Shown piece after piece: positions 1-64,000 of a DNA stretch of 64,000 nt. Source of the DNA: an uncultured bacterium (GTDB lineage Bacteria > Chlamydiota > Chlamydiia > Chlamydiales > SM23-39). Under the pieces are notes generated by a model. That model made no database searches, had not been told where the DNA came from, and saw only the letters and a program-made list of their open reading frames with translations. Numbering within the stretch: the first letter of the stretch is position 1; each line of letters opens with the position of its first letter. The stretch is from NCBI GenBank assembly GCA_963716985.1, contig OY970323.1, forward strand, positions 512,001 through 576,000. Reading direction: 5' to 3'. Made by a program: the position numbers and the translations under genes.

Positions 1-589
1 TGGAAGTAGTCGGTTACGGCGGAGAGAAACGGGTAGCTCGCGTGCTGTCTAACACATGTATGTGGGGAGCCGATGGAGCAACTCCTATTCCCATCCGATG
101 GACTTTGGTGGTGGATCCTACAGGAAAACTTGATCCTCTACCTCTTATGAGCACAGATCCACTCATGACGGCAGAACGTATGATAGAATTATTTATCGAT
201 CGCTGGGGACTTGAGGTCACATTCGAGGAAACACGTGAACATCTTGGCGTAGAGACCCAGCGGCAATGGTCGGATCGAGCAATAGCCCGATCGACTCCCA
301 TACTGATGGGGCTATATAGTTGTGTATGCCTAATGGCAAATCGATTGGGACAGGTAAAGTTGCTGAAAGTAGAGGCAACTGCTTGGCACCAAAAAGAACA
401 AGTCACATTTTCCGATATGTTGAGGGCTGTGCGCATGGTAATATGGAGGGATAATTTAATTTCCGGGAAGACTAAAATCACCCCTTCCGTGGAAAATATT
501 ACTCCAGAAATGGTGGATTGGATGGATGATATAGTAAGACGAATGCTTCAGGCGGCCTGAGCTAAGCCGCTAAAAGTTGCAAAGTCGAG
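1..589 (+). mobile_element. IS701-family element, copy 1 (3' part only; runs off the window edge)
   Basis: Near-identical to 2682-3270. Transposase C-terminus ends at 560 and the right end ...AAAAGTTGCAAAGTCGAG ends at 589. Confidence 0.85.
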
Positions 590-1748
590 AAAGATAACTG
601 GTTTAAACTTCTCTAAAACTTTTATGGATCCCTGAAGAACAAAGAGCTCAGATCCCTCTACGTCACATTTAATAAAATCAACAGAATTTATTTTGTAATC
701 AATTATCGTTTGATCCAACGTTTTCATTTTGCATTTTATTTTTTCAACGTTTTTATGATCGATTAGATTTTCTATGGAAGCTATTGCAGACCCTCCTTTA
801 AAATAATAAAACAGCCTGTCCTCGTCGCTATTAGATATTCCGCAATTAATTGGAATGCAATTTTCAATGTTGTTCATTTTAAGATTTTTAATTAAAAATT
901 CATATGAACGCGGGATGGGTTCGAAAGCATAGATTAAGGAAGAGGGAAATCTTTTGGCAAAATTTGTCGCAAGCCATCCGATATTCGCACCGACGTCGAT
1001 AATTGTGTCTCCATTTTTTATTAGATTATAAGCCATGGATTCATCTTCAGAGTCATAACACCCAAAATTTAAAATCTCAAATGGTGCTGACCGTGCAGCA
1101 CCATCGGTTTCCATTTTTATGTGTAATGGAGAAAAGGTAAAAATTACGCAATCTGGAAGAATTTCAATGGATTCTATTTCCGATTTTAAAATTTCTCTGG
1201 AGTATTCTAATAAAATCTTGTTAAATTCATGCCGTTCAGAAATATATTCGTATCTGTTGAGCAATCCCTGGTTGAATTGATCCTTAATTGATGTGAAAAT
1301 ATATTTTAACCCTTTCCCTCGTTTATTTAGCTCATCGAAAACTATCTTTAAGTCAATGGTAGAAATGTCCAAGTTTTGATCTATTGGATAGAGAGGTTTT
1401 GAGATTTCTAAACTTTTTCTTTTAGACTTTTTCTTATCATCCTTGTATTCTTCTCTGATAATGAGTCCGCACCCAAATGCAATTAGAAAGGCTGGGAGAA
1501 AATTAATAGCATTGAAAGATATTTTTCCTGTAAGCACTTCAAATACAGTGATAAAAATTGGAAGAGAATACCCGAGGGGCGCGAGGACTATTGGTCTAGC
1601 ATATAAGAAAGCTTTCAAAAAATAACACAGTACAATTCCAAACAAAATACCACATACAGATGAATTTGCGATCATTATATATGGAATATTTGGAAAGTGG
1701 AATTCTGGCTTGCCAATATAAAACAAAAGTGTACCTAAAAATATTAAT
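590..1748 (-). pseudogene. EamA/DMT-like membrane segment fused in frame to a FkbM-family methyltransferase, truncated at both ends by IS701 copies
   Basis: FkbM motifs IIDVGANIG, YAFEP and FIKCDVEGSE; hydrophobic N-part (LAPLGYSLPIF). The first 31 aa and last 13 aa of ORF 548..1840 are read from IS sequence. Confidence 0.75.
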
Positions 1749-3270
1749 CTCGACTTTGTACATTTTTCGATCTGATAGCCCAAAGTCATTTGCTTCAATC
1801 TGTAAAATAAAAAGTTGATAGAGAGTGCCGCTTCGCGCATACTATTTGGTTCAGTAAAACAAAATGGCAGGCTCTCATGGACTCTCTATCGTCAAACATT
1901 TTAGCAGTACTCACCCCTTTTTCAGTACTTTTTTCAAATCCTTCTTGGAAAAAAGCCCTGACCTTATTACTTGGCACGCTTTTATGCACTGGCAAGAGAA
2001 CCGTGTGTGCGGCTCTGCGCGCAATGGGTCTTGAGCATCAGTCGGGTTTTTCAAAGTACCATCACCTTTTAAACCGGGCGGAATGGTCGTCACTCAAGGC
2101 AGCGAAAATCCTATTCTTTATGTTGCTTATCTTTGTCTCCGATCAGCATCCTTTGGTTCTGCTCATTGACGAGACATTGGAGCGCAGGCGTGGCAAGAAG
2201 ATAAAAGCAAAGGGCTATTATCGAGATGCGGTTCGATCGTCACAGTCTCGAGTGGTCAAAGCCATGGGTTTGAAGTGGCAGGTTATGGCGCTCTCTGTGA
2301 AATTGCCGTTTATGTCGAGAGCACTTGCATTGCCTTTTTTGAGTGCACTGGAGCCTTCTAAAAAATGTGATGAAGCGAAGAAACGTCGGCACAAAACCTC
2401 ATTAAAATGGGCGAGTCAGATGGTCTTACAGGTGCGTCGATGGGTAGGTAAGGCGCGATCACTAATTCTTGTTGGCGATGGAGGATATGCTGCGGGACAG
2501 TTGGCTCTGAACTGTATCTGTTCTGGGGTGACTCTTGTTTCGCGACTGAAAATGAATGCAGCCCTGTTCGATTTCCCGGCCGAAAAGCGTCCCGGCCAAA
2601 GGGGACGTACAGCACAGAAGGGCGTCAAATTGAAAAATTTTAAAGAGATGCTATCTCTGAAGGGATTGCCCTGGAAAGAAATGGAAGTAGTCGGTTACGG
2701 CGGAGAGAAACGGGTAGCTCGCGTGCTGTCTAACACATGTATGTGGGGAGCCGATGGAGCAACTCCTATACCCATCCGATGGGTTTTGGTGGTAGATCCT
2801 ACAGGAAAACTCGACCCTCTACCTCTTATGAGCACAGATCCACGCATGACGCCAGAACGTATGATAGAGTTATTTATCGATCGCTGGGGACTTGAGGTCA
2901 CATTCGAAGAAACACGTGAACATCTTGGCGTAGAGACTCAGCGGCAATGGTCGGATCGAGCGATAGCCCGATCGACCCCCATACTGATGGGGTTATATAG
3001 TTGCGTATGCCTAATGGCAAATCGATTGGGACAGGTAAATTTGCTTAAGGTAGAGGCAACTGCTTGGCACCAAAAAGAGCACGTCACATTTTCCGATATG
3101 TTGAGGGCCGTGCGCATGGTAATATGGAGGGATAATTTAATTTCCGGGAAGGCTAAAATCACCCCTTCCGTGGAAAATATTACTCCAGAAATGGTGGATT
3201 GGATGGATGATATAGTAAGACGAGTGCTTCAGGCGGCCTGAACTAAGCCGCTAAAAGTTGCAAAGTCGAG
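1749..3270 (+). mobile_element. IS701-family element, copy 2 (complete)
   Basis: Terminal IRs CTCGACTTTGTACATTTT and AAAAGTTGCAAAGTCGAG flank a 454-aa transposase. No target duplication seen. Confidence 0.85.
1877..3241 (+). CDS. IS701-family DDE transposase
   Basis: Motifs IDETLERRRGKKI, LVGDGGY and RWGLEVTFEETREHLG. Confidence 0.85.
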   Translation: MDSLSSNILAVLTPFSVLFSNPSWKKALTLLLGTLLCTGKRTVCAALRAMGLEHQSGFSKYHHLLNRAEWSSLKAAKILFFMLLIFVSDQHPLVLLIDETLERRRGKKIKAKGYYRDAVRSSQSRVVKAMGLKWQVMALSVKLPFMSRALALPFLSALEPSKKCDEAKKRRHKTSLKWASQMVLQVRRWVGKARSLILVGDGGYAAGQLALNCICSGVTLVSRLKMNAALFDFPAEKRPGQRGRTAQKGVKLKNFKEMLSLKGLPWKEMEVVGYGGEKRVARVLSNTCMWGADGATPIPIRWVLVVDPTGKLDPLPLMSTDPRMTPERMIELFIDRWGLEVTFEETREHLGVETQRQWSDRAIARSTPILMGLYSCVCLMANRLGQVNLLKVEATAWHQKEHVTFSDMLRAVRMVIWRDNLISGKAKITPSVENITPEMVDWMDDIVRRVLQAA

Positions 3271-3657
3271 ATCTACAATTTCAATAAGACGAGGCAATGA
3301 ATACATTGATGCTTGTTGAGTCCCTGCAAGCACTTCAGCATCTAAAATTAGTCTTGTTTCAGCCATCGAATATGTGTGAATAACATGAGCCGGGCGGCCA
3401 TGTTTTGAAGGGTTGTAACAAATCTCTGCACCTTCTTGGTGGCCGTAAAGCGGCTTAACTGTCGTGTCAACATCAAGGATCCACTTTTCCAACAGTAGAG
3501 GGTCGTAGCAGATCTGAAGATGTTTTTGTTGCCATTGTTTGCAAGCTTCCTCATCTATCCTTTGAAAAGCCCTTCTGGCTGAATCTTCACTCAAGACTTT
3601 CTTCATTCCAAGTAAAGGTGGGTTCACTGCATCCTGTCGAATGGAGGTGATATGCGC
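3271..3657 (-). pseudogene. IS1380-family transposase, middle fragment (cut by IS66 upstream and IS701 downstream)
   Basis: WILDVDTTVKPLYGHQEGA and YNPSKHGRP motifs. Continues the frame of 6425-6756 across the IS66 target duplication. Confidence 0.8.
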
Positions 3658-3733
3658 GTAAGCGTCTAATCTAGCCATCTTTTTTGTTTTCCTTCGTCAT
3701 GGCACTCTGGTTTTTCTTAACCAAAGGAGTGTT

Positions 3734-4048
3734 ATGCCAAGACCGTTCCCAGAAGAAAAAAGACGCATCTGGCAAGAAAAAGTGCAAACGCAACGAATTA
3801 GCGGATTAAGCATGGCGCGTTGGTGTCGTGAGCAGCAGGTAAATTACAATTCTTTCCTATATTGGGATAAGCGCTTCCCTGAAAAATCTCAGATAACACG
3901 CGACTCTTTTCAAGAGCTCTATGAAGAAACTAAGACGGACCCAGGCGTTGCTATCGAATGTCAGGGAATGAAAGTTGTTCTATTAAAATCATTCGACCCA
4001 GTCGTTTTGGCTCAATGTCTACAAGTTCTCAAGGCACTGCCATGCTAA
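3734..4048 (+). CDS. tnpA: IS66 accessory protein TnpA
   Basis: HTH-like SGLSMARWCREQQVNYNSFLYW; first gene of the tnpABC layout. Confidence 0.85.
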   Translation: MPRPFPEEKRRIWQEKVQTQRISGLSMARWCREQQVNYNSFLYWDKRFPEKSQITRDSFQELYEETKTDPGVAIECQGMKVVLLKSFDPVVLAQCLQVLKALPC

Positions 4049-4371
4049 GTCTGCCTGCAAACGCCCGCCTGTTTTTGTGTCGCGCGCCTGTCAGTATGCG
4101 CAAGAGCTTTGAAGGTCTGAGCATTCTCGTCGAACAATTGTTCCCCGGAGAGCTCTTGTCCGGAGCTCTTTTTATTTTTCTAAGCCGACGCAAGGATCAT
4201 ATGAAGGTTCTCTACTGGGATGGTGATGGGTTTGTCATTTTTTATAAGCGCTTGGAAAAAGGTTCTTTTATTCCTCGGGAAGGAATGACATCAACGCTGC
4301 CAAGACGTGAGTTTTTGATGCTTTTGGAAGGAGTCGTTCCTAAACGATTACAACCTCGGTTTTCTCTATGA
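4042..4371 (+). CDS. tnpB: IS66 accessory protein TnpB
   Basis: PVSMRKSFEGL and KVLYWDGDGF...KRLEKGSF; the ATG at 4042 overlaps the end of tnpA. Confidence 0.92.
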   Translation: MLSLPANARLFLCRAPVSMRKSFEGLSILVEQLFPGELLSGALFIFLSRRKDHMKVLYWDGDGFVIFYKRLEKGSFIPREGMTSTLPRREFLMLLEGVVPKRLQPRFSL

Positions 4372-4437
4372 AAATAATTCGACTTTTCGTGCATTTTTCT
4401 CTTCTTTTTTTAAAGGGTTTTTGCTATCATTTTCTCT

Positions 4438-5976
4438 ATGAAAACAACACAAATTCTAGATCCTGCACAACTTCAAAACCAGATCGAAATTCTGCGAGTT
4501 GAAAATCTCGATTTACACAATACAGTGGCTTATCTCACACAACAACTCGACTGGTTCAAGCGCCAAATCTTCGGTAAAAAATCAGAGCGCATTATCTCAG
4601 ATCTCAATGGAGAACAGCTACTGCTTGAAGGTCTCGATGCAAAAGATCTGCAGAGCAAAGAAGAAACTCAAACAGTCCCTGCTCATCAACGTCGTAAACC
4701 TAAGCGCAATGGCCAAGATGCGATCACTTTGGATCCCAACCTTCCCGTTAAAACCATTGTTCTCGATGTTCCCGAAGAGCAAAAAGTCTGTCAGGAAACA
4801 GGAACTCCTCTCGTCAAGATCGGTGAAGAGGTTACTCACAAATTAGCTCACGAGCCGGGGAGCTATTATATCAAAGAAACCATCCGTCCCAAATATGCCC
4901 ATCCTCAAAAACCTGAAGACGGCGTTCTGACAGCCTTGTTACCCGACAGCATCCTCTCTAAATGCCAAGCTGATGACAGTCTTCTCGCAGAAATTGTTAC
5001 CCAAAAATTCGTTGATCATCTCCCTCTGTATCGCATCACCGAAATACTGGGTCGTCAAGGGGTTGGCATCAGCCGTAAGCTTCTCTCCCAATGGGTGATT
5101 CGCTGCGGTATGGCTCTCAAACCCCTCTATGAAGTCATGGTTTGCCAGATTCTTGAGAGCGAAAATGTTTTCATCGATGAAAGCCCAGTCAAATTACAAG
5201 CAAAAGACCAGTGCGATACAGCCTATATGTGGGTGATTGTCGGAGGAATCTCTTCAAATCCTGCCTACAGGGTCTATGATTTTCGAACGAACCGCCGTCA
5301 TGAGAACGTCCTCGATATTCTTCAGGGATATCGCGGGTTTTTGCACTCAGATAAATATGGCGCCTACCAACGGTTGGCCGAGAAGAAGGTGATCACATGG
5401 TGTCCTTGTTGGAGCCATATTCGAAGAAAATTCTTCGATGCTGAATCGGGAGATTTACCATTTCGCGATTGGGTTCTTCGAAAAATCCGATATCTCTTCA
5501 TGTTGGAGAAAGTCGCCTGGGCCCGGACATCTGAAGAGCGCCTGCAGATCCGCCAAGAAAAAGAAATTCCAATTATCGATGAGTTGATCGAGAAGATCAA
5601 AACACGACTTATGGACGGGAAGCTCTTGCCCAAATCAAAATTTCGCGAGGCGCTTGGGTATTTTTGCGGCCTGATTCCCTATTTAAAAAATTACACCAAG
5701 CACGCTTTTGCTCGTCTTGATAATAATGTAGCCGAAAGGGCCGTTCGTCCTCTCGCTATTGGCCGAAAAAACTGGCTCTTTTTCGGGAGTGAAGATGGCG
5801 GCGAAGCCGCTGCAATTTTACTCTCATTAGTACAAACTTGCCGAGGGTTGCAGATAAATCCAAGAGAATATCTAGAAGATGTGTTCCGGAGACTGATGGG
5901 GCACGCCGCTCAGAAGCTCGAGGAACTCTTGCCTGATCGGTGGTTTGCCGCTCGTCAACAGTCGAAAAAGCAATAG
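4438..5976 (+). CDS. tnpC: IS66 DDE transposase TnpC
   Basis: FGKKSE, DHLPLYR, CWSHIRRKF and DNNVAERAVRPLAIGRKNWLF motifs. Confidence 0.95.
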   Translation: MKTTQILDPAQLQNQIEILRVENLDLHNTVAYLTQQLDWFKRQIFGKKSERIISDLNGEQLLLEGLDAKDLQSKEETQTVPAHQRRKPKRNGQDAITLDPNLPVKTIVLDVPEEQKVCQETGTPLVKIGEEVTHKLAHEPGSYYIKETIRPKYAHPQKPEDGVLTALLPDSILSKCQADDSLLAEIVTQKFVDHLPLYRITEILGRQGVGISRKLLSQWVIRCGMALKPLYEVMVCQILESENVFIDESPVKLQAKDQCDTAYMWVIVGGISSNPAYRVYDFRTNRRHENVLDILQGYRGFLHSDKYGAYQRLAEKKVITWCPCWSHIRRKFFDAESGDLPFRDWVLRKIRYLFMLEKVAWARTSEERLQIRQEKEIPIIDELIEKIKTRLMDGKLLPKSKFREALGYFCGLIPYLKNYTKHAFARLDNNVAERAVRPLAIGRKNWLFFGSEDGGEAAAILLSLVQTCRGLQINPREYLEDVFRRLMGHAAQKLEELLPDRWFAARQQSKKQ

Positions 5977-6000
5977 CTGATCTTCAATGATCAGCTATTG
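5971..6000. terminator. Hairpin between the convergent tnpC and second tnpA-like gene
   Basis: CAATAGCTGATC-ttcaat-GATCAGCTATTG, a 12-bp perfect stem. Confidence 0.55.
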
Positions 6001-6038
6001 GCTCTATTCATCTTTTCGATCCTGGCTTTTCACAACTA

Positions 6039-6347
6039 CTAACATTGGGTTTTTCGCAGTGCTGATAAGCAATTTTTCAAGATGGCAAGATCGAAGCATT
6101 CATCGAGATGAATGCGAACGCCCCGATATTCGATGGAGACTCCGGGTGTCGTAGGTGCATTAGGTTTCTTGCAAGACGATCGGCGTATCGAAGTTTTTGA
6201 GGAAAGGCAATCTTTCCAATAAACAAATGTACTATGAGCAATTTGATGTTTTCGACACCAGCTTGTAGCATTAAGACCGCTGTTTCTTTGTTGGCGAATG
6301 TTTTCTGTCCATTCGGCTAGTTTTTCTGATGAAATAGGTTCGAACAT
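6039..6347 (-). CDS. Second, divergent IS66 TnpA-like protein read inward from the other end
   Basis: SGLNATSWCRKHQIAHSTFVYW...PGVSIEYRGVRIHL aligns by eye with TnpA 3734-4048; AAGGAG precedes the ATG at 6347. Confidence 0.8.
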   Translation of the reverse strand: MFEPISSEKLAEWTENIRQQRNSGLNATSWCRKHQIAHSTFVYWKDCLSSKTSIRRSSCKKPNAPTTPGVSIEYRGVRIHLDECFDLAILKNCLSALRKTQC

Positions 6348-6424
6348 AGAGACTCCTTGGTTTAAAAAGACAAAGAGTGCCATGACTCAGAAATAGGAAA
6401 AAGATGGGTAGATTAGACGGTTAC

Positions 6425-6826
6425 ATATGCGCATAACGCTTTTGACCTGAAAGTACAGCTAACAAAAGTGTTCCTAAAACATCCGTCTTTGATGGTGCAT
6501 TAGGGCTGCTGTAATATAGAGGGCAATCACTTACCCATGGAGCAAATAAATTACACGTTTTTAGAAATTGTGAAAAAAACACCAGTTGACCAATCGGCGT
6601 AACGGGACTTTGGTTATCCCACTCAACGTGGACTAATCCCGCGAAAGTGTCGCAGTGAATACCTTGAGGTGGTTCTTGAAATTTTGGGGCATTCAATTCA
6701 CAATTTGATAGCTCACCCAAATGGTGACTGATGGCTGGGAAAGAATTATCTTCCATAACGTCCTTAGAGTTCAGAAATTATGGCAAAAAACTATATCAGA
6801 ATCTGATTTTAACTGCCGTTTTTAGG
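6425..6826 (-). mobile_element. IS1380-family element: left end and transposase N-terminus (6425-6756)
   Basis: VHVEWD..PVTPIGQLVFF..FLK and SPNAPSKTDVLGT..LSGQKRYAH. Probable end CCTAAAAACGGCAG on the minus strand at 6826, where RT homology begins. Confidence 0.7.
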
Positions 6827-7021
6827 ATAAAGAAATTTATCGAAAAGAAACTCAAACTCAAGGTCAATGAAGAAAAGAGCAAAACCAGAAAATCGAAAGA
6901 AGTAAAATTTCTAGGCATGACGATCATCGAAGGAACAATAACCATCGCCAAAGCCGCTTATGATAAGGCAATGGAGAAGGTGAGAAGTATGATTCCTAGA
7001 GGATCCCACCTACCCATTGAG
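6827..7021 (+). pseudogene. Group II intron reverse transcriptase/maturase fragment (RT domain 6-7 region)
   Basis: IKKFIEKKLKLKVNEEKSK..VKFLGMTI; the frame continues at 9929 after removing IS66 copy 2. Confidence 0.8.
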
Positions 7022-7098
7022 GTAACCGTCTAATCTACCCATCTTTTTCCTATTTCTGAGTCATGGCACTCTTTGTCTTTTTAAACCAAGGAGTCTCT

Positions 7099-7407
7099 AT
7101 GTTCGAACCTATTTCATCAGAAAAACTAGCCGAATGGACAGAAAACATTCGCCAACAAAGAAACAGCGGTCTTAATGCTACAAGCTGGTGTCGAAAACAT
7201 CAAATTGCTCATAGTACATTTGTTTATTGGAAAGATTGCCTTTCCTCAAAAACTTCGATACGCCGATCGTCTTGCAAGAAACCTAATGCACCTACGACAC
7301 CCGGAGTCTCCATCGAATATCGGGGCGTTCGCATTCATCTCGATGAATGCTTCGATCTTGCCATCTTGAAAAATTGCTTATCAGCACTGCGAAAAACCCA
7401 ATGTTAG
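7099..7407 (+). CDS. Second TnpA-like protein, copy 2
   Basis: Protein identical to 6039-6347. Confidence 0.8.
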   Translation: MFEPISSEKLAEWTENIRQQRNSGLNATSWCRKHQIAHSTFVYWKDCLSSKTSIRRSSCKKPNAPTTPGVSIEYRGVRIHLDECFDLAILKNCLSALRKTQC

Positions 7408-7469
7408 TAGTTGTGAAAAGCCAGGATTGAAAAGATGAATAGAGCCAATAGCTGATCATTGAAGATCAG

Positions 7470-9140
7470 CTATTGCTTTTTCGACTGTTGACGAGCGGCA
7501 AACCATCGATCAGGCAAGAGTTCCTCGAGCTTCTGAGCGGCGTGCCCTATCAGTCTCCGGAACACATCTTCTAGATATTCTCTTGGATTTATCTGCAACC
7601 CTCGGCAAGTTTGTACTAATGAGAGTAAAATTGCAGCGGCTTCGCCGCCATCTTCACTCCCGAAAAAGAGCCAGTTTTTTCGGCCAATAGCGAGAGGACG
7701 AACGGCCCTTTCGGCTACATTATTATCAAGACGAGCAAAAGCGTGCTTGGTGTAATTTTTTAAATAGGGAATCAGGCCGCAAAAATACCCAAGCGCCTCG
7801 CGAAATTTTGATTTGGGCAAGAGCTTCCCGTCCATAAGTCGTGTTTTGATCTTCTCGATCAACTCATCGATAATTGGAATTTCTTTTTCTTGGCGGATCT
7901 GCAGGCGCTCTTCAGGTGTCCGGGCCCAGGCGACTTTCTCCAACATGAAGAGATATCGGATTTTTCGAAGAACCCAATCGCGAAATGGTAAATCTCCCGA
8001 TTCAGCATCGAAGAATTTTCTTCGAATATGGCTCCAACAAGGACACCATGTGATCACCTTCTTCTCGGCCAACCGTTGGTAGGCGCCATATTTATCTGAG
8101 TGCAAAAACCCGCGATATCCCTGAAGAATATCGAGGACGTTCTCATGACGGCGGTTCGTTCGAAAATCATAGACCCTGTAGGCAGGATTTGAAGAGATTC
8201 CTCCGACAATCACCCACATATAGGCTGTATCGCACTGGTCTTTTGCTTGTAATTTGACTGGGCTTTCATCGATGAAAACATTTTCGCTCTCAAGAATCTG
8301 GCAAACCATGACTTCATAGAGGGGTTTGAGAGCCATACCGCAGCGAATCACCCATTGGGAGAGAAGCTTACGGCTGATGCCAACCCCTTGACGACCCAGT
8401 ATTTCGGTGATGCGATACAGAGGGAGATGATGGCCTTGTTCACTTCGAGAGGGAAAACTTTCGATCAGTGGATGGCACAAGTTAGCAAAGTCGCCCTCAT
8501 CATTGAAAAACAAAGTCAGTCGCATTAACAACTGACCGAAGAAGTGAACATGGCCGAGATGATCAACGAATTTTTGGGTAACAATTTCTGCGAGAAGACT
8601 GTCATCAGCTTGGCATTTAGAGAGTATGCTGTCGGGTAACAAGGCTGTCAGAACGCCGTCTTCAGGTTTTTGAGGGTGGGCATATTTGGGACGGATGGTT
8701 TCTTTGATATAATAGCTCCCCGGCTCGTGAGCTAATTTGTGAGTAATCTCTTCACCGATCTTGACGAGAGGAGTTCCTGTTTCCTGACAGACTTTTTGCT
8801 CTTCGGGAACATCGAGAACAATGGTTTTAACGGGAAGGTTGGGATCCAAAGTGATCGCATCTTGGCCATTGCGCTTAGGTTTACGACGTTGATGAGCAGG
8901 GACTGTTTGAGTTTCTTCTTTGCTCTGCAGATCTTTTGCATCGAGACCTTCAAGCAGTAGCTGTTCTCCATTGAGATCTGAGATAATGCGCTCTGATTTT
9001 TTACCGAAGATTTGGCGCTTGAACCAGTCGAGTTGTTGTGTGAGATAAGCCACTGTATTGCACAAATCGAGATTTTCAACTCGCAGAATTTCGATCTGGT
9101 TTTGAAGTTGTGCAGGATCTAGAATTTGTGTTGTTTTCAT
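7470..9140 (-). CDS. tnpC: IS66 TnpC carrying a 44-aa in-frame MITE insertion
   Basis: Near-identical to 4438-5976 apart from a 132-bp insert within the DHLPLYR motif. Confidence 0.9.
   Translation of the reverse strand: MKTTQILDPAQLQNQIEILRVENLDLCNTVAYLTQQLDWFKRQIFGKKSERIISDLNGEQLLLEGLDAKDLQSKEETQTVPAHQRRKPKRNGQDAITLDPNLPVKTIVLDVPEEQKVCQETGTPLVKIGEEITHKLAHEPGSYYIKETIRPKYAHPQKPEDGVLTALLPDSILSKCQADDSLLAEIVTQKFVDHLGHVHFFGQLLMRLTLFFNDEGDFANLCHPLIESFPSRSEQGHHLPLYRITEILGRQGVGISRKLLSQWVIRCGMALKPLYEVMVCQILESENVFIDESPVKLQAKDQCDTAYMWVIVGGISSNPAYRVYDFRTNRRHENVLDILQGYRGFLHSDKYGAYQRLAEKKVITWCPCWSHIRRKFFDAESGDLPFRDWVLRKIRYLFMLEKVAWARTPEERLQIRQEKEIPIIDELIEKIKTRLMDGKLLPKSKFREALGYFCGLIPYLKNYTKHAFARLDNNVAERAVRPLAIGRKNWLFFGSEDGGEAAAILLSLVQTCRGLQINPREYLEDVFRRLIGHAAQKLEELLPDRWFAARQQSKKQ
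8432..8555. mobile_element. 124-bp MITE (IS1595- or IS6-like ends)
   Basis: IRs GGCCTTGTTCACTTC and GAAGTGAACATGGCC (14/15); 8-bp TSD GAGATGAT at 8424-8431 and 8556-8563; absent from copy 1. Confidence 0.92.
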
Positions 9141-9206
9141 AGAGAAAATGATAGCAAAAACCCTTTAAAAAAAGAAGAGAAAAATGCACGAAAAGTCGAA
9201 TTATTT

Positions 9207-9536
9207 TCATAGAGAAAACCGAGGTTGTAATCGTTTAGGAACGACTCCTTCCAAAAGCATCAAAAATTCACGTCTTGGCAGCGTTGATGTCATTCCTTCC
9301 CGAGGAATAAAAGAACCTTTTTCCAAGCGCTTATAAAAAATGACAAACCCATCACCATCCCAGTAGAGAACCTTCATATGATCCTTGCGTCGGCTTAGAA
9401 AAATAAAAAGAGCTCCGGACAAGAGCTCTCCGGGGAACAATTGTTCGACGAGAATGCTCAGACCTTCAAAGCTCTTGCGCATACTGACAGGCGCGCGACA
9501 CAAAAACAGGCGGGCGTTTGCAGGCAGACTTAGCAT
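9207..9536 (-). CDS. tnpB: IS66 TnpB, copy 2
   Basis: Protein identical to copy 1. Confidence 0.92.
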   Translation of the reverse strand: MLSLPANARLFLCRAPVSMRKSFEGLSILVEQLFPGELLSGALFIFLSRRKDHMKVLYWDGDGFVIFYKRLEKGSFIPREGMTSTLPRREFLMLLEGVVPKRLQPRFSL

Positions 9537-9844
9537 GGCAGTGCCTTGAGAACTTGTAGACATTGAGCCAAAACGACTGGGTCGAATGATTTTAATAGAA
9601 CAACTTTCATTCCCTGACATTCGATAGCAACGCCTGGGTCCGTCTTAGTTTCTTCATAGAGCTCTTGAAAAGAGTCGCGTGTTATCTGAGATTTTTCAGG
9701 GAAGCGCTTATCCCAATACAGGAAAGAATTGTAATTTACCTGCTGCTCACGACACCAACGCGCCATGCTTAATCCGCTAATTCGTTGCGTTTGCACTTTT
9801 TCTTGCCAGATGCGTCTTTTTTCTTCTGGGAACGGTCTTGGCAT
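9530..9844 (-). CDS. tnpA: IS66 TnpA, copy 2
   Basis: Protein identical to copy 1. Confidence 0.85.
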   Translation of the reverse strand: MPRPFPEEKRRIWQEKVQTQRISGLSMARWCREQQVNYNSFLYWDKRFPEKSQITRDSFQELYEETKTDPGVAIECQGMKVVLLKSFDPVVLAQCLQVLKALPC

Positions 9845-9928
9845 AACACTCCTTTGGTTAAGAAAAACCAGAGTGCCATGACGAAGGAAAACAAAAAAGA
9901 TGGCTAGATTAGACGCTTACCCATTGAG

Positions 9929-10291
9929 AAAGCCATGAAAGAAGTAAACACATGGTATCAGGGATGGGCATCTTACTTCAAGATGACCCAATACCCTTCT
10001 CAACTGAGGGGGATAGAGGCTCATATCAGGAGAAGATTTAGAGCCCGAATCATTTATCAGCAAAAGAAGAAAAGAAATCTTCTTTCGTTGCTGCTGAAAA
10101 GAGGAATAGAGAAGAAAAGGGCAGGTAAAACGGTATACTCCAACCGAGGCACTTGGAATCTGTCTCATACAGCAGTCCTAGATAAAGCTTTTTCGGTAAG
10201 ATGGTTTATAGAACAAGCAGGACAAATAATAATTTCCAACGTAACAATGAGACATTGGTTCGAGATTGAGAAATGGGTAAAATTAACATGA
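9929..10291 (+). pseudogene. Group II intron maturase (thumb/X) domain fragment, class C-like, no endonuclease domain
   Basis: VNTWYQGWASYF and IRRRFRA motifs; the stop codon abuts intron domain V. Confidence 0.82.
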
Positions 10292-10292
10292 A

Positions 10293-10363
10293 GAGCCGTG
10301 TACGGACCCGTACGCACGGTTCTGTGAGAGGACGGAGCCCAAAGAGGGCTCCTCCTACTCGGC
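10293..10363 (+). ncRNA. Group II intron domains V and VI (3' end)
   Basis: Short DV GAGCCGTG-TACG-GACC-CGTA-CG-CACGGTTC; DVI GAGAGGA..GAGCCC-aaaga-GGGCTC..TCCT-A-CTC with bulged branch A. Exact 3' end is approximate. Confidence 0.88.
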
Positions 10364-10401
10364 TGTTTAACCGTTCACCAAAGGTGCAGTATGCAACACA
10401 C

Positions 10402-11049
10402 TCCTTGTCGAGAGCTCGCCCTCGGCCATCCATACTGAAGCGAATGCCTTTGCTTAGAACTGCATTGACGAACTCTCGTGAGGAAAATTGAGCCCCCTGA
10501 TCGGTATTGAAAATCTCTGGCCGTCCGTGCTTCTCGTTGCCTCCTCGAACGCCTCTATGCAAAAAGTGCCTTCCAGGCTGTTCGAAAGCCGGTGTGCTAA
10601 AACAAGGCGACTGAACCAATCGATCACTGCCGTAAGATAGACAAACCCGTCGGGCAACCGAATGTATGTAATATCGGTACTCCAGACCTGCAGAGGTTCG
10701 GAGATATCGAGATCCCGAAGCAAGTAGGGAAACTTGGGTTGCTCCGGGTGGCTCTTGGAGGTGTTGGGGCCGGGCTGTTGGCCCACCAAGCCAATTTCTC
10801 GCATTATCCCTTGAATGCGTTTTCGGGTGACCATTTTCCCTTCCCGCCGCAGTATTGCAGTAATGCTTCGAGAACCTCGATGGGGCCTTTCTGTATAAAG
10901 CTCGTCCACGAGTCTCATGAGGTGCAGATCTTCCGGGCTGCGGGGAATTGGTTGGTAGTAATAGCTCGAACGTACCAATCCTATAAGATTGCATTGAGCT
11001 ACCACCGAAAGTTGTTTGTGTCTGTCTTCTATCCACTGCCTTTTTTCCT
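10402..11049 (-). pseudogene. IS3 OrfB integrase core, frameshift near 10540, truncated
   Basis: WSTDITYI..GFVYLTAVIDWFSR in one frame, PEIFNTDQGAQFSS in another. Confidence 0.85.
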
Positions 11050-11331
11050 CTATCGAGAGATCCCTAGTTTTTTTTTGAGATAATCCAACTCAACGGTCAA
11101 TTGACCTATCTTCCTCTCCAGGTCTTCTCGTTCAACCGGTTCTCGCTGCCGTTTTGATCCTTTGCGTTCAAAAATTGTCTCTGCACCATCGAAAAGCTCC
11201 CGTTTCCACCGACTAATTTGCATCGGATGTACGCCATGCTCGCTTGCAAGTTGTGCGAGAGTTTTATCTTCCCTCAATGCATCCAGAGCAACCCTTTTCT
11301 TGAATGCTGCTGTCCTCGGTGGTCTTGCCAT
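11050..11331 (-). CDS. IS3 OrfA (HTH)
   Basis: FKKRVALDALREDKTLAQLASEHGVHPMQISRWK and KIGQLTVELDYLKKK. Confidence 0.88.
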   Translation of the reverse strand: MARPPRTAAFKKRVALDALREDKTLAQLASEHGVHPMQISRWKRELFDGAETIFERKGSKRQREPVEREDLERKIGQLTVELDYLKKKLGISR

Positions 11332-11462
11332 TTTTTATCTCCTTGCTTAGTAGTTTACGTTGCAAGAAGTAAATAAATCTACCTGTCCAGTTTTTGGGAT
11401 CCACTATAGTATGTGAACAAGGTCCTCTTCACGCTAGAAATTAAAACGCTAGACGATCCATT

Positions 11463-12503
11463 TCAATCAGCTGGACTGACCCTTGAGATTTCATTCACAG
11501 TTTTTTTGGAAAGGTCATTATTATTTGAGTCCAATTTAGATTTTTCCGCTGTTATTAGGTAATAGTCTATAAGCCCTCTTCGATACCCCTTATACCAATT
11601 TCTAGTCCAGCTTTCCTTGAAATCTCCTTGAGCTGTCCATTGATCAAATCCATACCAAACATTTTTTCCTATGCTTTCAATTATTACGTTTTTGAACCCA
11701 TTCGCTTTTAAAATTTCTTCAAGCTTGTAAATAGACGTAGCTTTATCTATTCCGCGTTTAATTGTTTGGATCATAGCAGAGAGAGAGTCATGGGATTTAT
11801 CCGAGGTGCCAAAAAAACCAGCTATTGCCAATCTTCCCCCCGGCTTAAGAACTCGACTAGCTTCTTTAGCAAACTTCTCTAAACTCTCGAAATGCTGAGC
11901 AGCTTCTACCGAAAAAATTTTTTCAAAACTATTTGAAGCATAGGGGATATTTTCAGCAGATCCTTCTTGAAAAAAAATTTTATTCTGATTTTTCTGAATT
12001 GCTTCTGAATTTATTTTTTTAGCTCTTGAAATTTGAGCTTTAGAAATGTCTATTCCATGCATTTCTTTAGGATTGAATTCCTTCAGGACCAATACGCTTC
12101 CCACGCCCTGACCGCAAGCAATTTCGAGCAATTTTTCTCCTTCAATTACTTTTAATTTTTTAACAACTTTGCGATATAAATTTTTTTCACTTTCTATCCT
12201 TTGATCAACACTAATCATACCTTCTTTCACCGGCAGTTCCCAGAACCCAAAATTAATGAAATTACCAGCGAAAAGACTACAGGCGCTAAGATCATCATGA
12301 TCGTACATTTCCGCAACACTTCGCTCTTCTCTTCCCTTAAATTGTGTTGTAGTTATGGACGGGAAATAGAACAAGTAGGCTATCGTAGCTAACGACAGGG
12401 ATAAAGCCACTCCACAAAAAATTTTCAGATATTTTTTAACTAGCACTCTGCTACCAGAGACAACAACTTTATCTGCTATTTCAACATTACTCTCGCTAGG
12501 CAT
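11463..12503 (-). CDS. Class I SAM-dependent methyltransferase with an N-terminal membrane anchor
   Basis: FINFGFW, LLEIACGQG, GSAENIPY and SVEAAQHF..RVLKPGG motifs; TM segment near aa 27-47. Confidence 0.85.
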   Translation of the reverse strand: MPSESNVEIADKVVVSGSRVLVKKYLKIFCGVALSLSLATIAYLFYFPSITTTQFKGREERSVAEMYDHDDLSACSLFAGNFINFGFWELPVKEGMISVDQRIESEKNLYRKVVKKLKVIEGEKLLEIACGQGVGSVLVLKEFNPKEMHGIDISKAQISRAKKINSEAIQKNQNKIFFQEGSAENIPYASNSFEKIFSVEAAQHFESLEKFAKEASRVLKPGGRLAIAGFFGTSDKSHDSLSAMIQTIKRGIDKATSIYKLEEILKANGFKNVIIESIGKNVWYGFDQWTAQGDFKESWTRNWYKGYRRGLIDYYLITAEKSKLDSNNNDLSKKTVNEISRVSPAD

Positions 12504-13623
12504 ATTTTTCTCCCCTTTTTTGGATTATAGTTGCGAGCAAAAATAGAATTATGGACATTAAAAGAATTAATTTCTCTCCTGGATTAAAAAAAACTATAAT
12601 AAAAACACCAATTATTGACGATAATGATATAATAAGATCAATAATGCCGCAAGTCATTCCTCTATAGTTTGCAGAAGTTGCAGATAAAACAACATCAAAA
12701 ACAAAAGGCAGATAAAATCCCCCTAAATTAGAGAACAGCATCAGCTGATATGGCAAATCAATATTTAAATCCGGAACTAAGTAGTCAGTAATAAGAGGGA
12801 CAACAGATAAAAGGACTCCAATCCCAAAGCAGAACGTAAGTAATGACAAGTGGGGTATTTTTCTATAAAATATCCCCACCAGGACTCCTATTAAAGATCC
12901 GATTCCCAGAGCAGAAAATAAACCTTCATTAAAAGCAAGATTTTCAAAGAACGTATCAGATATAAAGAAAACAAGCTGTCCAGGAAAAAGCGCGCTTAGG
13001 GTATAAAAAGCTCTTTTACTGCTTTTTTCATGGGCAAAATTTTTCGCAATCTCAATGTGATGTTCTTGCCTTATATCTTTTCTGTCTTTAAAAAATAAAA
13101 AACTAATCGCTGTATTAACAACTAATGTAATCAATGCGGCTATCAATATGTCCGATGCGATGAAATCATTTATTGTCAAATAGAAACACCATGGAATAAA
13201 TTGGGCTATAAAAGTAATCGCCATCAATTTAGCTTTCGATTTTCTAGGAAAGTTATCTACCAAAGCTGCTCTAACAACCGGAGATGGGTTGAAAAAGAAT
13301 CCAATAAGAAATAATGGGAATATACTAAAGTTTTGCCACAGTAAAAGAGGCAAAATCACTACACCAAATATCTGTGTAATAACCAATATCTTTTTCCTGG
13401 AATACTTATCTGAAAGATATCCTAGTACGAAGCCACCAATTGCTTGAGCTGAACGCCATGCAAAAAATTTAATTTTAGATTCGTTAATAGGAGCGTGTAA
13501 ATAGACCTCAATTGCGATTACTTCAAATAAAAAAATAACAACAAGCATTGGGATTAGAGCAATAATAAATTCATAAATCCCTTCGCTTTTTATTTGAGCT
13601 TTTTTATCAACCATATTCTCCAC
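12496..13623 (-). CDS. MFS transporter
   Basis: Motif A GYLSDKYSRKK; about 12 hydrophobic segments. Confidence 0.8.
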   Translation of the reverse strand: MENMVDKKAQIKSEGIYEFIIALIPMLVVIFLFEVIAIEVYLHAPINESKIKFFAWRSAQAIGGFVLGYLSDKYSRKKILVITQIFGVVILPLLLWQNFSIFPLFLIGFFFNPSPVVRAALVDNFPRKSKAKLMAITFIAQFIPWCFYLTINDFIASDILIAALITLVVNTAISFLFFKDRKDIRQEHHIEIAKNFAHEKSSKRAFYTLSALFPGQLVFFISDTFFENLAFNEGLFSALGIGSLIGVLVGIFYRKIPHLSLLTFCFGIGVLLSVVPLITDYLVPDLNIDLPYQLMLFSNLGGFYLPFVFDVVLSATSANYRGMTCGIIDLIISLSSIIGVFIIVFFNPGEKLILLMSIILFLLATIIQKRGEKYA

Positions 13624-13669
13624 GCAAGTCGATTTAACCTTTCTTCAGCAAGATGCATTTCACTCTCGT

Positions 13670-14308
13670 TTACTCATAGCTCTTTTTCATATTTGTCTGA
13701 ATGCATCTAGCTATGGACGCTTTGGAAATGACCATAGTAGCTGAGAAAAGATTTTTAATGCCAATAATCATCAGCATTTGCACGGGAGCGGAAAAATGAT
13801 CCAGTCCAAGCATATGCACATAAATGGGCGATGCAATGCCTGTAACTTGAAGGGAGATCACTAAAGACAAAACCGTGATGATCATCGAAAATATCCGATA
13901 GCTTTTGGGATCTCTTTTATCCACAATAATTCCCTGGATTGGAGCTACAAGCGACTGACAGCCAAGAAAAACAAAAAAGATCCATGCAGGAGAAGCAACT
14001 TTCAATGCCATGTAAATTAAAGCAGCATCAACTGCCAGATCTACCAGCATATCAAACATCGCTCGAATCGAAACAGGCGTGGTTCTTTCTTCATCTCCCA
14101 CTTCAAGAGGAAACATTTGAGTCCAAAATAACCACTCTGAAAAAAACCTAGTCGTAATGAAAAATCCAATAAATAACAGAAGAGAAAAATTCGCATCCAT
14201 CTTCAAGACAATGGCGAGAGCAATTGCAGGAAGTAAAAAGGTGCTTGCTGTTGCAAGCCCACTGACGAATCCAAAATTACTTCTCATTTTCTGCGTCTCA
14301 GAACTCAT
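13670..14308 (-). CDS. Integral membrane protein, possible half-MFS
   Basis: Several TM segments; APIQGIIVDKRDPK resembles MFS motif A. Confidence 0.55.
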   Translation of the reverse strand: MSSETQKMRSNFGFVSGLATASTFLLPAIALAIVLKMDANFSLLLFIGFFITTRFFSEWLFWTQMFPLEVGDEERTTPVSIRAMFDMLVDLAVDAALIYMALKVASPAWIFFVFLGCQSLVAPIQGIIVDKRDPKSYRIFSMIITVLSLVISLQVTGIASPIYVHMLGLDHFSAPVQMLMIIGIKNLFSATMVISKASIARCIQTNMKKSYE

Positions 14309-14922
14309 AGGGTCTCTTTTAGAAAAGCTTTTCTCGCTGTTTTTATCAATGTTCGAACGCAGAAGCCAAAGACGACTATAGAAAAAACAGCTACGGCAAT
14401 GGCAAGGCTATAGCCTACTTTTAAAGCTAATAGAGCAGCAGCGATTGTCGTTGCAACCCAAACCAAACTCATAGGAAATAGCCGGGCCAATAAAAAGATT
14501 CGATAATGGGTCAATTTGCTTTTCTCAAAAACTCCAAAAAGGGCTGGGTAATCATGTTCTTTTTCCATGAGCAATCCCTTATCCACGCATAAAGCAACTT
14601 CTGTAATGTCTTTGAAATCCCTTCTGAGACTTAGCATCAACAGAAGAAAGCATCCTATACCAGGGATAAAAACTCCAAACGAAATGGTTGGGACCATCCC
14701 ATAATTGTGTAAAAAGTAAGATGCAAAAGTAGTCAGCGTGAATAATCCCATGATCTTCCAGTAGAAAAACTCACGGTCTGAATGCTGTCTCAGAAAATGC
14801 CAATAAAGATCTATCAAATGTTTATATGCGAAATATGCGTCTTCTGGGGAAAGATCCTCTTCTTTTTTGGAAAAATTGACTAGCATGAAACCCCATTTTT
14901 TTAAATTTATTCTTATTGGCAC
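14305..14922 (-). CDS. Hypothetical 4-TM membrane protein (start may be 14887)
   Basis: Long ORF with four hydrophobic segments; 4-nt overlap with the next gene. Confidence 0.6.
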   Translation of the reverse strand: MPIRINLKKWGFMLVNFSKKEEDLSPEDAYFAYKHLIDLYWHFLRQHSDREFFYWKIMGLFTLTTFASYFLHNYGMVPTISFGVFIPGIGCFLLLMLSLRRDFKDITEVALCVDKGLLMEKEHDYPALFGVFEKSKLTHYRIFLLARLFPMSLVWVATTIAAALLALKVGYSLAIAVAVFSIVVFGFCVRTLIKTARKAFLKETL

Positions 14923-15045
14923 AATATCAAAGCCTCTGAGTGGAAATCTAGTACAAAATTCTGATCAGAGCCATTCCCGATCAGCAATTCCCGCCCGTAT
15001 TGAAAAAGAACAAGGCCGCCACTTCTCTGTTTTTCATCAGGTATT

Positions 15046-15366
15046 TTTGAAGCCATTTTAGGGGCAATTTTTCTCGATTCTTCCTTTGAATCGGTAAAGA
15101 AATTTCTTTTCTCCCACTTTGAAGCGGATTTTCTTTTCGCTCTTCAGACGCCTGCCCATAACTATAAGGCAGATCTTCAGGACTTTTTACAAAAAATGGT
15201 CCAGAAAAAGCCCTCCTATCAGGTAGTAGAAGAGACGGGCCTCTCGCATGCGAAAATCTTCTCTGTGAAGGTGTGCTTAGACTCTCGAGAGCTTGGGTTT
15301 GGCAGCGGCTCTTTCAAAAAAGAGGCCGAGCAGTTAGCGGCAAAGGAGGCTCTTGCGAGGCTCTAA
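15046..15366 (+). pseudogene. rnc: Ribonuclease III 3' fragment (end of catalytic domain plus dsRBD); not in the ORF track
   Basis: Manual translation: FEAILGAIFLDSSFESVKKF...NYKADLQDFLQK..KKPSYQVVEETGLSHAKIFSVKV..LGFGSGSFKKEAEQLAAKEALARL*. In-frame TGA at 15001 and no ERLEFLGD motif upstream. Confidence 0.88.
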
Positions 15367-15460
15367 TCCGTCGATGCTGTTTGATCTTAGCCTTTCAGCA
15401 TTCGATCCACCCCGGCTTTTGGTATTGTTCTCTGCCTTTCCAGGTTTTTGAAAGCAAATG

Positions 15461-17125
15461 CTATTTGGGCCAATGAAAAATCGAGCGCAAATGATCGAGC
15501 AGCCTTTTTTCCCAATCATTATTTTGCACAAACGAGGTGCGTGGATTTTTTAGGCAATACTCCACCTGTTGGCAGAGGGGGATGGAGAGATCTGCCTTGT
15601 GTCCCGCGCCCATTTGTTCAAGGACCGATCCGTTGGCCTCTTCCCAAAGATAGGAATGGAGGATCAAAAGATAGGTGGACGAGCGAAGAACTTCCGAGAC
15701 CATGGCGCCGCCGGCCTTTGAAATTGTTACGGGACAGATATTTAGTAGCTCATTCCACTGCTGAGAAGAAAGCAATCCATAGAAGGCAAATCGTTTGGAA
15801 GAGCCCGCTTTTCGGCTGAGCTTTTCTTTTAATTGAGCGTTGGTTCCTAAGGCAAAAAGATATTTCATATCCTCTTTTTCGCTCTTTGCTAGCTGATCGA
15901 AAATTTCTTCTAGGATGCCGGCGCCGTTTCTTCCCATAGAAACAAGGATAGGAGTTTGGGTAGGCAGGATGTTCCATTTTTTTCTAAGATCTTCCCTCTT
16001 TTCAAAAGAGTCGATACGATTGATTTCTTTGCGAAGGGGATAGCCTAAAAGCTCAAATTGTTTTTCGATGATCTCTTGAGGCTCTTCTGTGATTTGAGCA
16101 ATTTTTCCCATGAGTGTTTTTGGTTCATCTTGCTCGTCATAGAGATCCATCCGATTGTTTTTGAGAAACAAGGGGCGGAAGATGCGAGGCTTTAAGCTTG
16201 GGAGCCAGAATCTGAGCATCTCGGGGTCGATCTTCCCATAAAGGCCCATTAAGTAAGAGGAGAGCTCGTAGTCGCTATGGAACATCCGAAAGGGGATGCC
16301 GAGCGTGCAAAGAGGAATGTCGTCCATTGTGTAGCTTCGAGTTGAAATGATGAGATCGGGTTGGAGCCGGCGCATCAGTTCCTTTAGCTGTAATCCCAGG
16401 CAGGAGGGAATGTATTTTCCGATTTGTTTACTGAGAGTGTCTCGCTTTTTTAAGGGAGCCTTGCCCTGATTTGCCTGTTGGAAAAGATCGGCGTAAACGC
16501 CATCGAATGTCATAGCTCCGGTTGCGCGCATGAGCAGATCCCATTTTCTTGCTATCTTTTCGACATCGATGAGGATCGGGCGCATATGTTTCGTCGAAGA
16601 TAAAAAACTCTCGAAAGCCTGTGCCACCGCATAATTTCCGCCGCTTGCCGAGGTGGTGAGTAGCGCAATCGTATAAAAAGGGGGATCTTTTTTTAAAGAG
16701 AGCGGCGCACGCGCGGGGATGTTTGCTATCTTACAGAATTGCTCGAGTAATTCTTGATGCTGTCCAAACCACTCAAGAAGATCTCTATTCTCTTCCTTTA
16801 CAGCTTTGATGAGAGAATTTTTCGGAGAAAATTGAAGAGAGCCGAATAAAACGCATACCTTGAGAAGCGCTTTGGAAAAGCTCTCCTTCATCTCTTCCGG
16901 TAAATGGGGAAGAATGTGGCAAGAGTAAGCTTTTTGGATAATGTCGGCTTGTTCGGGATCTTTTAAAACAAAAGCGAGATCTTCATGGAGAGGGGTGGCA
17001 TAGGGGATTTTCGGATGTTTTTTTCCCTGGTAGTCAATCAGAACGTCGTGATCGATCTGATAAAGATTTTCTAGAAAAGAGGAGGTGTCGGGCCCATTGG
17101 GGGTCGATTGGCGAGAAAATAACAC
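15461..17125 (-). CDS. MGDG-synthase/UgtP-like GT-B glycosyltransferase with an N-terminal extension
   Basis: TTSASGGNYAVAQA, PDLIIST, LGYPLR, ILVSMGRNG, ISKAGG..VSE and WEEANG motifs. Confidence 0.75.
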   Translation of the reverse strand: MLFSRQSTPNGPDTSSFLENLYQIDHDVLIDYQGKKHPKIPYATPLHEDLAFVLKDPEQADIIQKAYSCHILPHLPEEMKESFSKALLKVCVLFGSLQFSPKNSLIKAVKEENRDLLEWFGQHQELLEQFCKIANIPARAPLSLKKDPPFYTIALLTTSASGGNYAVAQAFESFLSSTKHMRPILIDVEKIARKWDLLMRATGAMTFDGVYADLFQQANQGKAPLKKRDTLSKQIGKYIPSCLGLQLKELMRRLQPDLIISTRSYTMDDIPLCTLGIPFRMFHSDYELSSYLMGLYGKIDPEMLRFWLPSLKPRIFRPLFLKNNRMDLYDEQDEPKTLMGKIAQITEEPQEIIEKQFELLGYPLRKEINRIDSFEKREDLRKKWNILPTQTPILVSMGRNGAGILEEIFDQLAKSEKEDMKYLFALGTNAQLKEKLSRKAGSSKRFAFYGLLSSQQWNELLNICPVTISKAGGAMVSEVLRSSTYLLILHSYLWEEANGSVLEQMGAGHKADLSIPLCQQVEYCLKNPRTSFVQNNDWEKRLLDHLRSIFHWPK

Positions 17126-17221
17126 AGCATAATCCTAAATAATTAATGTGAAATTATTTTTATAAAACCATCTGATAATTTTAATGTCCGTATAAAAATT
17201 TAGCAAGAAAAACGCTCATTT

Positions 17222-17414
17222 TGCAACAATTCCCGCTGAAAAATTTTCTCCTCGATGATTGATCAATTTTACGAAAATTTTTTCGTAAACCCCCACTTTT
17301 TTGGCATAAAATTTTCAGTAGCTTCGAGGAGAAAAATGCAGTTTTTGCTCAATTTTTTAGCAAAAACAATTAAGCCTTTTAAAATAAACAACTTGTTCAG
17401 CGGGAATTGGTGCA
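17222..17414. mobile_element. Candidate MITE of about 190 bp
   Basis: IR TGCAACAATTCCCGCTGAA / TTCAGCGGGAATTGGTGCA (18/19) around non-coding sequence; the outer TGCA may be a 4-bp TSD. Confidence 0.6.
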
Positions 17415-17484
17415 CGTAAAATCGAACTGTTGCTTTTAAAGAAAGTGAAGAATACCCTTAAAAAACAGTTTTTTAAGAAAAAAT

Positions 17485-19170
17485 ATGGTTAGCCATTTGC
17501 AAAATCCCTTTATTGTTCAGGGGGACATGACGGTCTTGGCAGAGGTGCATTCTCCTTTGTATGAAAATGCCAGGGATCAATTGGCTCGTTTTGCTGAGCT
17601 GGTCAAGTCACCGGAGCACATGCATACCTATCGCATGACTCCACTTTCCATTTGGAATGCCGCCGCCGCCGGTTATTCATGTCAGGAAATGATGGATACA
17701 TTACAGACTTTTTCTAAATATGAGGTTCCCCGACATGTTTTTCAAGAAATGCAGGAATTGGCCTCCCGCTTTGGCAAATTGAAGATTTATAAGGCCGAAA
17801 AAGAGGGATCCCTTCTCTTAGAAGCACAAAACGAATTTTTGGCAGAAGAATTGGTCCATCATAAAGAGGTAGGTCCTTATTTATCGAATCGAATCGATCA
17901 AACAAGCTTTTGTATTCCGATAGCCCTTAGAGGAAAACTCAAAATTGAATTGATCCGTATGGGATGGCCTGCTGAAGATTTGGCAGGATATATAGACGGG
18001 GAAAAACTCTCTCTCTCCCTTAGAAAAATTTCCCTTTCGGGAAGACCATTTGATCTTCGGGATTATCAAAAGAAAGCAGCCCAAGTTTTTTATGATCAGG
18101 GAAGTGTTAAGGGAGGGGCCGGAGTGATCGTTCTCCCCTGCGGTGCCGGTAAAACGATTGTTGGCATTTCAGTCTTATCCCAAGTTGGATCATCGGTTCT
18201 TATTTTAACGACAAGCGTAAGCGCTGTCAGACAATGGAAGTCGGAGATTTTAGATAAAACCTCTATCGATGAGAGTCTTGTGGGAGAGTATTCGGGACAT
18301 GTTAAAGAATTAAAACCCATTACGATTTCGACCTATCAGATATTAACCCATCGAAAAAGTGAAGCCGACCCCTTTCTTCATTTTCGCCTTTTCTCCGAAA
18401 GAGAATGGGGGCTCATTATTTACGATGAGGTCCATGTCCTTCCTGCTCCTGTCTTTCAAATCACAGCCGAAATCCAATCAAAAAGAAGATTGGGATTGAC
18501 GGCAACTTTAGTGAGGGAGGACGGAAAAGAGACCGAAGTTTTTGCTTTAATTGGACCTAAAAAGTTTGACATTCCCTGGAAAGTGCTGGAAAAGGAGAAT
18601 TGGATCGCAAAAGCACTCTGTTTGGAGGTTAGAATCCCTCTTCCCGAGTCGATCAAAATGAAATATGCACTTGCAGATCGTCGAGATAAATTTCGCATTG
18701 CGTCTGAAAATCCCGACAAATTTCGCATGGTTAAAAAAATTTTAAAAAAACATCAGGGCTTGCCTACCCTCATTATCGGACAGTATATTGAACAATTAGA
18801 AAAATTGGCGAAAGAATTAGACCTTCCTCTCATTGATGGTAAAACCCCACAAAAAAAACGGGATCTTCTTTTTCAAAAATTTAAAGAGGGAAAAATAACA
18901 AAATTAGTTGCGTCAAAAATTGCCAATTTTGCTTTGGATCTACCCGATGCACAACTAGCGATTCAAATCTCAGGAACATATGGCTCAAGGCAAGAAGAGG
19001 CCCAAAGATTAGGGAGAATTTTGCGGCCGAAAAGCGGGCAAAATCGGGCCTATTTTTATACTTTGGTTTCTCAAGACACAAACGAAATGGATTTTTCTCG
19101 CAATAGACAGCTTTTTTTAACGGAACAAGGATATGCTTATGAAATTTGCTATTCTAAAGATTTTTCATAA
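17485..19170 (+). CDS. XPB/Ssl2 (Rad25)-family SF2 DNA helicase
   Basis: N-terminal FAELVKSPEHMHTYRMTPLSIWNAAAAG domain; VLPCGAGKT, DEVH, LGLTATLVREDG and GSRQEEAQRLGRILRPK motifs. Confidence 0.95.
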   Translation: MVSHLQNPFIVQGDMTVLAEVHSPLYENARDQLARFAELVKSPEHMHTYRMTPLSIWNAAAAGYSCQEMMDTLQTFSKYEVPRHVFQEMQELASRFGKLKIYKAEKEGSLLLEAQNEFLAEELVHHKEVGPYLSNRIDQTSFCIPIALRGKLKIELIRMGWPAEDLAGYIDGEKLSLSLRKISLSGRPFDLRDYQKKAAQVFYDQGSVKGGAGVIVLPCGAGKTIVGISVLSQVGSSVLILTTSVSAVRQWKSEILDKTSIDESLVGEYSGHVKELKPITISTYQILTHRKSEADPFLHFRLFSEREWGLIIYDEVHVLPAPVFQITAEIQSKRRLGLTATLVREDGKETEVFALIGPKKFDIPWKVLEKENWIAKALCLEVRIPLPESIKMKYALADRRDKFRIASENPDKFRMVKKILKKHQGLPTLIIGQYIEQLEKLAKELDLPLIDGKTPQKKRDLLFQKFKEGKITKLVASKIANFALDLPDAQLAIQISGTYGSRQEEAQRLGRILRPKSGQNRAYFYTLVSQDTNEMDFSRNRQLFLTEQGYAYEICYSKDFS

Positions 19171-19182
19171 AGGAGTGAGCTC

Positions 19183-19332
19183 GTCAACAAATAACCTCTC
19201 CCCAGGAACGAATATATGCACCTTGGAATGCCGCCTCAATTCCGGGCTCTTATGGTTACATTTATTTAAACAAAAAACAATAGGAGCAGCGCTTTCCTCC
19301 CACCCCTAAAGAAGAGAGTTTCGCGCTGTCAA
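19183..19332 (+). mobile_element. Internally deleted IscB/HEARO (IS200/IS605 superfamily) remnant
   Basis: Starts GTCAAC; contains CACCTTGGAATGCCGCCTCAATTCCGGGCTCT..TTAAACA; ends with hairpin GCAGCGCTTTCCTCCCACCCCTAAAGAAGAGAGTTTCGCGCTGT followed by ATGA. Confidence 0.62.
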
Positions 19333-20748
19333 ATGAAGATGAAATTTGAAGAGAAGCTCAAAAAAACCTTGTATGATGTTTGTTCTCTTGGTGATTTGAA
19401 AAAAATTTGCAAAGCAAGAAAATTTCCCCCTTTGCCCTCTTCGGTAAAAAAAGAAGAATATGCCCAGTATGTGGAGAGGAAATTTGCAACCGAAGAGGGA
19501 GTTGAGGAAGTTTGTAAAACCCTTTCGGCAGAAGAGCTGAATATTTTGAGAGTTTTGTGTGCATTGGAAAATCCTTTAACCCTTTCCGATGTATATTATT
19601 TTTTCGATGAAGAGGATGATGATTTCTTCGAAAAGAAAAAGCTAGAAGAGATCAAAACCAGGTTATTATGGAAAGGACTGGTTCTCCTTTATCCTTCTCG
19701 GGAATACGAAAGCGGGAGGTGTTTGCATGCGCATTTCTCTTTAATCGAATTTCCAAGACAGTTTGAAAAATTTATCCCCCCACTTTTTATTCCACTTAAG
19801 CCTATAGAAAAAAATCCCCCCATCGAAGATTGGAGAAAGTTGGCCAAAAGCATTTTGCTTACCGATTTTCAAGAAAAAAACAATAAAGAAAATCGGTTTT
19901 TTTCTTTACAAGGAGGAATATTATCCTGTGGTGGAATAAAAAATCCTTCCATAGAGAATCTCTATGAGGTTTTTTCTAAAAGCTGGTTGAAAATTTGTGC
20001 TACGAAGTCATCAAAATTCCCAAATCCCCAACCTTGGACAGAGGAACAGCTTGGTAATATTCGTAGATATCTTCTGGAAAAAATTCCCCAGGATAAAATG
20101 ATTGCAAAAAAGGAACTTTTTATCCTTTTTGCAAATTTTGGATGCGATTTTGACGAAAGTTCGAAAGATCAATTTATTAAATTTGGGATCGAATTTGGGT
20201 TTTTGGGAGTTATTCTTTTGAACGGGGAAGAATATTTTACCATCCACATTCATGAAGAAAAAACGATCTTGCCGGAAACGCCCCTTGTTTTTGAAGAGAA
20301 GGGAGATAGGGTAAGGTTTTCCTTGAAGAGCGAAAAAGATCTTGTTCATTTATTGACACTCGCAAAAATCTCTTCCGTAGATATGGAAAATGATCTTTTT
20401 TTCTTTAAGCCCGATGGAATAAAATTGGGGTCTTTTTACGAGAGCATTCCCGGTTCTTGGATAGAGGAATGTAAAAAAATCTCGACTCTTTATCGTGGTT
20501 TTTTTGAAAGAATCGAGATGTTAAGAAAAAAAATTTTTGTCCATAGCAATCTCATTATTTTCCGTATAAAAAGTTTGGATATTCGAATGGTGTTTATTGA
20601 GAATTTTGGAGAAAAGATGTGGAATTTGGGAAAGGATTACTTTGCAGTTTCTAAGGAGGACTATCCCATTTTTCTTGAATGTGCAAAAAAGAAGGGTTTT
20701 GTTGCTAAGATTCTAAGGAGAAATACATTAAATGGATCAATCGAGTGA
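19333..20748 (+). CDS. Hypothetical XPB partner protein (possible degenerate helicase-associated domain)
   Basis: 471-aa ORF in an operon-like arrangement after XPB; overlaps the next gene. Confidence 0.65.
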   Translation: MKMKFEEKLKKTLYDVCSLGDLKKICKARKFPPLPSSVKKEEYAQYVERKFATEEGVEEVCKTLSAEELNILRVLCALENPLTLSDVYYFFDEEDDDFFEKKKLEEIKTRLLWKGLVLLYPSREYESGRCLHAHFSLIEFPRQFEKFIPPLFIPLKPIEKNPPIEDWRKLAKSILLTDFQEKNNKENRFFSLQGGILSCGGIKNPSIENLYEVFSKSWLKICATKSSKFPNPQPWTEEQLGNIRRYLLEKIPQDKMIAKKELFILFANFGCDFDESSKDQFIKFGIEFGFLGVILLNGEEYFTIHIHEEKTILPETPLVFEEKGDRVRFSLKSEKDLVHLLTLAKISSVDMENDLFFFKPDGIKLGSFYESIPGSWIEECKKISTLYRGFFERIEMLRKKIFVHSNLIIFRIKSLDIRMVFIENFGEKMWNLGKDYFAVSKEDYPIFLECAKKKGFVAKILRRNTLNGSIE

Positions 20749-22372
20749 TGATTTTAACATAAGACAGGATCTGCTTTCTTTTTATTATTATGTCAAAGAT
20801 CGCTATGTCAAACGTTCTTATCGAGAAAATAGGATTCCTCAAGTCGATTTGAAACGACTTTCTACAATTCTGCAGGTTCCTAAAGTATTAAAAAACTTTG
20901 AGGAAGAGACGGGGTGTTGGTCTGAATTCATTTGCGATTTGGCCTACCATTTGAAAATCGTAAGCTATATAAGACATAAAGAGTCTTCTTGGTATGTCGA
21001 CAAAATTACCGATAATTTTATTCGCTTGCAACCTATCGCGTGGAAAAATTATTTACAAAATCTCTCGGGTGACAAGGAAAAGATGATTTTGGATGTGTTG
21101 ATGAAAAGTTCTGTGAATGAATTTTATCACAAATCCTCCCTCGGTATTTCTCCTCGCTTTCCTACAAGAGGCCGCGACTACTGTGGCTCAAATGACATGG
21201 ATCTTTTTTCGATTCGAGTTCAGTTATTAAAACTCCTTTCTTCCTATGAAGAGAACAAAGAAATCCCCTTTTCGGATTTTGTCGAAAGGGTCAAAAGGGA
21301 ATATCCCCACTTGATTTTGAAAAAAGGAAAACACAAACAAAAGTATGAATACTTTTATGAATATGTGACTTCCAAAGATCTCCCCTATCCAAAGGAGAAG
21401 GAGATTCAAGAAACCGACAGCGATGCTTTCGAGCGTGTTGAAGGAAGATATTTGGCATTTTTTCTGGAAGATATTCCCGCCCTCATGCAATTTGTCCGCC
21501 TAAAATATGATCAAAAGGTTGTCGAAGATAGGCTCTCTCCCTCTCCCATTCATTATATCAAGTCATTCACGGTTTTGCCGAAATTGAAAGGGGTTTTAAC
21601 AAATCAATCGGAGTTCCATCGTGTTTCTGTGACGATTACCGCCGATTTTAAAATCTTTCTTGATGCCCCCCTTTTTCCCGATCGAGAGAGAGAATTACTT
21701 GAGCCCTATTGCAAAGTTCATTCCTATGACAAACATGTTTTGACATTAGAGCTGAATCGTAAAAAAAGCGTGGAGAGTTTAGCGCGGGAAACAACGATCG
21801 AAACACCTATTGATGTGATCAAGAAATTGACGAAAAACATTCCACAAAATGTTATGATTGAGATGCAAGAGTGGTGCAATCAAGCAGACCAACTGATTGT
21901 TTATGAAGATTTTGGCCTTTTAGAGCTTCGGGATTTTCCCGAAATTTACAAAGAGAAGCTTTTAGAACAGATGAAGGACAATATTTCTGAGCAAATTGTT
22001 CCCGGTCTTTTTCTTGTTCGTGCTCCAAAGAATTCCTATGAGTACATGAAGTTAAAAGAATGGGCACCTGAAAAAATTGAACATTCGATGAAACGACTTT
22101 TGCTTGAGTGGACTCCCTTTCGATTTATTCGAGAGACAAAGGTTTTAGAAAAAGTGCGTTTAGCAGAAGTTCCTTTTTTTGCCATTCAATCGCCACACGT
22201 AGGTATTTTGAAGAAATTAGACAAGTTTTTGCAAGAAGAGGGAGTGAAGCCCACCTTTTTTTGCAAGGAGACAAACTCCGTTATTTTTCCCGAAACGGGT
22301 CGAGTGAAAATACGCTCTTTTATAAAAAAGATTTCGACCGAATTTGAGTGCGTTGGGGAGCTTTCAACATAG
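20732..22372 (+). CDS. Helicase-associated (Helicase_C_3-like) domain protein
   Basis: VTITADFKIFL..LLEPYC..LELNRKKSVESL..IPQNVMIEMQEW parallels the XPB N-terminal domain. Confidence 0.7.
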   Translation: MDQSSDDFNIRQDLLSFYYYVKDRYVKRSYRENRIPQVDLKRLSTILQVPKVLKNFEEETGCWSEFICDLAYHLKIVSYIRHKESSWYVDKITDNFIRLQPIAWKNYLQNLSGDKEKMILDVLMKSSVNEFYHKSSLGISPRFPTRGRDYCGSNDMDLFSIRVQLLKLLSSYEENKEIPFSDFVERVKREYPHLILKKGKHKQKYEYFYEYVTSKDLPYPKEKEIQETDSDAFERVEGRYLAFFLEDIPALMQFVRLKYDQKVVEDRLSPSPIHYIKSFTVLPKLKGVLTNQSEFHRVSVTITADFKIFLDAPLFPDRERELLEPYCKVHSYDKHVLTLELNRKKSVESLARETTIETPIDVIKKLTKNIPQNVMIEMQEWCNQADQLIVYEDFGLLELRDFPEIYKEKLLEQMKDNISEQIVPGLFLVRAPKNSYEYMKLKEWAPEKIEHSMKRLLLEWTPFRFIRETKVLEKVRLAEVPFFAIQSPHVGILKKLDKFLQEEGVKPTFFCKETNSVIFPETGRVKIRSFIKKISTEFECVGELST

Positions 22373-22579
22373 GCTTCTTTTTTTAAAAAATTGTCTGAAA
22401 ACTTTCCCCCATGCCAAGGAAAACGCTCGTTTTGAAAGAGTCTTTTACCTGCCGAAACTTAGGAAGGTTTTTCCCTCGTTTCGATCGGTTTTTTTCATCT
22501 GAAAGCGAAAAAATTTTTCGGACCATCTTTTCTCAAATCCTTTTTTTTGTGTAAGATTTCGACTTAAATGAGGGGTGTT

Positions 22580-23359
22580 ATGAAAAAAGTGGTTTTTTTG
22601 ATCGGAATCTTTTTTTGTTTTTGTTCCGGACTTTCTGCAAAGATCGTCGAGGTTTCTTCCGTCAAAGAGCTCCCGAGTTTTTTGGAAAAAGAGATGCTTG
22701 TGATTTTGGACATCGATAATACAATACTGCAGACCGCACAGCTGCTCGGATCGGATCAATGGTTTGACCATCGCATAAATGAATATCAAGCCTCGATGAG
22801 CCGTGAGGAGGCCTTTGAAAAAACCTATGGAGAGTGGCTTGCGATCGAATGTTTGACAAAGGTCAAACTTGTGGAAGAGCAAACGGCTGCGCTCATCAGC
22901 AAGCTGCAGCAAGAGGGATATACGATCATGGCGCTTACGACGAGAAGCGTCGATTTGTGCTTTTGCACGTTGCGGCAATTTAAGTCCTTAGGGATCGATC
23001 TTTCCATCACGCCGCCCTCGCATGGAGATTTTTTCTTTTTGAACCAGCGGCCTCTTCTTTATCGAAGAGGCATTCTTTTTACCGATGGAACCAATCGGGG
23101 CGCGGCACTTTTGAAGTTTTTGCAAAAGATTCACTATTCTCCAAAGTCGATTTTGTTTATCAATGATAAGGAAGTCCAATTAAAAGAAGTGGAATCCATC
23201 TGCAAGAAAACTGCGACGCCCTTTGTCGGACTTAGATACGGATATCTCGACCAAAAGGTGAAGGAGTTTGATGGAAAGCTCGCGCAGATGCAATTCGAGC
23301 AGCTCGGATCGATTCTTTCCGATGATGAGGCAAAGAAAAAGATATCCCCAATGAGGTAA
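22580..23359 (+). CDS. DUF2608-like secreted HAD-fold protein
   Basis: Signal peptide; ILDIDNT, LGSDQWF, ALTTR, GILFT and ILFINDK motifs. Confidence 0.75.
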   Translation: MKKVVFLIGIFFCFCSGLSAKIVEVSSVKELPSFLEKEMLVILDIDNTILQTAQLLGSDQWFDHRINEYQASMSREEAFEKTYGEWLAIECLTKVKLVEEQTAALISKLQQEGYTIMALTTRSVDLCFCTLRQFKSLGIDLSITPPSHGDFFFLNQRPLLYRRGILFTDGTNRGAALLKFLQKIHYSPKSILFINDKEVQLKEVESICKKTATPFVGLRYGYLDQKVKEFDGKLAQMQFEQLGSILSDDEAKKKISPMR

Positions 23360-23363
23360 ATCG

Positions 23364-24722
23364 ATGGGAAAAGAAAAGGTGGTTTGGGAGTGTGTGCATT
23401 GCGGACATACCCAACCCAAATGGACGGGCAGCTGCAATCAATGCAATCAGTGGAACTCTTTTATCGAACAGCTGGTGGTCGCATCCAAAAGACACCCCAG
23501 TGAAAAAAATGGAGCCAAGGCGGTGCGCCTTCAGGATCTGGCAGAAAGACAAACGCCGCGCATCAAAACGGAAATGAAAGAGTTCGATCGTCTGATGGGG
23601 GGAGGTATCGTCCAGGGGTCTTTGATTCTCGTCGGGGGGGCTCCAGGCATTGGAAAATCCACGCTTCTTTTACAGGTAGCGCAAGCATTTGCCATGCAGG
23701 GAAAAAAAGTGCTCTATATTTGCGGAGAGGAGTCCGAGGAGCAAACATCGATTCGTGCACGGAGAATTGGAATCGAAAGCGAGCGCCTTTTTTTGCTCAG
23801 CGAAACGGCGATGGATGCGATCAAAAATCAGATCGAAGAGGTCAAGCCGGAAGTGATCATTGTCGATTCGGTGCAGATTCTCTATAAATCGGAGATCCCC
23901 TCATCAGCGGGCTCGGTCGTGCAGGTTCGTGAAGTTGCCATGGAGTTCATGCATCTGGCCAAGGGATGCGGCATCACCACTTTTTTAATTGGGCATGTGA
24001 CAAAAACGGGAGACATTGCAGGGCCGAGGATTTTGGAGCATATCGTAGATGTTGTCTTAGAGCTCGAGGGGGATCGGCAGTATGGGTTTCGCTTGCTTCG
24101 CTCGATGAAAAATCGATTTGGCCCTACCGACGACATCACGCTTTTTCAAATGAAGGAGAAGGGAATGGAAGAAATTCCCAATCCTTCCCTTCTGTTTTTG
24201 GAAGAGAGAAAAAAGGAGCTCGCCGGCTCGGTCATTGTGCCGACAATGGAAGGAACGCGTTCTTTGCTGATCGAAATCCAAGCTCTTGTGACCCCTTCCG
24301 TCTTCGCCAACCCCTCCAGACGCTCTATTGGACTCGACCCCAATCGCCTAGCGCTTCTGCTCGCAGTATTGCAAAAAAGGATGGGATTTCATCTGCACAC
24401 GTCCGATGTCTTTGTTTCGATTGCCGGAGGGATGAAAATCTCAGAGCCCGCGATCGACCTTGGAGTATTGGTGGCCATTGCTTCTTCTTTTTCCAATCGG
24501 TCCACCGACGGGGATCTCATCGTTTTTGGCGAGGTGGGGCTCGGCGGGGAGGTGAGGGGAGTGCCCCATGTGGAGAATCGTTTGAAAGAGGCCATTCACA
24601 TGGGATTTAAACGCTGCCTTCTTCCCCATTTAAGTTTGCGAGCAATTGGAAAATCTTTTGCAGGAAAAATTGAGCTCAAGGGCGTCGATCTTGTCGATGA
24701 TGCGATCCATGCTCTTTTTTAA
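23364..24722 (+). CDS. radA: DNA repair protein RadA/Sms
   Basis: C4 zinc finger, GAPGIGKST, KNRFG and Lon-like C-terminal domain. Confidence 0.97.
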   Translation: MGKEKVVWECVHCGHTQPKWTGSCNQCNQWNSFIEQLVVASKRHPSEKNGAKAVRLQDLAERQTPRIKTEMKEFDRLMGGGIVQGSLILVGGAPGIGKSTLLLQVAQAFAMQGKKVLYICGEESEEQTSIRARRIGIESERLFLLSETAMDAIKNQIEEVKPEVIIVDSVQILYKSEIPSSAGSVVQVREVAMEFMHLAKGCGITTFLIGHVTKTGDIAGPRILEHIVDVVLELEGDRQYGFRLLRSMKNRFGPTDDITLFQMKEKGMEEIPNPSLLFLEERKKELAGSVIVPTMEGTRSLLIEIQALVTPSVFANPSRRSIGLDPNRLALLLAVLQKRMGFHLHTSDVFVSIAGGMKISEPAIDLGVLVAIASSFSNRSTDGDLIVFGEVGLGGEVRGVPHVENRLKEAIHMGFKRCLLPHLSLRAIGKSFAGKIELKGVDLVDDAIHALF

Positions 24723-24781
24723 TCTGGTGGAAAAATTTTTCTTTGCGGTATCGTAAAAAAAAGTTTTTACAGGGGATTTTT

Positions 24782-25399
24782 GTGGAAAAACAAATAGCAA
24801 CTCTTCCTCAGCTGCCCTATGGCTTGAAAGATTTAGAGCCGGTCATTTCTAAGGAGATATTAGAACTTCATTATGCGAAGCATCATGCCGGATATGTTAA
24901 AAAATTCAATGAGGCCGTTGTCCTTTGGAACGAATCAAAGGAAAAAGGAGATCTGGAAAAACTCGTCGATCTGCAATCGATCCTCCAATTCAACGGAGGG
25001 GGGCATCTGAACCATAGCTTCTTTTGGGAGTCTCTCTCTCCCAAGAATAAGGGCGGGGGCGTCCCACCTAAGGGAAAGCTGAAGAGTGCGATCGAGCGGG
25101 ATTATGGGTCTTTGGAAAAGATGATGCATTTTTTTCATGATATGGCCAACGGCATTCAAGGATCCGGATGGTGCTGGTTGGTCTATAATCAACATTCCCA
25201 TCATCTGGGGATGACGACCACTCAGAACCACGGGACGGTGACTGCCATCGGGCTCACTCCTCTAATGGTCCTCGATGTCTGGGAGCATGCCTATTATTTG
25301 CAGTATCACAATGTCCGCAGCGATTTTGTGAAGGCCGTCGATGAAATTCTCCATTGGAGCGCCATTGAAAAAAGATATGAAACGGCTGCTGCATACTAA
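24782..25399 (+). CDS. sodA: Fe/Mn superoxide dismutase (Mn-type signature); start probably GTG 24782
   Basis: HYAKHH, FNGGGHLNH, QGSGW and DVWEHAYY motifs. Confidence 0.93.
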   Translation: MEKQIATLPQLPYGLKDLEPVISKEILELHYAKHHAGYVKKFNEAVVLWNESKEKGDLEKLVDLQSILQFNGGGHLNHSFFWESLSPKNKGGGVPPKGKLKSAIERDYGSLEKMMHFFHDMANGIQGSGWCWLVYNQHSHHLGMTTTQNHGTVTAIGLTPLMVLDVWEHAYYLQYHNVRSDFVKAVDEILHWSAIEKRYETAAAY

Positions 25400-25495
25400 A
25401 ATTTTAATTATGAAGTTTTAGACTTTTCTTCATGTTGTAAAAATAAAGTCTCTTGTTTTATAACTGTTGTTTGTTCTATCGAAATTTGGGGAAAC

Positions 25496-26452
25496 ATGGG
25501 TCTCTTTTCTAGAAGTAAGCTAAAAATCAAAGTTGAAACGAGCAAAAAAGATAATTTTAGCGGATGGATTCAATGTTCCGGCTGCTCAGAAATGGTGCAT
25601 GCGAATGAGCTTTTGCAAAATTTGAATTGCTGTCCCAAATGCGGCTATCACTACCGGCTCTCCGTTAAACAGAGAATCGAGCTTTTGGCAGACGAAGGAA
25701 GCTTTGTAGAAAAGTTCCAGGAGATCCAGTCCACAGATCCGCTGGGTTTTGTAGATTCGCAAAGCTATCCGGATCGTTTGGAAGAAGCGAGGAACAAATC
25801 GGGCCGCGATGAAGCCGTCATGGTGGGCAGCTGTCTGTTGGAGAATCAACCGGTCGCTCTCGGAGTGCTCGATTTTAGTTTTATGGGCGGGTCCATGGGC
25901 TCTGTCGTGGGAGAGAGGATCGCCCTTTTGATCGAATATGCCGCGGAAAAAAAATGTCCTTTAATCATTGTCTCCTCTTCCGGAGGCGCCCGGATGCAGG
26001 AGTCGATCTTTTCCCTGATGCAAATGGCCAAAACATCGGCGGCGCTCACGAAGCTTCATGAGGCAAGGGTGCCCTTTATCTCCATCTTTGCAAATCCTAC
26101 AACGGGCGGAGTGACCGCTTCCTTTGCGTCTTTAGGAGACATCTTGATTGCCGAGCCAGAAGCTCTGATTGCATTTGCAGGTCCCAGGGTGGTGGAGCAG
26201 ACCATTGGGCAGAAATTGCCGGAGGGCGCGCAGAGATCAGAGTTTCTTCTCGAGAAAGGAATGATCGATTGCATTGTGCGCAGAGCTGATCTTAAAAAGA
26301 AGGTGGCCTTTTTTCTTTTTTTTCTCTCCAACAATGAGAGATCATTTTCTTCCGATTGGAAGAAAGAAGATTCCCTTGATGAAAAAATGGCCGAACGATT
26401 AAAAGAGCTTTTGAAAGTTGCCGAGGGTGACGCTCTTGCGAAAAGAAGTTAA
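25496..26452 (+). CDS. accD: Acetyl-CoA carboxylase carboxyltransferase beta subunit
   Basis: Zinc finger; FMGGSMGSVVGE, GGARMQE and PTTGGVTASFA motifs. Confidence 0.97.
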   Translation: MGLFSRSKLKIKVETSKKDNFSGWIQCSGCSEMVHANELLQNLNCCPKCGYHYRLSVKQRIELLADEGSFVEKFQEIQSTDPLGFVDSQSYPDRLEEARNKSGRDEAVMVGSCLLENQPVALGVLDFSFMGGSMGSVVGERIALLIEYAAEKKCPLIIVSSSGGARMQESIFSLMQMAKTSAALTKLHEARVPFISIFANPTTGGVTASFASLGDILIAEPEALIAFAGPRVVEQTIGQKLPEGAQRSEFLLEKGMIDCIVRRADLKKKVAFFLFFLSNNERSFSSDWKKEDSLDEKMAERLKELLKVAEGDALAKRS

Positions 26453-26885
26453 CATTCCCATTACCGTAGCAGAGGGTGGATTGATTCCCCAATATGGCTC
26501 GCTTGATGCTTCCGGAGCCGATTTGTATGCTGCGATTGAAGAAAGCATTCTGTTAATGCCTGGGGAGCATAAGCTGATACCAACAAAGATCCGTGTAGAA
26601 ATTCCCGAGGGGTATGAGATGCAGATTCGGCCGCGGAGCGGACTTGCCCTTCATCATGGCATTAGCGTTCTCAACACTCCCGGAACGATCGACGCGGATT
26701 TTCGCGGAGAGATTGGAGTGATTCTTGTGAATCTGGGAAATAAACCTTTTGAAATCGTGCCGAAGATGCGCATTGCGCAGCTGGTTTTATCTCCTATCTA
26801 TCATGCAATTTTTGTGGAAAAAGAGACGCTTGCAGAGAGCAAGCGAGGAGAGGGTGGCTTTGGTCACAGCGGAATGTTCGGATGA
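26418..26885 (+). CDS. dut: dUTPase (start uncertain)
   Basis: GADL, RPRSGLA, GTIDADFRGE and RGEGGFGHSG motifs. Confidence 0.96.
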   Translation: MPRVTLLRKEVNIPITVAEGGLIPQYGSLDASGADLYAAIEESILLMPGEHKLIPTKIRVEIPEGYEMQIRPRSGLALHHGISVLNTPGTIDADFRGEIGVILVNLGNKPFEIVPKMRIAQLVLSPIYHAIFVEKETLAESKRGEGGFGHSGMFG

Positions 26886-27378
26886 AAAGAAGATCTCTCA
26901 AGAGGATGACGAGAAGAAGCATAAAAACATCTCTGTTTTCCCTTATCTGAGAAGTTCTCGGATTCTTTTCTTACAGGAAACGTCGCGAGAGGGCGCTTTG
27001 CAAACTCTTGTGGAAAAAATGGCCCTGGAAGGAGTTGTCCCCTGCAAGGAAAAGTTTTTGCGGGCCTTGATTGAACGAGAGCGCTTAGTTTCCACAGGCA
27101 TTGGAATGGGAGTGGCGATTCCCCATGCGAAGATGGGTGATTTTTCCGACTTTTTCATTGCGATCGGCATTCAGAAAAAAAGAGGGATTGGATGGAAATC
27201 GTTGGATCGCGCTCCCGTGCGTCTTATTTTCATGATCGGCGGGCCCGATCGAAAACAGTCGGAGTATCTGCATATTCTTTCGGGGCTTACCTCTGCGATC
27301 AAGCAGGAATCCATTCGAAAAAAGATGCTGCAGAGCTCGTCTTCGGAAGAGATCTTGAATCTTTTTCAAAAATTTTAA
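26860..27378 (+). CDS. ptsN: PTS IIA (Ntr-like) protein; start probably TTG 26860
   Basis: RERLVSTGIGMGVAIPH motif. Confidence 0.88.
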   Translation: MVTAECSDEKKISQEDDEKKHKNISVFPYLRSSRILFLQETSREGALQTLVEKMALEGVVPCKEKFLRALIERERLVSTGIGMGVAIPHAKMGDFSDFFIAIGIQKKRGIGWKSLDRAPVRLIFMIGGPDRKQSEYLHILSGLTSAIKQESIRKKMLQSSSSEEILNLFQKF

Positions 27379-27468
27379 ATATTTTTTAATATTTCTTCTG
27401 TGTTCTTTTTTTTTCTTTGTGATATTTTTAAATTTCTATTCAAATGAGAGTCGTTGGAGGTTAAGCAA

Positions 27469-28218
27469 ATGGATTTGAAAATCAAAGATGTCGCAGAATT
27501 ATTGGGCGTTTCAGAAACTACGATCCGGCGCTGGCTTGCAGACGGGATCATTCCTGCCTATCGTTTGAACCATCAATTTCGTTTCAGCCGCGAAGAGATT
27601 CAAAATTGGGTGATGAGCTGCCGCATGAATCGCCCCGCTGAAGAAGCGCCTCCGCAAAAGATTTCGCTGAACGATGAAAAAACAGAATCGATCATCGGCC
27701 ATCGCATGGGCACGCAAGCATACAGTCTTTTTCGTGCGCTCTACAAGGGAAGCGTTTTGGATGAGATCTCTTCCCATACCAAGGAAGAGGTGATCGAAGA
27801 GTCCGTGCAAATCATTGCGAAAAATCTCTCTTTGGATGCGGAAGTGCTCACGGAACTTCTTCTGGATCGGGAGCGTCTGATGCCCACCGGACTCAATCAT
27901 GGAGTGGCAGTTCCCCATACGAGAGATTTTCTTCTCCAAAAACCCTATGACGTAGTGACCGTTGTGTATCCTCAAGAGCCCATTGAGTATGGTTCGTTAG
28001 ACGGACAAAAAGTCCATACGCTCTTTTTCCTCTTCGCCTCTTCGGACAAGAGCCATTTGCATCTATTGGCAAAGCTGGCCCATTTTACCCGCCAAGAGCA
28101 GACGCTTGCATTCCTGAAACAAAAGCCGGGAAAAAATGCCCTGCTCGAGTATGCCAAAACATGGGAAGCGACTCTGCGCCCTTCAGAAGAGAGCGCTTCC
28201 GCAGAGGTTCTCTCTTAG
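27469..28218 (+). CDS. ptsN: HTH (excisionase-like) plus PTS IIA fusion protein
   Basis: KDVAELLGVSETTIRRW HTH; RERLMPTGLNHGVAVPH. Confidence 0.88.
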   Translation: MDLKIKDVAELLGVSETTIRRWLADGIIPAYRLNHQFRFSREEIQNWVMSCRMNRPAEEAPPQKISLNDEKTESIIGHRMGTQAYSLFRALYKGSVLDEISSHTKEEVIEESVQIIAKNLSLDAEVLTELLLDRERLMPTGLNHGVAVPHTRDFLLQKPYDVVTVVYPQEPIEYGSLDGQKVHTLFFLFASSDKSHLHLLAKLAHFTRQEQTLAFLKQKPGKNALLEYAKTWEATLRPSEESASAEVLS

Positions 28219-28290
28219 CCTCACAGGCTTTGTGGGAAGCAAAAGCAACTGTCTGCATGGCTTGCAGTTCTAAGATTTGCTTTTGCTCTA

Positions 28291-29667
28291 TTAAGGTTGG
28301 GACTGATGATTGAACCATGCAGGTAGCGCAAGAAGTAGCGAACCACATGCTACGCCAACCAGGACCGCTATCTTTAGACATGTCCTTAGACCTTCTGAGT
28401 TCGGCCTACGGCCAACCACCTGTCGTTCCAAAGATTCTCGATGTCTTCTTATTGCTTCATCTGCTTCACGTCGTTCTGTTTCTCTACGTAGATGATCGGC
28501 GATTTGGTTATGACCAGTTGCGAGAGCAATTCTAATAGCTAAACTTCGGTCATCCTCCGAAATAGGCCCATCAAGTAGAAAGCAAATCTTAACATAGTCA
28601 TCTAGCCCGGCAGCGATTTGAACAGACACGCCACGATCACGAGCACGACCTGCTAATATGCGATCGACAACGGCTCGAGCCAGCTCGGAAATAACAGTAC
28701 CATCTGCCAGTAGACGATCGACGACGTTTTGATGGCCATGTTCGGAAGCTGCTCTAACAGCTTGGACTCGAGCAAACTCGGGAATAACAGCACCATCTGC
28801 CAATAGGCGCTCGACGACGTTTAGGTGGCCATGGAAGGCAGCTGCTTCAACAGCGTCGTTTCGAGCAAACTCGGGAATAACAGCACCATCTGCCAGTAGG
28901 CACTCGACGATGTTTAAATAGCCGTTGCTAGCAGCTGTTTCAACGGCTTCGCCTCGAGCCGTCTCGGAAATAACAGCACCATCTGCCAATAGACGATTGA
29001 TGGTACCCACATGACCATTTATCGCAGCTGCTATAACAGCATAGTCTCGAAACTTATCCTGAATGGTAACGCCCTCTGCCAATAGACAATTGACGATAGC
29101 TACATGACCATTTTTAGCAGCTTCTAAAAAAGCGATGCTTCGATCAAGTTTGGAAATGGTTCCATCGCGTAGCAATCGAGAAACGATGTCTGTATGGCCA
29201 CGTTGAGCCGATTCTCTAACTGCTACTCCTCGAGCATTTCTGGAAAGGATGCGATGACCACATAAGAGCCGACCGGCGGCAAGCAAATCGTTTTCATCAT
29301 ACCCAGGAGTTAAAAGTCTTCGGACTTCAAGTAAATCGTGCAGGCCATGACCGCATTTGAGGATATGGTCGACGCCAAAGACTCCAAGCAAATTTCCCAA
29401 ACATGCTGCCTTGATCACTTCTCTTTCTGTCTCAGGAGTTGCAAGCAAAACTTCAATATTTCGACGGCAAAGCGGACAGGGTATACGCCCTTGGCCTTGG
29501 TTTGCTTTTAGCAATGCTTCTAAGCACTTTTGATGAAGAAAATGAGGGAGGCTTTGTCTAGGGTGGAGATCGACTCGGTTTTTCGGATTGGATATATCTT
29601 TAAAACATATCGGACATTTCGGTAAGCCATCAGATGATTGAAGTGTTTTGGTGGTCATATGATTCAT
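28291..29667 (-). CDS. RING-finger plus ankyrin-repeat protein with a C-terminal TM segment (candidate effector)
   Basis: CPIC..H..HFLHQKC..CPLC; repeats AAxNGHxxIVxxLLADGA; hydrophobic tail. Confidence 0.85.
   Translation of the reverse strand: MNHMTTKTLQSSDGLPKCPICFKDISNPKNRVDLHPRQSLPHFLHQKCLEALLKANQGQGRIPCPLCRRNIEVLLATPETEREVIKAACLGNLLGVFGVDHILKCGHGLHDLLEVRRLLTPGYDENDLLAAGRLLCGHRILSRNARGVAVRESAQRGHTDIVSRLLRDGTISKLDRSIAFLEAAKNGHVAIVNCLLAEGVTIQDKFRDYAVIAAAINGHVGTINRLLADGAVISETARGEAVETAASNGYLNIVECLLADGAVIPEFARNDAVEAAAFHGHLNVVERLLADGAVIPEFARVQAVRAASEHGHQNVVDRLLADGTVISELARAVVDRILAGRARDRGVSVQIAAGLDDYVKICFLLDGPISEDDRSLAIRIALATGHNQIADHLRRETERREADEAIRRHRESLERQVVGRRPNSEGLRTCLKIAVLVGVACGSLLLALPAWFNHQSQP
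28680..29240 (-). repeat. 93-bp (31-aa) tandem ankyrin-like repeats
   Basis: AACAG(C/T)ACCATCTGCCA recurs at 28693, 28786, 28879 and 28972. Confidence 0.85.
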
Positions 29668-29952
29668 TTTGAGTTAATTTTGTTGTTTTATTATAAGTTA
29701 TGTAATAATTAAATACAAATAATTATATATATTTATAGTTTTTAAAAAATATTATTTCTTAATACTGTGAATATTCTATTTTTGTGATTAAAAATTTGAA
29801 TTGCCAAGAGGGCGAGGGAGCAAAAGAAGAAGAGCCTTACCGTGCACTCACGAGAGTGTCTCGAACGAAAAAAATATTATTGAAATTTCAAGACACAAAT
29901 TGATTTCTTCCATAGAATATTTTTTGTTTTTTGCAGAAAGGGAGGGTTTTTT

Positions 29953-31965
29953 ATGAAAAATCCAATGAAATATTCCCACCTGTTCGTAAGCTCTCTTCTC
30001 CTCTGTTCCTTTCCCAGTTTCATGGCGTATCCTCAGGAGATCAGTGAGCGGATATTCCCCATTCCCTCAATCAATGGTCATTTAAGTCCATTTATCCAGA
30101 GATTATTCATGGAGAACCATGTTCTTTCCTATGACGCGATTTTAGAACTTATTGAACAGATAGAAAATGATGAACTGGACGAATCCTGTACGCCGGAAGA
30201 TTGGAATCAGATCTGCCATTTTTTGGCCTATTTAGCTCGGCAGGGAACGATGCCCAGCGCCACAGAAGAAGAAAAGGCAGAGCTTGAGAGGGACATTGAG
30301 GAACTGCTCAATTCCTGCAAGGAAGTGGAGCGCAGCTCTTATTTTCTGGAATCAAAAGAATATGCTGTTGTTCCTGCCGTCTACTCCTACGAAGGCGACC
30401 ATGCAGAGCTTTGCAAAAGCTGGATCCATAAGCAGTGGAATCATACCAAACATTTCATCAAACATCATAAAGTAGCTGTGATCGTAGGCTCTGTGCTGGT
30501 CGTTGCCGCTGTAGTTGTCGTTACTACTGTGGTCGTTGCATCTTCAACTGCAGCAGCCGCAACTGCCGCTGCAGCTGCCAAGAACTCTAAATCTAAAGAA
30601 TCGCCAAAGACGGCCTTTGGAGATGAAAGCTCTTGCGATGCTTCTCTATCGAATCAGGAGGAAACTCTTGAGGCCGTTGAAAATCAGGTTTCTGCTCTGA
30701 AGACAATTGCTGATAAAAATGATTTTTTGGCCTCGAATGACCCAAAGAGCGATCTATTCGATAAAGACAATGCCCGGACCGTTGGTTCAGCCCTGACCCA
30801 TGAAACGATCGATTCAGTTGCTTTTAGCGCTCCATCAACTCCTCTCTCGTCAGAAGCCTTGAATCTGACGATTGCTACAGGACATGGAGTTGCCGACCTA
30901 GCTTTTTCAACAGAACAATCGGTTCACCATGTGAACCAAGAACCTTCTTTGGATGATCTCGAAAGTCGTTTGCAAAAAAATGTAGTCTATTGCCAGGGAG
31001 AACAAGCGCTTAAAACTGGAAATTACGAACAGGCAATCGACCATTTTAGTCAAGCGATTGCCGCAGATCCCCAAAACAACGAAGCCTATTTGCAACGGGC
31101 TGTAGCGTATATGGAGCTGGAAGAATACGAGCATTCCCTAAGCGATTATAGCACCTATTCGGCACAGGAAACGCTTCCTTCGAAAGACACTTTATCGAAT
31201 ACTGTCGATTTTGGCGTTGGCTTTGCGAAGGGCTTGCCCAAAGGAGTTATGGAATCGGGCCACCAATTGGCCGCATTTGCATCTGAGCTGGTTTCTCATC
31301 CAATCGATACCGGTAATAATGTATGCAGAGCATTTACAAGTCTTGCAAAACTTGCCCTTTCTCAGGAATGGGCGACTTTAAGCCAGTCGCTAGCTCCCGA
31401 GGTGTGTCAGCTTATCAATGAGTGGAACCTACTCTCATCTCAGCAGCAGGGAGAGCGTTCCGGATACATCTTTGCCAAATATGGCGGAGATATTTTGATC
31501 CCCGGCGCTGCGGCCAAAGTGCTCTCGAAGGGCATCGAAGGAGCCAAGGAGATCGCCCTTGCTGCCAAAAATTTAGAAACCGCAGAACAAACACTTGCTT
31601 TGGAAGCACTTTCGCAGTCTGCGAAAAACTCTCTTCCTTTTGCAAAGAGTCCTTTCGCAAATTCAATCAGTGAATCAGAAAATAGAGCTTTTAGGGCTGA
31701 AACCAATAGAAAAAGACATGCAAAATTTTTACAAGATTATTTTGAAAAACCGACTAAAGAAATTCAAAAAGGCATCGTAAGCTATGAAAAACAAATTGCT
31801 ATTCATCAAGAAAAAATCTCAAACCCATCAAAGTATATTAAAAACTGGCATGAATTAGACCCAAGAAAACAGGAGGCATTAATCAATAAGATCTGGCCTG
31901 CTGAGATACAGCTCTATACGGAACAGAGAGACATTCTTCAATTTATTTTAAACCAAAGGGAATAG
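29953..31965 (+). CDS. Polymorphic toxin: signal peptide, hydrophobic segment, TPRs, conserved pre-toxin region and variable C-terminal domain
   Basis: TPRs (GNYEQAIDHFSQAIAADPQNNEAYLQRA); region 31200-31622 is repeated downstream with different C-termini. Confidence 0.8.
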   Translation: MKNPMKYSHLFVSSLLLCSFPSFMAYPQEISERIFPIPSINGHLSPFIQRLFMENHVLSYDAILELIEQIENDELDESCTPEDWNQICHFLAYLARQGTMPSATEEEKAELERDIEELLNSCKEVERSSYFLESKEYAVVPAVYSYEGDHAELCKSWIHKQWNHTKHFIKHHKVAVIVGSVLVVAAVVVVTTVVVASSTAAAATAAAAAKNSKSKESPKTAFGDESSCDASLSNQEETLEAVENQVSALKTIADKNDFLASNDPKSDLFDKDNARTVGSALTHETIDSVAFSAPSTPLSSEALNLTIATGHGVADLAFSTEQSVHHVNQEPSLDDLESRLQKNVVYCQGEQALKTGNYEQAIDHFSQAIAADPQNNEAYLQRAVAYMELEEYEHSLSDYSTYSAQETLPSKDTLSNTVDFGVGFAKGLPKGVMESGHQLAAFASELVSHPIDTGNNVCRAFTSLAKLALSQEWATLSQSLAPEVCQLINEWNLLSSQQQGERSGYIFAKYGGDILIPGAAAKVLSKGIEGAKEIALAAKNLETAEQTLALEALSQSAKNSLPFAKSPFANSISESENRAFRAETNRKRHAKFLQDYFEKPTKEIQKGIVSYEKQIAIHQEKISNPSKYIKNWHELDPRKQEALINKIWPAEIQLYTEQRDILQFILNQRE

Positions 31966-31975
31966 TTTTAAATTT

Positions 31976-32215
31976 ATGAATGATAAAAAATTTGAGCATT
32001 ACATAAAAGATCTGGGGGTCTTAATTAAAGAAAAAGCGCGAGAAGCGAAGATTAATGAAGTCAATTCTGATGCTAAAAATGCTGATTATAATATAGGGTA
32101 CCTTATGGCTTTCCATGAAATAATTGTCCTTATGAAGCATCAGGCAATGGTTTTCAATATTGAACAAGAAGATATTGGTTTGGCTGATATAAATGCAGAA
32201 ACAGATTTGTTATAA
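31976..32215 (+). CDS. Putative cognate immunity protein 1
   Basis: Small, acidic, AT-rich ORF starting 10 nt after the toxin stop codon. Confidence 0.7.
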   Translation: MNDKKFEHYIKDLGVLIKEKAREAKINEVNSDAKNADYNIGYLMAFHEIIVLMKHQAMVFNIEQEDIGLADINAETDLL

Positions 32216-32216
32216 G

Positions 32217-32291
32217 CTCGACTTTGCAACTTTTTGCTGCATAAATCATGCCGTCTGAAGTACTCGTTTCACTATAGCCCGTCCATTCCGT
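32217..32291 (-). mobile_element. IS701-like right-end remnant
   Basis: CTCGACTTTGCAACTTTTTGC matches the reverse complement of the IS701 end at 3250-3270 at 20/21 positions. Confidence 0.7.
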
Positions 32292-32325
32292 TACTGTCGA
32301 TTTTGGCGTTGGCTTTGCCAAAGGC

Positions 32326-33198
32326 TTGCCCAAAGGAGTTATGGAATCGGGCCACCAATTGGCCACATTTGCATCTGAGCTGGTTTCTCATCCAATCGAT
32401 ATCGGTAATAATGTATGCAGAGCATTTACAAGTCTTGCAAAACTTGCCCTTTCTCAGGAATGGGCGACTTTAAGTCAGTCGCTGGCACCCGAAGTATGTC
32501 AGCTTGTCAATGAGTGGAACCTACTTTCATCTCAGCGGCAGGGAGAGCGTTCCGGATACATCGTTGCCAAATATGGCGGAGATATTTTGATCCCCGGCGC
32601 TGCGGCCAAAGTGCTCTCGAAAGGCATCGAAGGAGCCAAGGAGATCGCCCTTGCTGCCAAAAATTTAGAAACCGCAGAACAAACACTTGCTCTGGAAGCA
32701 CTCTCTCAATCTGCCCGGAGTTCTACAGCCTTTGCTGAAATGTCGACGCAATTAAGTACTGAATCTGAGAAGATCGTAATCACGACGAAGGGGGAGAAAT
32801 TTCTTCGAGAAAATGGTCTTTGGGAATCGTTTCAGAAATGTAGAAGGGCAGAAAAGTTTCTTGAACCATTTCAGGGCCAATATTTACCTGAAATTCGCGT
32901 GAGGGATTTGATTCATGAAGCAGGGATGCCAACGTTCCCTCGTCCTCAAGGAATACCGAATAATTTTCGAATTACATTTTCAGACAAAGGTGCTGGAATG
33001 AAATATGTGCATCCGAATGATGAAGGAACTTATGTAAGAGTCATGCCAGGGAAATCTCATAGTCAGTTTCCACATCAACAAAAACCTTATGTGGTTCGAA
33101 TGAAGAATGGTCAGAATTTAGATAAATTAGGTAATAATGTATCTCAGGGTGCTATTGAGGCGCATATTCCATTAGATGAATTTTTTTATATAGAGTAA
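32326..33198 (+). CDS. Orphan toxin cassette 1 (pre-toxin homology plus a different C-terminal domain, possible RNase)
   Basis: DNA homology to 31200-31622 starts near 32292; C-terminus YVHP..VRVMPGK..QQKPYV..LDKLGN..EAHIPL. Confidence 0.8.
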   Translation: MPKGVMESGHQLATFASELVSHPIDIGNNVCRAFTSLAKLALSQEWATLSQSLAPEVCQLVNEWNLLSSQRQGERSGYIVAKYGGDILIPGAAAKVLSKGIEGAKEIALAAKNLETAEQTLALEALSQSARSSTAFAEMSTQLSTESEKIVITTKGEKFLRENGLWESFQKCRRAEKFLEPFQGQYLPEIRVRDLIHEAGMPTFPRPQGIPNNFRITFSDKGAGMKYVHPNDEGTYVRVMPGKSHSQFPHQQKPYVVRMKNGQNLDKLGNNVSQGAIEAHIPLDEFFYIE

Positions 33199-33202
33199 TT
33201 AT

Positions 33203-33571
33203 ATGGGCATTGAAAATATTGATAAAAAAAGTTTTATGAAAGATTTTTTTGACAACATGGATTTGATTGCAGACAAAGAACAACAAAAAAGGGCATGGAT
33301 AATGGGGATCGGCCCTGTTTACTATGATTTTGATGAAGCAGTGATCATTTTTTTTGAGCACGTTGAAATTATTTTAAAAAATTATAGAGATTTTAATATT
33401 GATGAAAGTCAGCATCTTTTATTAAAATCATTTTCGAATGAGTTTAAAACTTTTTCTGATGAACATGATTGGCCACAAGACTTTATAGACACTCCCAAGT
33501 GGACGAAGATTACAGAAATGGCCAAAGAAGTGCTAGATGCTTTTCATTGGGAAAGGCATTCGAGCAAATAA
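33203..33571 (+). CDS. Putative immunity protein 2
   Basis: Directly follows the toxin; paralog of 34411-34782 (DKEQQKRAWI..DFDEAV..PKWTKITEMAKEVL). Confidence 0.72.
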   Translation: MGIENIDKKSFMKDFFDNMDLIADKEQQKRAWIMGIGPVYYDFDEAVIIFFEHVEIILKNYRDFNIDESQHLLLKSFSNEFKTFSDEHDWPQDFIDTPKWTKITEMAKEVLDAFHWERHSSK

Positions 33572-33793
33572 ACGTCCTTATAGTCAGTTTCCACGGCCAT
33601 TTTCATAATTCCGACATTTCGATCCCCCATAACGGCTCTCAAGCCGCTTGATTTTCCGGCGATTTACGAGCCCACAATTTCGCTCGGTTTCGCGGCCTGA
33701 CCGGTAGGTCGATGACTCCTAACAACCATCTTCTCACCTCAGCAGCAGGGAGAGCGTTCCGGATACATCTTTGCCAAATATGGCGGAGATATT

Positions 33794-34414
33794 TTGATCC
33801 CCGGCGCTGCGGCCAAAGTGCTGTCGAAGGGCATCGAAGGAGCCAAGGAGATCGCCCTTGCTGCCAAAAATTTAGAGACGGCAGAACAAACCCTTGCTCT
33901 GGAAGCCCTCTCTCAATCTGCCAGGAGTTCTACAACCTTTGCTGAAATGCCGACGCAATTGAGTGCTAAAGCCGAGGAGATAGTAATCACGACGAAGGGG
34001 GAGAAATTTCTTCGAGAAAATGGTCTTTGGGAATCATATGAAAAACATGAAAGAGCTCAGGAATTTTTAAAACCATATCGAAAACAATATCTTTCTGAAT
34101 CTCAAGTACGAGAACTGATTCACCAAACCGGAATGCCTACATTTCCAAGGCCACAGGGAATTCCAGACAATTTTCGTGTAAAAATCTCAGATCGAGGAGC
34201 TGGCATAGAATATGTGCATCCGACTAATGTACACATTCGCATCAGAGTTATGCCTGGGAAGCCTCACAGCTCTAATCTAGCTCAGCAACGTCCCTATGTA
34301 ATTTTTTCAAAACACGGAAAAGTGTTTGATAAAATAGGAAATATCGTGGATCCTTCGTCACCCGAAGCTCACATTCCATTGGATGAATTTAATCTTTCAA
34401 GGATTGGATTATGA
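33794..34414 (+). CDS. Orphan toxin cassette 2
   Basis: Homology starts near 33732; C-terminus is a diverged paralog of cassette 1. Confidence 0.8.
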   Translation: MIPGAAAKVLSKGIEGAKEIALAAKNLETAEQTLALEALSQSARSSTTFAEMPTQLSAKAEEIVITTKGEKFLRENGLWESYEKHERAQEFLKPYRKQYLSESQVRELIHQTGMPTFPRPQGIPDNFRVKISDRGAGIEYVHPTNVHIRIRVMPGKPHSSNLAQQRPYVIFSKHGKVFDKIGNIVDPSSPEAHIPLDEFNLSRIGL

Positions 34415-34782
34415 AAATTTCTGATGAAGATAAAAAACAGATATTACTAGGTTTTATTAAAATATTTACACGTATTTATGATAAGGAATATCAGCAAAGA
34501 GTTTGGATTGACGGAAGAGGGCCGGAATGCGACGATTTTGACGATACAGTGTGCGATTTTTTTGGAGTCGGCGACTCGATTATAGAAAATTATAAGGACT
34601 TCGGGATTACGGATCAGCAGAAGCATCTTTTGATGCGATTTCGTGATGAATTTAAAACTTTTTCTGATGAACATGATTGGCCCCAAGACTTTATAGACAC
34701 TCCCAAGTGGACAAAGATTACAGAAATGGCCAAAGAAGTGCTAGGTGCTTTTCATTGGGAAAAAAAATCTCCTAAGAATTAA
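34411..34782 (+). CDS. Putative immunity protein 3
   Basis: ATGA overlap with the toxin gene; paralog of immunity 2. Confidence 0.72.
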   Translation: MKISDEDKKQILLGFIKIFTRIYDKEYQQRVWIDGRGPECDDFDDTVCDFFGVGDSIIENYKDFGITDQQKHLLMRFRDEFKTFSDEHDWPQDFIDTPKWTKITEMAKEVLGAFHWEKKSPKN

Positions 34783-34821
34783 GAGATTTCTTCTCTTGGG
34801 GTACGCGATCTTCCGGGCGCC

Positions 34822-34848
34822 AAAAAAAGGAGATCGTTCGATCTCCTT
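34822..34848 (-). terminator. Rho-independent terminator of clpC
   Basis: Minus strand AAGGAGATCG-AA-CGATCTCC-TTTTTTT just after the stop codon. Confidence 0.75.
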
Positions 34849-34857
34849 GCATGGTTT

Positions 34858-37380
34858 TTAAGTGTTGCTAGGCACGCTGATCGCAGGAGGTTCAACGGGT
34901 TCTTTCTTTTCCTGTTCGATGAAGAAGATCTCGTTATTTTTCGTAGAGATAATGTAATCTTTTTGGAGGTTCGGGAAGAGAAGAAGCTTTTCTGCAAGAG
35001 GATCTTCCAAATAGTGCTCGATGACCCGTCGCAGAGGCCTTGCTCCCATTTCGGGCTGAAATCCTTTTTCAACGAGGAGGATTTTGGCAGCGTCATCCAG
35101 AGTTAGGTGAATGTTTTTATGGGCTACTCGAGATTGCAGTTTGTTGAATTCGAGATCGACGATCTTCAGTAAAGACTCCTTGTCGAGCGTCTTGAAGACG
35201 ACGATGTCGTCGAGTCTATTGATGAATTCCGGTTTGAAATGCTTCTTTACGGCTCCTTCGATCTTTTGTTTCATGTTGTTATAATCGAGAACACCCTCTT
35301 TGGCGCTGAATCCCATCTCCGATTTTCGAATGAGATCGGCACCCAAGTTGGAGGTCATCACGATGATCGTATTGCGGAAATCTACCTTTCTTCCGAAAGA
35401 GTCGGTGAGCCGTCCCTCTTCCAGGATCTGCAGAAGAAGATTCATCACATCCGGATGCGCTTTTTCCACCTCATCGAAAAGGATGACGCAATAGGGACGC
35501 TGCCGCACCTGTTCAGTGAGCTGTCCTCCCTCTTCATATCCGACGTAGCCCGGGGGAGAGCCGGTGATGCGGCTGACGGCAAATTTTTCCATGTATTCCG
35601 ACATGTCTACTTGAATGAGAGCATCTTCTCCGCCAAACATGTGTTCGGCAAGAAGGCGCGCCATGTGTGTTTTCCCCACTCCGGTAGGGCCTAAGAAAAG
35701 GAAAGAACCAATGGGCCGGTTCGGATCTTTGATGTCGGCCCTGCTTCTGCGGATGGCCCTGCAGACGGTGCTCAAAGCTTCTAATTGTCCGATGACGCGG
35801 GTAGAGAGGGATTTTTCCATGTTGAGGATTTTTTCCGTCTCTCCTTGGGTCAGGCGAGAAACGGGAATGCCTGTCTGTCTTGCAACGATTTTTGCAATGT
35901 CCTCTTCGTCTACAATGGTCCGATGCTCTTCTTTTGAATTTTCCCATTCATTGCGGATTTGCTGCAGTTTGTCCCGAAGATTTTTTTCCGAGTCGCGTAA
36001 GTTTGCCGCCTTTTCATAATCTTGTTTGTTGATCGACTCTTCTTTTGCGAGACGGAGCTTTTCAATATCGGCTTCGTATTGGGTGATCTCGGTGGGCTGG
36101 TGCATCATGGTAATGCGCGCTTTGGCCCCGGCCTCATCCATCAGGTCGATGGCCTTATCGGGAAGGTAGCGGGCGGAAATATAGCGATCCGAGAAATGGA
36201 CGGCGCCCTTGATGGCGGCGTCGGTATAGTTGCATTTGTGATGCTCTTCATATTTGGGTTTGAGGCCATACAAAATTTGGGCGGTCTCTTCTAAGGTAGG
36301 GGGCGGAACGTGGATTTTTTGGAAGCGCCTCTCGAGGGCGGCATCTTTTTCGATGTGCTTGCGATACTCGTCGAGAGTGGTGGCTCCGATGCACTGAATT
36401 TCTCCGCGAGACAGTGCGGGCTTTAAAATATTCGACGCATCGATGGCTCCTTCCGCAGCTCCGGCGCCCACGATCGTATGTAGCTCGTCGATGAAGAGAA
36501 GGATGTTGCCATTCTTCTTGATTTCATCCATGACGGCCTTGATGCGCTCTTCAAATTGACCGCGGTATTTGGTTCCGGCGATCATCAGGGTCAAATCGAG
36601 AGAGATGAGCCTTTTCCTGCGCAGATTGTCGGGAACCTCTCCATGAACAATCGCGTGGGCAAGTCCTTCGACGATCGCAGTTTTTCCAACTCCGGCCTCT
36701 CCTACGAGAACGGGATTGTTTTTGCGCCGTCTGCAAAGAATGAGGATTAATCGTTCTACCTCTGATTTTCTTCCGATGACGGGATCGAGTTTTCCCTCTC
36801 TGCAAAGCTCCGTGAGGTCGTGTCCATAGGCGCGAAGGGCCGGTGTCTTATCAGCGGCAGAGCGATCACTGCTTCCGCGCGGCGTGTTTGCGGCGGAGGG
36901 TGCTTGGCCATTGACGCTGCCGACCGGCGGCAGCTGCAAATTAAAGGTTTCGAGTTCTTTTAATACCTCTTTGCGCACCTCTTTTAAGTTCACGTTCAAG
37001 TTCTCTAAGACCTGCACGGCCACTCCGTCGTTTTGCCTTAAGAGGGCGAGAAGCAGATGCTCGGTCCCGACGTAATTATGGTTGAGGTTGGCAGCTTCTT
37101 CGTTGGCGCATTCGAAGACCTTTTTGACCTTGCCCGTAAGAGCAGGATCGCCGTAGACCTGTGTCTCAGGACCGAATCCGACCACTTTTTCGATCTCCGC
37201 TCTGGCCACATCGTAGGTGACGTTGAGATTACGAAGGACGTTGACGGCAATGCCCTGTCCGAGCTTTAGAAGGCCTAAAAGGATGTGCTCCGTGCCGAGA
37301 TAGTTATGATTGAGTTTCTGCGCCTCTTTTTTGGCCAGTTTGATCACTTGTTTGGCTCTATTGGTAAATTTATCAAACAT
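34858..37380 (-). CDS. clpC: ATP-dependent Clp protease ATPase subunit ClpC
   Basis: Clp N repeats, two Walker A motifs ([16 protein letters not shown]) and a UVR-like middle domain. Confidence 0.97.
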
Positions 37381-37429
37381 AAAAAAGCCCCTTGTCTGCT
37401 AACATAAATGATAACAATTTACGCAATTT

Positions 37430-37456
37430 TTTGCACTCGAATTGTTCAAGTGCTAA
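37430..37456 (-). promoter_or_regulatory. CIRCE element (HrcA operator) upstream of clpC
   Basis: Minus strand TTAGCACTT-N9-GAGTGCAAA versus consensus TTAGCACTC-N9-GAGTGCTAA (16/18), 50 nt before the ATG. Confidence 0.82.
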
Positions 37457-37658
37457 TTTTTTCAAAAATTTTCTTTCTACCCGTCTCTTTTGTGCTTATA
37501 AATGAAAATCTAATTTTTACGCTGTAAAAATATGGCCCGGGAAGAAATTAAAAAAAATTCTTACATCCGCGCGCGAAAAAGAGGCTAAAAACCAGCGAAA
37601 GACAGGGGTGGATTTTTTTTAAAAAGCCTCCTATAGTTGGCAAAAAAGGAGGTCCTCT

Positions 37659-38384
37659 TTGCTCTCCCTGATCGACACCGGCACCCATCCGGCCATATGG
37701 AATATGGATTGGGATGCCCAATTTTTAGAAAGTCTGGACCCTAAGGTTTGCCTCCTCCATTTTTACGAGTGGGAAAAACCTTCGATTAGCTTTGGCCATT
37801 TTTTGGATCCGAAAAAATTTTTGGATCTTCAGAGAATCGAAGAAGAGGGGATCGATCTTGCGCGCCGCCCGACCGGCGGCGGCATTACCTTTCACTTATG
37901 GGATTTTGCCTTCTCTCTCTTTGTCGGGGCGCAAAATCGCGCTTTTTCTCAAGTTCCTCTGGAAAATTACCGAAGAGTCAATCGCGCCGTCTTAAGCGTT
38001 GTCAGTGAGTTTTTGCAAAAAGAGAGCCATCTGCAAACGGAAGAAAAGAGTCCTTTGGACGAATCGTGTAAGAATTTCTGCATGGCCCATCCGACGAAAT
38101 ACGACGTGATTGTGCAAGGGAAGAAAGTGGCGGGCGCTGCGCAAAGAAAGACAAAAAGGGGCTTTTTACATCAGGGAACGATTTTTTTGATTCCTCCGAA
38201 CAGCCGTCTTTTAAAAAAGATTCTTCTGCCCGAAGCGAATATTCTTTTTTCTCTGAAAAACAGCATGGTTTCTCTTTTTCCCGAAAAGAGGGATCTGTCC
38301 GATGTGAAAAAGAAATTACAAAAGCTTCTCTTTCATCAATTGCAGAAAAATTTGCAATCCTCAGAGTTATTCCCTATAATTTGA
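37659..38384 (+). CDS. lplA: Lipoate-protein ligase family protein
   Basis: NMDWD, RRPTGGG, KKVAGAAQR and LHQGT motifs. Confidence 0.88.
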   Translation: MLSLIDTGTHPAIWNMDWDAQFLESLDPKVCLLHFYEWEKPSISFGHFLDPKKFLDLQRIEEEGIDLARRPTGGGITFHLWDFAFSLFVGAQNRAFSQVPLENYRRVNRAVLSVVSEFLQKESHLQTEEKSPLDESCKNFCMAHPTKYDVIVQGKKVAGAAQRKTKRGFLHQGTIFLIPPNSRLLKKILLPEANILFSLKNSMVSLFPEKRDLSDVKKKLQKLLFHQLQKNLQSSELFPII

Positions 38385-38405
38385 TTCCAGCTTTGAGGAT
38401 TTTTT

Positions 38406-39923
38406 ATGGCACAAGATCAAAAACATGCAATTTCTCCTACTCGACTGGAAGATTATTCCGAATGGTATCAAGAGGTAATCAAAGCATCCGACCTGGCCGA
38501 ACACTCGCCGGTGCGCGGATGCATGGTAATCAAACCCTGGGGCTATGGCATCTGGGAGAACATCCAGCGGATCATGAATGCAAAGATTAAAGAGACCGGA
38601 CATCAAAATGCCTACTTTCCTCTCTTCATTCCCTTGAGTTTTTTTGAACGGGAAGCCGAACATGTGGAGGGTTTTGCGAAAGAGTGTGCCGTTGTGACCC
38701 ACTCTCGTTTGGAAAAAAATAAAGAGGGCAAACTGGTTCCCGCCGCGCCCTTAGAAGAGCCTTTGATCGTTCGGCCCACATCGGAAATGATCATCGGAGA
38801 GATGTTTTCCAAGTGGGTGCAATCCTGGCGCGACCTGCCCCTTTTGATCAATCAGTGGGCCAACATCGTTCGCATGGAGATGAGAACGCGCCTTTTCCTT
38901 CGCACGACCGAATTTCTCTGGCAGGAAGGACATACCGTTCATGCAACGCAAAAAGAGGCCGAAGAAGAGACCGGAAAGATGCTGGATGTCTATGCCAAGT
39001 TTTGCCACGATATTTTGGCAATGCCGGTCATCAAGGGAGAAAAAACGGCTGCGGAGCGATTCCCCGGAGCTGTGAGTACCTATGCAATCGAAGCCATGAT
39101 GCAGGATCGCAAGTCTTTGCAAGCAGGCACCTCTCATTTTCTGGGTCAGAATTTTGCTAAATCCTGCCACATTCGCTTTACCGATGAAAAGGGTGATTTG
39201 CAGTATGGCTGGACGACCTCTTGGGGTGTTACGACCCGCCTGATCGGGGGCATTATCATGACCCATAGCGATGATGATGGCCTCGTGCTGCCTCCGCGGA
39301 TTGCTCCTTTGCAGATCATACTTCTGCCCATTGTGCATCAGCAAGAGGGGAGGCAAGAGCTTCTCTCCTATTGCAGGAAGATACTCGAGGAGTTGAAGAA
39401 AATTTCCTATCATGGATCTCTGCTCGAGGCGGCACTCGATGATAGCGACAAGAGGGGAGGAGAGAAGAAGTGGGGCTGGGTGAAAAAGGGAGTGCCTCTT
39501 CGTATTGAAATCGGTCCTCGCGAAATGCAAAACGACATGCTCAGCGTTGCTAGAAGAGATCAGATGGGACAGGTCCGGCAGATGAAACGGCAAGCTTTCA
39601 TCGAAGATGTGGCAAAAATTTTGGACGATCTGCAGGAAAATCTTTTGCTAAGGGCCACATCTTTTCAAAAGGAGAACACAAAACTCATTGATTCCAAAGA
39701 AGAGCTCTTTCGGTTTTTCACTCCCCAAAATGAAGGAAAACCGGAAATCCATGGAGGCTTTGCCCTGTCGCATTTTTGCCAAGATCCAAAAACAGAAGAA
39801 GAGCTGAAAAAAGAGCTCAACATCACTGTTCGGTGCATTCCCTTGGGAAAAGAAGAAATGGGAAAATGCATCATTACCGGCGCTCTTAGCAAACAGAGGG
39901 TCATTTTTGCGAAGGCATATTAA
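38406..39923 (+). CDS. proS: Proline-tRNA ligase, archaeal/eukaryotic type
   Basis: HVEGFAKE, RPTSE, FLRTTEFLWQEGH and LQAGTSHFLGQNF motifs; C-terminal FAKAY. Confidence 0.96.
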   Translation: MAQDQKHAISPTRLEDYSEWYQEVIKASDLAEHSPVRGCMVIKPWGYGIWENIQRIMNAKIKETGHQNAYFPLFIPLSFFEREAEHVEGFAKECAVVTHSRLEKNKEGKLVPAAPLEEPLIVRPTSEMIIGEMFSKWVQSWRDLPLLINQWANIVRMEMRTRLFLRTTEFLWQEGHTVHATQKEAEEETGKMLDVYAKFCHDILAMPVIKGEKTAAERFPGAVSTYAIEAMMQDRKSLQAGTSHFLGQNFAKSCHIRFTDEKGDLQYGWTTSWGVTTRLIGGIIMTHSDDDGLVLPPRIAPLQIILLPIVHQQEGRQELLSYCRKILEELKKISYHGSLLEAALDDSDKRGGEKKWGWVKKGVPLRIEIGPREMQNDMLSVARRDQMGQVRQMKRQAFIEDVAKILDDLQENLLLRATSFQKENTKLIDSKEELFRFFTPQNEGKPEIHGGFALSHFCQDPKTEEELKKELNITVRCIPLGKEEMGKCIITGALSKQRVIFAKAY

Positions 39924-39955
39924 TGCCAAGGCATACTAATGCCGAGGCATACTAA
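39908..39955 (+). repeat. 3 x 16-bp tandem repeat of the proS 3' end
   Basis: TGCGAAGGCATATTAA / TGCCAAGGCATACTAA / TGCCGAGGCATACTAA. Confidence 0.9.
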
Positions 39956-39998
39956 ACGGAAAACATAAAAAAGATTTTTCATAGGAGAGACAGACTTT

Positions 39999-42323
39999 AT
40001 GATGCAGTTTTTGCGCAAATACCAACGCTATATCTTCATAGTCATTACCGCATTCATTGTGATTTCATTTTCCTTTTTTGGGACCTTTAGTTTGCAGTGG
40101 GGTTCGCAAAAGAAGAAAGAGATTAAGGTTGCAGAGCGTTTGGACGGCTCCGAATTGACCTACTCTTCCGTGGAAAAGATGTCGCGATTTCTCTCATCGG
40201 ACAGCGAAAGTTTGCGCAATACCAGAGAGCGCTTCATGCCCAACCTTTTCAATGACGGCGTGATTGAAAAAGATTTTTTGGAAAGCAAAATCATCTCCCA
40301 TCTCGTTGCCCATTATTTCGAAGATCTAAAACCCCACTTGCAGCTCATGTTGGACCGCGTGCAGCACTATATTCCCTACAAACATCCGGAAACAGACGCG
40401 CTCAGTTCCATGATGGTTTGGAATCAGCTCGCCCCTTCGATTAGCCAAGGATTGCTTGATCTCCGCAAGGAGAAAGAGGTCTCTCTTGCCTTTTTTTCCC
40501 GCCTCTTTGATCTCTATCTTGCGGAAAAAAGCTTTCCGCCCGAAGCCTTGCAAAGAGTTCTCATCTATCAGCAAAATCAAAATCCCTCTCTTCCTGTAGA
40601 CATGCGGCTTGTGCAGGAGGATTTTTCTCTCTTTTCGCTGCATACGATCTCCGATTGGTTCGGCCAAAATTTTATTGACATGATCAGCCAGTTCATCCTC
40701 AACGCGGCATCGGTTGCAAAAGAAAAGGGGTATCAGGTAAGCGAAAGGGAAGCTATTTTTGAGCTCAAAGAGAACTTAAAAAAAGGTCTCAAAAAATGGG
40801 GCCTTGAGATGAAAGAGGGAGATTTCCGTCAACACCTGCAAATGCTCGGAATGAGTGAGGAAGACACGATAGAAACCTATCGGCAGATCCTGCTTTTTAG
40901 AAGATATTTTCACGATATGGGCGGCCATGTTTTTCTCGATGCTCAACCCTATAAAGAGATCGCGGCTTTTGCTGCAGAGTCGGCCCTTGTGCAATTGTTT
41001 GATCTGCCTCCTTACTTACAGCTGAAAAACTTTCATGATTTGATGCTTTTGGAGGTCTATCTTCAAGCAGTCTATCCCCACAACAAGAATCCCTTGGAGC
41101 TGCGCGGCGATGGCGATCCGATCGAATCGGTAGAGAAAAGGGCTCCCGACCTTGTGGGCAAGAACTATCAGATCCGTCTGAGAGAAACAACCAAAGAGCG
41201 CGTCCTTTTGCGCATTGGAGAAAGAGAGCTTTGGGAGTGGGAGATGAAGGAGCCTTTTTTTAAGGAGCTCAAAGAAAAATTTCCTTTTCTTGCCCATGTT
41301 CAAGCAGCAACTGCGCAAAAGCGGTTTGAAGCGTTAGAAAATCTCACCTGGGAAAAAAGAGAAGAGGTGGATCGCTTTGCCCGCGATCGAATTTTAGAGG
41401 GCCATCCTACCTGGATTCAAGAATCTCTCATCGCCTCTTCACAAAAAGAGATGCACCTGGACCTTCGCCTCGGAAAGAGCCAAATTGTTTTAAAAGGGGT
41501 ACAAAGCCCGGAAAAACTTTTTCCCATTCTTGAAAAAGCACCCCTCCTTTCCCAAGAGAGCCTTACGAGCGAGGAGAAAAAAGCAATCGAAGCGCTCAAA
41601 TTTTTTACTCAAGATAAGGAGCATTACTATTCCATCGAACTCGTGGGCCGCGACAAAGAAAAACACATCCTTTTATTTGGAGAGGCTCTGAAGGATGGGA
41701 CACTAGAGCATATGCTCGATTCCTTTTTAGAAAAGCATTATGATGAGGCCAAGGGCAGGAGGCCCGATCTTTTTGGCTTGCAAAAGCCTTTTGATGAAGT
41801 CAAAGACCAGATCGGCAAGATTGTCTTCGTAGATCTTTTGAAATCCATCGATCAGGATTATAGCAAGCAGATCGGAAAAATCACCTGGGAAGAGGGCAAT
41901 GGCTCCTTGGATTTTTATGCAAAACATCGACTTTTCTGCCATGTGCGAAAACTTCGCGAGAAGATCATGAATCAAAAAGATCCCTCGCTCTTTCTTCAAA
42001 AAAATGAAAATTCTCTGGCAGATCAATGGAAGATGAAAGAAAAAACGCTCGACGTAGATCGAACCTTTGATCCCTCCTGGGTGAGCAGTCAACTCTTCAA
42101 AAAGAAGAAGGTGGACTGGTCCTCCGTTCATGTCGAATCTTCGGGAAGTATCGCCTTCTTTCACGTTCTGGAATGGAAGCAAAAGCCGGCCGCTTTTGAA
42201 GAAGATCTTCTCTTGAATCAAAAAAAGCTCTCTTTTGAGGCGCAAGGTTATTTGACGAAGAAGCTACTCAAGAGAATGCAGGAAAAGAGAGCCATTGTCT
42301 TGCCGATTAGGAAAGAAGATTAA
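39999..42323 (+). CDS. Conserved chlamydial membrane-anchored protein (SurA/PpiD-like N-terminus; CT283-like position)
   Basis: MMQFLRKYQRYIFIVIT..ISFSFFG N-terminus; lies between lplA and gcvH. Confidence 0.65.
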   Translation: MMQFLRKYQRYIFIVITAFIVISFSFFGTFSLQWGSQKKKEIKVAERLDGSELTYSSVEKMSRFLSSDSESLRNTRERFMPNLFNDGVIEKDFLESKIISHLVAHYFEDLKPHLQLMLDRVQHYIPYKHPETDALSSMMVWNQLAPSISQGLLDLRKEKEVSLAFFSRLFDLYLAEKSFPPEALQRVLIYQQNQNPSLPVDMRLVQEDFSLFSLHTISDWFGQNFIDMISQFILNAASVAKEKGYQVSEREAIFELKENLKKGLKKWGLEMKEGDFRQHLQMLGMSEEDTIETYRQILLFRRYFHDMGGHVFLDAQPYKEIAAFAAESALVQLFDLPPYLQLKNFHDLMLLEVYLQAVYPHNKNPLELRGDGDPIESVEKRAPDLVGKNYQIRLRETTKERVLLRIGERELWEWEMKEPFFKELKEKFPFLAHVQAATAQKRFEALENLTWEKREEVDRFARDRILEGHPTWIQESLIASSQKEMHLDLRLGKSQIVLKGVQSPEKLFPILEKAPLLSQESLTSEEKKAIEALKFFTQDKEHYYSIELVGRDKEKHILLFGEALKDGTLEHMLDSFLEKHYDEAKGRRPDLFGLQKPFDEVKDQIGKIVFVDLLKSIDQDYSKQIGKITWEEGNGSLDFYAKHRLFCHVRKLREKIMNQKDPSLFLQKNENSLADQWKMKEKTLDVDRTFDPSWVSSQLFKKKKVDWSSVHVESSGSIAFFHVLEWKQKPAAFEEDLLLNQKKLSFEAQGYLTKKLLKRMQEKRAIVLPIRKED

Positions 42324-42324
42324 G

Positions 42325-42957
42325 ATGCTGGAAGATTTACCCCTTCTTTCGTTTTTTCCTTTCTTTTCCATCTGCATTGAGTGTTTGCATTTAGGAAATA
42401 AAGAGAAATGGACACAGGATCATCTCATTCCTTCCACTTCTCCATATCTCGATGAGAAGCCCTTTGCCGATCTCTATTTTGGCTGGCGAGAAAATGCTCT
42501 TTTGTTTCGTCTCGATAGCAAGAAGCCCTTTGAGCATGTAGAAAGAGCCGATTACAAGAATGGGGATGCCCTTGAGATTTTTATCGATACGCGCGATCTC
42601 AAAACAAGAGGTAGTTCGGCTTTTTGCCACCAATTTCTCTTTTTTCCCGAAAAAGTGGGGGGGTATTGGGCCAAGGAGATCACCCAGTTTCGCTCCTCTG
42701 AGATCCATCCTCTATGCGATCCTCGAGAATTGGGAGTAGAGAGCCGCTTGTCATCTTCTACCTTTTCTTTAGAGATCGAGATTCCTGTCTCTTGTCTTTA
42801 TGGATTCGATCCTTCTCGTTTTGATCGATTCGGCTTTGCCTATCGGCTCCACCGCCCCGCGGACAATCCCCAGAATTTTTGTCTCTCTTCCTTCGAGTTT
42901 TCTCTGGAAAGACAACCCTCTTTCTGGTCTAGTGTAAAAATGATCAAAGAAAAATGA
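42325..42957 (+). CDS. Hypothetical protein (possible CBM9/DOMON-like fold)
   Basis: GDALEIFIDTRD and LEIEIP motifs; operonic. Confidence 0.6.
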   Translation: MLEDLPLLSFFPFFSICIECLHLGNKEKWTQDHLIPSTSPYLDEKPFADLYFGWRENALLFRLDSKKPFEHVERADYKNGDALEIFIDTRDLKTRGSSAFCHQFLFFPEKVGGYWAKEITQFRSSEIHPLCDPRELGVESRLSSSTFSLEIEIPVSCLYGFDPSRFDRFGFAYRLHRPADNPQNFCLSSFEFSLERQPSFWSSVKMIKEK

Positions 42958-43328
42958 AGGTACGCATGAAATTTTCCAAATCACATGCTTGGGTAGAGCT
43001 CAAAGGCACTATTGCAACCGTTGGTATTTCTCAAGAGGCGCTAGAGCTTTTGGGAGAGATTGTTTTTGTGGATCTGCCAACGATTGGCAAAGAGATCAAG
43101 ATCGACGAGCCCTCCGTTCTTTTAGAAGCCTCCAAAGCAGCTTCGGATTTCTACTCTCCGCTTTCCGGGAAAATCGTAGCAGTGAATGAATATCTGAAAA
43201 ACAATCCCGCTCTTTTGAACGAGAGTCCGGAAAAAAAAGGATGGCTCTACCGGATGGATATTTCGAAGAAAGAAGAAATCGACCATCTCCTCGATGAGAA
43301 GGAGTATCGCATCTTCGCCGGAGGCTAA
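42954..43328 (+). CDS. gcvH: Glycine cleavage H / lipoyl carrier protein
   Basis: FSKSHAWV, LGEIVFVDLP, EASKAASD (lipoyl Lys) and NESPEKKGWL motifs. Confidence 0.92.
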   Translation: MKVRMKFSKSHAWVELKGTIATVGISQEALELLGEIVFVDLPTIGKEIKIDEPSVLLEASKAASDFYSPLSGKIVAVNEYLKNNPALLNESPEKKGWLYRMDISKKEEIDHLLDEKEYRIFAGG

Positions 43329-43329
43329 A

Positions 43330-43572
43330 ATGAAAAAGAAAATTACCTGCAAAACGGGTCTGAAAGAAGAGATCATCAACAAAGAAGTGTTTGATCGAGA
43401 AGTCGCTCTATGTCACATGCTTTCTCGGGAAAACAATGGAACGTGCGGCTGGGGTGTCTGCGCTCATTGCGGCGTCATTCCTCTTTTGGTTAAATTGCAC
43501 AAAGGAGAGTTGTTAGAAAAGCCGAATGAAATAAGTAAAATCAAACACGAGTTTCTCAATCTTGCAAAATGA
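43330..43572 (+). CDS. Small Cys-rich hypothetical protein
   Basis: CGWGVCAHCG; coupled to both neighbours. Confidence 0.6.
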   Translation: MKKKITCKTGLKEEIINKEVFDREVALCHMLSRENNGTCGWGVCAHCGVIPLLVKLHKGELLEKPNEISKIKHEFLNLAK

Positions 43573-44111
43573 TGCTGGGAATAAATTTTCGAGAAGTACA
43601 AAGGGTTTTTCACGTTTGTCTGCAAAAGCTGTCATCCGTTTTTTTTCCGCCCATCTGCCTTCATTGCGATAGAGAAATGCCGCACAATCAATCGCTTTTT
43701 TGCGAAGGGTGCGCGCAGCTTTTGACCCTTTGCGATTTGGCAAAAGATGCACGGTGCGGCTGTTTATTTGAACAATTAGGGCCGGCGCTTACTCTCTATT
43801 CCTGTTTTGCCAGAGGATCCCAAGTGCTCTTTTCCAAAACGCTTGCCTCCTACATGGTGGTCCAGATGGATCGTATGGGCTGGCCGGAGTTTGATGCGAT
43901 TCTAAAACCCTCTAGAAAAGAGCCGAAGGCCATGAGAGATCTTGCACGCGAGCTTGCTCTCCTTCTTCAAAAAAAAATCAGCTCTTCTTCCGAAAAAAAG
44001 GGCGTCTATTTGGTGATTGCTGCAACAATCGATGAAGAGACGTTAAGACAAAAAGAGGCAATTTTCCAAGGATCCAAGATTTATGGGATGGGAATTTTTC
44101 GAAAATTTTAA
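43569..44111 (+). CDS. ComF-like protein (zinc ribbon, degenerate PRTase)
   Basis: [16 protein letters not shown]-terminus. Confidence 0.6.
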
Positions 44112-45433
44112 GATGCGATATTCCGTTTTGCCAGTTCTACCTGTCGTTTGAGCGAATGGTTTTTTTCGATCTCTTGAGAAATTTTCTTCCAGGCATGCAA
44201 GAGCGTCGAGTGGGTTTTTCCTCCAAAGGAAGAGGCAATTTTCATGAGAGAGTCGTCCATGAGTTCTTTGGCCAGATACATCGCCACCTGTCTTGGAAGC
44301 GCAATTTCTTTCAGCCGAGACTCTCCTTTCAGATCGCTCACTCGCGCTTCAAAAACCGTAGCAACGCTTTTTAATATGCTCTCGACGGTGATCTTGTTTT
44401 GAGGGGGGCGATAATCGGAGATCTCTTTTAAAAAGTTTTCTGCAATTTTTTCCGTCATCTCCAGATGCATCAGACGGCAATAAGCAGAGAGGCGGTTGAT
44501 CACTCCTTCCATTTGCCGTACGTTGGTATAGGCGCGGTCGGCAATGAAGAAGGCGACATTCTGGGGGATCGCGATCCCTTTTGATTCGGCTTTTTGCTGG
44601 ATAATGGCCACTCGGGTTTCAAGTTCGGGAATTCCGATATGCGCCACAAGCCCCCATTCCATACGGGCGATCATTCTCTCGGAGAGCTTGAGCTGGGAGG
44701 GCGGTTTATCAGAGGTGATGACGATTTGCTTATTTTGATTGATCAGGCTTTCGAATGTGTTGCAAAATTCCTCTTCGAAATTGAGGCGATTTTGCAGAAA
44801 TTGGATATCGTCGACGAGAAGAACGTCGAGGTTGCGGTAAAATCGCTTCATCTTATCGCTCGATTTATTGCGCAAGCTGTCGACCAGGTCATTAATAAAA
44901 GATTCCGTTGTGATGCATTGGACGGTGAGTTTTTTTAACGTCTTTTGCACCTCGTGGCCGATTCCATGCAACAGATGGGTTTTGCCAAGGCCAACGCCTC
45001 CGTGAATGAAGAGGGGATTGAAAGACTTTCCGGGCTTTGCCGCAACCCCAAGAGCCGCTGATTTGACAAACTGGTTGGAGGGGCCCTCCACAAAGCTTTC
45101 AAAGGTATAGTTCGGATTGAGGTTGCCGCTCTGAGCTTTGGGAAGAGGGGGAAGCGGGGGAGCGATTGTGATCTTTTTTTCCGTAGGCGAGATGATAAAT
45201 TCGATTGCAGGCTCTTTTGACGCTGTGGGAAAAAGAGCGAAGAGATCTTCCTTATAATTGTCTAAAAGATACTCCTTGACGAAGATGTTTGGCACCTCAA
45301 GGGTAATGGATTTTTCAGATGCGGACACAAAGCGGATAGGAGAGAGCCAGTTTTGATACTCTGCGAGGGAGCATTTCTTTTGCACGAGCTCTAAAAACTG
45401 CACCCAAAGATCCTGAAGGTTTGTCGTGAGCAT
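44108..45433 (-). CDS. dnaA: Chromosomal replication initiator DnaA
   Basis: [29 protein letters not shown] and [15 protein letters not shown] motifs. Confidence 0.97.
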
Positions 45434-45646
45434 TTTGAAAGTTTTTCTTCTTTTTTGGAGGCCTTTACAAGATCAGACTCTAACAGCTCACTTCTTAGGG
45501 CGCAAGCGAAAATTCGAGAGAAAATGTGCATCGAATTTAACCAAAAAGATCTTAGGTTTTTAAGAAAAAAAAGAAACCTTTCATGAGCTGAAAATGAAAT
45601 TTCACAAGTGGATTGTCTGCTTGGAATCGATGAGAATTTTTGTGAT

Positions 45647-45973
45647 CTAGCGTTTTTGAAGTTTCGAAAATACCGAAGACCAGAAATCTTCACAAAAATC
45701 CCAAGGAACCAAAACAGGAAAAAGAGCAACGTCGGAAAGAAGAATGGGTCCAATAATTACAGCAATGATATCGCTTGAAAATCCAAGATGTGAAAAAATG
45801 GCCGCAAGAATAAAAAAAACAGCATTTGCAATCACCAAAATATTCCCGATCATGTAGGGATTTAAAGGCTTTGATTTGTTCTCCCTTGAAAATAAGGCAA
45901 AAAGATTTGATCCCGGAGCAATGGAAAGGGTTGTAGCTTTGATCATTTTTTTTCCTCCTGATTGCATACCCAC
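45647..45973 (-). CDS. Small membrane protein, Inc-like bilobed hydrophobic region
   Basis: About 50-aa hydrophobic hairpin. Confidence 0.45.
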   Translation of the reverse strand: MGMQSGGKKMIKATTLSIAPGSNLFALFSRENKSKPLNPYMIGNILVIANAVFFILAAIFSHLGFSSDIIAVIIGPILLSDVALFPVLVPWDFCEDFWSSVFSKLQKR

Positions 45974-46467
45974 TTAACGCCAGTTACTGCAAAGTAAAAC
46001 AGGCCGACAAAACTCGCATAATATACAGCCGAAGCCGCGTAGCAGGTTGCTTGATAAAAAAGATTGTTTGGGGTGGCGAACCATTTATTGCATTCCCTAT
46101 ATGAGGCGAAGGCAAAGGAGCCAAAAGTAAGTATGCTGAATAAACCTACTGCTATACAGTTGATGAGATCCGCGCTCATTCTCGAGGCAGTATCAATTTT
46201 TTTGGAACCTGCATCCATCATAATTTTGATGACCACAAGGCCGCAACCTAAAGTTGTTCCTACTAAAAAACCCATGGGACCGCCCAGGCAAACACCCCCG
46301 AGCGCACCTCCGGCAATTCCACTAAGTGAAACTTTTGTTCCCGGTGAAAAATAACTTGTATCTGTTTTCATCCTATTGACAGCGCGGAAGCCTACTTCTT
46401 TAGGGGTGGGAGGAAGCGCCGCTCCTTTATTAACTGTTAAAGAAAGGGGTCCTGCGACCCCTGTCAA
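45943..46467 (-). CDS. Membrane protein, Inc-like candidate
   Basis: Gly-rich hydrophobic hairpin plus two further TM segments. Confidence 0.5.
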   Translation of the reverse strand: MTGVAGPLSLTVNKGAALPPTPKEVGFRAVNRMKTDTSYFSPGTKVSLSGIAGGALGGVCLGGPMGFLVGTTLGCGLVVIKIMMDAGSKKIDTASRMSADLINCIAVGLFSILTFGSFAFASYRECNKWFATPNNLFYQATCYAASAVYYASFVGLFYFAVTGVKWVCNQEEKK

Positions 46468-46712
46468 TCCACGTAATCTACTTAAGGGAATTACGTGATT
46501 TGAGTTTATGCAAAAGAAAAGTTTTTCTCAAGAATGATTGGGAGTTTGTAGCAGCTCCCTCTCTAAATGAGAAATTTGAAGCACGGCTGCTCTCGTTCGC
46601 GATTCGAAAAAAGATAGCGAACGTTTGCGAAAATTTTTGCTTGCCTTTGTCTATGAAAAAAACCTTCGGCGGGAGCTCCTGGGGGGGGTGGGGACTCAGA
46701 TTGGAAGCTCTG

Positions 46713-47108
46713 TTATGAATGGCTTTGGATCAAAGCTTCTGCTTGCTGCGCGATTCTTACATTGGGGCAGCGCTCCAGCACTTTGGCCTGCAGAAGTCCC
46801 TGCTTCTTATAACCGATCGAAAAGAGGGCTTTGGACCGATTGAGAATCGTCGGATAATGATTGGGATCGATCTTCAGCGCGCGATCGAGATATTCCAGAG
46901 ATTCAAGCCCTTTTCCCATCTGCAGATAAATCGCTCCGAGCATTTGCAAGTCGTAGGTTCCTTTGGGATTGAGCAAAACCAGCATTTTGAAAAAATCAAG
47001 AGCAATGTCGAATTTTCCTTGTTGTGCGTAGGCAGCGCCCACAAATCGGACATTATTGACGGTGTCAGCGTCCCATCCGAGAAGATCTGCCCAATTCTGT
47101 TTTGCCAT
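46713..47108 (-). CDS. TPR protein, CT274-like type III secretion chaperone family
   Basis: WADLLGW..QGKFDIALDFF TPRs; synteny next to dnaA. Confidence 0.75.
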   Translation of the reverse strand: MAKQNWADLLGWDADTVNNVRFVGAAYAQQGKFDIALDFFKMLVLLNPKGTYDLQMLGAIYLQMGKGLESLEYLDRALKIDPNHYPTILNRSKALFSIGYKKQGLLQAKVLERCPNVRIAQQAEALIQSHS

Positions 47109-47113
47109 AGAAA

Positions 47114-47539
47114 TTATCCTGCAAGGAACTGCCGTCGTCCATGATTGCTCAGGCGCAGGAGTTCTTCAATTTTTTTGGTTCTTTCAATAAAAGAGCTAAC
47201 GATTCGACTTTCGTTATCTTCGGGCTTTGGAAGGGTGGTAATGGTTTGTTTGAGTTGTTCGACGTCGAGTCCCGGAATGAGTTGATCGCCGAAGACGAAT
47301 TTAGAAGGAACGGCAATTGAAGGGGGAAAATCGGCCCACGTGCTTTTCTCCTTTTCTCCTAAGAATTCCGGGCGAACAAAGGAAGGATGGAGTGTAAGGC
47401 TCTCTGTTCTATGGGGAATCTCCATGGAGTCTTTAATAAAGGAAGAATCATAGCGCTCTGCATTCTCTGCGTAAGCTCTTGACACCTCTATACCCATATC
47501 TGCAACGGTTTTGGGAGCTACCTTTTCGAAATCTGCCAT
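47114..47539 (-). CDS. CT273-like conserved chlamydial protein
   Basis: TVADMGIEVSRAYA and WADFPP motifs; synteny. Confidence 0.6.
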   Translation of the reverse strand: MADFEKVAPKTVADMGIEVSRAYAENAERYDSSFIKDSMEIPHRTESLTLHPSFVRPEFLGEKEKSTWADFPPSIAVPSKFVFGDQLIPGLDVEQLKQTITTLPKPEDNESRIVSSFIERTKKIEELLRLSNHGRRQFLAG

Positions 47540-47896
47540 GAAAATACCTTTTTCGATCATTGTAGCAGGTGGATCTTTTTTTCAAAGCTCCCTCTTTTCC
47601 CACAATTGCGGCGCTGCCGCAGATATGAACAGCTTTTGGCAAGGAGTTGGCAGACTCGCGTATTTCTTTATTAAGTTGCTGATAGAAAATGAGATAAGTA
47701 TGGGTAATGAGCCTATTTTTTTACGGGATTTGGGAGGCAGTTTTCAACAAGTTTTCCACAATTTCCCACCGGTTGTTCATAAAATTTTATTTCCATTTTA
47801 AGCCTTTTGCCTTCAGCGTCTTGATCAACGAAATGCGGGGTGCGATAAAAAGAGTTTTTTGAAAATTATTGCCAACTTTTTTCTTTGAGTGCTAGT

Positions 47897-48421
47897 ATGT
47901 GGAAAACGGTGGGAATCCCTGTGGAAGAGTTTCAAGGCGCTCCATTTTTTAGCGGTGCTGTAGATGCCAAGCTCGATAGTAAAAATCGCTTGGTCCTTCC
48001 CCATTTTATGCGCTATGGCCTTGTAGAAGAGGGGAGGCTCGAGTGCACAATTGGCTTAAGTTTGGGCGGCTGTCTTGCCATTTACCGACGATCGGACATA
48101 TTGAAGATTGCCAAAAAGTTCCAGGAGAACCTCTATGTTGCAAAATACCAAAAGTTCTTCACCCTTTTCTTTTCCACTCTGCACCACACAACTTGCGATA
48201 AAATCGGACGCATTTCTATTCCTTTTCGTTTGAAAAATGCAGTGCAAATGGAAAAGGAGATTGTCATCGCCGGCGTTTTGAACAAAATCGAGATCTGGCC
48301 GAAAATGATCTATGAAAAGCATCTGAAGGATTTGTTAGAGGGGAAAGATCCCGAGTTGGATTTTGCGAAAATGACCGAAGAGGCCTTTGCTCTATTAAGA
48401 GAGGAAAAGCAGATACCGTAA
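47897..48421 (+). CDS. mraZ: Division/cell-wall cluster repressor MraZ (start ATG 47897 or GTG 47921)
   Basis: KLDSKNRLVLP, DKIGRISIP and GVLNKIEIW motifs; precedes rsmH. Confidence 0.9.
   Translation: MWKTVGIPVEEFQGAPFFSGAVDAKLDSKNRLVLPHFMRYGLVEEGRLECTIGLSLGGCLAIYRRSDILKIAKKFQENLYVAKYQKFFTLFFSTLHHTTCDKIGRISIPFRLKNAVQMEKEIVIAGVLNKIEIWPKMIYEKHLKDLLEGKDPELDFAKMTEEAFALLREEKQIP
47899..47924 (+). promoter_or_regulatory. GTGG direct repeats (candidate MraZ boxes) just after a TTGCCA-N18-TAGTAT promoter
   Basis: GTGG at 47899, 47909 and 47921; -35 at 47869 and -10 at 47893. Confidence 0.5.
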
Positions 48422-48422
48422 C

Positions 48423-49304
48423 ATGCACGAACCGGTTTTACTAGAGGAGATCGAAGAGATTTTTTCCCACGTTGCAATCAAGGTTTTCTTTGATGGAACC
48501 GTGGGAGCCGGAGGCCATGCCAAGAGAGTGTTAGAAAAACACGGGGAAATAGAGCTTTATATAGGGTGTGATCGCGACCCGACGGCTTTAGAGATCGCAG
48601 CGAAGGAGTTGGCCCCTTGGGGAAAAAAATTGCGATTTGTTCGGGGCAGTTTTTCTGAAGTGGAAAACTTTCTTGCAAAAGAAAAAATAGGATGTATAGA
48701 CGGCGCTCTTTTGGATTTGGGCGTCTCTTCCATGCAGCTCGATACGCCCGAGAGGGGCTTTAGCTTCCAAAGAAGCGGAAGGCTCGACATGAGGATGGAT
48801 CCGGACATCGAGCTTACTGCAGAGGAGATCGTCAATCGATATTCTGAAAAGGAGCTGAGCCGCATCTTCCGTGATTTTGGGGAAGAGCCTCAATGGAGAA
48901 AAGCGGTGAAGGGCATCATCGAAGCGAGGCGCAGGAAGCCCATCCATACAACAAAGGAGCTTTCCGAGCTTCTCGAAAAGGTAGTGAGAAGAAGGGGAAA
49001 GATCCATCCGGCCACTCGAGTCTTTCAGGCCCTGCGCATGGAAGTGAATCAAGAGTTGGCCTTGCTGCAGATAGGGCTTGAGGAAATTTCCCGCCGTCTC
49101 TGTCCGAAAGGGAGAATGGGAGTGATTAGTTTTCATAGTTTAGAGGACCGCATCGTGAAGTTCACTTTTAGAGATCTTGTGAAAGAACATACTCACTTTC
49201 AACTCGTGATGAAAAAACCTAAGAGCGCCTCTAGAGAAGAGGTGAGAAAAAATCCTCGTTCGCGAAGTGCAAAATTAAGAGCTATAGAAAGGGTCGCTGT
49301 ATGA
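48423..49304 (+). CDS. rsmH: 16S rRNA m4C1402 methyltransferase
   Basis: HEPVLL, DGTVGAGGH, DLGVSSMQLD and NPRSRSAKLR motifs. Confidence 0.97.
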   Translation: MHEPVLLEEIEEIFSHVAIKVFFDGTVGAGGHAKRVLEKHGEIELYIGCDRDPTALEIAAKELAPWGKKLRFVRGSFSEVENFLAKEKIGCIDGALLDLGVSSMQLDTPERGFSFQRSGRLDMRMDPDIELTAEEIVNRYSEKELSRIFRDFGEEPQWRKAVKGIIEARRRKPIHTTKELSELLEKVVRRRGKIHPATRVFQALRMEVNQELALLQIGLEEISRRLCPKGRMGVISFHSLEDRIVKFTFRDLVKEHTHFQLVMKKPKSASREEVRKNPRSRSAKLRAIERVAV

Positions 49305-49654
49305 ATAGGGCACTGCTCGTGCGTTTTGTTGTTTGTCTTTTTTTCTTCTGCTTGTGTCTTTATTTTTACCTGGATCGGCAAAATCGATTGACTAGATTGA
49401 AGATCGAGCTTCCTCAGCTCATTAAAGAGGTCGAGGCGATCCAAAATGAAAACCAACGTCTTCGCTATGAGATCGATCGGTTTGAAAATCCTTCCCATCT
49501 TCTTGAGCTTGCTCAAAAAGCAGAGTTTTCTCATTTAAAACATCCTCACATTGGTGATATTCTAACCGTTGCAGAAGGGATGGCGCTTCAAGATCAGAAA
49601 AATGATCCAGAGCCTTCTTCTTATTCCATTTCTGTGACTGTTGGAGCGAAATAA
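49301..49654 (+). CDS. ftsL: Cell division protein FtsL-like
   Basis: TM segment plus coiled coil between rsmH and ftsI. Confidence 0.7.
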   Translation: MNRALLVRFVVCLFFFCLCLYFYLDRQNRLTRLKIELPQLIKEVEAIQNENQRLRYEIDRFENPSHLLELAQKAEFSHLKHPHIGDILTVAEGMALQDQKNDPEPSSYSISVTVGAK

Positions 49655-49656
49655 AA

Positions 49657-51678
49657 ATGCCTAACAAATGGGCCCATTTTTCTTCTGATCATCGAAGACT
49701 TGTCGTGATTTCCATCTTTCTTTTTTTGCTCTTTTGCCTGCTCATCATGCAGTTTTATAAAGTGCAGATCATCGAAGGGGAAAAATGGGCAGAACAAGGA
49801 AGAGCGCAGCATGAGCATCTGGTCATCGAGCCCTTTATGCGTGGCTCTTTTTTTTCCAACACATCCGTGAAAGAGGGACAGCCGCAGGAAGATCTTGCCT
49901 TTGTCATGGATGTTTTGAAGTTCCATCTTTTCATTGATCCCGAAGCCCTTCCCGATCCTCTGAAATCAGAGATTGCGAAAAAGATTTTTGCATTTTGTCC
50001 TCTATCTTCTCAAGAAGAGAGAGAAAAGGTTTTGCACTCCTTCTTTCGAAAAAGCAGGTCGCGCAAGATTGTCTCTTGGATGGATCGAAACACGAAAGAA
50101 AAGATCCTTCAATGGTGGACTCCTTACGCGAAAAAACATAAAATTGCTTCCAATGCAATTTTCTTCGTTCAGGATTTTAAACGCTCCTATCCTTTCTCCT
50201 CTCTTCTAGGACAGGTTCTTCATACGGTGCAGCAACAGAGGGATCCCACAAGCTTTCAAAATATTCCGACGGGAGGCCTTGAGCTCTACTTCCAAAAAGT
50301 TCTCTCGGGAAAACTCGGGAAAAGGGTCATTCTGCGCTCTCCCAGGCATCCTCTCGATACGGGAAGAGTGATCCAAAATCCTGAAAACGGCGCCGATATT
50401 TATTTAACGGTCAACCACTACCTGCAAGCCATTGCCGAGGAGGAGCTCAAAATCGGCATCGAAAAGATCCATGCAAAGGGGGGATGGGCGTTGATGATGG
50501 ATCCTGTGAGCGGAGAAATTTTGTGCGCCGCTCAATATCCCTCTTTTGATCCAACCCGTTATCGGGAATACTTTAATAATCCCGCATTGGAGCAGCACAC
50601 GCGCATCAAGGTAGTCAGCGATGCTTTTGAGCCAGGAAGTATTTTTAAGCCCATAACACTTGCCATCTGCTTCAAGGCAAATGAAGAGCTAATCCGGGCC
50701 GGAAAAGCCCCTCTTTTTTCTCCTCAAGAAAAGATCGCCACATCCAATGGAAAAGTTCCGGGAAGGGCCGCTCCGATCAAAGATGGACATAGGCACAATT
50801 TTCTGAATATGTATTTAGGGCTGCAAAAGTCTTCGAACGTCTACATGTCGAAGCTGATCCTTCGAGTGGTCGAGCGCATGGGAGATGAATGGTATCGAAA
50901 AGCGCTTGTCGATCTGTTTGGGTTTGGATTCAATACCAATATCCAGCTGCCGGGAGAAAATCCCGGAAAAGTCCCCACTCCGGGCAAGCTTCATCCCAAC
51001 GGAAAGCTGGAATGGTCTCTGTCGACTCCCTATTCTCTTGCGATGGGGCATAATATTCTGGTCTCCAGCATGCAAATGATCAAAAATTATGCCATGATCG
51101 CCAATGGAGGATGGGAGGTGCATCCGACGCTTGTGCGGAAGATCGTGAAGAAAAAGGTCTCGGGCGAAGAAGAGGTTTTTTATGAGCACAAGGTGAACGT
51201 GCATGAGAGAAAAAGAATATTATCAAGCGCAAGCACGAAAGAGATCGTTAAGGCCATGAAGTTTGTGACCAAGCCCGGAGGAACGTCGCCGTGGGCAGAT
51301 GTGGAAGGATATACCGAAGCCGGAAAGACCGGCACTTCAGAAAAAATCATCGATGGGAATTATTCTCATCAGCATTATATTTCTTCTTTCATCGGGATGG
51401 CTCCGGCAGACCGTCCGCGATTTGTTCTTATGGTTGTTGTCGATGAGCCGGAAGTAAAATACATTCCCGGCATGGGAAAATCCTATATGGGAGGCGTTTG
51501 CGCAGGCCCCATCTTTCGAGAAATTGCCAAACGCTCTTTGCAATATTTAGGAGTTGTTCCCGATGATCCTTTTGGGTATCCTTTTGGCGATCCCAGGCGG
51601 GATCCTAAGAAAGTTGACTGGATGAATGAGGTAAAAGAGATGAATGAACTCTATCATCGATGGAACGGGGGATCTTAA
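49657..51678 (+). CDS. ftsI: Penicillin-binding protein 3
   Basis: EPGSIFK, SSN and KTGT transpeptidase motifs. Confidence 0.93.
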   Translation: MPNKWAHFSSDHRRLVVISIFLFLLFCLLIMQFYKVQIIEGEKWAEQGRAQHEHLVIEPFMRGSFFSNTSVKEGQPQEDLAFVMDVLKFHLFIDPEALPDPLKSEIAKKIFAFCPLSSQEEREKVLHSFFRKSRSRKIVSWMDRNTKEKILQWWTPYAKKHKIASNAIFFVQDFKRSYPFSSLLGQVLHTVQQQRDPTSFQNIPTGGLELYFQKVLSGKLGKRVILRSPRHPLDTGRVIQNPENGADIYLTVNHYLQAIAEEELKIGIEKIHAKGGWALMMDPVSGEILCAAQYPSFDPTRYREYFNNPALEQHTRIKVVSDAFEPGSIFKPITLAICFKANEELIRAGKAPLFSPQEKIATSNGKVPGRAAPIKDGHRHNFLNMYLGLQKSSNVYMSKLILRVVERMGDEWYRKALVDLFGFGFNTNIQLPGENPGKVPTPGKLHPNGKLEWSLSTPYSLAMGHNILVSSMQMIKNYAMIANGGWEVHPTLVRKIVKKKVSGEEEVFYEHKVNVHERKRILSSASTKEIVKAMKFVTKPGGTSPWADVEGYTEAGKTGTSEKIIDGNYSHQHYISSFIGMAPADRPRFVLMVVVDEPEVKYIPGMGKSYMGGVCAGPIFREIAKRSLQYLGVVPDDPFGYPFGDPRRDPKKVDWMNEVKEMNELYHRWNGGS

Positions 51679-53145
51679 GTGAAATTAAAAAACCTCTTCA
51701 GCAACATTCGAGATTTGCATTGGGTGGGGTCCAAAGAGATAGAAATTTCCGGCCTTTGCAACGATTCGAGACGAGCGGCCCCCGGCAATCTTTTCCTTGC
51801 TAAACGGGGTCATGCCTTCGACGGCACTGCGTTCATTCCCGAAGCTGTTTCCAACGGAGCGATTGCTGTTTTGACCGATTGGGCCGATCCCTTTTTAGAT
51901 AAAAAGATTGTGCAGATCATTCATCCGGATGCTTCTCTGATCGAGAGCGAGATCTCCGCCCGTTATTATGGCTTTCCAAGTCGTGAACTTTTTCTTGTAG
52001 GAGTCACGGGGACGAGCGGAAAAACGACCAGCTGCTATTTGATCCGGCATCTCTTGGAGAAGAGCGGCATCTCCTGTGGGTTGATGGGCACCGTAGAAAT
52101 CATCGCGGGAAAGATGGTCTACCCCTCCTCTATGACGACCTTTGATGCTCTGACCAATCAAAAGCTGATGAGGGAAATGGTCAATGGGGGGAATAAAGCC
52201 TGTGTGATGGAGGTCTCTTCCCATGGACTGGACCAGGGAAGGGTGGGACACATCGAATTCAATGCAGCGCTTTTTACCAACCTCACCCATGAGCATCTCG
52301 ATTACCATCAGACGATGGATCTCTATTTTTCTTCGAAGCAAAAGCTTTTTACCGCTCTTTTGCAATCGAAAAAAGGAAGAAAGACCTTTGCCCTTTTAAA
52401 CGCCGATTCTCCCTATAGCGAGCGGATACGCCAAGGCTGTTTGGCCGAGATTTTGACCTATGGAATCCACGCTAAAGCCGACCTTCTGGCAAGCATGATC
52501 GAATCGAGCGTGAAAGGAACGAAAGTTTGCCTTTCCTACCAAAACCAAAGTGAAACTTTTTCCACGCCCTTGATAGGCACATATAATGTATCGAACCTTC
52601 TTAGCGCCGTCTCGGTAGGGCTTTCCCTTGGACTAACTCTTCATGAAATGAAAGGGGTCTTTTCTGATTGTCCGCAAATTCCCGGAAGATTGGAGCGCGT
52701 TATACAGAAACACCCTTTTTCCGTTTTTGTCGATTATGCGCATAAAATCGATGCTTTAGAGCAGGTGCTGCTCTGTTTGCGGCAAGTTGCCAGAGCCCGG
52801 ATCTTGACGCTCTTTGGATGCGGAGGGGACCGCGATCGAGAAAAAAGACCGCGTATGGCGCAAGTGGCCGAAAAGCTTTCCGATTTCGTCGTTGTTACCT
52901 CGGACAATCCGCGATCTGAAGATCCGCAGGCGATTGTCGACGAGATCCTTCCCGGTTTTTCCTCCTCGAGATATCTCGTGGAATTGGATCGACGGTTGGC
53001 CATTGAAAAGATTTGTCAAATGGGGCGAAAAGATGACGTGGTTTTGATTGCAGGAAAAGGACACGAGGCCTATCAGATTTTTGCTCATAAGCGGCAGGAG
53101 TTTGACGATCGAAAAATAGCCAAGGAAGTGTGCGATGCTCTTTAG
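51679..53145 (+). CDS. murE: UDP-MurNAc-tripeptide synthetase (meso-DAP)
   Basis: GVTGTSGKTT, MEVSSH, DNPR and AGKGHE motifs. Confidence 0.96.
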   Translation: MKLKNLFSNIRDLHWVGSKEIEISGLCNDSRRAAPGNLFLAKRGHAFDGTAFIPEAVSNGAIAVLTDWADPFLDKKIVQIIHPDASLIESEISARYYGFPSRELFLVGVTGTSGKTTSCYLIRHLLEKSGISCGLMGTVEIIAGKMVYPSSMTTFDALTNQKLMREMVNGGNKACVMEVSSHGLDQGRVGHIEFNAALFTNLTHEHLDYHQTMDLYFSSKQKLFTALLQSKKGRKTFALLNADSPYSERIRQGCLAEILTYGIHAKADLLASMIESSVKGTKVCLSYQNQSETFSTPLIGTYNVSNLLSAVSVGLSLGLTLHEMKGVFSDCPQIPGRLERVIQKHPFSVFVDYAHKIDALEQVLLCLRQVARARILTLFGCGGDRDREKRPRMAQVAEKLSDFVVVTSDNPRSEDPQAIVDEILPGFSSSRYLVELDRRLAIEKICQMGRKDDVVLIAGKGHEAYQIFAHKRQEFDDRKIAKEVCDAL

Positions 53146-53800
53146 AAAAAAACTTGCGTTTTTTGCGCTTTTCATTTTTTTCCCCTTTTCGATGCAGCTT
53201 TTTTCTGCAGAGCCTGCATTGAAGCGCCATGCACGTGCAGCATACCCTCTCATTGTCCTGGATCCCGGCCATGGAGGATATAATGTCGGAGCGAGGGGAA
53301 AAAAACCTTCTTGTGAAGAAAAAAAACTCGCTTTATTGACGGCAAAAATGACCAAAAGACATTTAGAAGATCTCGGTTATCGCGTGGTTTTGACCCGATC
53401 GAGCGATTTTTTTGTCCCTTTAGAAAGACGCGTTTTTATTGCCAACCATTCTCGAGGGGAGCTTTTCGTCAGCATCCATTTCAATTCTTGCCCCAGCAAA
53501 GAGGTGCAGGGCATCGAAATCTATTATACCGAGTCTCAAGAGAACAAGCGGCGCTCCTTGGATTCCAAAAAGCTTGCGCATGCGGTTTTAGGGAAAACGG
53601 TGTTGCGCACGAATGCTCTTTCTCGGGGCGTTCGATCTGCGAATTTTTACGTGACTCGAGAGACCAACATACCCGCCGTTTTGGTGGAGGGGGGGTATAT
53701 CACCAATCTTGCAGAGCGCAAGCAGCTGCGCAGCCGCGATCATTTAGAAAAGATCGCCTCCGGCATTGCCGAGGGCATCCACCATTACTATCGCTCATAA
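53135..53800 (+). CDS. amiA: N-acetylmuramoyl-L-alanine amidase
   Basis: LDPGHGG, FVSIHFN and AVLVEGGY motifs. Confidence 0.92.
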   Translation: MLFRKKLAFFALFIFFPFSMQLFSAEPALKRHARAAYPLIVLDPGHGGYNVGARGKKPSCEEKKLALLTAKMTKRHLEDLGYRVVLTRSSDFFVPLERRVFIANHSRGELFVSIHFNSCPSKEVQGIEIYYTESQENKRRSLDSKKLAHAVLGKTVLRTNALSRGVRSANFYVTRETNIPAVLVEGGYITNLAERKQLRSRDHLEKIASGIAEGIHHYYRS

Positions 53801-53847
53801 GATTTCCGCGGTTTGGAGCCTCTATAGATTCGCCTGAGTTGGAGAAC

Positions 53848-55232
53848 CTGATCCTTACACACAAGTCTAAAATTTAGTATACTGTTCCTTTTTTAAAAGG
53901 AGCGGTATCATGAAAGAACAATGGATTTATGAACAATTTTCTACTATCGATGTAGGAGATGCCCGCCTGCAAAAGAGGGCCGTTGACGTTGCTATAGGTT
54001 GCGCAGAACATCCTGAAGAGTCCCTGGCAGGACGCTTTGATAAATGGGCAGATCTCCAGGGAACTTACCGCTTTTTTAATAATCCTAAAATTACACATCA
54101 GGCGCTTCAACAACCCCATTACGATCAAGTCTTAGAAAAGGCGCGCTGGTCGGAACAGCTTGTTCTATTTATTCAAGATGGTTCAGAGCTTTTGTTCAAT
54201 TCCCATCCATGGACACATGGACTTGGACCAACCGCGGACAGTAACGGAAATGGACTCATGTTTCACTCATGCCTGGTCGCCAAATATCATGAATCTGAAG
54301 AAACCGAAATTTTGGGACTTGGTTACCAGGAGGCTTGGGTGCGTCCCGAAGAAAAATCGGCGAGTGATTCGAAAGAATCTGAGGTGTGGCTGAGGACGTT
54401 AGAGAAAATGGGACGTCCCCAGGAGAACTGGGTGAGCGTTGGCGATCGCGCCAATGATATTTATGATTTTTTGAATAATGCAAATAGGCTGGGGTGGAAA
54501 TGTGTAGTGCGGGCGCGACATGATCGCAAAGTCGAGATTGATGGCGAGAAGACACGTCTTTTTTCATGGATTCGTCAACAGACAGCCAAGTGTACATCCA
54601 CGCTGTATGTGAAAGCAAAAGGCGAAGAATTTGGTGGTGAAGTGACACTGGAAATAACTTGGGTCAAAGCGAAATTGTTTCCTCCAGGAAATGGGGGTTC
54701 AGCAGGTGAAGAAGTGACGTATATTCGAGTGTGGTGTCCCGATAGGCCCAGGTTAGAATGGCTATTGGTTACGAATCTTCCTGTCAACAATCAAGAAGAC
54801 TCCCTAAGAATCGTCAGAATCTACCGCCGACGCTGGCTTATAGAGGATTATCATAAGGCGGTCAAAACGGGCTTTCGAATCGAAGATAATCAGCTTAAAC
54901 AGGCGAGCCGAATTCTTGCACTATTTGGAATGATTGGGGTGATAGCGACGCAACTTTTATCGATGAGAGAACAATGTCGGTTGTCTCCGGAAACACCGGT
55001 CGAGGAAAAAGTGCCCAAGCCTTGGATTACGCTCATAGAAAGGCATCTGATGGTGAAATTGAAAACGGTGAAAGATTTCTGGCGTTCTCTGGCTCGTATG
55101 GGGGGTTTTATAGGGCGCAAATCAGATGGGGAGCCTGGGTGGCAAACAATTTGGAAGGGTTATAAACGATTGCAAGACATGTTAATGGGAGCGCTTTTAG
55201 GTTGTGGATGTTGACTTGTGTATAAGGATCAG
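53848..55232 (+). mobile_element. IS4-family (IS50/Tn5 group) element
   Basis: IRs CTGATCCTTA(C/T)ACACAAGT; 10-bp TSD GTTGGAGAAC at 53838-53847 and 55233-55242. Confidence 0.95.
53910..55214 (+). CDS. IS50-like transposase
   Basis: GDARLQKR, YRFFNN, YRRRWLIEDYHKAVK (YREK-like) and GGFIGRKSDGEPGWQTIWKG motifs. Confidence 0.93.
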   Translation: MKEQWIYEQFSTIDVGDARLQKRAVDVAIGCAEHPEESLAGRFDKWADLQGTYRFFNNPKITHQALQQPHYDQVLEKARWSEQLVLFIQDGSELLFNSHPWTHGLGPTADSNGNGLMFHSCLVAKYHESEETEILGLGYQEAWVRPEEKSASDSKESEVWLRTLEKMGRPQENWVSVGDRANDIYDFLNNANRLGWKCVVRARHDRKVEIDGEKTRLFSWIRQQTAKCTSTLYVKAKGEEFGGEVTLEITWVKAKLFPPGNGGSAGEEVTYIRVWCPDRPRLEWLLVTNLPVNNQEDSLRIVRIYRRRWLIEDYHKAVKTGFRIEDNQLKQASRILALFGMIGVIATQLLSMREQCRLSPETPVEEKVPKPWITLIERHLMVKLKTVKDFWRSLARMGGFIGRKSDGEPGWQTIWKGYKRLQDMLMGALLGCGC

Positions 55233-55394
55233 GTTGGAGAACGCTTTCAAAAGCAATTATATTTTTTTAAATTATCATCTGTTTTTTCATTAATCAAATG
55301 CTCCAATTCTGCAAATTAAAATTTTTATTGCTAAAATAAATAAAAACCAGTAATTTAATTAAATAGGCGCAAAATGCGGCAAAAGGAGAAGTTT

Positions 55395-56033
55395 ATGTCG
55401 GTAAGTCCCTGGAAGAAAATGTGGTTTCATCCACGAAAGGCCATTCAATCCATTGTGGCAATTTCCCCCAATTATGGTTTGAAGATGTTATCATTTATCT
55501 ATGGTATTGTTTCATTGTCTGGTCTGGCGCAGGCTTTTTCACTGGGTTCTTATGTAGGTTTTTTACCCTTAATTCTTCTCCTATTAATCATCGCGCCCTT
55601 TTGGGGATATCTTACCTTTACCTTCATTTCGTGGATCGTTTATCAAGTAGGAAAATGGTTGAAGGGACGTGCTTCCTACACGGAAGTAAGAGCGGTGATT
55701 GCTTGGGCCAACCTTCCCATCATAGTGACTCTTGTCATCGGCTTGTGTTTTCTCTTAAGTTTTGGAGAAACGTTCTTTCAAGGCTTCTCCAACACTTATC
55801 TTTTGAATTATCACATGTATGTGCAGCTCTTTATTCTTTCTTTGGGGCAGATAGGGGTCGGAATCTGGTCGATTGTAATATGTGTGTTAGCCCTTTCGCA
55901 GGTTCAAAAATTTTCCATTGGCAAGGCCATTGGCAATCTTCTCATTGTATCGGCTTTTGTGATCGCAGCAGCTATACTCATTAGTCTGCTTGTTTTATGG
56001 GGACTGGTTAGCAAGGGAGTATATGCAATTTAA
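55395..56033 (+). CDS. Yip1-family membrane protein
   Basis: PWKKMWFHPRKAI, GKWLKGRASYTEVRAVIAWA; about 5 TM segments. Confidence 0.75.
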   Translation: MSVSPWKKMWFHPRKAIQSIVAISPNYGLKMLSFIYGIVSLSGLAQAFSLGSYVGFLPLILLLLIIAPFWGYLTFTFISWIVYQVGKWLKGRASYTEVRAVIAWANLPIIVTLVIGLCFLLSFGETFFQGFSNTYLLNYHMYVQLFILSLGQIGVGIWSIVICVLALSQVQKFSIGKAIGNLLIVSAFVIAAAILISLLVLWGLVSKGVYAI

Positions 56034-56149
56034 AAGAAGATCTCTTTGGGAGTGATTTTTAAGCAGTTGCAGCTCCTTTTGTTCTTGGACCGACCGTCAT
56101 CTTGAAAATGGGATAAGGGGTTGTTTGGTAGTCTCTCAAGGAGGACACC

Positions 56150-56390
56150 CAAGAAGATCGAGAAGCTGCTTTTTTATCCTGGCTATTGCCGTGTGCTGGG
56201 TCTATAAAATTGGCGAGTTGCAAGCCCGCGCAAAGTGCCCATCACAATTAAAAAACATGGTGAAAGCTGAAAAGTATTTTTCGCTTGGGCCTTGACCTGA
56301 TCCGCCGAGGTCTATTCAGAGACGATCCTTCTCTCTTGGAGGGGTTGACTGTTTTCCACTATTTAGGACTCGCTAGCAAGGAAGCTGTTA
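56150..56390 (+). pseudogene. Degenerate IS4-family transposase 3' remnant
   Basis: With frameshifts reads KIEKLLFILAIAVCWVYKIGE..PITIKKHG..KSIFRLGLDLIRR; second copy at about 60226-60410. Confidence 0.6.
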
Positions 56391-56565
56391 TATGAAATCA
56401 TCATTTTTTTTGTGTTCAGAGAGACCTGCCTAATGCAAGTATCTTATATCCAATTGCTTATTTTTTCAAAACCCCTGGTTATTGAATGCTAACGGCTTGA
56501 AAAAATTAAATTCTTAATCCGCTTGTAATTAATAATTTGAAATCTCTAAATAATGGAAATATTTG

Positions 56566-57947
56566 GGTTCATCCGACAAATGCGTACCTGGACTCATGTA
56601 GATGATAAAGTCGTAATTTAAAATATTCCATATCTCGAAAGCCATACGCTTGCCTTTTCATCGTTTTAATCTTGTTGTTTATGCCCTCTGCTCCGGCGTT
56701 TGAAATGCGATGTTTGAAATAGTTCAACAGCCCTATCTTATATCGGTGCAACGTTTTGACCACCCGTCTTAGTGGCTTCAATCCCGTTGCCAAGGCGTCG
56801 ATTCCCCACATGGTCAGAAAATGTTCCGCATCTTCCACGGAATCTTTCTTCCAGAAAAGCTGAAACTGTTCTTTTAAAGAATGAGCCAAATATAATGGCG
56901 CATTCACTGTAAGTAAAACATCCAGTCGCGTTTTGTTTTCCAAGTCTAAATTGTCATAATTCGTCAGGAACAAAAACCGACTTCCCTTCAGCGCCTTCGC
57001 ATCATTCCCATTCAGATTCTGTTGCTGATCTTTTCTTACTTCGTCTAGAGCTTTGTTCAATATAGCGGTCACATGAAAATGGTCGAATACCACATCCACA
57101 TTCGGCAAAAATTCTTGCGCTGCTGAATAGTACGATGTGCTCATGTCCATGGCGATTGCCTTCAGTTTGGGCGCGCGCTTTGCCAGCTTCTTGAAAAATG
57201 GAGCAACAGCTTCTACAGTTCTTCCCTCTACAGAATGAATAATTCTTCCCGACCGAAGATCTGTGAAAACCGTCATATATTCATGCCCTTTTCGTATGCT
57301 AAATTCATCGACGGTAATGTATTCCAAATCTTCCAGAGAGATTGTTTTATAGAGCGCTGCCAATTTTTCTTTGTGAATTCTTTTGACGACATTCCAGCTG
57401 ATGTTGAGGAAACGCGAGACATCCAGGAGAGTGCTGAAATGCAAAAGATCCAACACGTGTGCCATCATTGAGCGTACCATTCGAAATTTGCCTTTCATAA
57501 AAGGCAATTGAGGCCACCATGTACGGCCACATTGAGGACATTCGACTCGGTGTAACAGCGCATTCAGAAAGCATGGCTTGCCGCCAAATGGAACCATTTT
57601 AAATAGTCGCCTTTTCTGTCCTTTGAAATTTGTGTGTATCCATCCGCATTTGCATTGAGGGGGATCGACCATTTCGGCGTAGATCGTAATCGTTCCCGCT
57701 TCAAATTTGGTAGAATGGTATTGAACTCCACTGATTCCATATGCATGATACAAAAGAGAAGTAGACATAAAAGAAGCCTCCCCGCAAGGGTGTTGGTTAC
57801 AAGCTCCTTTTATACGTCTACTTCTTTTGTTTCTGCCAGCTTTTCAAAATCTCTCATAACTCATAACGCTCTTATAATCAATGTCTTTAAAAATCTATGG
57901 ATTTAACGCTTTTTCCTGGCTATAGGTACGCATTTGTCGGATGAACC
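56566..57947 (-). mobile_element. ISL3-family element
   Basis: Perfect 23-bp IR GGTTCATCCGACAAATGCGTACC; 8-bp TSD AATATTTG. Confidence 0.95.
56569..57768 (-). CDS. ISL3 transposase
   Basis: VDEFSIRKGHEY, AMDM, FDHFH and EGINNKIKTMKRQAYGFRD motifs. Confidence 0.95.
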   Translation of the reverse strand: MSTSLLYHAYGISGVQYHSTKFEAGTITIYAEMVDPPQCKCGWIHTNFKGQKRRLFKMVPFGGKPCFLNALLHRVECPQCGRTWWPQLPFMKGKFRMVRSMMAHVLDLLHFSTLLDVSRFLNISWNVVKRIHKEKLAALYKTISLEDLEYITVDEFSIRKGHEYMTVFTDLRSGRIIHSVEGRTVEAVAPFFKKLAKRAPKLKAIAMDMSTSYYSAAQEFLPNVDVVFDHFHVTAILNKALDEVRKDQQQNLNGNDAKALKGSRFLFLTNYDNLDLENKTRLDVLLTVNAPLYLAHSLKEQFQLFWKKDSVEDAEHFLTMWGIDALATGLKPLRRVVKTLHRYKIGLLNYFKHRISNAGAEGINNKIKTMKRQAYGFRDMEYFKLRLYHLHESRYAFVG

Positions 57948-57956
57948 AATATTTGT

Positions 57957-59608
57957 TGTTAGCGTTTTATTGAAATGTCCTCTTTTTGCGTTTTATTGAA
58001 ATGTCCGCATTTAGAGGAATAGCGACATTGTTACTTCTTTATAAGAATAATTTTAACATTTATTTATTAAAAAATCCAGGTCTTTTCAAAGGGAGAGCGC
58101 GAGAGGGTTTCCCTCTCGCCTCCCTCTTTAAATGATTATCTAGAGCCCAACCGAAGGGCGGGAGCAAAGGTGCTCGGCAATTGCCCCTCCTCCCTTATTC
58201 AAACTGAGGGACTCTTTTAGCAAGCGAGCTTATGTTTATTTGAAAAGCCTCTGGGTCCTCGCTTCCAAGGATGTCGACGACTTGGGCGATAACGGCAGCG
58301 CTCTTTTCGTTCAGCCAACTTCACTATCAATTCTTTTGCACTAACCACTTCTGTTTGTGCTTGCATTTTGTGGTGTGGTACTGCTGTGAGTTGTTTACCT
58401 CGATATTCGATGGAAACAACTCCGTCTTTTGTCTCCAAAACGGTAACCTCGGCATTTCTCAGAATGTATTCGTGACAAGGTGCTATCACTTGATAAATCA
58501 CATTGTCGTATTGTAGAGTTAGATTTTTGGACAATCTGCGATTGGCCTTGAGGCAAAATATCTTGTCTAGGCTGTATGAGGGTAATAAGGGTTTATGCGC
58601 GTTGCTCGGATCTTTCGGTGCTTTGGCGAATTTTTGATTAAACTTGAGTAGAAATGATGGTAAAAATGCATTTGCAGCCTCGATGTCGCAGATCTTGGCT
58701 ATACGCATCGCTTTGATCAATCGATTCTGAAAGTCCCGATTGCGCCTTTCAACGCGCCCTTTTGCCTGTGGTGAATTGGCGCAGATCAGTGTTATGTCCA
58801 GCTCTTCCATGGCTCTGCCGAATTGAGTTCTTCCATCTCCAGTTAAAGCGCCTTCATGGTTCACTCGAAAAACACTATGTTTGTCCGGATAAAACGCCTC
58901 TGGTCTACCATGCTTTTCAATGTATTCTCGGGTTGCCTGGAAGTAGTCAAATGTATTTTCAGATTTCACAAATTTCAAATGCATTGTCTTACTCGTTGCA
59001 TCATCGATGAATACCAGGAGAGTGCATCGCGGTCCCCGGCCTTCGAACCAGTCGTGCTCCGAGCCGTCGAGCTGAATGAGCTCGCCCATTTTTGATCGTC
59101 TCTGTCTCAATGGATGTACTTTCAATTCCCGGATTTCATTTGGATGCCACAGGCCATTTTCGATCATCACTCTACGCACTGCGCTAACCGAAAATTTCGC
59201 CGCTCCGCTTTCAATCAAATACTCATGGGCCAGGGTGGGACCAAAATCGCGATGGTCTTCCTGCTTGAAGAACTCTAAAATTTGAGCCTTTTTTTCTTGA
59301 GAAAGCCGGCGATTGCCTGGAACTCCCACTTTCCCGGAAACGATCCCTTTTGGGCCTTCAACCCTCAATCTCTTCAATAAACGCCTAAACTGCCTGGGAC
59401 TTATTCCTAAACTCCGGGCGCCTTTTGATTGCTTTAACCGGCCTTCTTTGACAGCTGTAAAAACTTCTAATCTCGTTAATTCCCTGAAACTCATTGACAT
59501 ACGCTCCTCCATTTGATCGCCTCCTCATTGGTAATCAACAACTTGTGATTACCAGAAAGAGGACATTTCTAAAAAACGGAAAGCGGACATTTTAAAAAAA
59601 CGCTAATA
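57957..59608 (-). mobile_element. IS1202-like (ISNCY) element with a long target duplication
   Basis: Ends TGTTAGCG.. and ..CGCTAATA; two tandem AAATGTCC boxes at each end; TSD TGAACCAATATTTGT at 57942-57956 and 59609-59623. Confidence 0.88.
58217..59512 (-). CDS. ISNCY/IS1202-type transposase
   Basis: DFGPTLAHE, GELIQLDGSEHDWFEGRG, IDDATS and SPQAKGRVER motifs. Confidence 0.93.
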   Translation of the reverse strand: MEERMSMSFRELTRLEVFTAVKEGRLKQSKGARSLGISPRQFRRLLKRLRVEGPKGIVSGKVGVPGNRRLSQEKKAQILEFFKQEDHRDFGPTLAHEYLIESGAAKFSVSAVRRVMIENGLWHPNEIRELKVHPLRQRRSKMGELIQLDGSEHDWFEGRGPRCTLLVFIDDATSKTMHLKFVKSENTFDYFQATREYIEKHGRPEAFYPDKHSVFRVNHEGALTGDGRTQFGRAMEELDITLICANSPQAKGRVERRNRDFQNRLIKAMRIAKICDIEAANAFLPSFLLKFNQKFAKAPKDPSNAHKPLLPSYSLDKIFCLKANRRLSKNLTLQYDNVIYQVIAPCHEYILRNAEVTVLETKDGVVSIEYRGKQLTAVPHHKMQAQTEVVSAKELIVKLAERKERCRYRPSRRHPWKRGPRGFSNKHKLAC

Positions 59609-59690
59609 TGAACCAATATTTGTTTTACAAATTATTTTATTATTGTTATAATTATATTATAAAAAATAAAAATAGGCAAAAGATTTTATT

Positions 59691-60143
59691 ATGTCCTTCA
59701 CGGTAACAAGAGAAATTATAGCAGATTTGGATTGCCACAAGCAAATGAATATTAGTTTGTGTGATATTCGCGAGGTTGATAAAGAAAGGGAAATCCACAA
59801 AATTATTATTGGTTCTGTTTTTAAACGCTGTTTGAATTGCGTAGCCTATTCCCGCAGCTGGCTCAAAGCACATTTCCGCTGTTGTAAGCTTAATTTCTGC
59901 TTTTGGAGGCTCGGTACGCAATACCCTAGGCGATACATAATACTAAAACTTAAATCTGTATGGATAGAAGAACAAGATTTGCGCAACGCAATTGAAAAGA
60001 AGAATCAATATTTCGTTGTGGAAAAGGGGGATATTGCAGGGCTGAATCCTAAGGCTGTGGATGAAGTAAGGGTAAAGAGATTTGGACCTGTAACCTCACT
60101 TGAGGTAGTAAAGATTCCCAAAGAGCAAATGCAGGAAGTGTAA
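59691..60143 (+). CDS. Hypothetical protein, paralog 1
   Basis: Shares KKNQYFVV and GxVTSLEVVK with 60679-61266. Confidence 0.65.
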   Translation: MSFTVTREIIADLDCHKQMNISLCDIREVDKEREIHKIIIGSVFKRCLNCVAYSRSWLKAHFRCCKLNFCFWRLGTQYPRRYIILKLKSVWIEEQDLRNAIEKKNQYFVVEKGDIAGLNPKAVDEVRVKRFGPVTSLEVVKIPKEQMQEV

Positions 60144-60678
60144 CATCATTTCTGTAAACTGCCGCATTCTTAAGTCTTTAAAAATGAGCTATATAATCAT
60201 TTCATTCTAGGTCTTCTCCAGCCACGCCGTCGGGTCGGGCCTATAAAATTGGCGAGTTGCAAGCGCGCAAAGTGCCCTCCACAATTAAAAAACATGGGTA
60301 AAAGCTGAAAAGCATTTTTCGCTTGTCTTGATCTGATCAGCCGAGTTCTCTTCGGGGAGGGGCCTTCTCTTTTGGAGGGGTTGACTGTCTTCCATTATTC
60401 AGGATTCGCCAGCAAAGGAGCTTTTATTTGAAATCGTTTTTTGCTGTGTATAGAGTGAGTCTGTTAAAATATGTCTGCCATAAGTATCTTGTATTCAGTG
60501 GATTATTTTTTCAAAAATCACTAGTCAGTTAGTGCTAATGGCTTAAGAAAATTAAATCCTTAATTCTATCGTAATTAATTGGTTAAAATATCTAAATAAT
60601 AGAAAGAATTCATTTACAAATTATTTTATAATTGTTATAATTATATTATAAAAACATTAAAATAGGCTGGGGGACTTT

Positions 60679-61266
60679 ATGTCAGTCATGGAAACAAAAA
60701 GGGTAGTAGCGGAGGCAAGAATGATTGTCGCATCTTTGGGTGATGGCAATAAAATGAAAATTGCTTTGTTAGGTATGAACAAAGACGGTACGACGGGCTC
60801 TAGGATAAATTCTGTTTTTAAGAAGTTCTCTTTGGATTACGCAGCCTATTCTCGCTTTTCGTGTATAGCACATTTCATCAGTTGGTGTGGTGGTGATGAA
60901 TACACAATAATAAAACTTGAAAATGTATGGCAAAAAAAATCAGGTTTGGGAAAAACAATTATAAAAAAGAACCAATATTTTGTTGTGAAGAAGGACGACA
61001 TTACAACGCTGCATGGTGCTGTTCAAGGACAAGTACAAGTACAAGTAAATAAATCTGGATCTGTAACCTCGCTTGAGGTTGTAAAGACTCCCGAGGAGGA
61101 AGCTCAGGAAGCTCAGAGAGCGAAGAAGCAAGATCAGAAAGCAAGGCAAATGTTTGAATCCACTCTCGGGCCCCTTTTCGATCAAAAGCTGCAAACTAGG
61201 CTTCCAGCCACGGAAAACTTACAGCGAACGAAGCACCAGTATGGGTCTAACGAACCACCCATATAA
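60679..61266 (+). CDS. Hypothetical protein, paralog 2
   Basis: Shares the same motifs and upstream AT-rich region as paralog 1. Confidence 0.65.
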   Translation: MSVMETKRVVAEARMIVASLGDGNKMKIALLGMNKDGTTGSRINSVFKKFSLDYAAYSRFSCIAHFISWCGGDEYTIIKLENVWQKKSGLGKTIIKKNQYFVVKKDDITTLHGAVQGQVQVQVNKSGSVTSLEVVKTPEEEAQEAQRAKKQDQKARQMFESTLGPLFDQKLQTRLPATENLQRTKHQYGSNEPPI

Positions 61267-61278
61267 AAAAAACCGCTT

Positions 61279-61478
61279 ATAAAATCCATTGATCGGGTAG
61301 TAGCTCGTCGAGACGATTTGCTGGATGGCTCATATACCTCCGTAGGAGATCTTCTAAATATTCACGGGGATTGATCTCTAGTCCTCGGCATGTTTGAACT
61401 AATGATAGCAATACTGCGACAGTCTCGCCACCCTCCATGCTACCAAAAAAAGCCAATTTTTTCTTCCTATCGCAAGCC
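61279..61478 (-). pseudogene. IS66 tnpC 3' remnant (diverged from the two full copies)
   Basis: LAIGRKNWLF, then with a frameshift LLSLVQTCRGLEINPREYLEDL..LDELLPDQW. Confidence 0.75.
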
Positions 61479-61594
61479 TTTGGTGTGCCGGTCTAAAGCC
61501 TGTGGAGCTGCCTAGGTTGTCAGAAGCTGTAAAGCACGAATCTTTCGTCTTTTTGCCGAGGTTCAAATATTCCTGTCCAATCGCCCACAAACTA

Positions 61595-62074
61595 TTAGAG
61601 AAAAAGCGAGAAGATCGTATCTCTGCATCCAATGTATTTAAAAAAACAGACGATTTTTGCTGATACGCTCTTTTCTTCTTTCATTTTTGAAAGGGCGGTT
61701 AAAAGGTCGTCGAGAGAAAGGAAAAGGCCGACGAGACCCATGCTGCCGATTCCTCCGCACCAGTAGGGCCCGGTTTCCAGATTCTGCGAGATAGGGGCAA
61801 GGAGTTCTTCTAGACGGGCTCTAATTACCACGAGCTCCTCTTCGCTTTTGTTTTTGAGCTCAGCATAGAGATTTTTCCCTCCCAAACTCTTTAAATAACC
61901 ATGCAGAGATTCTAAATAGTTCATCGCTTTATGCAGATCAAAGCTGGGAGTGGAATCGATCATCAATCCTTGCATTGGAGGCGCTGAGGTGAGCATCTCA
62001 GGGGCAAAACGCTCCTCCCCTGAGGTGAGTGCTGTTAGAGGGAAAAGAAAGAGGCAAAGAGCGATCTTTTTCAC
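61595..62074 (-). CDS. Hypothetical secreted protein
   Basis: Signal-peptide-like MKKIALCLFLFPLTA. Confidence 0.6.
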   Translation of the reverse strand: MKKIALCLFLFPLTALTSGEERFAPEMLTSAPPMQGLMIDSTPSFDLHKAMNYLESLHGYLKSLGGKNLYAELKNKSEEELVVIRARLEELLAPISQNLETGPYWCGGIGSMGLVGLFLSLDDLLTALSKMKEEKSVSAKIVCFFKYIGCRDTIFSLFL

Positions 62075-62081
62075 GGATTTC

Positions 62082-62735
62082 CTACAGGTGAGGGGTTTTT
62101 TTTAAAATCGCATCGCAGATTTCAATCAAGAGCTCCGCATCACCCGGCAAGAGATCGTTTTCGGGATCGGAAAAATTGGGATTGAGAGAAGCGCTGGTTT
62201 GAAAATTCTCTTTGGCATTCTGCACACGGCCGAGCAGCAGTTCTTTCACTCCTTGGACGATGTAATAGCCGGGATGTTTGGGGTTTATCTGGATGGCAAT
62301 CTCAATATTTGTTTCGACCGTAGTGAGAAGGGTGGAAAATTCTTTTTGCATCATTTCCCGACTGGAGGGCGTTTCGACATCTTCAGCAAAGTCCTCTTCC
62401 CATTCTTGCAGCCTTGCGCTGATTTCGGCGAGTGCATCGAGCGCTTTTTTGTAATAGAGCGCAGCTTTTTGTTCTTCGGGATTTTCCCTCTTGGAAAAAG
62501 GAAGCCGGAAATCCTTTTGGCGATTAAAGGAAAGGGGTGGATCTTCTCGTTTTTGGACGCGATCTTGTGCTTTTTCTTCTTTCGGGGCGAAGTGTTGGAA
62601 AATGCCTTGCAGCTGGTTGGTCTCATGAGGAAGGGTAGTTGCAAAAGCGTTTTGCCCCAAAAAAAGAAAGAATGCGAGAAGTTTGAGAGAGAGGGAAAAC
62701 TTTTTCTTCTCAAAGGAAAGAAAATTTTTGATCAT
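62082..62735 (-). CDS. Secreted TPR-like protein
   Basis: Signal peptide; AIQINPKHPGYYIVQG..LGRVQNAKENFQTSASLNP. Confidence 0.65.
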   Translation of the reverse strand: MIKNFLSFEKKKFSLSLKLLAFFLFLGQNAFATTLPHETNQLQGIFQHFAPKEEKAQDRVQKREDPPLSFNRQKDFRLPFSKRENPEEQKAALYYKKALDALAEISARLQEWEEDFAEDVETPSSREMMQKEFSTLLTTVETNIEIAIQINPKHPGYYIVQGVKELLLGRVQNAKENFQTSASLNPNFSDPENDLLPGDAELLIEICDAILKKTPHL

Positions 62736-62805
62736 AGGCTCTCTTGCTTGAAAAAAGAAAAAACATTCTAGGAGCCGCTGAGAAAGAGAGCAAGGAGAAA
62801 TTTTG

Positions 62806-62878
62806 CGTCCCCGACACGAGTTGAACGTGCGACCTGTCGCTTAGGAGGCGACCGCTCTATCCGCTGAGCTACGGGGAC
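62806..62878 (-). tRNA. tRNA-Arg(CCT)
   Basis: GTCCCCG acceptor stem, GCTCAGCGGATAGAGC D arm, GTCGC-CT-CCT-AA-GCGAC anticodon arm, TTCAACT T loop; CCA not encoded. Confidence 0.95.
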
Positions 62879-62961
62879 AAAGAAGAAGGATTGTAACGAA
62901 TAGAGCCTTTTTTTGAGGGAGATTTTTTGAGATTTTTAAAAAAAAGCGCTCTGGAAAGATC

Positions 62962-63954
62962 CTATGAAGTCGGCGACCCTTGAGGAGCTTGTTTTGGGTC
63001 AAGATGTGGCGCAAGAGAGTGTAAATGATAGGTTCCGATTGCTGGAGATGTCGAGTAATCAACCACAAGACCACCTTGTGTTGCTAGGTCGAAAACTTCC
63101 TGGGCTCTCTTTGAAGGTTTTCCGTCGGAATTGTAGGGCATTTCGAATCGAAAACAATCAAATCCACCAAGCCTTGGATTGCATGCATCTGGCAGAAGAG
63201 CACATACTTCTTCTGGAGAGGTGCACTTCTTGATTTGATCTTTAGTAGGGAGTGGACTGGTTGCGGGAAGAAAACGTCTTTCTTTCGAAGGGGGAGGTAG
63301 TTTTCGCGGTTCTCCCGCCCGAGCAAGAGGGCTGTGTAACGGAGGGCAGCAACTAATAGCTATGGCTAATACACCAACCAAAGGCGCGATTTTCCAGGGA
63401 AATTCGATTTTGAAGGCTCCATTAGAGGCAGGAGGGGGCGTTAGAGAATGGGCAATAAGAGCAGAAAAATTGCCGGTAAGCGGTAGCGGCCTTTGAAAAA
63501 ATGCCTTTTTCACAGTATGTATGGCCCCGAAATGATAAAGCAAACCTGCGGCAATCAGACAGCCGGCGAGCAGCCCATACGTTTTTAATGCCGTTTTGTT
63601 GCAGGGAAGATAGCTATTTTCTTGGGCTTGGCTCAGCTGCTTGAGAGCTTTTTCACTCTCTTTGCGGCTACTATAGTTTTTCCAGCTGACGTAGGTGTGG
63701 TTATAGGTCAAAGCGCCAACATTATAGCAAAGCGATCCGATCAGCCCACAGCCAATCGTGGCATCCAATAATGCTGAAAAAAACTCCGCAAGGGTACGTA
63801 GGGCCCGATTCTGGACGTTGGCAGCTCGATCGAGCAGATGGCTCCAAGAGCGCCAGCCGTAGCTTGCTTGATCTATTTCCAATGGTTTTTGGGCCGAAAA
63901 TAGATCACGGCAGAAGGGATTAAAATATTGATTAAGAAGCTTTGTTGCGTTCAT
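62962..63954 (-). CDS. Hypothetical membrane protein with a Pro-rich C-terminus
   Basis: 330-aa ORF with 2-3 hydrophobic segments. Confidence 0.55.
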   Translation of the reverse strand: MNATKLLNQYFNPFCRDLFSAQKPLEIDQASYGWRSWSHLLDRAANVQNRALRTLAEFFSALLDATIGCGLIGSLCYNVGALTYNHTYVSWKNYSSRKESEKALKQLSQAQENSYLPCNKTALKTYGLLAGCLIAAGLLYHFGAIHTVKKAFFQRPLPLTGNFSALIAHSLTPPPASNGAFKIEFPWKIAPLVGVLAIAISCCPPLHSPLARAGEPRKLPPPSKERRFLPATSPLPTKDQIKKCTSPEEVCALLPDACNPRLGGFDCFRFEMPYNSDGKPSKRAQEVFDLATQGGLVVDYSTSPAIGTYHLHSLAPHLDPKQAPQGSPTS

Positions 63955-64000
63955 AGTTCGGGATGTTTTTTGATAATATTATACCATCTATGTCTTTTAT

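Follow-up and report, generated by a model that had tools for sequence, protein, structure and literature searches.

The locus at the center of the window (the whole 64,000-nt stretch analyzed, positions 512,001 to 576,000 of contig OY970323.1 from an uncultured member of the Chlamydiales) raises the question of whether a lineage that looks intracellular keeps a toxin gene with a stock of exchangeable ends, and on which carrier such ends would be delivered. With a probability of about 80%, the locus represents a polymorphic toxin-immunity array with swappable stored ends, built on a scaffold family of Chlamydiota-type genomes.

Full-length gene, repeats, and orphan cassettes

The predicted 670-aa gene was found as an open reading frame (ORF), and its parts and the genes behind it are listed in Table 1. 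The product is ordered as signal-like N-terminus, helical module, transmembrane (TM) helix, linker, TPR repeats, pre-toxin domain, and C-terminal domain CT-A. Its database copy is 666 aa long with a start four codons further in, and the query coverage by homologues was about 64 to 99%, mostly 72 to 87%.

Table 1. Features of the array, in window coordinates
Feature	Position	Strand	Basis
Full-length presumed toxin gene, 670 aa	29953..31965	+	ORF; 21 homologues; alignment
Putative Sec-like signal peptide, aa 1-25 (...SFMA|YPQ)	29953..30027	+	Cleavage inferred
Conserved N-terminal helical module (SYDAILELxEQIENDEL...LCKSWxxKxW)	30028..30471	+	Homologue alignment
Single strongly hydrophobic TM helix, aa 174-196, followed by Ala-rich tail	30472..30540	+	Kyte-Doolittle
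TPR repeats, about aa 342-410	30976..31182	+	Pfam TPR_1 E 1.5e-8, TPR_2 E 1.9e-8
Pre-toxin domain, C-terminal end LALEALSQSA	31198..31623	+	HMM, 95.5% nt repeat
CT-A, helical-hairpin C-terminal domain, 113 aa, presumed toxin	31624..31965	+	AF2, Rhs tip homology
ImmA, 79-aa presumed immunity protein for CT-A	31976..32215	+	After 13/14 CT-A copies
Orphan 1, 5'-truncated pre-toxin copy	32292..32715	+	Matches 31200-31623 in 405/424 nt
CT-B1, PT7-like (DNase-toxin fold) C-terminal domain, 160 aa	32716..33198	+	AF2, structure and profile matches
ImmB1, 122-aa presumed immunity protein for CT-B	33203..33571	+	Family after 21/23 CT-B copies
Orphan 2, shorter 5'-truncated pre-toxin copy	33734..33922	+	Matches 31435-31623 in 178/189 nt
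CT-B2, second PT7-like C-terminal domain	33923..34414	+	63% aa identity to CT-B1
ImmB2, 123-aa presumed immunity protein	34411..34782	+	59% identical to ImmB1
Terminator-like palindrome at the array's end, after ImmB2 and before the convergent Clp ATPase gene	34827..34848	.	Consensus scan

The recurrence of the pre-toxin region downstream was confirmed, with 95.5% identity over 424 nt (ungapped register) for the first copy and 94.2% over 189 nt for the second. In the 100 nt on either side of the longer repeat, identity was at the chance level (24/100 and 26/100). All three copies end with the same LALEALSQSA, and in-frame stop codons lie directly upstream of the homology start in both downstream copies, which are therefore 5'-truncated cassettes. 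A small coupled gene behind each C-terminus had also been claimed, and ORFs on the same strand were found in all three places; ImmA starts 10 nt after the CT-A stop, ImmB1 4 nt after that of CT-B1, and ImmB2 overlaps the preceding gene by 4 nt.

The original prediction of three different C-termini applied only in part: the full-length gene differs from the orphans, but the orphans are homologous to each other. Beyond the junction they are still identical in 101 of 111 nt, and the second halves of the ImmB genes in 118 of 129 aligned nt. Judging from these sequences, the two orphans are of one toxin type. The G+C content was 0.49 to 0.54 in the three pre-toxin copies and 0.31 to 0.40 in the C-termini and small genes, the low values of which support a polymorphic toxin-immunity array. 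One contig hints at recombination of orphans, where an assembly artifact is possible.

End exchange and gene pairing in the scaffold family

An HMM of the pre-toxin domain (aa 416 to 557) recovered the three copies of the window and 58 junctions elsewhere, 61 in all, and the 56 C-termini of at least 60 aa formed 11 sequence clusters. The related loci (n = 76) came nearly all from metagenome genomes titled as Chlamydiota-type, a few being titled only "bacterium" or Verrucomicrobia. Going by these sequences, the scaffold family is large and seen only in Chlamydiota-type genomes; it was present in 14 of the 24 same-family genomes searched, and the gene was absent from the one same-genus genome searched (99% complete).

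The downstream ORF families tracked the C-terminal type, not the scaffold. Toxin types and downstream families were paired as T1-I1 (21/23), T2-I2 (13/14), and T3-I3 (5/6), counts that overstate independence among loci that are kin, and the smaller pairings were T5-I5 (2/2) and T6-I6 (2/2). Among the 56 C-termini, no multi-member downstream family was common to two toxin types. On a pre-toxin tree of 51 rows, the type changes 26 times, where shuffling gave 27.2 changes on average and 9 would be the minimum, and some sister pairs bear different types; the distribution of C-terminal types over the scaffold tree is close to random. The pre-toxin domain appears, from its sequence, to be the recombination substrate common to full-length gene and orphans.

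Orphan cassettes of the same layout with other toxin types were found in three other genomes (L040, L050, and L053), and with the 11 types and type-bound downstream genes these bear out the layout first proposed, a toxin-immunity array with orphans. The tabulation of homologue C-termini and downstream genes, suggested at the time, yielded no single constant end. The features by which polymorphic toxins are recognized (Zhang et al. 2012, PMC3482391) were all found: a constant part with variable C-termini, a type-specific gene directly downstream, and orphan cassettes sharing junction-proximal sequence with the full-length gene.

The downstream copies might instead be decaying remnants of tandem duplication with no reload function, their small ORFs being leftovers, which would agree with the upstream stop codons and with both orphans being of one type, as duplication would yield. 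We consider this quite improbable, since the C-terminal and immunity frames are intact (160 + 122 aa and 163 + 123 aa) and the layout recurs with other toxin types in three genomes. The identity of 94 to 96% exactly over the pre-toxin segment, at chance level alongside, fits maintained recombination substrates better, and the silent mafB-CT cassettes of Neisseria, as described in the available text of Jamet et al. 2015 (PMC4287609), are laid out in the same way.

The proposal that LALEALSQSA serves as the swap junction holds insofar as conservation stops at an L-x-L-E motif, in which E551 is invariant; the swap point itself is not constant, because an extra ELGFTxxE..LKxxGxLE linker follows the junction in many relatives. 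Further ends on the same pre-toxin module were Ntox50 in an own-genome paralog broken by a stop codon (E 1.4e-22, stop read as X) and DUF4258 (26.3 bits against a cutoff of 25), a member of the RelE-like toxin clan. The Ntox50-bearing paralog has the TPR and pre-toxin module in common with the full-length gene, but its leader is followed by no TM helix.

C-terminal domains and presumed immunity proteins

The AF2 model of CT-B1 (mean pLDDT 90) matched chain 8owu_C of PT7 with Z 7.5, under the comparison tool's caution line of Z 8, at an rmsd of 2.5 with 73 of 76 residues aligned, the next match having Z 3.1. Foldseek gave a probability of 1.00 against PT7(Bc) (E 7e-3, TMt 0.71), and the best match of the CT-B profile in the PDB was 8owu_B (E 0.0052), with the motif GNIV..SP[DE]AHIP in common. 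Core residues 73 to 153 superpose on PT7 of the Bacillus cereus PT7/PIM7 system (PDB 8OWU) at 25% identity, and CT-B is accordingly modeled as having the PT7 fold. The catalytic residues Asp37 and His47 of PT7 were compared in a sequence-profile (HMM) alignment: the shared His lies within the AHIP motif, and Asp37 is opposite an invariant Met of CT-B. PT7 is described in the accessible part of a preprint (10.1101/2021.10.19.465003) as a Mg-dependent endo-DNase toxic to Escherichia coli and yeast, and by analogy the orphan toxin ends are probably DNases.

As with PT7, the CT-B domain forms a C-terminal cassette that is followed by a presumed immunity gene. It differs in an extra three-helix N-terminal subdomain (AF2) and in its Sec/TPR scaffold, whereas PT7 is placed by the same preprint text on LXG/T7SS proteins of Firmicutes and Proteobacteria. 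CT-B matched 745 clusters at E ≤ 1e-3, and 65 longer proteins carry it. In most of the 150 CT-B proteins listed, the match reaches to about 10 residues or fewer from the C-terminal end, and no LXG or PAAR/DUF4150 domain was detected by Pfam in the 29 carriers sampled from these. All 18 members of the ImmB family weakly matched DUF7945 (DUF7945/SCO4402).

CT-A (mean pLDDT 82) had no match in the fold, Pfam, or PDB searches, and its activity is a guess because it has no recognizable fold or family. It is carried by 16 longer proteins, and its cassette also occurs on an actual Rhs protein: in the related genome G013, a 1763-aa protein with RHS repeats (PF05593, E 1e-51) and a PxxxxDPxGL motif ends in a CT-A homologue (54% identity, E 1e-36), with an ImmA homologue directly behind (58% identity, E 1e-29). 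The predicted CT-A/ImmA complex scored 0.45, compared to 0.01 for the best of three controls. Of 157 solved complexes, 116 reached this mark, as did 2 of 215 mismatched pairs; the range of 0.60 or less held only 18 of the 157 solved complexes, and both of the passing mismatches. The prediction runs agreed in at least 71% of contacts with a partner pLDDT of at least 88, and the modeling lends weak support to CT-A/ImmA binding.

Proposed delivery scaffold and possible targets

In the leader, a short h-region is followed by a P-x-x-F-A pattern conserved among homologues. The helical module, which also occurs on a second, non-TPR scaffold, is a putative trafficking domain of the family. The TM helix (Kyte-Doolittle peak 2.92) was found in 12 of 12 aligned homologues and consists of one 23-aa Val-rich helix with an Ala-rich tail, its flanks being charged +5/-1 on the N side and +4/-7 on the C side. 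The Pfam scan of the whole 670-aa protein at E ≤ 1 gave TPR families and weak, sub-cutoff matches to unrelated families only, no NCBIfam match exceeded its cutoffs, and an Atlas search with residues 28 to 215 returned no usable match. The N-terminal carrier module had no description in the searchable literature either, which agrees with the original prediction of an N-terminus outside the known toxin-carrier families, lacking Rhs, FHA, LXG, PAAR, and HINT.

The type of array is itself known; the carrier scaffold is new relative to the literature searched. With CdiA-CT/CdiI and Rhs-CT/RhsI, the locus shares the constant part, junction motif, variable toxin, and cognate immunity gene, and also the 5'-truncated orphans with junction-proximal sequence in common, as far as these systems are covered by the available text of PMC3482391. 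The 670-aa protein differs from CdiA in having no TPS domain, FHA repeats, or VENN/PT-VENN motif, from Rhs/YD-repeat toxins in having no RHS repeats with their PxxxxDPxGL core end, PAAR, or HINT, and from LXG/T7SS and PAAR/T6SS toxins in having no LXG or PAAR/DUF4150 domain (Pfam). Orphan recombination is a feature of Salmonella Rhs and is cited in PMC4287609. The MafB/MafI islands of Neisseria, especially class 3, resemble the locus in the signal peptide and lineage-restricted N-terminal domain, in the small immunity gene (here presumed) behind each cassette, and in secretion that starts with Sec (here deduced from the leader), according to the available text of PMC4287609. Unlike MafB, the protein has no DUF1020 (PF06255; Pfam) but has in addition a TM helix, TPR repeats, and a pre-toxin domain of 140 aa, and it comes from a different phylum with an apparently intracellular lifestyle. 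No mafA-like partner gene was seen, nor a CdiB or T6SS gene among the neighboring genes seen, which encode a eukaryote-like RING-ankyrin protein, a Clp ATPase, and an HTH protein.

Toxicity, neutralization, Sec export with release or presentation, and the target we infer from these parts as follows. The full-length gene would produce one expressed toxin, composed of Sec-like leader, helical module, TM helix, disordered linker, TPR, pre-toxin domain, and CT-A, which ImmA would neutralize inside the producer. The two orphans would be promoterless cassettes, each with 189 to 424 nt of pre-toxin sequence, a PT7-like, probably DNase, end, and its own ImmB. Homologous recombination between the roughly 95% identical repeats would fuse the scaffold to a stored end, and the orphan immunity genes would guard against B-type toxins from neighbors. 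Sec export would be followed by release or presentation, the most likely targets being competing chlamydiae or other bacteria in a shared host cell, and host cells possible ones.

Cleavage of the leader, combined with a stop-transfer role of the TM helix, would leave the toxin end in the cytoplasm; the flank charges suggest the opposite orientation, with the C-terminus out. An N-out, C-in topology would suit a cis-acting membrane toxin-antitoxin or abortive-infection module, in which a membrane-tethered cytoplasmic toxin is freed under stress or phage attack, as would the tightly coupled or overlapping genes and the RelE-like kinship of DUF4258. Such a module is very improbable here: besides the flank charges, the paralog whose leader has no TM helix suggests a function outside the cytoplasm, and toxin-antitoxin systems are not characterized by swappable ends with orphans or by ends shared with Rhs.

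A host-directed effector, either type III-secreted (Inc-like) or a membrane protein delivered by Sec or vesicles, with variable ends acting on the eukaryotic host and small genes for self-protection factors or secretion chaperones in place of arms-race immunity, is an unlikely reading, with several observations in its favor. The lineage looks intracellular, the RING-ankyrin gene adjoins, and the TPR region has weak sub-threshold NCBIfam matches to SycD/LcrH-type chaperones (E 1e-4). Chlamydial Inc proteins are type III-secreted and have a bilobed hydrophobic domain of about 40 to 60 aa, which the hydrophobic windows of 31 to 41 aa in the 12 homologues approach, as a single helix and tail. PT7 kills yeast as well (preprint 10.1101/2021.10.19.465003, accessible part), and the toxins of intracellular bacteria are argued to be mostly host-aimed (Zhang et al. 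2012, PMC3482391, available text). Nevertheless, the downstream family varies with the C-terminal type and not with the N-terminus, the part to which a secretion chaperone would attach, and the intactness of the orphan immunity genes is best understood as a defense against incoming toxins. An Rhs protein also bears the CT-A/ImmA cassette, and Ntox50, DUF4258, and PT7 are nuclease ends typical of interbacterial toxins.

A toxin-immunity array aimed at bacteria touches on the 2012 census, in the available text of which intracellular bacteria, Waddlia among them, have many toxins and hardly any immunity genes, so that intracellular bacteria probably do not fight among their own kind (PMC3482391). 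The Chlamydiota-wide family presents all genomic hallmarks of kin fighting, namely type-matched immunity genes, orphans, and rampant end swapping. Tentatively, we picture a phylum-specific delivery scaffold whose nuclease ends can be reloaded and whose immunity genes are kept in stock, used against other chlamydiae or co-resident bacteria in shared host cells. If true, fighting between strains would belong to the ordinary course of obligate intracellular life, the route of export or presentation would be a new one, and at least one toxin fold, that of CT-A, would be new as well. The new carrier module is open to dissection, together with CT-A as a new toxin domain and two new immunity families, and offers a way to study how endosymbionts compete in amoebae and other hosts. 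CT-B would also widen the known range of the recently solved PT7 DNase fold.

Repeat structure of the cassette array

Six open reading frames (ORFs) were called on the + strand within positions 29953-34782 of the window, and they are listed in the table together with the other features of the analysis. By repeat finding and DNA alignment, the 3' part of the 670-aa gene was detected two further times downstream. In ungapped register, 405 of 424 nt were identical between 31200-31623 and 32292-32715, with 24/100 and 26/100 identical positions in the 100 nt on either side of this pair, and 178 of 189 nt between 31435-31623 and 33734-33922. The codons of LALEALSQSA formed the 3' limit of all three copies. 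In-frame stops were located immediately 5' of both downstream copies, which are thus 5'-truncated cassettes (orphans 1 and 2). The C-terminal parts and the small genes were poorer in G+C (0.31-0.40) than the three repeat copies (0.49-0.54), and a terminator-like palindrome closed the array before a convergent Clp ATPase gene.

The near-identical recurrence, its common end and the orphan cassettes had all been noticed in the original prediction and were recovered here. Its further claim, that all three C-termini differ from each other, did not hold, as the C-terminal domains of the two orphans (CT-B1 and CT-B2) are homologous, with 101 of 111 nt identical beyond the junction and 63% identity as proteins. 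Their presumed immunity genes ImmB1 and ImmB2 were 59% identical, with 118 of 129 aligned nt shared in the second halves. Identity between the two B cassettes (toxin ends 32716-33198 and 33923-34414, each with its ImmB gene) was mosaic: it was 91% over the 111 nt that begin the toxin end, about 91% over the closing 130 nt of the immunity gene, and about 62-69% between these two stretches. Such a mosaic would be consistent with recombination between the cassettes or with diversification at the toxin-immunity interface.

The gene that adjoins the toxin gene on its upstream side codes for a protein that looks like a eukaryote-like E3-ligase effector. It has a RING finger at its N-terminus (zf-RING_2, E 5e-5), its ankyrin repeats (Ank_2, E 3e-16) show a tandem periodicity of 93 nt in the DNA (repeat family D2), and its C-terminal tail is hydrophobic.

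Features of the array (window positions) and of related loci (L, locus; G000, own genome; G013, same-family genome)
Feature	Length	Position	Strand	Basis
RING-ankyrin protein	458 aa	28291-29667	-	
Full-length presumed toxin gene	670 aa	29953-31965	+	ORF
ImmA	79 aa	31976-32215	+	ORF
Orphan 1 frame	290 aa	32326-33198	+	ORF
ImmB1	122 aa	33203-33571	+	ORF
Orphan 2 frame	206 aa	33794-34414	+	ORF
ImmB2	123 aa	34411-34782	+	ORF
Terminator-like palindrome		34827-34848		
ImmA tandem fusion		L006 6661-7194		
ImmA tandem fusion		L008 7082-7621		
ImmA tandem fusion		L019 7070-7603		
Rhs/YD-repeat protein with CT-A-like end	1763 aa	G013:C37, L089 973-6868		
Own-genome paralog		G000:C1:1317042-1318970 (L004 601-2529)		
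Own-genome paralog with Ntox50		G000:C1:1317942-1318574		

Exchange of C-terminal ends with their downstream genes

A hidden Markov model of the pre-toxin domain (aa 416-557 of the 670-aa protein) was run on all six-frame ORFs of the related loci and gave 61 junctions, five of which (in L004, L026, L038, L055 and L078) were left out since their C-termini were cut by contig ends or stops. The last 90 aa of each C-terminus and the ORFs starting -30 to +260 nt from each stop codon were clustered by BLAST. The homologues did not share one constant C-terminus; the 56 C-termini fell into 11 clusters and their downstream ORFs into 15, and toxin type and downstream family were paired in a block-diagonal manner. 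The pair counts, which are inflated by kinship between loci, were 21/23 for T1 (the CT-B type) with I1, the remaining two being without a downstream ORF, 13/14 for T2 (the CT-A type, found at the end of the 670-aa protein) with I2, the exception being a disrupted orphan in L053, 5/6 for T3 with I3, 2/4 for T4 with I4, and 2/2 each for T5 with I5 and T6 with I6. No multi-member downstream family among the 15 was common to two toxin types.

Because of this inflation, toxin types were tested on a maximum-likelihood tree built from 51 pre-toxin domains. On this tree 26 changes of type are required; the possible minimum is 9, shuffling gave a mean of 27.2, and a count as low as the observed one occurred in 66 of 200 shuffles. 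Different types were carried by well-supported sisters with near-identical pre-toxin domains (L079/L080, L042/L043 and the two L053 copies). The tree changes, the sister pairs and the type-family pairing together indicate that the ends have been swapped freely, the downstream gene moving with its end. Orphan-like truncated copies were also present downstream of full genes in three other loci (L040, L050 and L053), and L077 contained two full genes differing in toxin type. The typing of the family, together with the domain searches on the carrier described below, supports the original interpretation of a swappable toxin-immunity array on a possibly uncharacterised carrier.

In the mechanism that we consider most likely, the 670-aa gene would encode a Sec-targeted scaffold with the toxin in its final 113 aa, ImmA would protect the producer, and the two downstream cassettes would be a silent reserve. 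The shared pre-toxin sequence (189-424 nt, about 95% identical) could serve as substrate for homologous recombination. After a crossover, the scaffold would end in CT-B1 or CT-B2, and the immunity gene belonging to the new end would be retained. The orphan immunity genes, which are intact, would also guard against B-type toxins of neighbours. Export past the inner membrane, release from the transmembrane (TM) anchor and the target are parts of the scheme that we infer.

Short, low-depth metagenome contigs from soil and peat were compared with the array; some parts of it were without cover in every run, which is uninformative. In one 484-nt contig from a peat run (X4, depth 6.2), 33594-33823 is linked in register with 31525-31778, leading from the unique upstream flank of orphan 2 into CT-A, and 53 nt fit both sides of the joint. 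The joint could hint at a duplication, a recombinant or an excised circle from a crossover, and it could equally be an assembler path switch across the repeat. With a depth of about 6 and 53 nt common to both sides, it was not counted as evidence for exchange.

The scaffold protein, its family and known systems

The TPR repeats at aa 342-410 were the sole Pfam signal in the 670-aa protein; RHS, FHA/TPS, LXG, PAAR, HINT and DUF1020 gave no Pfam match, in agreement with the original prediction, which had recognised no Rhs, FHA, LXG, PAAR or Hint motif, and nothing exceeded the NCBIfam cut-offs. The N-terminus resembles a Sec leader, with a short h-region and a P-x-x-F-A pattern conserved in the homologue alignment. 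A lipoprotein reading of the leader was rejected because the Cys was not conserved in that alignment. The leader is followed by a conserved helical module, the basic stretch KSWIHKQWNHTKHFIKHHK and a hydrophobic segment at aa 174-196, the only strongly hydrophobic one, which was found in 12/12 aligned homologues. An Atlas search with residues 28-215, the N-terminal module, gave no usable match (best score 0.76). The charges flanking the hydrophobic helix are +5/-1 before and +4/-7 after it; by the positive-inside rule, the C-terminal part would lie outside the cytoplasm, and a cleaved leader with a stop-transfer helix would give the opposite orientation, with the C-terminal part inside.

A word-indexed search returned 21 homologues. 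Query coverage was 72-87% for most of them, and the last ~100 aa were reached by only two proteins other than the window's own. Conservation ended at [FL]ALE[AT]L.QSA, with E551 invariant and unrelated sequence beyond, as expected if LALEALSQSA acts as the proposed junction. Both C-terminal types of the window recurred on many scaffold-family proteins and on a second scaffold that has the leader, helical module and TM helix in common with the first, without the TPR and pre-toxin parts. A scan of one genome per species identified 76 related loci, almost all with titles of Chlamydiota-type metagenome genomes and a few titled "bacterium" or Verrucomicrobia. Among 40 relatives searched, the gene was present in 14 of 24 same-family genomes and was not found in the one same-genus genome (99% complete). 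When CT-A alone was searched in a sample of 300 genomes from the phylum, it was detected in 33, all of which belong to the same order.

In its layout, the array comes closest to the class 3 MafB island known from Neisseria, described as having a signal peptide with a genus-restricted N-terminal domain, start-less downstream CT cassettes that retain a short conserved motif, and one immunity gene for each cassette (PMC4287609). CdiA and Rhs arrays follow the same principle. Pfam searches did not place the window's gene among the CdiA, Rhs, MafB, LXG or PAAR carriers, and we therefore regard it as a separate carrier class within a known kind. In the survey of Zhang et al. (2012, PMC3482391), TPR is named as one of the repeats occurring in toxins exported by Sec, and intracellular bacteria, with Waddlia as an example, are described as having hardly any immunity proteins; some members of the present family may already be in its tables. 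No description of the scaffold, its immunity families or orphan arrays in chlamydiae was found by full-text search of open-access papers and preprints. New here are the carrier, one presumed toxin domain, two or more presumed immunity families and the host range of the PT7 fold.

Presumed toxin ends and their partners

In the model of CT-B1 (mean pLDDT 90), a small beta-sheet core comes after three helices. Its sole notable Foldseek match in the PDB was 8OWU chain C (E 7e-3, target TM 0.71), from the structure of the Bacillus cereus polymorphic toxin PT7 bound to its immunity protein. A second aligner gave Z 7.5 for 8OWU (rmsd 2.5, 73/76 residues aligned, 25% identity) and Z 3.1 for the next-best entry, and 8OWU was also the top PDB match of a profile of 18 short CT-B sequences (E 0.0052), with the motif ...GNIV..SP[DE]AHIP in common. 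The His of AHIP is invariant, and CT-B also has an RVMPGKxHS block. PT7 Asp37 stands opposite an invariant Met of CT-B in the HMM alignment, so the likeness is claimed for the fold and not for the active site. PT7 is described as a metal-dependent, non-specific endo-DNase with a new fold, toxic to E. coli and yeast and carried by LXG proteins in Firmicutes and Proteobacteria (10.1101/2021.10.19.465003).

An exhaustive search with CT-B1 returned 745 clusters at E<=1e-3, of which 315 reached <=1e-10 and 81 reached <=1e-30, and in most of 150 proteins listed the match ended about 10 residues or less from the C-terminus. Pfam annotation of 29 of these 150 listed proteins gave TPR in 22, nothing in 7 and a known toxin-trafficking domain in none. 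The ImmB members matched DUF7945 weakly (18/18; best E 3e-5, below cut-off) and the NCBIfam SCO4402 family below cut-off.

The model of CT-A (31624-31962) is a helical hairpin (mean pLDDT 82) with a strongly conserved polar face, KEIQKGI.S.EKQI..H..KI.NP. No usable match was obtained in Pfam at E<=10 or in a per-member scan of 13 CT-A sequences, or in the PDB by sequence, by profile (best E 0.32) or by Foldseek (best E 1.1). A wide VIA-align search gave 14 chains with Z>=8, all of them generic helical hairpins within one Z unit of one another, from which no family can be named. The Atlas search returned only clusters without names, along with an Ntox28 row that scored 0.76, under the usable level, and a HEPN-like Rx4-6H motif was not found by eye.

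The genomic context suggests that CT-A is a toxin end. In G013, a chlamydial protein with DUF6531 and RHS repeats (PF05593, E 1e-51) continues from a classic core end, ...YYMPVYGRWLTPDPAGF..., into a terminal domain 54% identical to CT-A (E 1e-36); it is followed by an ImmA homologue (58% identity, E 1e-29) and then by an orphan fragment of an Rhs core end. With the CT-A/ImmA cassette on an Rhs protein, Rhs arrays and the TPR scaffold share a single pool of cassettes. The predicted complex of CT-A residues 28-113 with ImmA weakly suggests binding, at a score of 0.45 against 0.01 for the best of 3 controls (the complex mark was reached by 116/157 solved complexes and 2/215 mismatched pairs, and only 18/157 solved complexes and both passing mismatches lay at 0.60 or under), with at least 71% contact agreement between runs and partner pLDDT of at least 88. 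In some other loci, two ImmA units are fused in tandem into one protein of 177-179 aa, encoded behind a single CT-A domain.

Other ends were found on the same pre-toxin module. A DUF4258 domain (26.3 bits, cut-off 25) was the exception among the other C-terminal types and the non-TPR scaffold proteins, which otherwise had no Pfam match. A paralog in the own genome combines a leader, an unrelated N-terminal domain, TPR and the same pre-toxin domain with an Ntox50 RNase end; it has no TM helix and no obvious immunity gene behind it, and its toxin domain is broken by one in-frame TAG. When the break was read as X, positions 3-92 of 92 of Ntox50 were matched (E 1.4e-22). Chlamydiae are among the phyla with Ntox50 named by Zhang et al. 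(2012, PMC3482391). More C-terminal types without a Pfam match occur on the same N-terminal module (L065-L067, L066 2091-3695 and L040 6925-7302). One bears ...GHKGQSHWHRYNP...SPESHLYP and another ...KHIFR...GHLPDT..NRQLLL...IRNGG.N, both of which look like nuclease-type motifs.
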